Shown: positions 1 to 26,737, numbered from the stretch's first letter. The stretch: DNA of 26,737 nt from Nitrospirota bacterium (GCA_035623825.1 DASPSR010000067.1:1-26737), one strand, 5' to 3'. The notes: a model not told the origin generated them from the sequence alone. Program-made: numbers and translations.

Positions 1-89
1 GAAAAGACGCGCAATAGGCATCTCGGCACCGGGCACGCGAACGTGACGGCAGAACCGATAAGATGACCGGGACACAATGGATCCGCGAG

Positions 90-133
90 AGAGGTGATAT
101 GACTTCAGAAAAACATATCACCTCTTATTTTTT
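90..133 (+). terminator. Putative intrinsic terminator
   Basis: Perfect 12-bp inverted repeat AGAGGTGATATG (90-101) / CATATCACCTCT (114-125), followed by TATTTTTT. Confidence 0.55.
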
Positions 134-293
134 CCGCCGACTAACGATGCAAGACGAACATGGAATGTCAATTTCAAGGTCAGTTTTTCACGGTAGCTAT
201 AAGAATGGTCTTTATTATTATATCTGCAGGCAAATGGCTTTTTTGAAGAGAGAAAGCAAAATCTAACAACAAATGTCTGGCCTTATAAAGTCT

Positions 294-449
294 TCACTGT
301 CGGGAATCTGAGCAAGGTTCTCCTCTCTTGCATTGAGAAGACTTAGTCCCGCATAGAGGGTGCCAGTTCTTGAAGCCGTAATAGAACACCAGCGTCGCAT
401 AAAAGTAGATTGCCGCCGCTGCAGCTATGATGATTAGAATGATGGTCAC
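294..449 (-). CDS. Small single-TM membrane protein, 51 aa (not in ORF track)
   Basis: GGAGG 8 nt before GTG; translates to MTIILIIIAAAAAIYFYATLVFYYGFKNWHPLCGTKSSQCKRGEPCSDSRQ; upstream TTGACT-N16-TATCAT (510-483). Confidence 0.7.
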   Translation of the reverse strand: MTIILIIIAAAAAIYFYATLVFYYGFKNWHPLCGTKSSQCKRGEPCSDSRQ

Positions 450-714
450 AAACACCGCCTCCCCCTTAATGTATCTGATTATATGATATCGCTTGGACGG
501 AAGAAGTCAAGAAGGGAAAAGGCCTCAGGACTAAGTGCACCATCCGGTCACTTCTGATGCTGCATCCAGGTCTTATCATCTATTTTGAAGATCTGGTCTT
601 AATTGATCCGATCTAATCAAAAAAATCAACAATGTATTACCTGGACCAAAGACCCTCAAAATTGTCGCAACAGATCATGCAATACTAAGGATTAGGGATA
701 TGAATGGAGAAACT

Positions 715-861
715 TCAATCAGCTGCGTTTTTCCCGGCTAATAAATAAAATGTCCTATCGCTTTGTTCTTCTGCTTGCTGGGCAATCGCAAAGCAGGACA
801 TGAGAAGTATCGCGATAATACCGCCTACGAGAAACGCTGCTGCACACAGAATCCATGTCAT
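715..861 (-). CDS. Small membrane protein, 48 aa, DUF3789-like (not in ORF track)
   Basis: AAAGGAGG 7 nt before ATG; MTWILCAAAFLVGGIIAILLMSCFAIAQQAEEQSDRTFYLLAGKNAAD; the TM + LMSC..A..AE pattern recalls DUF3789 (from memory). Confidence 0.72.
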   Translation of the reverse strand: MTWILCAAAFLVGGIIAILLMSCFAIAQQAEEQSDRTFYLLAGKNAAD

Positions 862-922
862 GGCACAGCCTCCTTTGCTATCTCACATTGTTTAAATTTA
901 GGATACAATTTAATATTTTCGA

Positions 923-938
923 TGCAATACATTTGCCA
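923..938 (-). promoter_or_regulatory. Sigma-54 (-24/-12) promoter candidate for the 715-861 gene
   Basis: Minus strand TGGCAAATGTATTGCA: GG-N10-GC spacing matches TGGCAC-N5-TTGCW; about 60 nt upstream of the ATG. Confidence 0.6.
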
Positions 939-1147
939 CAAATAATTCCCTTTTAATTCAATTGGTTATTATTCTCAGTGTTTGTTTGTCTGTCAGGATT
1001 TTAACGCTATTCACGTATAAAATGACGCTGGTGTGATGAAACAAAATACCGGGCATTGCTCTCTTCGGCTTGGTCATGATGATGGACATAAGCCGCCAAA
1101 AGCCGGCACAGATGCGGGCATATTAGCGGCTTTGTCAGTTTCTCCTG

Positions 1148-1438
1148 TTACCAGAACAGGAATCTTTTCTTTTGTCCCGTTTCTTTTTTCTCGGTTTTTG
1201 CCACGCTCGTATTCTTCACTTTTTCACTGTTCGTCCTTTTGGTTCTGTCTACGCCCGAACCCCTGTCTTTTTTCTTATCGATCTTTTTCACCTGCTTCTT
1301 GGCCTTATCCTCTTTTTTCGTGGATGTCAGCATGTCCCGTTCCCACGGATTCAGGACTTTCTCTTCCTCAGCATACGCTATGCCGAGACTGAATGCAAAT
1401 ATAGATGAAACGAACAAGGCAATACATCTTTTCACCAT
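1148..1438 (-). CDS. Secreted Lys-rich hypothetical protein, 96 aa
   Basis: SD AAGGGG before ATG 1438; Sec signal MVKRCIALFVSSIFAFSLGIAYA|EEEK; low-complexity K/E-rich body ending KKRFLFW. Confidence 0.75.
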   Translation of the reverse strand: MVKRCIALFVSSIFAFSLGIAYAEEEKVLNPWERDMLTSTKKEDKAKKQVKKIDKKKDRGSGVDRTKRTNSEKVKNTSVAKTEKKETGQKKRFLFW

Positions 1439-1944
1439 GCTCACCCCTTTCGCAAGAGCCGGACCCGCCACCACGATTTTCTAATGCTTCAATAATGTAT
1501 CAAAATGATTTAGTACGTATCTTTGCGCAAGCATGCTACAAGTGTAGTATACGATCAGGATTGTTTCTGTGATAGTAATCACAGTTCTTTATGACAGGTT
1601 TTAACGCAAGAAATTCCGTAATGCGCTTTTAACTCTCTCAGGGATGATTTTGTTATTAAATAGATAGGGGCAACCTCGAAAGAGGGATGAAGGCGGGTCA
1701 TTGCTACGAAAAAACGAGAGATGACGATAGTAACGCTAAGTTCCTCATGTATTCGCGTTCGACGTGTCCTTCTGGATGCTCGGCGACGTTGATCTTCAAC
1801 CGGAAAACTCCCGCTACAGTATCGGATTCAGGGCCACACAGAGCCAAATGGAGAAGACTACGCTTTTTCAATTTCAGCTCATATTGCATGCGATTTCCAT
1901 TGCCCGGTCAACGAGAAGCGGCCATCATGCGATCCATGTTTGCT

Positions 1945-2094
1945 CTATCTACTTCCGATCCATCTATCGAAGAAGTACCAAAAAGCCACGAGTACCACAA
2001 TGAGGAAAACGATCTTCCCGATGTTCATGATGAGATGGCCCTCACCCTTTTCCTGCCCTTGCGCATCAGATTGCATACGGTTCCCTTGTGCCAT
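1945..2094 (-). CDS. Small membrane protein, 49 aa, C-terminal TM (not in ORF track)
   Basis: GAGAGGGG before ATG; MAQGNRMQSDAQGQEKGEGHLIMNIGKIVFLIVVLVAFWYFFDRWIGSR. Confidence 0.68.
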   Translation of the reverse strand: MAQGNRMQSDAQGQEKGEGHLIMNIGKIVFLIVVLVAFWYFFDRWIGSR

Positions 2095-2275
2095 AATCCC
2101 CTCTCGAAGTACGATCCATCATGTTAATTGCTTTCTCACTCCATCCAGGTCATGAGACGCCAAGAACCTCAAGGTCAGACGCGAGAAATGAGAAGAAGGC
2201 TAAGAGTGCACGCCTCTCAGCTGCCCCGGGAGTGTTCTATTCGAATCCCTCCCTCCCAGAAGAGGATCGGGGATA

Positions 2276-2671
2276 TCATGCAGCTGAGAATTTCTTGAAA
2301 AGCGTTTCTTCCTCTGTCCGTATCCTGTCTTTCAGCATCATATACAGCAGTTTGATCTCTCCCGCGAATACTTCCTCATCCCCGCCGTGAGCGTACTTAT
2401 CAAAAAGCTGCATGGCCTTTTTGCTGACATCTTCCATATCCCTGACGAAATAGTCCAGGATTATCTTCAGATCTTCATTGTTCTCTGCAGCTCTTCTGAG
2501 CTCGGGATAGTACTTCTCATCCTCTTTTCGAATATGGGCCGTCAAGAGGTCCCTCGCTGAAATGAGCTTTTCCCGCCCTGCTCGCGAAGTTATCCCCTGT
2601 ATCTTGGCCTGATCAAGAATATCAAGAATGTCCTTATGTTCGCTCTTTAGCTCTTCAAGAAGCTTTGACAT
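2276..2671 (-). CDS. Hemerythrin/HHE cation-binding domain protein
   Basis: All-helical 131 aa with LKSEH, HIRKEDEKYYP and RIRTEEETLF motifs. Confidence 0.85.
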   Translation of the reverse strand: MSKLLEELKSEHKDILDILDQAKIQGITSRAGREKLISARDLLTAHIRKEDEKYYPELRRAAENNEDLKIILDYFVRDMEDVSKKAMQLFDKYAHGGDEEVFAGEIKLLYMMLKDRIRTEEETLFKKFSAA

Positions 2672-2748
2672 GGTTCACATTCCTGACTCGGCCCTGTGTA
2701 CATGGATCAGGGCTAGCTCCGCGCGGCGCTTCAATCATGACATGTCCT

Positions 2749-3042
2749 CTACCGCAGCCGGGCGTTGCATTTCCCACAATGCTGTCTGTGGAGATCTCCG
2801 CCCAGATGCTTGCCGCAGTTTGGGCATCGCCAGTTATAGGCCGAAAAACCGATGAACGCGGCTATGCTGACGGCCTGCATCCCAAAAAGCGCATCTCTGG
2901 AGAACGCTCCCAGGAGGTCGGGGCGCTTGTGAAGCACTGCGCCCAGCAATACGATGAACATTGCCGCAGTGATGGCCACGATCTGCCGTTTCTGGCGCAT
3001 CCTGAACTCCTGCTTGATCTTTTCTGAGTCCTTCTTCTGCAT
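2749..3042 (-). CDS. Two-TM membrane protein with C-terminal Zn ribbon
   Basis: Two hydrophobic helices followed by WRCPNCGKHL...HCGKCNARL. Confidence 0.82.
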   Translation of the reverse strand: MQKKDSEKIKQEFRMRQKRQIVAITAAMFIVLLGAVLHKRPDLLGAFSRDALFGMQAVSIAAFIGFSAYNWRCPNCGKHLGGDLHRQHCGKCNARLR

Positions 3043-3225
3043 GTCTAAAAAGGTCTTTTATCGCATCAAGACGGGATTTTAAAAATAAGAATATGAATGC
3101 GTGGCAACCCGTCAGAATAACAATAGAATAGTACAGAAGGGATAAAAAAAAATCAAGCAAAGAAAACAAAGAGATAGTAAAGGAGATTGCAGGAATACAT
3201 GACTGGCGTAAAAACAAAAAAAATC

Positions 3226-3254
3226 TTGAAAAACTAAAATTATTGTGATATACT
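3226..3254 (+). promoter_or_regulatory. Sigma-70 promoter with extended -10
   Basis: TTGAAA-N17-TATACT, with TG at 3246-3247. Confidence 0.6.
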
Positions 3255-3260
3255 GTATCA

Positions 3261-3362
3261 TAAGGGCGGCGGCAAATCCAGGGAATGATCGCCATATGAT
3301 TTGCGGCGTAGCAAGTTATTTCGCAGTATGATGAAAGTCATAACCGTGAAGCGGTTTTTTTT
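3261..3362 (+). ncRNA. Candidate small RNA or attenuated leader, family unknown
   Basis: Begins about 7 nt after the -10; stems GCAAATC/GATTTGC, TATGAT-GAAA-GTCATA and AACCGT-GAA-GCGGTT; ends in T8. Confidence 0.35.
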
Positions 3363-3423
3363 ATAATGTGAAATGGCTTAAATAAGAATGTTCGATAGCG
3401 GTGCAAGGAGGAGATAAAACATT

Positions 3424-3696
3424 ATGAACAGGATGAAAAGCGGAATGACAAGTCTTCATGACAGGCCATCTCCAGTATATCAGGCGATGGATCTTACCGT
3501 TCTGAGACCGCGCTTGTGGATGGTCCTTTTGGTCCTTTTGGTCCTTTTTTTCCCTTTTTTCGTTATTTGTACCCATTATTTTGAGGCCTTGGAAAGAACG
3601 GGAACGATCGGGGCTCTCGTCGCCGACACCTTTTTCCAGCCAACAATCGTCGGGTATATCGTGATACTCTGGATGCTTAAAAAACGTAAAATTTAA
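3424..3696 (+). CDS. Hypothetical two-TM membrane protein, 90 aa
   Basis: Strong SD AAGGAGGAG; two hydrophobic segments and a basic C-terminus. Confidence 0.7.
   Translation: MNRMKSGMTSLHDRPSPVYQAMDLTVLRPRLWMVLLVLLVLFFPFFVICTHYFEALERTGTIGALVADTFFQPTIVGYIVILWMLKKRKI
3522..3548 (+). repeat. In-frame 9-bp tandem repeat (GGTCCTTTT)x3
   Basis: Seen directly; encodes VLL-VLL-VLF in the first TM helix. Confidence 0.85.
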
Positions 3697-3806
3697 CAAC
3701 AATTTCAGGTTGCGCAACCAAGGAGATCATACCCGAACTTTTTATCACTCATTCCCGCAAGATGAGGACTCCCTCAAATCGCAGTGCCGGGGATGTCACA
3801 GCAGCG

Positions 3807-4550
3807 TTAAAACAGTACCTGACAGGGGATTCCCTCCCTTTCAAACGCCACCCTTAGCTCCTCACCCTTTTCCAAAAAAAAGCTGTCTTCCCTGGCCCGC
3901 TGGAATCCGTATTTTTTGTATGCCCAGTCAGCGTAATGATAGTTCAGCTTGTCAATTAACACATGATCTACCTTGCCCTTCAGCGCGCTAACAAGGCGCT
4001 CGGCACCCGGCAGAATCGGCGCTATCATGCAAAAAGTCGTGATCCTTACCGAGCGAAGAGCCGCCAGTGCCTCGATCCTCTTGCTTGATGGTGGCGCTCC
4101 TGGTTCGAACAGCCTTCGTATCCTCTCATCCGCCGTGGTTATGGTGAATCCTACCTCGATATCGTCCGCTTTCTTCAGGGTCTCTATGTCCCTCAGGACG
4201 AGTGGGGATTTGGTCTGCACAGTGAAGGGCCAGCCGTTTTCCACGAGGATGTCAAGGCACCTCTTCGTGATCATGTATTTCCTTTCCAAGGGTTGATAAG
4301 GATCGCACACCCCGCTTATCCATACCCTCCCGGGCCTCTTCCTCTTTACCTCAGAGGCCAAAAGCTCAGAAGCGTTGATCTTAACATCTACGAAATCCCC
4401 CCATGCTTCCTGGTGGCCGGTAAACCGCTTCATGAACTTGGCATAGCAGTAGACGCAATTGTGCTGGCAGCCGACATACGGATTTAAAGCATAATCATAG
4501 ACCTGTGATTGTGACAGGATGCTCTTTGCCTTTATCTCCCTGATCTTCAT
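3807..4550 (-). CDS. Radical SAM protein, SplB/Rv2578c (DNA repair photolyase-like) family
   Basis: LNPYVGCQHNCVYCYA (CxxxCxxC), DPYQPLE, TKSPLVLRD. Confidence 0.92.
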   Translation of the reverse strand: MKIREIKAKSILSQSQVYDYALNPYVGCQHNCVYCYAKFMKRFTGHQEAWGDFVDVKINASELLASEVKRKRPGRVWISGVCDPYQPLERKYMITKRCLDILVENGWPFTVQTKSPLVLRDIETLKKADDIEVGFTITTADERIRRLFEPGAPPSSKRIEALAALRSVRITTFCMIAPILPGAERLVSALKGKVDHVLIDKLNYHYADWAYKKYGFQRAREDSFFLEKGEELRVAFEREGIPCQVLF

Positions 4551-4733
4551 CAGTTACATTTTATCACGGTCCGGAACATCTTGAGCCTCAGAGGACGACA
4601 TCGGCCCGGCATAGGATAATGCAGGAAGAATATTTCCTTCCTTCATGGTTCAGATAGGACATTGCGATTCGCAAGCGTGGGCGATGTTTAAGCACCCTTC
4701 AAGGATGGTAATTTCTGGTATTATGAAGTAAGA

Positions 4734-6119
4734 ATGGGAACGATATCGGTTATGAACGGCGGCAACGGCTGGACTGATCGGAGAAAGGATTACCGGGTCC
4801 GTAAGAGCCTCAGGTACTCAGTGTTTGATGGCGCCTTTGCGGCAGTTATGATCGGGTTAGGCGAGTCCTTCTTCGTGGCCTATTCCTTGTTCCTGAAGGC
4901 CACGACGTTGCAGGTGGGTCTTTTGAGCTCCCTGCCCCAGGGATTGGGGTCGCTCTTCCAGATATTCTCGAACCGCCTGATCCGCGCCTTCGGATCACGC
5001 AAGCGTCTCGTGGTTACCGCAGCCCTGCTTCAGGGACTGATGTACGTGCCCGTCGCAATGGTCTTTTTCCTCGGGGAGTTCCGGGTCCGGCATCTCATAC
5101 TCTTTGCCTGCCTCTACTGGACCTTCGGCATGATCCTCGGCCCCGCATGGAATAGTTGGATGGGCGACCTGGTGAGCGAGGACAGACGGGGCGCCTATTT
5201 CGGCCGGAGGAGCAAGATCACAGGCACTGCCACGTTCGCTGCAGTTCTTGCAGCCGGATATATCCTGCAGCAGTTCGCCGGCAGCGACCGGACTCAGTAC
5301 ATTGGGTTCCTCCTGATCTTCTTGCTAGCGCTCGCGAGCCGCGTGGTCTCGGTCATGTTTCTGTTGAAGCAGTACGAGCCTGTCTATGCTGTCCCGCGTG
5401 AAGCAGAGTTCGGTTTACTTGCCTTTCTTCAGCAGGCGATGTTCCGGAACTACGGACGGTTCGTGCTCTATCTGGCGCTGATGAACTTGGCCGTCTTCCT
5501 GTCGGCCCCCTTCTTTACGCCCTACATGCTACAGGACCTGCGCCTGAGCTATTTGACCTTTACCGTGGTCAATGCCGCGGCGATCATCGCGAAGGTACTA
5601 TCGATCCCTGTCTGGGGTCATGCAGCGGACCGCTTCGGTGCAAGGCGTGTGCTGAGCCTTGCGGGCTTTCTGATGCCTTTAGTGCCAATCCTGTGGCTCC
5701 TGTCGGGTGCGGTCCTGTGGCTCATAGCAATCCAAGTCTATTCGGGATTCGTCTGGGGCGGCTTTGAGATCGCATCGTTAAGCTTCATCTTCAACACTAC
5801 AACAGCCCAGAAACGCGCCACCTGCGTGGCCTACTACAACTTAATTAACGGCCTGTCCCTGGTCATCGGGGCTTTGCTCGGCAGCACCATTGTCAGGCTG
5901 AACACGGTGTTCTGGTCTAAATATCTGCTCGTTTTCCTCCTGAGCGGCCTGTTGCGGATCGCTGCATCAATCGTTTTTCTGCCGATGTTGCGAGAAGTGC
6001 GGGACGTGGAGACAATCGGCTATTCCCGGCTCTTTTTGAAAGTGGTCACGAGCATGCCGGCGGTGGGCCTCGTGTACGAGTTGATCCCCTTCCTACGGAA
6101 GAAGGAGCAGGAGGAATGA
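4734..6119 (+). CDS. MFS transporter
   Basis: About 12 TM segments; WGHAADRFGARR (MFS motif A-like) and SWMGDLVSEDRRGAYFGRR. Confidence 0.92.
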   Translation: MGTISVMNGGNGWTDRRKDYRVRKSLRYSVFDGAFAAVMIGLGESFFVAYSLFLKATTLQVGLLSSLPQGLGSLFQIFSNRLIRAFGSRKRLVVTAALLQGLMYVPVAMVFFLGEFRVRHLILFACLYWTFGMILGPAWNSWMGDLVSEDRRGAYFGRRSKITGTATFAAVLAAGYILQQFAGSDRTQYIGFLLIFLLALASRVVSVMFLLKQYEPVYAVPREAEFGLLAFLQQAMFRNYGRFVLYLALMNLAVFLSAPFFTPYMLQDLRLSYLTFTVVNAAAIIAKVLSIPVWGHAADRFGARRVLSLAGFLMPLVPILWLLSGAVLWLIAIQVYSGFVWGGFEIASLSFIFNTTTAQKRATCVAYYNLINGLSLVIGALLGSTIVRLNTVFWSKYLLVFLLSGLLRIAASIVFLPMLREVRDVETIGYSRLFLKVVTSMPAVGLVYELIPFLRKKEQEE

Positions 6120-6364
6120 GGCAGGACGCTCATAAGCATGCAACTCCTTTCACCATGCCGCGTCAGAACGCTGACATTGCCCAAGTTTCCACGTGTAAAT
6201 ATTATAAAGCTCTACTTTAATATATATTATATAACACTCAGTAATCTAACAGTTTTGTATATTAAATATGAACTTTAAATTCCACTCTGATCCCTTCCTC
6301 CCCTCACACATTTTTCTCACCTCTCTGCGATCTGATTTTCTAGGGCTGCTGAGATAGCAACAGG

Positions 6365-6373
6365 TGCTATAAT
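6365..6373 (+). promoter_or_regulatory. Extended -10 promoter for the YtxH gene
   Basis: TGCTATAAT, implying a 5' UTR of about 140 nt. Confidence 0.5.
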
Positions 6374-6522
6374 GTAATAAAGGATAGTAGTCAAGCGTTC
6401 TTCGCTATTCATCATCCGCTGCGACCCTAGCGGCGGATGCGAACCGAGCAATCTCAAGGCACATATTGCGGGAGGATTGGTAAATCCCCGCGGAATGCCG
6501 GGAGAAGAAAGGAGTGATGAAC

Positions 6523-7071
6523 ATGAAGGAGAAGCTCTTGGACAGAGAAGGTTCAATGATGATGCCTCTGCTAGTAGGCGGTTTCTTCGGTGCAGGCACA
6601 GCGCTCCTGTTCGCGCCGAAACCCGGGAAAAAGATCAGAAATGATCTGAAACGGGTGTCGATGATCACGCGGGACCAGGTCTCAGAAGCCGTAGACAGGG
6701 GTAAGGAACTTTTTGAAGAAAGCCGAACAGCGGTGTCCAATGCCGTAGAAGCCGGGAAGAAGACCTATTCAGAAGGGATAGGGAAATTCGAAAAGTTCAC
6801 AAAGAAAGGTGAACGCTCGATATGGCTGCCGATCCTGGCAGGCGGTATCATTGGAGCAGGAATGGCTCTCCTATTGGCACCGAAATCGGGAAAGGAAGTC
6901 AGGGAGGATCTGAAACGATTTGCCGCGACAGCAGGCGATCGCGCCTCAGAAGCCGTGGACAGGGGCAAAATTCTCTACAGAGAAGGCAGAACAGCCGTCA
7001 CCAATGCCTTGGAAGCGGGCAAGAAGATATACACCGAAGGAATTGAGAAGTTCCGGCAAACAGCAGCGTAA
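6523..7071 (+). CDS. YtxH-domain protein with two tandem YtxH units
   Basis: GG..GAG.ALL.APK.GK..R.DL motif occurs twice, 88 codons apart; SD AAGGAG 8 nt before ATG 6523 (alternative starts 6514/6517). Confidence 0.9.
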   Translation: MKEKLLDREGSMMMPLLVGGFFGAGTALLFAPKPGKKIRNDLKRVSMITRDQVSEAVDRGKELFEESRTAVSNAVEAGKKTYSEGIGKFEKFTKKGERSIWLPILAGGIIGAGMALLLAPKSGKEVREDLKRFAATAGDRASEAVDRGKILYREGRTAVTNALEAGKKIYTEGIEKFRQTAA

Positions 7072-7150
7072 ACTGCTCTCGCCCGACCCGTCATTGATTT
7101 CATAGCCATTTTTCCCTGCTTCTGATGTGGACGCAGAAAAAATTCTCATC

Positions 7151-7186
7151 AGGGCAGCGACCAATTCAGGTCTCTGCCCTTTTTTT
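7151..7186 (+). terminator. Intrinsic terminator after the YtxH gene
   Basis: AGGGCAGcGACC-aattca-GGTCtCTGCCCT followed by a T run. Confidence 0.8.
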
Positions 7187-7398
7187 GTTCTCAAGACCTT
7201 CCGATGTCCACTGCAAAGCTTTTGTTCGAACGGAAACTGACCGCCTCTGGGTTCAGGCTCTGTTTGAGAGCCGGTGATATTGCATCACCGTCCGTCGCGT
7301 CGCGACGGGATTGCCCAGACCGAAGAAACGCTTCCCGGTGCCTGCTTCATGGACCCCGTTACCGCGGGACCACCACACAGCCGGGCTCGTCCCTGGTA

Positions 7399-8157
7399 TC
7401 ACAACGGCTTGATGCCCCGCGTGACCTCGTTCCGTATAAACTGCCTAATGATCTCCTGGTTCTGCGACGATGTACGCACAAATTGGAGTCCCATCCCTGG
7501 TTCGTTGTACGGTCCTCCGCCTGTCCGGTAGCTGGACCTGACCACAGCATCAAGTGCAATGACCCGGTCGTTCAGGCTTATTTGGAGGGAGAGCCGCGTG
7601 TCGATCGGTGCGGGCCTTAGGGTCCGCAGGAACATTCCGTGCTCGGATAGCACGGAGACGCACGCACCCTCGAGTTCGACGAGCGGCATGTTGCTCACGG
7701 TCACGGGCAGGTTCGTCCGGATACGAATGCTCATTCGCGGCGTTGTCTCCACAGCCGCCTCGACGGCACGAAACAGCTGCTCGGCCAAGACCGGCTTCTC
7801 CAGACAGTCGGTCACCCCGGCTTCTCGGCAGCGCTTATCGCCGATCAGATCGCCCTGTGCCGTCAGTACGATGACGGGAACTGCGACAGTGCCGGGATTC
7901 TGGCCGAGCCGGCGCATGAACTCAAGGCCGTTCATGCCCTTTAGGTCGAGCGAGGTAATAACGAGGGCCGGCGCTGCGATCGAAACCATCGCCAGGGCTT
8001 CCTCAGCTGTCGCGGCCATGGAGATACGGTAATCGAACCTTTGAAGGAGCATGGAGGTATAGAAGAGATTGTTGGCGTCGCTGTCCACGACGAGTAAGTA
8101 ACGAACGTTTCGATCAAGCCCGCCGCCTGACGAGATGCTGTACATATTTCCGTCCAT
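7399..8157 (-). CDS. REC-PilZ protein, paralog 4 in transcription order; Ser at the phospho-Asp position
   Basis: SD GGAGG 9 nt before ATG 8157; REC LLVVDSD...LVITSLDL...VLTA...LEKP; PilZ RMSIR...VLSEHG...PGMGLQF. Confidence 0.9.
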   Translation of the reverse strand: MDGNMYSISSGGGLDRNVRYLLVVDSDANNLFYTSMLLQRFDYRISMAATAEEALAMVSIAAPALVITSLDLKGMNGLEFMRRLGQNPGTVAVPVIVLTAQGDLIGDKRCREAGVTDCLEKPVLAEQLFRAVEAAVETTPRMSIRIRTNLPVTVSNMPLVELEGACVSVLSEHGMFLRTLRPAPIDTRLSLQISLNDRVIALDAVVRSSYRTGGGPYNEPGMGLQFVRTSSQNQEIIRQFIRNEVTRGIKPL

Positions 8158-8258
8158 AGGTTCTGCCCTCCACGTGCTTAAAGTACAGGGCTCAAAGCGC
8201 ACAACAGGGGTCTCTCTGCGTCCGTCCCATGTGCTTCCACGCGAATATGAAAGCCTCG

Positions 8259-9035
8259 CTACCAGTCATCCGGTAACACAGGGCGGTCGGTACTGCGCGG
8301 GGATACGCCGCGGGTGATTTCCTCGCGAATGTACTGCCTTATGAACTCCCTGTCCTCGGGCGCGATCCGGACGAACTTGAGTCCCATGCCCGGCTCCTTA
8401 AACAGGTCGCGGCCCTGGCCATAGGAGTAAAGAACCTCGGCTTCGGCTGAAACAAGCCTGTTCCTGACGAGGATCGTTAACATGAGCCGTGTGTTAACCG
8501 CCGCAGGCTTCAGCGTGCGAATGTATATGCCATGTTCTGAAAGGACCGTTGCGCACTCGCCCGTATCGCTGCTCAGGAGCACGCCGTTCACAGTCACTGG
8601 AAGCACTGTGGTAATTCGCAGGTTCTTTCGCGGCCTGGACTCGATTGCGGACTGGATTGCAGGGTATAAATCCTCCACCTGTACCGGCTTGTCGAGGCAG
8701 GCTGCGACGCCAGCCTCGCGGAACCGCTGCGCCGTGAGCAGGTCCCCTGCATGGGTGAGGACGATGACCGGGACCTGAGAGGTCCTCGGATCGAGCTTGA
8801 GCCGCAGGAACAGGTCATAACCGCTCATGTCCGGGAGAAACTGCGCGGTGACCACAAGGATCGGCGGCGCAATTGATGTCATGTCCAAAGCCTCGGCAGC
8901 GGTCTTCGCCGTGCACACATGGTACTGGAAGCGCTGGAGCAGAAGGGAGATGTAGACCAAGTCATTGGTGTCCCCGTCCGCTACCATTATGAAGCGGTTC
9001 ATCGTTTCGTTTTTTCCCCTCGTTCTGTCAGCCAT
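8259..9035 (-). CDS. REC-PilZ protein, paralog 3; Ala at the phospho-Asp position
   Basis: IMVADGD...LVVTAQFLP...VLTH...LDKP; RKNLR...VLSEHG...PGMGLKF; start is 9035 or 9002. Confidence 0.9.
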   Translation of the reverse strand: MADRTRGKNETMNRFIMVADGDTNDLVYISLLLQRFQYHVCTAKTAAEALDMTSIAPPILVVTAQFLPDMSGYDLFLRLKLDPRTSQVPVIVLTHAGDLLTAQRFREAGVAACLDKPVQVEDLYPAIQSAIESRPRKNLRITTVLPVTVNGVLLSSDTGECATVLSEHGIYIRTLKPAAVNTRLMLTILVRNRLVSAEAEVLYSYGQGRDLFKEPGMGLKFVRIAPEDREFIRQYIREEITRGVSPRSTDRPVLPDDW

Positions 9036-9225
9036 TGTCACCGTCCATGGAACTGGGACCCTGCGGGCAGATCTGATCACGCAAGGCCTATCCTGTCTTA
9101 TAGCTTACTCAAAGTCCATCGTTCAGCCACAGCATTGATGATCCGACGACACTGAATTTCAAGAACTGCGCAACCACTCGAGGAAAGATATATTCTCTGT
9201 GACCTTCGCATATGGCGACTCGCTA

Positions 9226-9963
9226 TCATTTGCCGCTCTTCGTGGTCTCTTCTCTGATGAACTGCCGGATAAAATCCTGGTCCTCGGATGCCATGCCAAT
9301 GAACTTAAGACCCATGCCCGGCTCTTTAAACGGTCCTTCGCCGTACATATGGCGGTAAAGAACCGAAGCTTTCGCAGAGACGCTCCGGTTGTTGATCTTG
9401 ATCTGCACGGTGAGCTGCTCGTTCTTCTGGTAGGGTTTGGCCATCGGCACGTACATGCCGTACTCGGACAGAATGGACGCGCATTCCCCCTCGATGCACT
9501 TAAGTGGAACATTGTTCACCGATACTGCCAGCCGCGTCTTGATGCGGATGTTTTTGCGCGGGGAGGGCTCAATGGAAGCCTGGACGGTGCGAAATAACTC
9601 CTCGGCCTGGACCGGCTTCGAGATGCAGCCGTCGGCTCCCTCTTCGAGGCACCGCTTCACTGTTGCTTCGTTTCCGTCGGGGATCAGGAAGACAACGGGG
9701 ACGGATGAGGTGCGCGGGTCCTGCTTCAGCAGGTGTAAGAGGTCCGTCCCGCTCATGCCTGGAAGGGATAAGTCTGCAATGACGAGAGCCGGTACTGCCA
9801 CGGCGACCATCTCGAGGGCCTGAGCTGTCGTGTTTGCGGACCAGACCTGGTAGTCGAAACGCTGGAGCAGCAACGACATGGAAAGCAACTCCTGTGCTTT
9901 GCTATCCACAACCAGGATATAGCGTTTCGTGCCGCTCTGCCCCTCGAATTGCTTGTCGAGCAT
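9226..9963 (-). CDS. REC-PilZ protein, paralog 2; phospho-Asp retained
   Basis: SD AAAGGAG before ATG 9963; ILVVDSK...LVIADLSLP...VFLIP...ISKP; RKNIR...ILSEYG...PGMGLKF. Confidence 0.9.
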   Translation of the reverse strand: MLDKQFEGQSGTKRYILVVDSKAQELLSMSLLLQRFDYQVWSANTTAQALEMVAVAVPALVIADLSLPGMSGTDLLHLLKQDPRTSSVPVVFLIPDGNEATVKRCLEEGADGCISKPVQAEELFRTVQASIEPSPRKNIRIKTRLAVSVNNVPLKCIEGECASILSEYGMYVPMAKPYQKNEQLTVQIKINNRSVSAKASVLYRHMYGEGPFKEPGMGLKFIGMASEDQDFIRQFIREETTKSGK

Positions 9964-10018
9964 GCTCTCTCCTTTGTTTATTGACCGCAAAGGTGTGCTG
10001 TGAGCCCTGAGCATAGAT

Positions 10019-10774
10019 TCAATCCGGATTGATGCCTTTTGTTACCTCTTCCCTGATGAACTGACCGATAAAATCCCGATCCTCGTTCGCAATGCTGGTG
10101 AATTTGAGACCCATTCCCGGCTCCTGGAACGGGCCCTCGCCGAACCGGTGGCTGTGCAGGACCATGGCCTCTATCGCAATGATCCGTGTTTTGATGACGA
10201 TCTTCAGGGAAAGCTTCGAGTTCATGGGGGAAGGCTTTAACGTACGTACATACATGCCGTGCTGCGAGAGCACGGTCGCGCACTCGCCTTCCCCGCCGCA
10301 ATCAAGCGGTTTGTTGTTCGCCATCACAGGCAGCCGTGTGTAGATCCGGATATGTTCTCGCGGCGTGTTCTCCATCGTTAATTGTACAACACGATACAAC
10401 TCCTCGGCCTGGACCGGCTTCCGGATGAGCACGGCGCCTCCCTCCTGGCATTTTCGCTCAACCTCCGGCGAGGGGTCCGCTGCCTTGATTACAACGGGCA
10501 CCCGGGATGTCCTTGGGTTCTCCTTAAGTTGCCGGAGAAGAACGAGTCCGCTCCTGTCTGTAAGGGAGAGATCGCAGATGATGAGGCCGGGCAGAGCAAC
10601 AGACCCCATCTCTATCGCCTCATCGGCGTTCCTCGCAGTGCAGATGTTATATTCGAAGCGCTGGAGCAGCATGGCGGTGGAATACAGCTCATTTGCATCA
10701 CTGTCCACAACCAGCAGATAACGGTGGTGTCGCTCGGACGTTCCACCAAAGGCTCCGGCTATGCATTCAGCCAT
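10019..10774 (-). CDS. REC-PilZ protein, paralog 1; phospho-Asp retained
   Basis: SD GAGGT; LLVVDSD...LIICDLSL...VIKAA...IRKP; REHIR...VLSQHG...PGMGLKF. Confidence 0.9.
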   Translation of the reverse strand: MAECIAGAFGGTSERHHRYLLVVDSDANELYSTAMLLQRFEYNICTARNADEAIEMGSVALPGLIICDLSLTDRSGLVLLRQLKENPRTSRVPVVIKAADPSPEVERKCQEGGAVLIRKPVQAEELYRVVQLTMENTPREHIRIYTRLPVMANNKPLDCGGEGECATVLSQHGMYVRTLKPSPMNSKLSLKIVIKTRIIAIEAMVLHSHRFGEGPFQEPGMGLKFTSIANEDRDFIGQFIREEVTKGINPD

Positions 10775-11094
10775 ATACCTCTACCTCGTGAAACGACAGA
10801 TGAGGCACCCAAGTTGCCCCGACTTCGTACGAGTCTTCAAGAGTGAAGTGCCCGGTATTAGATGGGCCCTCAATTATCATGCGTATAAGCTTCTCCCTCA
10901 TGCAAAGGTACTACAACTTGGTCCAAAAGGCAAGCGGATTTCGGAACATTGTCAACCCCAAGCTGAAATAAAGCTTGTTGCGTGGTGATCATAAGTCGTA
11001 AAGGACAAAGGTTTGAAAACCTTCGGCAGTGGGGGAAATAAGCCGTATTTGACCCTTTGGAGGCCATGTCATCCCACACTGTCCGAACAAATCC

Positions 11095-11123
11095 TTGACA
11101 ATAGGGTGTTAATATCCGATAAT
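11095..11123 (+). promoter_or_regulatory. Sigma-70 promoter of accA
   Basis: TTGACA-N17-GATAAT. Confidence 0.65.
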
Positions 11124-11224
11124 ATCGTCTGTTCTCTATACTGAGGACAGGTAGTCCTATCGATGCCGGAGCATGACAAAGAAGAAGTGCATTCTGCATC
11201 TTCATCAGCATAGAGGAGTACGAT

Positions 11225-12184
11225 TTGCCGCCGGAATACCTGGATTTTGAAAAACCGATCGCTGATTTGGAGAAGAAGATTGAGGAACTCACCCTCTTCA
11301 CCTCCAGTGGAAGCATTGACCTCGAGGAAGAAATTCTCAAACTGCATAAGAAGGCCGACCATCTGCGTGCCGAGATCTATTCGAAGCTCAACCCCTGGCA
11401 GAAGGCACTAATATCGCGCCATCCAAACCGTCCCTATACCCTGGAATATATAGAAGCCATGTTCACGAATTTCATGGAGATTCACGGCGACCGCAGTTTC
11501 GCCGATGACCCCGCCATCGTCTGCGGCATAGCCAAGCTCGACGGCGTGCCCATCGTTGTCATCGGCCATCAGAAAGGGAGGACCACCAAAGAGAAGATCC
11601 AGCGCAACTTCGGGATGCCAAACCCCGAAGGGTACCGGAAGGCGCTTCGCATAATGCGTTTCGCCGAAAAATTCAGTAAACCGCTCATCACCTTCATCGA
11701 CACTCCGGGTGCCTACCCGGGAATCGGCGCGGAAGAACGCGGGCAGGGCGAGTCGATCGCTCAGAATCTGTACGTGATGTCTGGCCTTAAGGTCCCCATC
11801 GTGACCGTGGTCATCGGCGAGGGTGGAAGCGGCGGAGCGCTTGCGCTCGGCATCGCCGACCGCGTCCTGATGCTCGAACACTCGATCTACTCCGTAATCT
11901 CCCCCGAGGGGTGCGCGGCAATCCTCTGGAACAACGGCTCAAAGGCAAATGAAGCTGCCGATCTGCTCAAAATGACTGCGCAAGACCTATTCCAGATGAA
12001 AGTGATCGATGAGGTGGTGGAAGAACCGATCGGTGGGGCGCACCGCGACCCGCGCAGAGCCGCCGAACTGCTCAAGGAAGCCGTAACGAGGAACCTCATG
12101 GAGATAAAAAACGTGCCACCGGGAGAGCTCGTCAGGCTGCGGTATGAAAAATTCAGAACGCTCGGGATATTCGACCAGATATGA
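11225..12184 (+). CDS. accA: Acetyl-CoA carboxylase carboxyltransferase alpha subunit
   Basis: YLDFEKPI, RNFGMPNPEGYRKALR, IDTPGAYPGIGAEERGQ, GEGGSGGALA; TTG start with SD GAGGAG. Confidence 0.98.
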   Translation: MPPEYLDFEKPIADLEKKIEELTLFTSSGSIDLEEEILKLHKKADHLRAEIYSKLNPWQKALISRHPNRPYTLEYIEAMFTNFMEIHGDRSFADDPAIVCGIAKLDGVPIVVIGHQKGRTTKEKIQRNFGMPNPEGYRKALRIMRFAEKFSKPLITFIDTPGAYPGIGAEERGQGESIAQNLYVMSGLKVPIVTVVIGEGGSGGALALGIADRVLMLEHSIYSVISPEGCAAILWNNGSKANEAADLLKMTAQDLFQMKVIDEVVEEPIGGAHRDPRRAAELLKEAVTRNLMEIKNVPPGELVRLRYEKFRTLGIFDQI

Positions 12185-12189
12185 ACCCG

Positions 12190-12543
12190 CTATGAGATAT
12201 CCTGATTCAGCAGCTCGACCGCCTTGCTGAGCTCTGCCATGGCATCCGGAAGACTGGAATAAGCGGACAAAAAGAGCAGGAGACAGTACTCGCCGCTAAC
12301 CGGCACGGCCAGTTCATTCCCATCTTCAAGCGAGAACAACACTGCCCGGACCGTTCCAAGTCCCAACCTGCCGGTTATCTCCTTGATCCGGTCGAGATGA
12401 ATCTCCTTCCACGCGCCGAGCAGTTTCATGTCCTTCTTAAGATTTCCCGCCTGTGAAATCGACTCTCCATCGTCATCCAGAAAGATCGCTGCTTGCGCGC
12501 CGTTCACCGATGTTACCAGGTTGTTCAAGATCGCATCGATCAC
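12190..12543 (-). CDS. Roadblock/LC7 (MglB-like) domain protein
   Basis: GTG start after GGAGGAAGAG; ILNNLVTSVNGAQAAIFLDDDGE...YCLLLFL fits the roadblock pattern; the longer track ORF extends into dgkA. Confidence 0.8.
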   Translation of the reverse strand: MIDAILNNLVTSVNGAQAAIFLDDDGESISQAGNLKKDMKLLGAWKEIHLDRIKEITGRLGLGTVRAVLFSLEDGNELAVPVSGEYCLLLFLSAYSSLPDAMAELSKAVELLNQDIS

Positions 12544-12566
12544 CTCTTCCTCCGCGACTCGTTCCC

Positions 12567-13271
12567 CTACGAGGTGAACAGCCAAAAAAATAAGGCCGTC
12601 AGGCCTGCGCCGAGTGCCGCACCCCATACGACCTCGATGGGGCGGTGGATTCCGCTCGACCACCTGCTCCAGCTTACGATGACCGCAACAAGAAGGGTCA
12701 CGGCACCAACGATCGTCGATTTCGTCAGGTTCATGGATGCTGCCCAGATGGAGAACGATACCGCCGCATGGCCGCTCGGCATGCCGCCCCTGAGCGGTTC
12801 TCCCTTGCCGAGAAGAGCCTTGATGATAATCACGATGATGATGACGGACGCAAGCGACACGAAGGCCACCACGTCGCTCTGGGCTTTTCTGAGATGCCAG
12901 ATCCCTGTGAGAACACATGTCCGGAACGCAGGGTAAAGGATAAGGTACGCCAGCGTCAGCGCTCCGAGCGATGCGACCAGCACGACGCCTGCCGCGATGT
13001 CCTTCGCGATCTTAGCGAGCGGGTGATACTCAACGGAGATCATGTCCACGGTGACCTCGATCGCGGTGTTCAGCATCTCCGTTACGAGCACGAGCACGAT
13101 GGCCATGGTGAGCAGGATAAAATCTGTCCTCGTGATGTTCAGAACGAGGCTGAGAACGAGCGTCATCAGCGCGGCAACCAGGTGATAGCGCATGTGCCGC
13201 TGGGTCTTGACAGAGTAGATGACCCCTTCGATCGCCAGGTTAGCCCTTTCGGTCCACGATTTCGGTTTCAT
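12567..13271 (-). CDS. dgkA: DgkA-type diacylglycerol/undecaprenol kinase fused to a PAP2-like domain
   Basis: EMLNTAIEVTVD and AKIAKDIAAG (prokaryotic DAGK); GMPSGH and SRWSSGIHRPIEV (PAP2 motifs C2/C3). Confidence 0.92.
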   Translation of the reverse strand: MKPKSWTERANLAIEGVIYSVKTQRHMRYHLVAALMTLVLSLVLNITRTDFILLTMAIVLVLVTEMLNTAIEVTVDMISVEYHPLAKIAKDIAAGVVLVASLGALTLAYLILYPAFRTCVLTGIWHLRKAQSDVVAFVSLASVIIIVIIIKALLGKGEPLRGGMPSGHAAVSFSIWAASMNLTKSTIVGAVTLLVAVIVSWSRWSSGIHRPIEVVWGAALGAGLTALFFWLFTS

Positions 13272-13705
13272 CGGGAAAGGCCTTTCAGGAGCTGCCGCTC
13301 CTTCCGCTGCATTCTGAGGGCCTCGTGCGATCCCCGCTCGTGGTCATACCCGAGCAGGTGAAGAAGGCCATGGACCAGAAGACGTTCGATCTCGCAGCTG
13401 AGCGGATGCCCCGCTTCCATTGCCCGCCGGGAGGCAGCTGGCACAGAAATCACTATGTCGCCGAGAACGGTGGGCTGGATGTCGGGAAACATCCCCTCTT
13501 GCAGCGCGAACGATAGCACATCCGTGGTCTTGTCCTTGCCGCAGTATCGCCGGTTCAGCGAGCGCATGGCACGGTCTCCGGTCAACAGCACGCTCACTTC
13601 GGCGTCAGGACGGCCGACGCTCCGCAACAACTTCCGGAGTTTTGTTCTGAGCGAAGCCGTTGCCGGCCTTCGGTTCTTCAGATTGTTTTTTATCCTGATG
13701 TTCAC
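13268..13705 (-). CDS. ybeY: rRNA maturation endoribonuclease YbeY
   Basis: TDVLSF, LGDIVIS, HGLLHLLGYDH; GTG start inferred. Confidence 0.93.
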   Translation of the reverse strand: MNIRIKNNLKNRRPATASLRTKLRKLLRSVGRPDAEVSVLLTGDRAMRSLNRRYCGKDKTTDVLSFALQEGMFPDIQPTVLGDIVISVPAASRRAMEAGHPLSCEIERLLVHGLLHLLGYDHERGSHEALRMQRKERQLLKGLSR

Positions 13706-15398
13706 CGCGCCTTTTTTCTCCGGAAAACTCCTTGCCGGGATAGTCGATCCGGTGGTGGAAGATTCCTGTAAGGATGAGATTGAAGCTCCGCGCAATGACG
13801 CGGAGGTCTTTGAGCGTAAGGTCGCATGTACTGAGCTGATCATCAAGGAAAATGCGCGTGATGACGCTGTTCGTCAGCGCCTGGATCCGCTGCGGGGTCG
13901 GATCTTCAAGGGTCCTCGACGCTGCTTCGACGGCATCGGCGAGCATGACGATGGCGGCGACTTTCGTCCGCGGTCTCGGGCCGGGGTAGCGGTAATCCTC
14001 TTCAGCAATCTTCACGTAAGGCTGGAGTTCCTTTGCTTTCTGGTAGAAATACGTGATCAGCGATGTGCCGTGATGCTGCTGGATGATGTCGATGACCTCC
14101 GACGGAAGACTATATGCTCGAGCGACATCCACGCCGTCCTTCACGTGCGCTGCAATAATGAGGCTGCTCATGGACGGCGTGAGGCGGTCGTGCTTGTTCT
14201 CGGCAATGCGCTGGTTCTCAATGAAATATTCCGGTTTCCGTATCTTTCCCACATCATGATAATACGCCCCAACACGGGCGAGGAGTTGGTTCTCGCCGAT
14301 GGACTCGGCCGCAGCCTCGGCAAGGTTACCGATCACGATGCTGTGGTGATACGTCCCTGGGCTCTTGTAGACAAGCTCCTTGATCAGCGCCTGGTTCGGA
14401 TCAAGGAGTTCGAGAAGCTTGATGTCCGTGGCTATGTCGAAAAGCGTTTCAAAAAACGGCAGTGTCACCGAGACGATGATGGACACTATGACTGCGCCGA
14501 GGAATCCAGCGGTCAGATCGTAGGTGCCGCGAACCAGAAATTCCCCCCTGTAGAGGTCGATGCCGGTTATAGCGATGAGATTGACAATGCCCGTGAAGGC
14601 CCCGGCCTTAAGCACCGCAGTTCTCCTCTTTGAATGGAACACGGAAAGCGCCGACGCGATGCTGCCCAGGAAATAGTAGAGCGGCATGAAGGGGTCGCCC
14701 TGGAACACGATTCCAAACAGGATGCTCACGATGAAGGAGAAACCGAGGGCCATATGAAAATCGAGAAGGAGGCTCGTGAGCATGGCACCCGCGGCAACGG
14801 GGAGAGCAAACCCCACTGTTGCCGCATCCAACTGTATCTTGTCCGAAAGGAGCGACACGACATATTTCGAGAATAGCGATATGACGACGGTTATGAGGAG
14901 GAGGAACGCGAGCAGGAACATCTTCCTCGTATCGGTGAGCAGCGACGGACGATAGCGCTTGATGTCGCGATAGAACAGATAGAATAAAGACAGGATGAGC
15001 AGACAAAGCCCGAAATAAGCGTAGAGCCGATTGCCGACGCCTTCGCGGCGGGCCAGCTCTTCCATAATCCGTGCGGCCCGCTCCGTGACCCGTCGCCCGG
15101 CCTCAACGATGACCTCGCCCTTCGTCACCTTGTAGGAAAGAATGGTCTCGTCCGGCCCCGTGTATTCGATATACAACGTATAGGGGGCTGTGATGGTCCT
15201 CGTTGCCACGTCTCCCCTATCCAGAAGAGGTGTCCGCGGCAGAATCACGAATGCGAGGAGTAAGGTCGTGATGAGCGCGAGCCCGATGTTCCTGAGCCTG
15301 ATCGTACGCGTAACCTCCTCCAGCGACTCTTCCTTGTCCGGATCGGGGACCTGGAGTTTGGGAAGGAGCTTCACGACGGTTTCATGTTTGCTGTTCAT
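13605..15398 (-). CDS. 7TM-HD (HDIG) phosphohydrolase, PgpH/YqfF-like cyclic-dinucleotide phosphodiesterase
   Basis: Multi-TM region followed by PGTYHHS, YYHDVGK, YFIENQ, QHHGT, MLADAVEAASR; lies between phoH and ybeY. Confidence 0.92.
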   Translation of the reverse strand: MNSKHETVVKLLPKLQVPDPDKEESLEEVTRTIRLRNIGLALITTLLLAFVILPRTPLLDRGDVATRTITAPYTLYIEYTGPDETILSYKVTKGEVIVEAGRRVTERAARIMEELARREGVGNRLYAYFGLCLLILSLFYLFYRDIKRYRPSLLTDTRKMFLLAFLLLITVVISLFSKYVVSLLSDKIQLDAATVGFALPVAAGAMLTSLLLDFHMALGFSFIVSILFGIVFQGDPFMPLYYFLGSIASALSVFHSKRRTAVLKAGAFTGIVNLIAITGIDLYRGEFLVRGTYDLTAGFLGAVIVSIIVSVTLPFFETLFDIATDIKLLELLDPNQALIKELVYKSPGTYHHSIVIGNLAEAAAESIGENQLLARVGAYYHDVGKIRKPEYFIENQRIAENKHDRLTPSMSSLIIAAHVKDGVDVARAYSLPSEVIDIIQQHHGTSLITYFYQKAKELQPYVKIAEEDYRYPGPRPRTKVAAIVMLADAVEAASRTLEDPTPQRIQALTNSVITRIFLDDQLSTCDLTLKDLRVIARSFNLILTGIFHHRIDYPGKEFSGEKRRGEHQDKKQSEEPKAGNGFAQNKTPEVVAERRPS

Positions 15399-16356
15399 CG
15401 TTTGTCTCGTATCTCTCGTATGCCTTGATGATCTGCTGTACCAGCTTATGGCGAACCACGTCGCGGTTCGTAAAATACACGAATCGGATGCCCTCGATGC
15501 CCTCAAGGATCTTCTGGACCTCGATCAACCCAGAATTTCTGCCGCTTGGAAGATCGATCTGGGTCACATCGCCCGTCACCACTGTCTTGGAGTTGAATCC
15601 CAAACGCGTCAGGAACATCTTCATCTGTTCCGTGGTCGTGTTCTGCGCTTCGTCGAGTATTATGAACGAGTCGTTCAAGGTCCGTCCGCGCATGAAGGCA
15701 AGAGGCGCGATCTCTATATCCCCGCGCTCCACGAGCTTGTTCGCCTTTTCCGTTTCGATCATGTCATAAAGGGCGTCATAGAGCGGCCGCAGGTAGGGAT
15801 GGACCTTTTCGTACAGATCGCCGGGCAGGAAGCCGAGTTTTTCGCCCGCCTCTACTGCGGGCCGCACAAGGATGATCCTGCTTACTTCTCGCCTGAGGAG
15901 CGCGGAAACCGCCGTTGCCATGGCGAGATAGGTCTTGCCTGTCCCGGCGGGCCCTATGCCGAAGACGATATCATGCTGTTTTATCGCCTCGATGTACCTG
16001 CGTTGTGTCTCATTTTTCGGTGCAACAGGCCGTTTCCTGCTTGATACCGGGATCGCTTTCTGAAAAATGTCTTTCAAGGAGGACGATGGATCAGAAGCGT
16101 ATGCATGAATGGCGGAGTTCACATCATCCTTATGGCTGATGGTGCCTTGCTCCAGCATGGCGGCTAACTCTTTGATGAGATGTTCTACCTTTGCAACGGA
16201 CTTTTCCTCACCCTCGATCTGGATCTTGTTCCCACGCGCATGCAGAATAACGCCGTACGTGTTCTCGATAAGCCTAAGGTTCTTGTCCATATCTCCGAAG
16301 AGATTCGGCAGGGAAAGTTCGTTTTCTATGGTCAAACTTACGGCGGCAGTCTTCAT
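15382..16356 (-). CDS. phoH: PhoH-family ATPase
   Basis: GPAGTGKT, RPAVEAGEKLGFLPGD, AFMRGRT, DEAQN, GDVTQIDLP, DVVRH. Confidence 0.97.
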   Translation of the reverse strand: MKTAAVSLTIENELSLPNLFGDMDKNLRLIENTYGVILHARGNKIQIEGEEKSVAKVEHLIKELAAMLEQGTISHKDDVNSAIHAYASDPSSSLKDIFQKAIPVSSRKRPVAPKNETQRRYIEAIKQHDIVFGIGPAGTGKTYLAMATAVSALLRREVSRIILVRPAVEAGEKLGFLPGDLYEKVHPYLRPLYDALYDMIETEKANKLVERGDIEIAPLAFMRGRTLNDSFIILDEAQNTTTEQMKMFLTRLGFNSKTVVTGDVTQIDLPSGRNSGLIEVQKILEGIEGIRFVYFTNRDVVRHKLVQQIIKAYERYETNDEQQT

Positions 16357-16452
16357 TGCAGAGGGATACAGGCGTCACCCCGCTCCTATACGTAGGACAT
16401 TATAATAGCATTGTTACTTCTGAAAGTCAATTTCCGTTTTCGGCAGTTTTCG

Positions 16453-16986
16453 TTAGAAGTCTATTCCCTCACGTGCAGGTATCCCGCTTTCATAGGGATG
16501 CTTTATGGAGCGCATCTCGGTGACCATGTCCGCCACAGCGACCACATCGGGGTGTGCATCCCGGCCGGTGAGAATAAGATGTATCTTCGGCGGTTTGCTC
16601 CGGATCAGGTCTAGGATGTCGGCGGTGTCGATAAGTCTGAGCGCCGCCGCCGTGTTTATCTCATCGAGGATCAGGACATCCCAAGCCCCGGAAAGCATAC
16701 GTTGGCGAGCAAGTTCCAGCGCCTTCGCGGCCGTTTTCTTGTGCTCGTCCATCGGTGTTGTGTCACCACAACAGCTTACGAATCCTCTGCCAAGCGAAAC
16801 AAATTCGAGCTCGGGCGCAAGCCGTTCCGCTGCCCTTGCTTCCCCGGTCCCAGCGGCTTTCTTGACGAACTGTACCACGGAAACATACATCCGATGCCCG
16901 ATTGCCCGTAGCGCAATCCCCAAGGCAGCGCTCGTTTTCCCCTTCCCGTCTCCAGTAAAAATTATAACCAATCCGTTTTTCAGCAC
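16453..16986 (-). CDS. btuR: Cob(I)yrinic acid a,c-diamide adenosyltransferase (CobA/CobO/BtuR)
   Basis: TGDGKGKTSAALG, VQFVK, LILDEI, LTGR, KHPY...GIDF; start approximate (GTG after AAGGAG). Confidence 0.93.
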   Translation of the reverse strand: MLKNGLVIIFTGDGKGKTSAALGIALRAIGHRMYVSVVQFVKKAAGTGEARAAERLAPELEFVSLGRGFVSCCGDTTPMDEHKKTAAKALELARQRMLSGAWDVLILDEINTAAALRLIDTADILDLIRSKPPKIHLILTGRDAHPDVVAVADMVTEMRSIKHPYESGIPAREGIDF

Positions 16987-17071
16987 TAGCTCCTTATGGA
17001 ATATTGGCTGGATGGACAGAATGCTCGTAAGATGCCATTGCCCTGCCCATCCGTGTCCTCGCCATCCTGTC

Positions 17072-17132
17072 AAAAAATGAACCCCTCTTAAGCAAGCTGC
17101 GGGGGAAAAAAGGCTTCCCCGGATAAGAGGGG
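17072..17132 (-). terminator. Probable terminator after the SOD gene
   Basis: CCCCTCTTA (17082-90) / TAAGAGGGG (17124-32) enclosing GGGGAA/TTCCCC; minus-strand tail TTCATTTTTT. Confidence 0.5.
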
Positions 17133-17144
17133 CAATTCACTCAG

Positions 17145-17723
17145 TTATTTCAGCCGTGATTCTACGGCCTTCCAGTTGATGTTCGCAAAGAATGATTCGA
17201 TATAGTCGGCTTTCTTCAGCTGGTAATCGGTCATGTAGGCGTGCTCGAACACGTCCATGACCAGTACTGGAGTGCAGCCTGCGAGGTGGGCAACGTCGTG
17301 CTCGTTGATCCATGAGTTGAATAGCCGATCGCCGACTGGGTCATGATAGAGCATCACCCAGCCGATGCCACGCATGGTCCCGCAGGCCTTGAAGTCCTTT
17401 TCCCACGCCTCCACCCCTCCGAAGTCCTTCTCAATCTTCTTTGCCAGTTTCCCCGACTTGTCTATGCCGCCTGCGCCCTTGAGGTTCTCGAAATACAGCT
17501 CGTGTAACCGCATGCCGTTGAACTCCCATCCAAATCTCCTCTTGATCTCTGCGTACTCCGGCGTGCCGGACTTGCCTTCCTTCAGCATCTGCGCAAGGCC
17601 GTCCGCGACCTTGTTGGTGTTGGTAACATATCCCTGATAGAGCGTAAAATGATTCTTGAGCAAGGTATCGCTGAACCCCTTCATTCCGATCAAAGAACCG
17701 AAATCCCTGGCAGTGTACGACAT
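17145..17723 (-). CDS. Fe/Mn superoxide dismutase (ChrC-like short type)
   Basis: NHFTLYQGYV, NGMRLHELYF, DVFEHAY; SD AAGGAGG before ATG 17723. Confidence 0.93.
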   Translation of the reverse strand: MSYTARDFGSLIGMKGFSDTLLKNHFTLYQGYVTNTNKVADGLAQMLKEGKSGTPEYAEIKRRFGWEFNGMRLHELYFENLKGAGGIDKSGKLAKKIEKDFGGVEAWEKDFKACGTMRGIGWVMLYHDPVGDRLFNSWINEHDVAHLAGCTPVLVMDVFEHAYMTDYQLKKADYIESFFANINWKAVESRLK

Positions 17724-17951
17724 ATATTCCTCCTTCCACATGATGAGTATTTTATGTTGCCGTCATCCTAGGTCAAATCAAACTTATTTTATCATAGCAT
17801 CTAACTTCTTATATGGCAATCAAATTCATTAAGCTCAGAATGTACCGATTCGTCTCCGTCCTGACGACGGATGGTTCATCCACTTGTGTTTTAATGAAAT
17901 TACTCCATCTGCTTTACTTTTCCCGGGAGGTGGGGGTATAATGCGGCAGCA

Positions 17952-19958
17952 ATGAAAGGAAAATCCGTCCTCCTTTATCTCTTTCTGACCCTGACTGCAG
18001 TGCTCATCGGCGGCGCGGCGGGGTTTCTCGCGTTCTCTGTCTGGGACCTGCCCGAGGTCCATACCCTTGAAGAGTTCAAGCCGAGCATTACTTCCCGGGT
18101 CTATTCCGATGATAACAAGCTGCTGGCCGAATTTTTTCTCGAGAACCGAACCCCGGTGTCCCTTACAGATGTGCCGCCTTTGCTGATCAATGCCCTCATC
18201 GCTACAGAGGACACGCGCTTTTACTCCCATCACGGCATTGACCCTCGCGGTATCGTCCGGGCCTTCATGCGGAATATCCGCGCCCATAAGGTTCTTGAAG
18301 GAGGAAGCACACTCACCCAGCAGCTCGCGAAGGTGCTCTTCCTCACACCTGAACGGAGCTACACCCGCAAGCTCAAGGAGATGGCCCTTGCGCTCAGGAT
18401 CGAGCAGCGGTACACAAAGCAGGAAATCCTCTCGCTCTATCTTAACCAGATATACTTCGGCAGCGGCGCATATGGAGTCGAGTCGGCGGCCCAAGTCTAC
18501 TTCGGGAAATCCGTGAAGGAACTGGGGCTCTCGGAATGCGCCCTGCTCGCCGGTCTTCCCAGGTCTCCGAAATACTACTCGCCGTTCAAGACGCCGGAGA
18601 ACGCCCGAGGTCGACGTGCCTATGTGTTAAACCGGATGGTCGCGATGGGGATCATCACTGAGGCGCAGGCAAATGACACGAAGAAAGCACCCCTCCCTTC
18701 ACAGCCGATCGTTAAAGTGGGCGGCCCTGCGCCATACTTCGTCGAATATATCCGGCAGAAGGTAGAGGAGCGCTTCGGCGCAAGCATCCTGTACTCCGGA
18801 GGGCTCAATATCTACACCAGCATCAACGTCGATCTCCAGAAGAATGCCGAGCAAGCCGTTAAAGAAGGCCTCGCAAAAATTGAAGCTCGTCATCGAAAAA
18901 CAGGCGCCTCCTCGCCGCTCCAGGCCGCCCTCATCGCCACCGAACCATCTACCGGTCACATCCTCGCCATGGTCGGCGGCCGTGACTTCAGCGAAAGCCA
19001 ATTCAACCGCGTCTGGCAGGCCCTTCGGCAGCCGGGTTCTGCATTCAAGCCGATCATCTTCGCAGCGGCGCTCGAGCGGGGCTTTGGCGCGACCGATATA
19101 CTTGATGATGCGCCCCTGACGATAAAGATGGACCGGAAGAAAAATTGGTCACCGGAAAACTTCACGCACACCTACCAGGGCTTCGTAACCCTGCGGAAGG
19201 CGCTCGCCCAGTCGCTCAATATCCCGACGGTGAAACTATTGGAGAAAATCGGTGTCGATGAAGCGATCCAGTACGCCAAGAGATTTGGGATCAGGAGTCC
19301 GCTTACGCATTACCTTTCCCTTGCACTTGGGAGCTCCGATGTCACGCTCTTTGAACTGACTTCGGCCTATGCAGTCTTCGCGAATCATGGTATGAGACTT
19401 GGTCCTGTCTCTATCCTCATGATAACCGACAGCTCTGGCCGCGTTCTTTACACAAACGACGCGCTTCCGACCCAGGTCATAAAGCCTGAAACCGCCTATC
19501 TCATAACCAACCTGCTCAGGGGCGCTATCGAGCAGGGAACGGGTTGGAAGGCCCGTGAACTCGGCAGGCCTGCCGCCGGAAAAACCGGCACGACGAATGA
19601 TTACCGCGATTCCTGGTTCATGGGATACACCCCGAACCTTCTTGCCGGTGTTTGGGTCGGCTATGATGACCATCGAAGCATCGGGCCGAAAGAGACCGGG
19701 GCCCGTGCCGCGCTCCCAATATGGCTTGCATTCATGAAAAAAGCGCATGGCGAACGTGAAGCAGAGGATTTTTCCGTGCCTGATGGCATTATCTTCAAGC
19801 AGGTCGACCCCGATACGGGCCTTCTCAGCACCGACAATTGCCCCTCTTCCATCCGCGAGGCGTTTCTGCCGGGTACGGAGCCCCGAAAGTACTGCGAAGA
19901 AGCCGCCGCTCCACTCAAAGAATCGCGGATACAGGATGAAGCGCCTCAAAGCCAATAG
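17952..19958 (+). CDS. mrcA: Class A penicillin-binding protein (PBP1A family)
   Basis: N-terminal TM; GT51 motifs EDTRF and GGSTLTQQL; transpeptidase motifs SAFK, SLN, KTGT. Confidence 0.95.
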   Translation: MKGKSVLLYLFLTLTAVLIGGAAGFLAFSVWDLPEVHTLEEFKPSITSRVYSDDNKLLAEFFLENRTPVSLTDVPPLLINALIATEDTRFYSHHGIDPRGIVRAFMRNIRAHKVLEGGSTLTQQLAKVLFLTPERSYTRKLKEMALALRIEQRYTKQEILSLYLNQIYFGSGAYGVESAAQVYFGKSVKELGLSECALLAGLPRSPKYYSPFKTPENARGRRAYVLNRMVAMGIITEAQANDTKKAPLPSQPIVKVGGPAPYFVEYIRQKVEERFGASILYSGGLNIYTSINVDLQKNAEQAVKEGLAKIEARHRKTGASSPLQAALIATEPSTGHILAMVGGRDFSESQFNRVWQALRQPGSAFKPIIFAAALERGFGATDILDDAPLTIKMDRKKNWSPENFTHTYQGFVTLRKALAQSLNIPTVKLLEKIGVDEAIQYAKRFGIRSPLTHYLSLALGSSDVTLFELTSAYAVFANHGMRLGPVSILMITDSSGRVLYTNDALPTQVIKPETAYLITNLLRGAIEQGTGWKARELGRPAAGKTGTTNDYRDSWFMGYTPNLLAGVWVGYDDHRSIGPKETGARAALPIWLAFMKKAHGEREAEDFSVPDGIIFKQVDPDTGLLSTDNCPSSIREAFLPGTEPRKYCEEAAAPLKESRIQDEAPQSQ

Positions 19959-19982
19959 AGGAAGCACCGCAAACCCCATAAT

Positions 19983-20015
19983 AGTATTGACAATACTGTG
20001 TTTGTTTGTTAATCT
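19983..20015 (+). promoter_or_regulatory. Sigma-70 promoter with a palindrome over the -35 box
   Basis: TTGACA-N17-TAATCT with TGn extension; AGTATTG-A-CAATACT at 19983-19997. Confidence 0.6.
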
Positions 20016-20021
20016 TGAGTC

Positions 20022-21425
20022 GTGAGTTCGCGGCCTTCGAAAAGGGGTCTCCCGATACCTCCCGCTATCCTAGACAAGCTCGTTCCCACCAAGCTCTTTG
20101 CAAGGCTGAACATAGCAAGTAAAATGCTCCTCGGATACATGACGCTCGTTCTGCTCACGGTTGTCGTTGTCGTCTATGCCCTCATCAGCCTTCAGCGGAT
20201 CAATAGTCTGAACAAGAGAATCGTACAGGTTGATATCGTGGTGCAGGAAGCAGCCGATAAGATGCTCGACGCCCTCCTCGCCCAAGACACGTTCGAGAAG
20301 CGCTACTTGATCCTCAAAAGCGAAGACATGCGCAGTCTTTTTGCCAGGCGCGGCGACGAGTTCCGTCTGTGGCGTTCCACTCTCAGGAAACTTCCCGATA
20401 CGAGCGGGGTCCCTATTGCTGCAATTGATGATCTCTACAGAAGGTATAATGACCTTTTTAACGAGGAAATGGACCTGATCCGTACGAACAAGATCAGTCA
20501 AGCAACAGCCATTTCAAACAACGAACTAAAGGACACGCTTGAGAGTCTCCTCGATACGATCAGGACCATGTCCGCCGCCGCCAAGGAAGCACAGGATGCC
20601 AAGATGAATAGGATCAGCACCATCGGCGGGGCTGCCTTTTTCACCACGTCCGTACTCTGCATTATCAGCATCCTCGCCGGGGCCATTGCCGGACTCGTGG
20701 TCACCCATCATATCTCCTCTTCGATCAACCGGTTAAAGATAGCGACGGAACATGTCGCCGAGGGGAATTTCGACTTTGACCCGGAGATCAAGACAAAAGA
20801 CGAGATCGGCAGCCTTTCGGAGGCCTTTCTGACCATGGGCAAGAGGTTGCGCAAGCTCGAAGAAATGTATCTCGACGCCAGCCCTCTTACCCGCCTGCCG
20901 GGAGGGATCGCCATTGAAAACGTCCTGAAAAAAAGGCTCGAGTCGGTCCAGCCCATCGCCTTCTGCGTGCTCGATCTCGACAACTTTAAGGCGTTTAATG
21001 ACCGTTACGGGTACGCAAACGGCAGCGAGGTGATCAAGGAGACTGCGCATATCATCGAGGATGCAGTTAAGGCCAAAGGAACGCCTGATGATTTTATCGG
21101 CCATGTCGGAGGCGACGATTTCGTCGTCATCACGACCCCTGAGTTCATGCGTGATATCTCGACTGAGGTCATCAGCCGGTTCGACCGACGTATCCCCGAC
21201 TTTTACGATCCGGAAGAGCGTGCGCGGGGGTACATCCTCGGGAAAACGAGACAGGGTGTCGAGATGCAGTTCCCCATCATGACCATCTCCATTGCAATCG
21301 TGTCGAATGAGCACCGGAAGCTCACAAACCCTCTTGAGGCCTCGGAGATCGCCGCAGAGCTCAAAGACTATGCCAAGACCATCCCGAAGAGCGTCTTTGT
21401 GGTTGATAAGAGGAGGGGCTCGTGA
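20022..21425 (+). CDS. Membrane diguanylate cyclase: TM-periplasmic helical sensor-TM-HAMP-GGDEF
   Basis: Two TMs; HAMP (DEIGSLSEAF); PLTRLPG, DLDNFKAFNDRYG, HVGGDDF. Confidence 0.92.
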   Translation: MSSRPSKRGLPIPPAILDKLVPTKLFARLNIASKMLLGYMTLVLLTVVVVVYALISLQRINSLNKRIVQVDIVVQEAADKMLDALLAQDTFEKRYLILKSEDMRSLFARRGDEFRLWRSTLRKLPDTSGVPIAAIDDLYRRYNDLFNEEMDLIRTNKISQATAISNNELKDTLESLLDTIRTMSAAAKEAQDAKMNRISTIGGAAFFTTSVLCIISILAGAIAGLVVTHHISSSINRLKIATEHVAEGNFDFDPEIKTKDEIGSLSEAFLTMGKRLRKLEEMYLDASPLTRLPGGIAIENVLKKRLESVQPIAFCVLDLDNFKAFNDRYGYANGSEVIKETAHIIEDAVKAKGTPDDFIGHVGGDDFVVITTPEFMRDISTEVISRFDRRIPDFYDPEERARGYILGKTRQGVEMQFPIMTISIAIVSNEHRKLTNPLEASEIAAELKDYAKTIPKSVFVVDKRRGS

Positions 21426-21919
21426 GGAGATTGTTGCTGATCCTGCTGGCGGCATACAGCCTGTCGGGCTGCGCTCGCCTCGCAGGGGGACCGGACACGG
21501 AGTTTTACCGTGCCGACAGTTTTTTGAAGGAAAAGAAATACTCTGAAGCAATCATCGCATACAGACAGATCGCGAACGACATCGCCAATCCGGAGCGCGC
21601 CGCGAATGCGCAGTTTGCCCTTGCCTCCACCCTCGAGTATTACGATAACCCTCAGAAGGACTATGCGCTCGCCCTTCAGGAATTTGATCAATACCTGGCG
21701 CGCTATCCGGACTCTGATAAGGCGCAGGAGGCCCAACAGCAGCGTTCTCTGCTCCAAATTATAGTCGAACTGGAAAAAGAGAATCACAACCTCACCAAGA
21801 GCATCGAGCAGTATAAGCAGAACGTCGAGCAGTACAAACAAAATATCGACCGTCTCACCAAGAGCATTGAGAAGTTAAAGCAGCTCGACATCCAGCATGA
21901 GGAACGGAGAAGGCAGTAG
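21422..21919 (+). CDS. Lipoprotein with TPR-like helices and C-terminal coiled coil (QseG/BamD/CpoB-like)
   Basis: Lipobox LSG|C; AQFALA and YLARYPDSDKAQEA; heptad tail; GTGA overlap with the cyclase stop. Confidence 0.88.
   Translation: MRRLLLILLAAYSLSGCARLAGGPDTEFYRADSFLKEKKYSEAIIAYRQIANDIANPERAANAQFALASTLEYYDNPQKDYALALQEFDQYLARYPDSDKAQEAQQQRSLLQIIVELEKENHNLTKSIEQYKQNVEQYKQNIDRLTKSIEKLKQLDIQHEERRRQ
21791..21867 (+). repeat. Heptad (21-bp) expansion in the coiled coil
   Basis: ATCGAGCAGTATAAGCAGAAC / GTCGAGCAGTACAAACAAAAT in tandem; CTCACCAAGAGCAT repeated 63 nt apart. Confidence 0.85.
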
Positions 21920-22103
21920 CACACATGATGCGCCCAAAAAATCAACGGACCTTCCTCTAAAGGAGGATAGAGGCGTCTCAAGGGGCTTCTATAGAAATCA
22001 GTTAAAATGGCAATTGACCCGACTGTAACGAGGATGGCTCGTGGGGGGAAGCGACAACTATAAGGAACTAAGCTTCATTGCTGAACTTCGATCAAAATGG
22101 CGA

Positions 22104-23009
22104 TTAATCCTTCATGAGTGAAGAAGGTTCCGAAGACGGGGATAAGTTCAAACGCTCATAGGGCATTAATTTTGACTCGCTTGTTGTTGTGACTTTCCCG
22201 GATGAATCGATATAGTAGCTGCCGCCGTACGGCTCTTGAGGAAGGGCGTCGATAATGTGCTTTTTCATTAGATCCTCAAGGCTCCTTGGATACACGCCGA
22301 ATCTCTGCTTGTACGACACTACCGCTTTTTCAAGATAAAGCACGCCGCGAAGGGCAGTGAGGCGGGTTTCGTACTCCGTGCGCAACTTGGGGTCATCAGT
22401 ATGTTCTAATATGTATTCTTGAAAGGTGATCGCATTTTCCGTTCTTCTGTCTTTATATGCCAGTTTTGTGGCGAGGTCGGCATAGATGGCACTCGCGCCC
22501 GGCCTTCGCGCCGCTTCCATAAGGAATTTACTTGCCGTGTCATTATCGTCCAAAAAGTAAAAACTGTTGAAGCCGATATAAAATGGCAACATGAAATCCC
22601 AAGTTCGGTAAGAGCTGCCTTTTTCCAGCAACTCATTCGTTTCCTTTATCAGCCCTCCATCCCAGGTCAGATTTGCGTTCCCGAAGTAATAAGGATCTAA
22701 AAAATACGGGTCGAGACTTGCTGACGCATCAAGAACATGATACAGCCACTTCCATTCCCATGGCTTGACCCTCGGATTCTCTTTCCTCTCGTAAGTGCCG
22801 CCTAAAAAAACCAGTGCTTTCAGGAACAAAAAATCAGAGGCGAGGCCGTGGAACTCGAGTGCGGTTACCCTTAAAATTGGCGACGGCATCACATAGGCCG
22901 TATCTTCGCCCTTAGGGATCAACTTTTCCTGCTCGGTAATCTTTCTCAAAGAAATGATATGTACCGTGAGGAGAGCAATGCACAAAATAATCGTCAACAG
23001 TCTCCCCAT
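22104..23009 (-). CDS. Type IV pilus accessory protein, Myxococcus PilG / Geobacter Xap-like, 301 aa
   Basis: ATG overlaps the permease stop (TAATG); N-terminal TM, LDPYFLDPYYF, TPR-like helices, C-terminal YPRSLEDL...PQEPYGG; context next to pilin and ABC genes. Confidence 0.78.
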   Translation of the reverse strand: MGRLLTIILCIALLTVHIISLRKITEQEKLIPKGEDTAYVMPSPILRVTALEFHGLASDFLFLKALVFLGGTYERKENPRVKPWEWKWLYHVLDASASLDPYFLDPYYFGNANLTWDGGLIKETNELLEKGSSYRTWDFMLPFYIGFNSFYFLDDNDTASKFLMEAARRPGASAIYADLATKLAYKDRRTENAITFQEYILEHTDDPKLRTEYETRLTALRGVLYLEKAVVSYKQRFGVYPRSLEDLMKKHIIDALPQEPYGGSYYIDSSGKVTTTSESKLMPYERLNLSPSSEPSSLMKD

Positions 23010-23821
23010 TATGGAAACTCCCGAAGCCTGAAGATGATCGCAGCTCCCGTTATCGCCAGGGCAGTGTAAATCAACCCGTATGTTACAGTCCAGAGAATAT
23101 ACGATGCTGGAAGGAAAAGGGAATGGGCAGCTTGAATTTTCAGATTGAAGACTGATAAATTTGGAAAGAGATAATAGGCCAACTGCACCAGTTTCACCGT
23201 TGCAGCTGAAACATGGATACCAACAGTCTGAGGCGCATCCACCAGCGCTTTCACGTCGCTGAGGGACTGACCGATTATGTACACAATGACCGTCAGGACC
23301 AATGTAATGAATGACGTTGATGTAAAAGATGCGAAGAAGAACGCCAATGCTGATAGCAATATCATGGACAGCGTGTTGAAAGACAGAGCCAGGAGGATCA
23401 TCGGCCACGAGAACCTCGGGAAATAGTTTGGATATACCATCTTGATCAATTGGATGGACAACGCGGCGCACACGCTCAAGAAGACCATGGTAGTGATTAT
23501 GAGAAGGGCCATCCCCAGGAACTTGCCCAGAATGTACTGGGACCTTGATATCGGACGGGACAACACCATATAAATCGTTTTCTTGTCCAAGTCCTTTGCC
23601 ATCAAATTGATCCCGACGAACAACACGAGAAGCAGGCCGCTCAACGATACAGCCGAAAGCGCGATGTCTATGGCTACCTTTCCAACTTCTTGCATGAACA
23701 TGCCGGAGATGAGGAAATTAGCGATGAAAAACAGGAGCGCGAGCAGGGTGATCCCGTATAGTGCCCGGTTCCTAATGCCTTCTTTAAAAGTTATCAGCGC
23801 AACAGGCCAGAGAGTATTCAT
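23009..23821 (-). CDS. ABC transporter permease, PilI-like
   Basis: Six TMs; ITFKEGIRNR, KTIYMVLSRPISRSQYILGKFLG, YYLFPNL. Confidence 0.92.
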   Translation of the reverse strand: MNTLWPVALITFKEGIRNRALYGITLLALLFFIANFLISGMFMQEVGKVAIDIALSAVSLSGLLLVLFVGINLMAKDLDKKTIYMVLSRPISRSQYILGKFLGMALLIITTMVFLSVCAALSIQLIKMVYPNYFPRFSWPMILLALSFNTLSMILLSALAFFFASFTSTSFITLVLTVIVYIIGQSLSDVKALVDAPQTVGIHVSAATVKLVQLAYYLFPNLSVFNLKIQAAHSLFLPASYILWTVTYGLIYTALAITGAAIIFRLREFP

Positions 23822-24561
23822 ATCTCTATGCCTCCCCCGGCCTTTTCCACCTCTCGCAAGAATACGTCCTCCAGTTTGGTGTTTCCGACCAATAGGTTAT
23901 CCAGTCTGTCGACCAATCTCAACCTTCCGGCCACTATGATCCCCACTCTGTCACAAAAGCGTTCCACGTCGGTAAGAATGTGGGAAGAGAAAAATATCGT
24001 CTTGCCCCGGGCCTTTAGCTCCAGGATAACGTCGCCGACCATCTTCCGCCCGAGCGGGTCGAGTCCGCTCATCGGTTCATCAAGTATGGCTACATCCGGG
24101 TCATGTATCAGAGACAGTGCAAGCCCGGCTCTCTGCAACATGCCTTTGGAGTAAGTTCTGAGCTGCCTTTTGCGCGCGTTCTCTAGATTGACCTTCTGGA
24201 AAAGCTCATCCGCCCTGTTTTTTATGGCCGTAGCCGACAAGCCGGTGGTCTTGCCACCGAACCAGAGAAGTTCTTCCGCAGTGAGGTAATCATAGAAATA
24301 GGGGTTCTCGGGCAAATAGCCTACATGTTTTCTTACCGCGGTATCATTCACATCCCTGTCCATTATCAAAGCTTTCCCCTTGTCAGGGCGTATGAGATTC
24401 ACGAGTATCTTTATCGTTGTCGATTTGCCCGCGCCATTGGGGCCCAAAAAACCGAAGACCTCACCCTTCTGAACTTCTAGAACGAGGTCATCGATTGCTT
24501 TGATCTTTTTCGCCTGTATTCCTTCTTTAAACTCCTTCGAAATGTTTGTAAGCTTAATCAT
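23818..24561 (-). CDS. ABC transporter ATP-binding protein, PilH-like
   Basis: GPNGAGKST, YSKGM signature, ILDEP, SSH; start is 24561 or 24570/24567. Confidence 0.95.
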   Translation of the reverse strand: MIKLTNISKEFKEGIQAKKIKAIDDLVLEVQKGEVFGFLGPNGAGKSTTIKILVNLIRPDKGKALIMDRDVNDTAVRKHVGYLPENPYFYDYLTAEELLWFGGKTTGLSATAIKNRADELFQKVNLENARKRQLRTYSKGMLQRAGLALSLIHDPDVAILDEPMSGLDPLGRKMVGDVILELKARGKTIFFSSHILTDVERFCDRVGIIVAGRLRLVDRLDNLLVGNTKLEDVFLREVEKAGGGIEI

Positions 24562-24568
24562 GGGCATC

Positions 24569-24596
24569 ATTTTACATAACTAGCTTGTATTGTCAA
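24569..24596 (-). promoter_or_regulatory. Internal sigma-70 promoter of the ABC operon
   Basis: TTGACA-N16-TAAAAT, then 7 nt, then ATG 24561. Confidence 0.55.
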
Positions 24597-24675
24597 TAGC
24601 ATTTCCACTCATCGTAACTGTTTCGACGATGCGTACATCTCATGTATTTGATCTGATCCTTGCATTACAAGGGGA

Positions 24676-25731
24676 TTATAATTGCCCGTCAAGTGACGTA
24701 ATGGCTTGCTGAGCCGGGAGAAAATTCTGTCTCAACTTTAAAACCGTTTTGTATTCGTTCAATGCTTCCGTCTTTAATCCTTTTTTAGAATAGGCTTTCC
24801 CCAGATTAAAGTGGGCTTCGACAAAAACCGGGTTGATCTCCAATGCTCGGCTGTATTCCTCAATAGCCTCGTCGTATCGGCCGCTGTTGAGATAGAGAGA
24901 CCCGAGATTATTGTGTGCCTCGGCATTCTCGGGGTTCAGTTTCAAAGCAGACTTATATTTTTCAAATGCATCCTCCAATTTTCCCTGCTTGACATAGATA
25001 TTGCCTAAATTATAATGCGCTTTTTCGAGGGAAGGATCACGTTTTAATGCGGCAACATATTCAAGAGCTGCTTCATCGAGCCGACCCTGCGCGAGATAAA
25101 CGTTCCCAAGATTATTATGCGCCTGAGCAAGGTCAGGGTTGATTCTTAATGCCATCCTGTATTCCTGTATGGCCTCTTCCGGTCTCCCGTGTTCGGAATA
25201 GATATTCCCCAAATTATAATGGGCCTCTGGATAATTGGGATTCATCTTTACCGCTGTAAGATAGTTTTCAATCGCTTCCTTTACCTGCCCTCTTTTAAGA
25301 TAAGCATCACCGAGGTTGTTCTGAATTTGCGCCGAATCAGACCCGCTTTGTGAGGCAATGGTGTATTCGTGAAGTGCATCGGTCAGGCGACCTTGTTTCA
25401 TATAAGCATTCCCCAGGTCTATCCTAGCCTCCACGGAATCCGGGTCGAGCTTTAGTGCGCAATGATACGCTTCTATAGCTCTGTCCAACCAGCCCATTTT
25501 AGAATAAGCGAACCCGAGGGTGGTAAACCCTCTTGCTTTCCCTGGGCTCTTCCGTGTCACATCCTCCCACAATGTCAGCTCCTCTTTCCATACCCGACTC
25601 CTCATGAATGTTGTAAAAAAGAGGGAAGTAAGGATCAAAAAGAACATGATAATCTTTAAGAGGTTAAGAGGAGAAGGATTGTACATCTCATTCTTAGGCA
25701 GGATTTTATTCTTGAGTTTGATTCTACCCAT
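24676..25731 (-). CDS. Membrane-anchored TPR protein (about 8 TPRs)
   Basis: One TM, RSRVWKEELTLWEDVTRKSPGKAR, then repeated 34-aa AHxNLGxxY units; start uncertain (25731 or 25686). Confidence 0.9.
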   Translation of the reverse strand: MGRIKLKNKILPKNEMYNPSPLNLLKIIMFFLILTSLFFTTFMRSRVWKEELTLWEDVTRKSPGKARGFTTLGFAYSKMGWLDRAIEAYHCALKLDPDSVEARIDLGNAYMKQGRLTDALHEYTIASQSGSDSAQIQNNLGDAYLKRGQVKEAIENYLTAVKMNPNYPEAHYNLGNIYSEHGRPEEAIQEYRMALRINPDLAQAHNNLGNVYLAQGRLDEAALEYVAALKRDPSLEKAHYNLGNIYVKQGKLEDAFEKYKSALKLNPENAEAHNNLGSLYLNSGRYDEAIEEYSRALEINPVFVEAHFNLGKAYSKKGLKTEALNEYKTVLKLRQNFLPAQQAITSLDGQL

Positions 25732-25741
25732 GAATATAGAC

Positions 25742-25772
25742 AAAAGCCGCCCCGTGACCTAACTGGACAGCT
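25742..25772 (-). terminator. Weakened copy of the pilin terminator
   Basis: AGCTGTCCAG-N8-CGGGGCGGCT-TTT: two G.U pairs and one mismatch relative to the 26442-26469 copy. Confidence 0.55.
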
Positions 25773-25795
25773 AGAGGTTCATAATAGTCGCATCC

Positions 25796-26407
25796 CTATT
25801 GAGCACTAAAACTTAAGCAATTCCCCTTGGTTACGCCATTGAGATCGTCTGAATTTGCAGTACCAGTGGTAGAAACGGGAACCTCGGCAGCAGTAAGTGG
25901 AGTCTCAACGAAACTACTGGCTCTATACGACGATGTGCTGTCAGAATCCCTACCATAGCATGCGTTACCAGATGTATGCTTTGCCACAATAACGTAGGCG
26001 GTGTCGTTTACGTCTGGTGCTCCCGGGGCAGTGCCGGATACACCAATAATAACATTATTGCTTACAGAAAATCCAGCTGTACCCCGCTGATTAAAGAGAT
26101 AGGCACCAGAAACAGTCGATGTGGCAGGGTTTTGCGGACCAGCAACGATGACTGGACCAGCTCCGGCGACGCCTGTTGTCCCTGGCAGCACGGCAGAAGC
26201 AATTTCTCCGTAAGCCTGCGTGTCCGCGAACATAGCCTCTTGGGTCGTCGCAAGGTTCCTTGCGTCAGAGTTAGCTGAAGCATTAAACCCTTTTATCCGG
26301 TACGAGCTGATCATCGGGATCGCGATGGCTGCGAGGATCGCGATAATGGAGACCACGATCAACAGTTCGATAAGGGTAAAACCACGACTATTCTTTGTTT
26401 TGCCCAT
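25796..26407 (-). CDS. pilA: Type IVa prepilin, downstream copy
   Basis: KNSRG|FTLIELLIVVSIIAILAAIAIP class III signal; two C-terminal Cys. Confidence 0.92.
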   Translation of the reverse strand: MGKTKNSRGFTLIELLIVVSIIAILAAIAIPMISSYRIKGFNASANSDARNLATTQEAMFADTQAYGEIASAVLPGTTGVAGAGPVIVAGPQNPATSTVSGAYLFNQRGTAGFSVSNNVIIGVSGTAPGAPDVNDTAYVIVAKHTSGNACYGRDSDSTSSYRASSFVETPLTAAEVPVSTTGTANSDDLNGVTKGNCLSFSAQ

Positions 26408-26439
26408 ATTCGTTCTACCCGTGAAATTAGATAAGATAC

Positions 26440-26469
26440 AAAGCCGCCCGGGTCAATGACCGGGCGGCT
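26440..26469 (-). terminator. Intrinsic terminator after the upstream pilin
   Basis: Perfect 10-bp stem AGCCGCCCGG/CCGGGCGGCT followed by TTGTATCTT (short U tract). Confidence 0.75.
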
Positions 26470-26491
26470 AACGGTTCACGACAGGCCCATT

Positions 26492-26737
26492 TTACTGGGC
26501 ACCAAAGTTTGCGCAAGTCCCCTTGGTTACGCCATTGAGATCGTCCGGGTTTGCCGTACCAGTGGTAGAAGCGGGGACTTCACCAGTAGTAAGTGGCACC
26601 CCGGCAAGACCCTGCGCCCGGTAAGACGACGTGCTGTCAGAATCCCTACCGTAGCATGCGTTACCAGATGTATGCTTTGCCACAATAACGTAGGCGGTGT
26701 TGTTGACTGCAGGCGCTCCAGGGGCAGTGCCGGATAC
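26492..26737 (-). CDS. pilA: Type IVa pilin, upstream copy (3' part only; cut by the window edge)
   Basis: The 81 visible residues are 65/81 identical to the C-terminus of the 25796-26407 pilin. Confidence 0.88.
   Translation of the reverse strand, partial: VSGTAPGAPAVNNTAYVIVAKHTSGNACYGRDSDSTSSYRAQGLAGVPLTTGEVPASTTGTANPDDLNGVTKGTCANFGAQ

Follow-up and report, generated by a model that had tools for sequence, protein, structure and literature searches.

The 26,737-nucleotide stretch of Nitrospirota DNA that we analyzed (the window) carries four tandem genes that arose by ancient duplication within a receiver-PilZ family expanded in one uncultivated Nitrospirota family. As read from their sequences, every copy is without two or more of the five residues of the catalytic pocket, and none is a canonical receiver. 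With moderate confidence, we interpret the four proteins as phosphorylation-independent c-di-GMP effectors, which would take their input through the PilZ domain and present the pseudo-receiver as an output surface, as in the Cle proteins of Caulobacter.

The array occupies positions 7399 to 10774 on the minus strand and consists of four co-oriented genes, each of which matches the Pfam profiles for Response_reg and PilZ (Table 1). A first-pass annotation of this DNA had described four co-oriented genes with one architecture and three shared motifs, a description that our open reading frames, Pfam matches, and pairwise identities (46 to 54%) bear out, and LLQRF(E/D/Q)Y, EPGMGL(K/Q)F, and (F/Y)IR(E/N)E(V/T/I)T are indeed common to all four. 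The likeliest start codon of copy B is the ATG at 9966, preceded by AAAGGAGAG and giving a protein of the same length as its database homologs, and that of copy D is at 8157, preceded by GGAGGG.

Table 1. Coordinates of the receiver-PilZ array and related features
Feature	Coordinates	Strand	Remarks
Copy A	10019-10774	-	251-aa ORF
Copy A domains	pseudo-receiver, residues 21-130 (10385-10714); PilZ, residues 139-241 (10052-10360)	-	
Copy B ORF	9226-10014	-	262 aa as open frame
Copy B, preferred start	9226-9966	-	246 aa from ATG 9966 with Shine-Dalgarno
Copy B domains	receiver, ~9583-9918; PilZ, ~9253-9558	-	
Copy C ORF	8259-9080	-	273 aa from GTG 9080
Copy C, listed form	8259-9035	-	~258 aa; start uncertain (GTG 9080, ATG 9035, or ATG 9002)
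Copy C domains	receiver, ~8655-8990; PilZ match, 8325-8549	-	
Copy D ORF	7399-8202	-	267 aa as open frame
Copy D, preferred start	7399-8157	-	252 aa from ATG 8157 with Shine-Dalgarno
Copy D domains	receiver, ~7762-8094; PilZ, 7432-7737	-	
Divergent intergenic region, copy A/accA	10775-11224	.	450 bp; presumed promoter region of array
Canonical receiver-PilZ protein, same genome	G000:C56:15141-15947		269-aa frame

The array is flanked on one side by radical SAM, MFS, and YtxH genes and on the other by accA, DgkA-PAP2, YbeY, 7TM-HD, PhoH, CobO, and SOD genes. No kinase was found in the array, in agreement with the first-pass annotation, or elsewhere in the window, and the genome's 34 HisKA matches all fall on contigs other than that of the array. 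The gap between copy A and accA contains a single weak sigma-70-like site (minus strand, 11017-10988; 9/12 matches), which we do not regard as evidence of function because promoter-like sites were no more common in 6900-11400 than in shuffled sequence. A scan of the same interval found no minus-strand terminator-like sites between the four genes, a result that says nothing about operon structure, and an Rfam scan of the window at gathering thresholds detected no c-di-GMP riboswitch and no other known RNA. Two short pieces from one RNA library with possible DNA content (run X10), a 227-nt contig that maps to 10402-10628 in copy A and a 183-nt contig that maps to 7754-7936 in copy D, give a weak hint that the array is transcribed, and the parts they leave uncovered need not be silent.

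Of the three profile families that had been proposed for a check, two gave matches above their cut-offs. Copies A to D scored 48, 71.5, 52.2, and 65.2 bits against Response_reg (PF00072; gathering cut-off, 30.2) and 25.5, 26.3, 25.6, and 35.6 bits against PilZ (PF07238; gathering cut-off, 22.5). The third, TIGR02266, was the best sub-Pfam match of the C-terminal domain in copies A, C, and D (35.8, 43.2, and 41.8 bits), but its curated cut-off is 68.7 bits, so these copies are not members, and for copy B it was absent among the best 25 families listed. By Pfam, the set has no DNA-binding or enzymatic domain. The other copies are 46 to 51% identical to copy A and 47 to 54% identical to copy B, and since the E values against copy B run from 2e-66 to 2e-73, the similarity among them is not due to chance; at 46 to 54% identity, the paralogs must be old.

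The AF2 model of copy A (pLDDT, 90.5; pTM, 0.84) has the five strands and five helices of the receiver in the order expected for a (beta-alpha)5 fold, followed by a PilZ beta-barrel and then a C-terminal helix at residues 230 to 245. In a Foldseek search of the PDB, the receiver half matched CheY, RR468, and PhoB with an rmsd of 1.2 to 1.8 over 110 to 126 columns; among the 50 matches listed, there was no solved two-domain receiver-PilZ chain, and the receiver half alone was matched. Conservation among the paralogs is high in the alpha5 region. No continuous stretch is better conserved than the one leading from helix alpha5 (L126, Q131, E135) through P138 to R139...R143, and the RxxxR arm starts about four residues past the receiver helix.

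We compared the receiver pockets of the four copies in the order acidic pair / phospho-site Asp / Thr / Lys, with the next residue in parentheses. Copy A has D,S / D / A / K, copy B has D,S / D / I(P) / K, copy C has D,G / A / T(H) / K, and copy D has D,S / S / T(A) / K. These residues are exactly those claimed initially, with Asp in A and B, Thr in C and D, Lys in all, and DS or DG for DD. No copy combines DD, Asp, Thr/Ser, and Lys, the full set of a canonical phosphorylatable receiver, and the initial view that none is a normal response regulator was thus sound. All four are pseudo-receivers (PsR) as defined in PMC12632262; C and D are also aspartate-less receivers (ALR), which A and B, with their phospho-site Asp, are not. 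At the aromatic switch position (CheY Y106), copies A to D have L, C, C, and C. A gap-free HMMER alignment of copy B with PleD pairs D-S with D9-D10, D with D53, I with T83, and K-P with K-P, and in the copy A model, D24-S25 follows beta1, D68 and A98 close beta3 and beta4, respectively, and K119 follows beta5. Database names such as "response regulator" and "CheY-like chemotaxis protein" overstate what proteins of this family can do.

The loss of the pocket extends across the family. All five active-site residues occur together in 0 of 175 members, and the position of CheY D13 is Asp in just 1 of the 175. In other samples, Asp occurs there in 0/49 members from 21 genomes, in 1/120 metagenome homologs, and in 3/72 sequences that each represent a 50%-identity cluster. 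On a 127-leaf tree, the minimum number of state changes is at least 21 at D57, at least 17 at T87, and at least 17 at K109. Pocket states are specific to orthogroups, and they are stable down to 50% identity. The copy B orthogroup (n = 53) keeps Asp57 in 49 members and K/R109 in all 53, with I/V/L at T87 in 52, S or N at D13 (acidic in 1/53), and Gly at D12 in 28. In the copy A orthogroup (n = 14), Glu replaces Asp in 10 members, the orthologs of two congeners likewise have Glu at the phospho-site, and the Thr87 position is Ala in 14/14, while copy C orthologs retain A/T/H.

These inherited combinations (Asp + Ile/Val + Pro in B, Asp/Glu + Ala in A, Ala + Thr + His in C, and Gly-Tyr...Glu + Thr in the group of a fifth paralog, C65) raise the idea that the pocket of each orthogroup, rather than simply decaying, has been converted into a site of its own, passed on stably, for a different small ligand or partner. 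On this view, the array would be a bank of two-input integrators, combining c-di-GMP at the PilZ domain with a second cue at the former phospho-pocket. If true, this would be a kind of signaling protein not so far described, although we consider it a long shot.

Alternatively, copies A and B might still be phosphorylated via a non-canonical pocket, with an orphan kinase or a small molecule as the phosphodonor, and C and D would be independent of phosphorylation. The retention of Asp57 and K/R109 in the copy B clade and the abundance of HisKA matches in the genome are both consistent with this, and orphan partners are common, PixA being likewise described as having no neighboring kinase (PMC8316039). 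However, the copy B clade has lost the metal-binding pair and carries I/V/L at Thr87, and the copy A orthogroup flips between D and E with Ala fixed at the Thr87 position, whereas, according to PMC12632262, the phosphoryl oxygens are held one each by T, K, and the DD-bound metal. Moreover, an Asp that is never phosphorylated can be conserved for a structural role, as in GlnR (cited in PMC12632262). Phosphorylation of A and B is thus improbable in our view, although the joint retention of Asp57 and K/R109 leaves room for an unconventional use of the copy B Asp57.

The first-pass annotation had seen reciprocal damage in the four pockets and had suggested that the proteins may act as hetero-oligomers. 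Across the 175 members, the raw association between Asp57 and Thr87 was indeed negative (odds ratio, 0.13), but this reciprocity was an artefact of over-sampling of the copy B clade. It was gone in the 72 cluster representatives (D and T, 12; D and non-T, 6; non-D and T, 23; non-D and non-T, 31) and in 12 supported phylogenetically independent pairs, where Thr87 changed the same way in 1.3, changed the other way in 0.7, and stayed unchanged in 9.9. Given this lack of co-variation, along with the rarity of Asp at D13, the absence of the quintet, and the Glu of the copy A orthogroup, reciprocal damage does not stand as a meaningful rule; the Asp/Thr reciprocity is a fact of one genome only and is not itself significant.

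Hetero-oligomers, in which Asp-keeping A and B and Thr-keeping C and D complement or need each other to make a signaling unit, would suit a tandem, co-oriented array whose order is shared by two congeners and, in part, by a related contig. They would also suit the conservation of the alpha5 region and the finding in PMC12632262 that fifteen among the available pseudo-receiver structures are dimers without phosphorylation. However, arrays of other genera have other residue mixtures and other copy numbers, including five genes in tandem in genome G013 with C/A/S/D/S at the Asp position, and Asp57 and Thr87 are not coupled in evolution. Since the active site of the receiver fold sits inside a single domain, residues cannot be lent between subunits, and since the D13 acid is absent from every copy, no combination of copies restores the quintet. 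A complex prediction for copies B and C, run without controls, gave scores of 0.28 and 0.21 (mark, 0.32) and speaks neither for nor against their binding. With the Asp/Thr association absent once relatedness is controlled, complementation finds no support, and we give such assemblies only a slim chance.

Purifying selection acts on both domains of every copy. Per-copy dN/dS was 0.09 to 0.20 against a related contig (L053; 85 to 90% identical in protein) and 0.11 to 0.19 against two congeners, with 0.15 to 0.20 for A, 0.17 to 0.19 for B, 0.09 to 0.12 for C (the lowest of the four), and 0.16 for D; by domain, receiver halves gave 0.07 to 0.25 and PilZ halves 0.08 to 0.24. The catalytic residues vary from copy to copy, as they might if the quartet were redundant duplicates in neutral decay, but that explanation is refuted by dN/dS values of 0.09 to 0.25 in every copy and both domains at dS of 0.2 to 1.0. 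Intact reading frames in all four copies, the stability of the orthogroup pocket states, and the age of the paralogs likewise argue against it, and we assign simple decay, which the first-pass annotation had named as a reading that dN/dS could reveal, next to no probability.

The order A-B-C-D is kept in both congeners (G001 and G002), and the related contig keeps A-B-C before stopping within or just past C. Members of the family were found in 62 of the 63 genomes sampled from one Nitrospirota family, compared with 9 of 237 from the phylum's other families, as expected of the lineage-specific module that had been suggested, and they often form tandem arrays, with many paralogs per genome. Around approximately 70 related loci, the recurrent neighbors were accA (11), an ABC-F ATPase (11), DgkA (9), PCuAC (7), and a PP2C-like phosphatase (6), with no kinase and no obvious functional partner among them. 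Receiver-PilZ is a listed architecture in published censuses of response-regulator output domains. We found no printed description of the Nitrospirota family in the literature searched, with subscription journals and supplementary tables (the PMC12632262 datasets and the 10.1101/814665 supplements) lying outside its reach.

Unlike the pocket, the PilZ ligand motifs are conserved. The first motif, RxxxR, reads REHIR, RKNIR, RKNLR, and RMSIR in copies A to D. Of the second, for which the standard given in 10.1101/814665 is [D/N]hSxxG, all four have the hSxxG part as L-S-x-x-G (V-L-S-Q-H-G in copy A) but carry V, I, V, and V at the [D/N] position. RxxxR and the S and G of hSxxG were found in 49/49 members from the 21 genomes, 120/120 metagenome homologs, and 70 to 72 of the 72 cluster representatives, where h is hydrophobic in 72/72. 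These invariant motifs make c-di-GMP binding by the four copies plausible, and the genome is equipped for c-di-GMP synthesis, with 14 full-length GGDEF matches.

[quoted passage not shown] The V, I, V, and V of copies A to D point this way, as do the scarcity of D or N at this position (19/72 representatives) and its at least 14 state changes on the tree, and PilZ proteins that do not bind are known, including PlpA (PMC8316039) and the tPilZ protein Xcc0612 (10.1101/814665). Yet a ligand-free PilZ domain is hard to reconcile with motifs that are invariant while the receiver pocket drifts freely. According to 10.1101/814665, PilZ domains without binding typically show disrupted motifs, and PA2989 binds c-di-GMP despite having Ser at the [D/N] position (bioRxiv 10.1101/814665). 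We therefore consider a loss of binding unlikely.

Returning to the effector reading, we infer that the four proteins bind c-di-GMP, are not phosphorylated, and use the receiver as their output. In this scheme, c-di-GMP would be bound by the PilZ barrel and the RxxxR arm, and the bound ligand would re-orient or re-shape the receiver, probably at its alpha4-beta5-alpha5 face, so that the receiver could serve as an output or partner-binding surface. Input phosphorylation would have been replaced by c-di-GMP, and the receiver would not be switched by aspartate phosphorylation. Each paralog would carry its own fixed pocket chemistry and probably have different partners. Counting against this reading are the V or I at the guanine-contacting [D/N] position in all four copies, the strong retention of Asp57 along with K/R109 in the copy B orthogroup, the weakness of the transcription signal, and the recurrent neighbors accA, ABC-F, DgkA, and PCuAC, which give no clue to a partner.

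A 2025 review (PMC12632262) calls the on/off switching of PsRs a mystery, and for this question the family is an unusually clean natural example, with hundreds of sequences in which the pocket is lost and an invariant ligand-binding domain is attached directly on helix alpha5. If c-di-GMP binding is confirmed, the Cle principle would also cover a full PilZ domain, a further phylum, and organisms with no flagellar switch protein detected, and these small soluble proteins would be suited to determining structures of a receiver driven without phosphate.

[quoted passage not shown] Like Cle, the array proteins have a single receiver-fold domain followed by an Arg-rich C-terminal element (c-di-GMP binding in Cle), with several paralogs per genome. 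Unlike Cle, which by definition joins a CheY-branch receiver to a short Arg-rich C-terminal peptide (ARR) that serves as the c-di-GMP site, they have a full PilZ barrel of approximately 100 aa, and they are therefore not Cle proteins. Cle proteins act on FliM, whereas we found no FliM in the array's genome, which is 89.65% complete; in addition, the catalytic pocket is lost outright in the receiver-PilZ family, and the phylum is different.

PixA of Myxococcus xanthus is likewise a small protein made up of these two Pfam domains, and it binds c-di-GMP via RxxxR (PMC8316039). However, its PilZ domain is N-terminal and its C-terminal receiver is canonical, with all conserved residues and with genetics that point to phosphorylation at Asp180 (PMC8316039), whereas the array copies have the receiver first and degenerate and are not of PixA type. 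VpsT, FleQ, and ShkA also have pseudo-receivers, and in these proteins c-di-GMP sets the protein state, with the pseudo-receiver working by oligomerization or domain docking and not by phosphotransfer, as described in PMC12632262. Unlike the array copies, VpsT and FleQ are DNA-binding regulators, ShkA is a kinase, and c-di-GMP is bound at non-PilZ sites (PMC12632262). TIGR02266 is a PilZ-like paralogous domain of Myxococcus and Geobacter, and the array copies fall far below its cut-off.

The last comparison comes from the same genome, where the canonical receiver-PilZ protein listed in Table 1 has the same domain order, a similar size, RxxxR, and D-I-S-x-x-G. It matches copy B weakly and in the receiver alone (E, 1.1e-4), and, unlike the array copies, it keeps DD, D, T, and K as read from sequence. 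Thus, the same cell carries an intact version of this architecture.

The quartet consists of four minus-strand ORFs, each encoding a receiver domain (Response_reg, 48-71.5 bits) and a PilZ domain (25.5-35.6 bits) that score above the Pfam gathering scores in all four proteins. This agrees with the first-pass annotation, which had described four co-oriented genes of common architecture, and the three sequence motifs that it listed as shared were found in 4/4 copies. The copies are 46-54% identical to one another and are separated by gaps of ~52 nt (A-B), 190-225 nt (B-C), and 101 nt (C-D). Read from its Shine-Dalgarno-supported start, copy B encodes 246 aa, the same length as its database homologues.

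Features of the window, of other contigs of its genome (G000), and of a congener locus (L032, genome G001). Pocket strings give the acidic pair/phospho-Asp (D57)/Thr (T87)/Lys (K109) in CheY numbering.
Feature	Position	Strand	Remarks	Pocket
copy A	10019-10774	-	ORF	D,S/D/A/K
copy B	9226-10014	-	ORF; start placed at 9966 by Shine-Dalgarno sequence	D,S/D/I/K
copy C	8259-9080	-	ORF; start uncertain	D,G/A/T/K
copy D	7399-8202	-	ORF; start placed at 8157 by Shine-Dalgarno sequence	D,S/S/T/K
YtxH gene	6514-7071	+	two YtxH-like domains; convergent with copy D	
RNA-library contig	6581-7102		522 nt; word depth 42	
7TM-HD gene	13605-15506	-	7TM-7TMR_HD + HD	
HAMP/partial-GGDEF gene	20022-21425	+	467 aa	
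ORF	22104-23471	-	455 aa; no Pfam match at E <= 0.001	
ORF	2834-3295	-	153 aa; no Pfam match at E <= 0.001	
ORF	12190-12918	-	242 aa; no Pfam match at E <= 0.001	
partial GGDEF match	C17:8959-9255		protein of ~470-480 aa	
partial GGDEF match	C27:67931-68188		protein of ~470-480 aa	
canonical receiver-PilZ	G000:C56:15141-15947			DD, D, T, K
second pseudo-receiver-PilZ type	G000:C58:25559-26416		Gln at Asp site, Cys at Thr, Arg at Lys	
second pseudo-receiver-PilZ type	G000:C34:10946-11650		Gln at Asp site, Cys at Thr, Arg at Lys	
PCuAC lipoprotein gene	L032:4024-4497		158 aa; 59.6 bits	

Every detail of the residue-by-residue reading of the phosphorylation pocket was upheld by alignments and by a structural model. 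When copy B was aligned with PleD by HMMER, without gaps, its D-S fell on D9-D10, the Asp on D53, the Ile on T83, and K-P on K-P. In an AlphaFold2 model of copy A (pLDDT 90.5, pTM 0.84; built from 90 aligned sequences), D24-S25 follow beta1, D68 and A98 sit at the ends of beta3 and beta4, respectively, and K119 follows beta5. On these grounds, the sequence-based assignment holds. By the definition in a 2025 review (PMC12632262), all four copies are pseudo-receivers, of which C and D also qualify as aspartate-less receivers. At the aromatic switch position (CheY Y106), copy A has Leu and B, C, and D have Cys; two more Cys, one ending alpha4 and one immediately ahead of the PilZ motif hSxxG, are conserved at >=90% in the close subfamily and at <85% in a wider 127-sequence set. 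These three Cys positions could provide a redox or metal lead.

The quartet's homologues are concentrated in one lineage. Within G000, a fifth full-length paralogue (35% identity) lies on another contig, C65. Among 40 relatives, full-length matches at E <= 1e-20 were present in 23/24 genomes of the same taxonomic family and in 1/16 from other Nitrospirota families, with up to 11 copies per genome, often in tandem and in one genome (G013) five in a row. In a wider sample, in which eight candidates were scored per genome, matches at E <= 1e-30 occurred in 62/63 genomes of the family versus 9/237 from other families of the phylum, where they were weak (1e-31 to 1e-37), which supports the earlier suggestion of a lineage-specific module. 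Of the 80 loci listed from a species-representative collection, 54 were titled Nitrospirota, Nitrospirae, Nitrospiraceae, or Nitrospiria, all uncultivated MAGs, and 26 were cyanobacterial, matching by the receiver half alone. Finally, of the best 150 matches among 1.84 billion cluster representatives, 72 were full-length members and the rest were mostly multi-receiver kinases. Databases name the homologues "response regulator" or "CheY-like chemotaxis protein," and clusters in the ESM Atlas carry the automatic name "PilZ/Response regulator receiver domain-containing protein."

Altered pockets of this kind might reflect nothing more than the decay of duplicated genes. We estimated dN/dS by the Nei-Gojobori method against L053, a related contig (85-90% protein identity, dS 0.43-0.50), and against two congeners (dS 0.73-0.98). 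Values for each copy, which the first-pass annotation had proposed as the way to recognize decay, were well below 1 (0.09-0.20): 0.20, 0.17, and 0.09 for A, B, and C versus L053, and 0.15 and 0.16 (A), 0.18 and 0.19 (B), 0.12 and 0.11 (C), and 0.16 and 0.16 (D) versus the congeners. Receiver halves (0.07-0.25) and PilZ halves (0.08-0.24) were similarly low. Both domains of all four copies are thus under purifying selection, and simple decay is therefore excluded. The duplications are also old, since copy B shares 47-54% identity with its in-genome paralogues, close to the 50-57% that it shares with its best matches in other genera.

An alternative is that the damage itself carries meaning, with two copies keeping Asp57 and two keeping Thr87 as complementary partners. 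The wider family did not support this reading. Loss of the second acidic residue is family-wide: Asp stands at the CheY-D13 position in 0/49 members from 21 genomes, 1/120 metagenome homologues, and 3/72 representatives, and none of 175 family members holds all five catalytic residues together. In the 72 representatives, position 57 is occupied by D (18), E (26), A (12), S (11), or another residue (5), position 87 by T or S in 35, and position 109 by K in 45. A tree of 127 leaves showed at least 21 changes of the state D57=D, and at least 17 each of T87=T/S and K109=K. The congener orthologues (L032 and L033), which keep the same gene order, have Glu for Asp in A, D/I in B, A/T/H in C, and A/T in D, and position 57 across the copy A orthogroup is Glu in 10/14 and Asp in 4/14.

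A raw Asp57/Thr87 association in the 175-sequence set was negative (odds ratio 0.13), but copy B had served as the query, and its clade therefore dominates this sample. Of the 72 representatives, 12 had both residues, 6 Asp alone, 23 Thr alone, and 31 neither; in 12 pairs that are phylogenetically independent, well supported, and unlike at Asp57, Thr87 changed the same way in 1.3, the opposite way in 0.7, and not at all in 9.9. With no association in either comparison, we conclude that reciprocity is a coincidence rather than a family rule, and the pattern is incidental, a chance of which orthogroups co-occur in this genome. Each orthogroup does keep a stable pocket state. In the copy B clade, with 53 members at identities down to 50%, Asp57 is found in 49/53, I/V/L at T87 in 52/53, Pro at T+1 in 40/53, and K/R109 in 53/53, with the acidic pair gone and D12 replaced by Gly in 28/53. 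The first-pass interpretation is supported in part. These are lineage-specific pseudo-receivers maintained by selection, and the quartet is a local sample of such a pseudo-receiver-PilZ family; the significance given to the reciprocal pattern does not stand.

The PilZ motifs, unlike the pocket, are conserved. RxxxR, like the S and G of hSxxG, is kept in 49/49 members, 120/120 metagenome homologues, and 70-72/72 representatives (h hydrophobic in 72/72), and receiver P110 is kept in 120/120 homologues and 69/72 representatives. Since the longest highly conserved run extends from helix alpha5 (L126, Q131, E135) through P138 to R139...R143, the predicted c-di-GMP arm begins ~4 residues past the last receiver helix. 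The second PilZ motif was refined to [D/N]hSxxG by Galperin and Chou (bioRxiv 10.1101/814665), and the sole departure of copies A-D from the canonical signature is V, I, V, and V at the [D/N] position, which is D or N in just 19/72 representatives. That study describes both PA2989, which has Ser at this position and still binds c-di-GMP, and PilZ domains with disrupted motifs that have lost binding. Val or Ile here could affect the predicted binding by copies A-D.

Other receiver-PilZ proteins of G000 include a canonical one on C56, with RxxxR and DISxxG, and a second pseudo-receiver type on C58 and C34, unrelated to the quartet, with RxxxR and N-I-S-x-x-G. Since the former is intact and the latter separately degenerate, the architecture is in general use in this genome, with more than one degeneration of its receiver.

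The array had been reported to lack a kinase, and no histidine kinase was found in the whole window either; none of G000's 34 HisKA matches lies on the quartet's contig. In this genome, whose completeness is 89.65%, there are 14 full-length GGDEF matches, 17 PilZ matches, and seven T2SSE-type ATPases, with no match to FliM. The quartet is flanked at lower coordinates by radical SAM and MFS genes and one tandem YtxH gene and at higher coordinates by accA (divergent), DgkA-PAP2, YbeY, a 7TM-HD protein, PhoH, CobO, and SOD; farther out in the window are a class A PBP, a HAMP protein with a partial GGDEF match, an ABC ATPase, a TPR protein, and a pilin-like protein. Recurrent neighbors of related loci gave no lead to a partner, and an Rfam scan of the window gave no match.

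The 7TM-HD protein, a 7TM receptor whose HD hydrolase domain is intracellular, lies in the ybeY-phoH neighborhood ~3 kb from the quartet. The HAMP protein matches GGDEF over profile positions 5-102 of 161 (54 bits), and with two more G000 proteins showing the same partial match it may represent a truncated or divergent cyclase-like family. In the two congeners, a PCuAC lipoprotein (copper-chaperone domain) gene lies between the A and B orthologues, at L032 and the matching L033 stretch (genome G002); it is missing in the window and on L053, with A and B directly adjacent there, and PCuAC-like genes occur near related arrays at 7 loci. Evidence of expression is confined to three contigs from a single RNA library, possibly with DNA in it: 183 nt (copy D), 227 nt (copy A), and 522 nt (YtxH gene), the last at ~10x the depth of the two inside the quartet.

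These features suggest how the proteins might work. Judging from the motifs, c-di-GMP would bind the PilZ barrel and RxxxR arm; because this arm is continuous with alpha5, binding could re-position the receiver or re-shape its alpha4-beta5-alpha5 face. The pseudo-receiver, free of phosphotransfer, would then present a surface for downstream partners, as purifying selection on a catalytically dead domain suggests.

The logic of this mechanism has been demonstrated for the Caulobacter Cle proteins (PMC5677366). These CheY-like receivers carry an Arg-rich peptide at the C terminus, and it is c-di-GMP binding, not phosphorylation, that activates them; the authors speculate that c-di-GMP took over control from CheA. 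VpsT, FleQ, and ShkA, covered in PMC12632262, offer more examples of a pseudo-receiver within a protein that responds to c-di-GMP. Our literature search, whose reach did not extend to supplementary tables or subscription journals, found no printed description of the quartet family. It falls outside Cle, having a full PilZ domain instead of a short peptide, and differs from PixA, in which PilZ precedes a canonical receiver (PMC8316039). It would belong to the wider kind of c-di-GMP-linked pseudo-receiver proteins.
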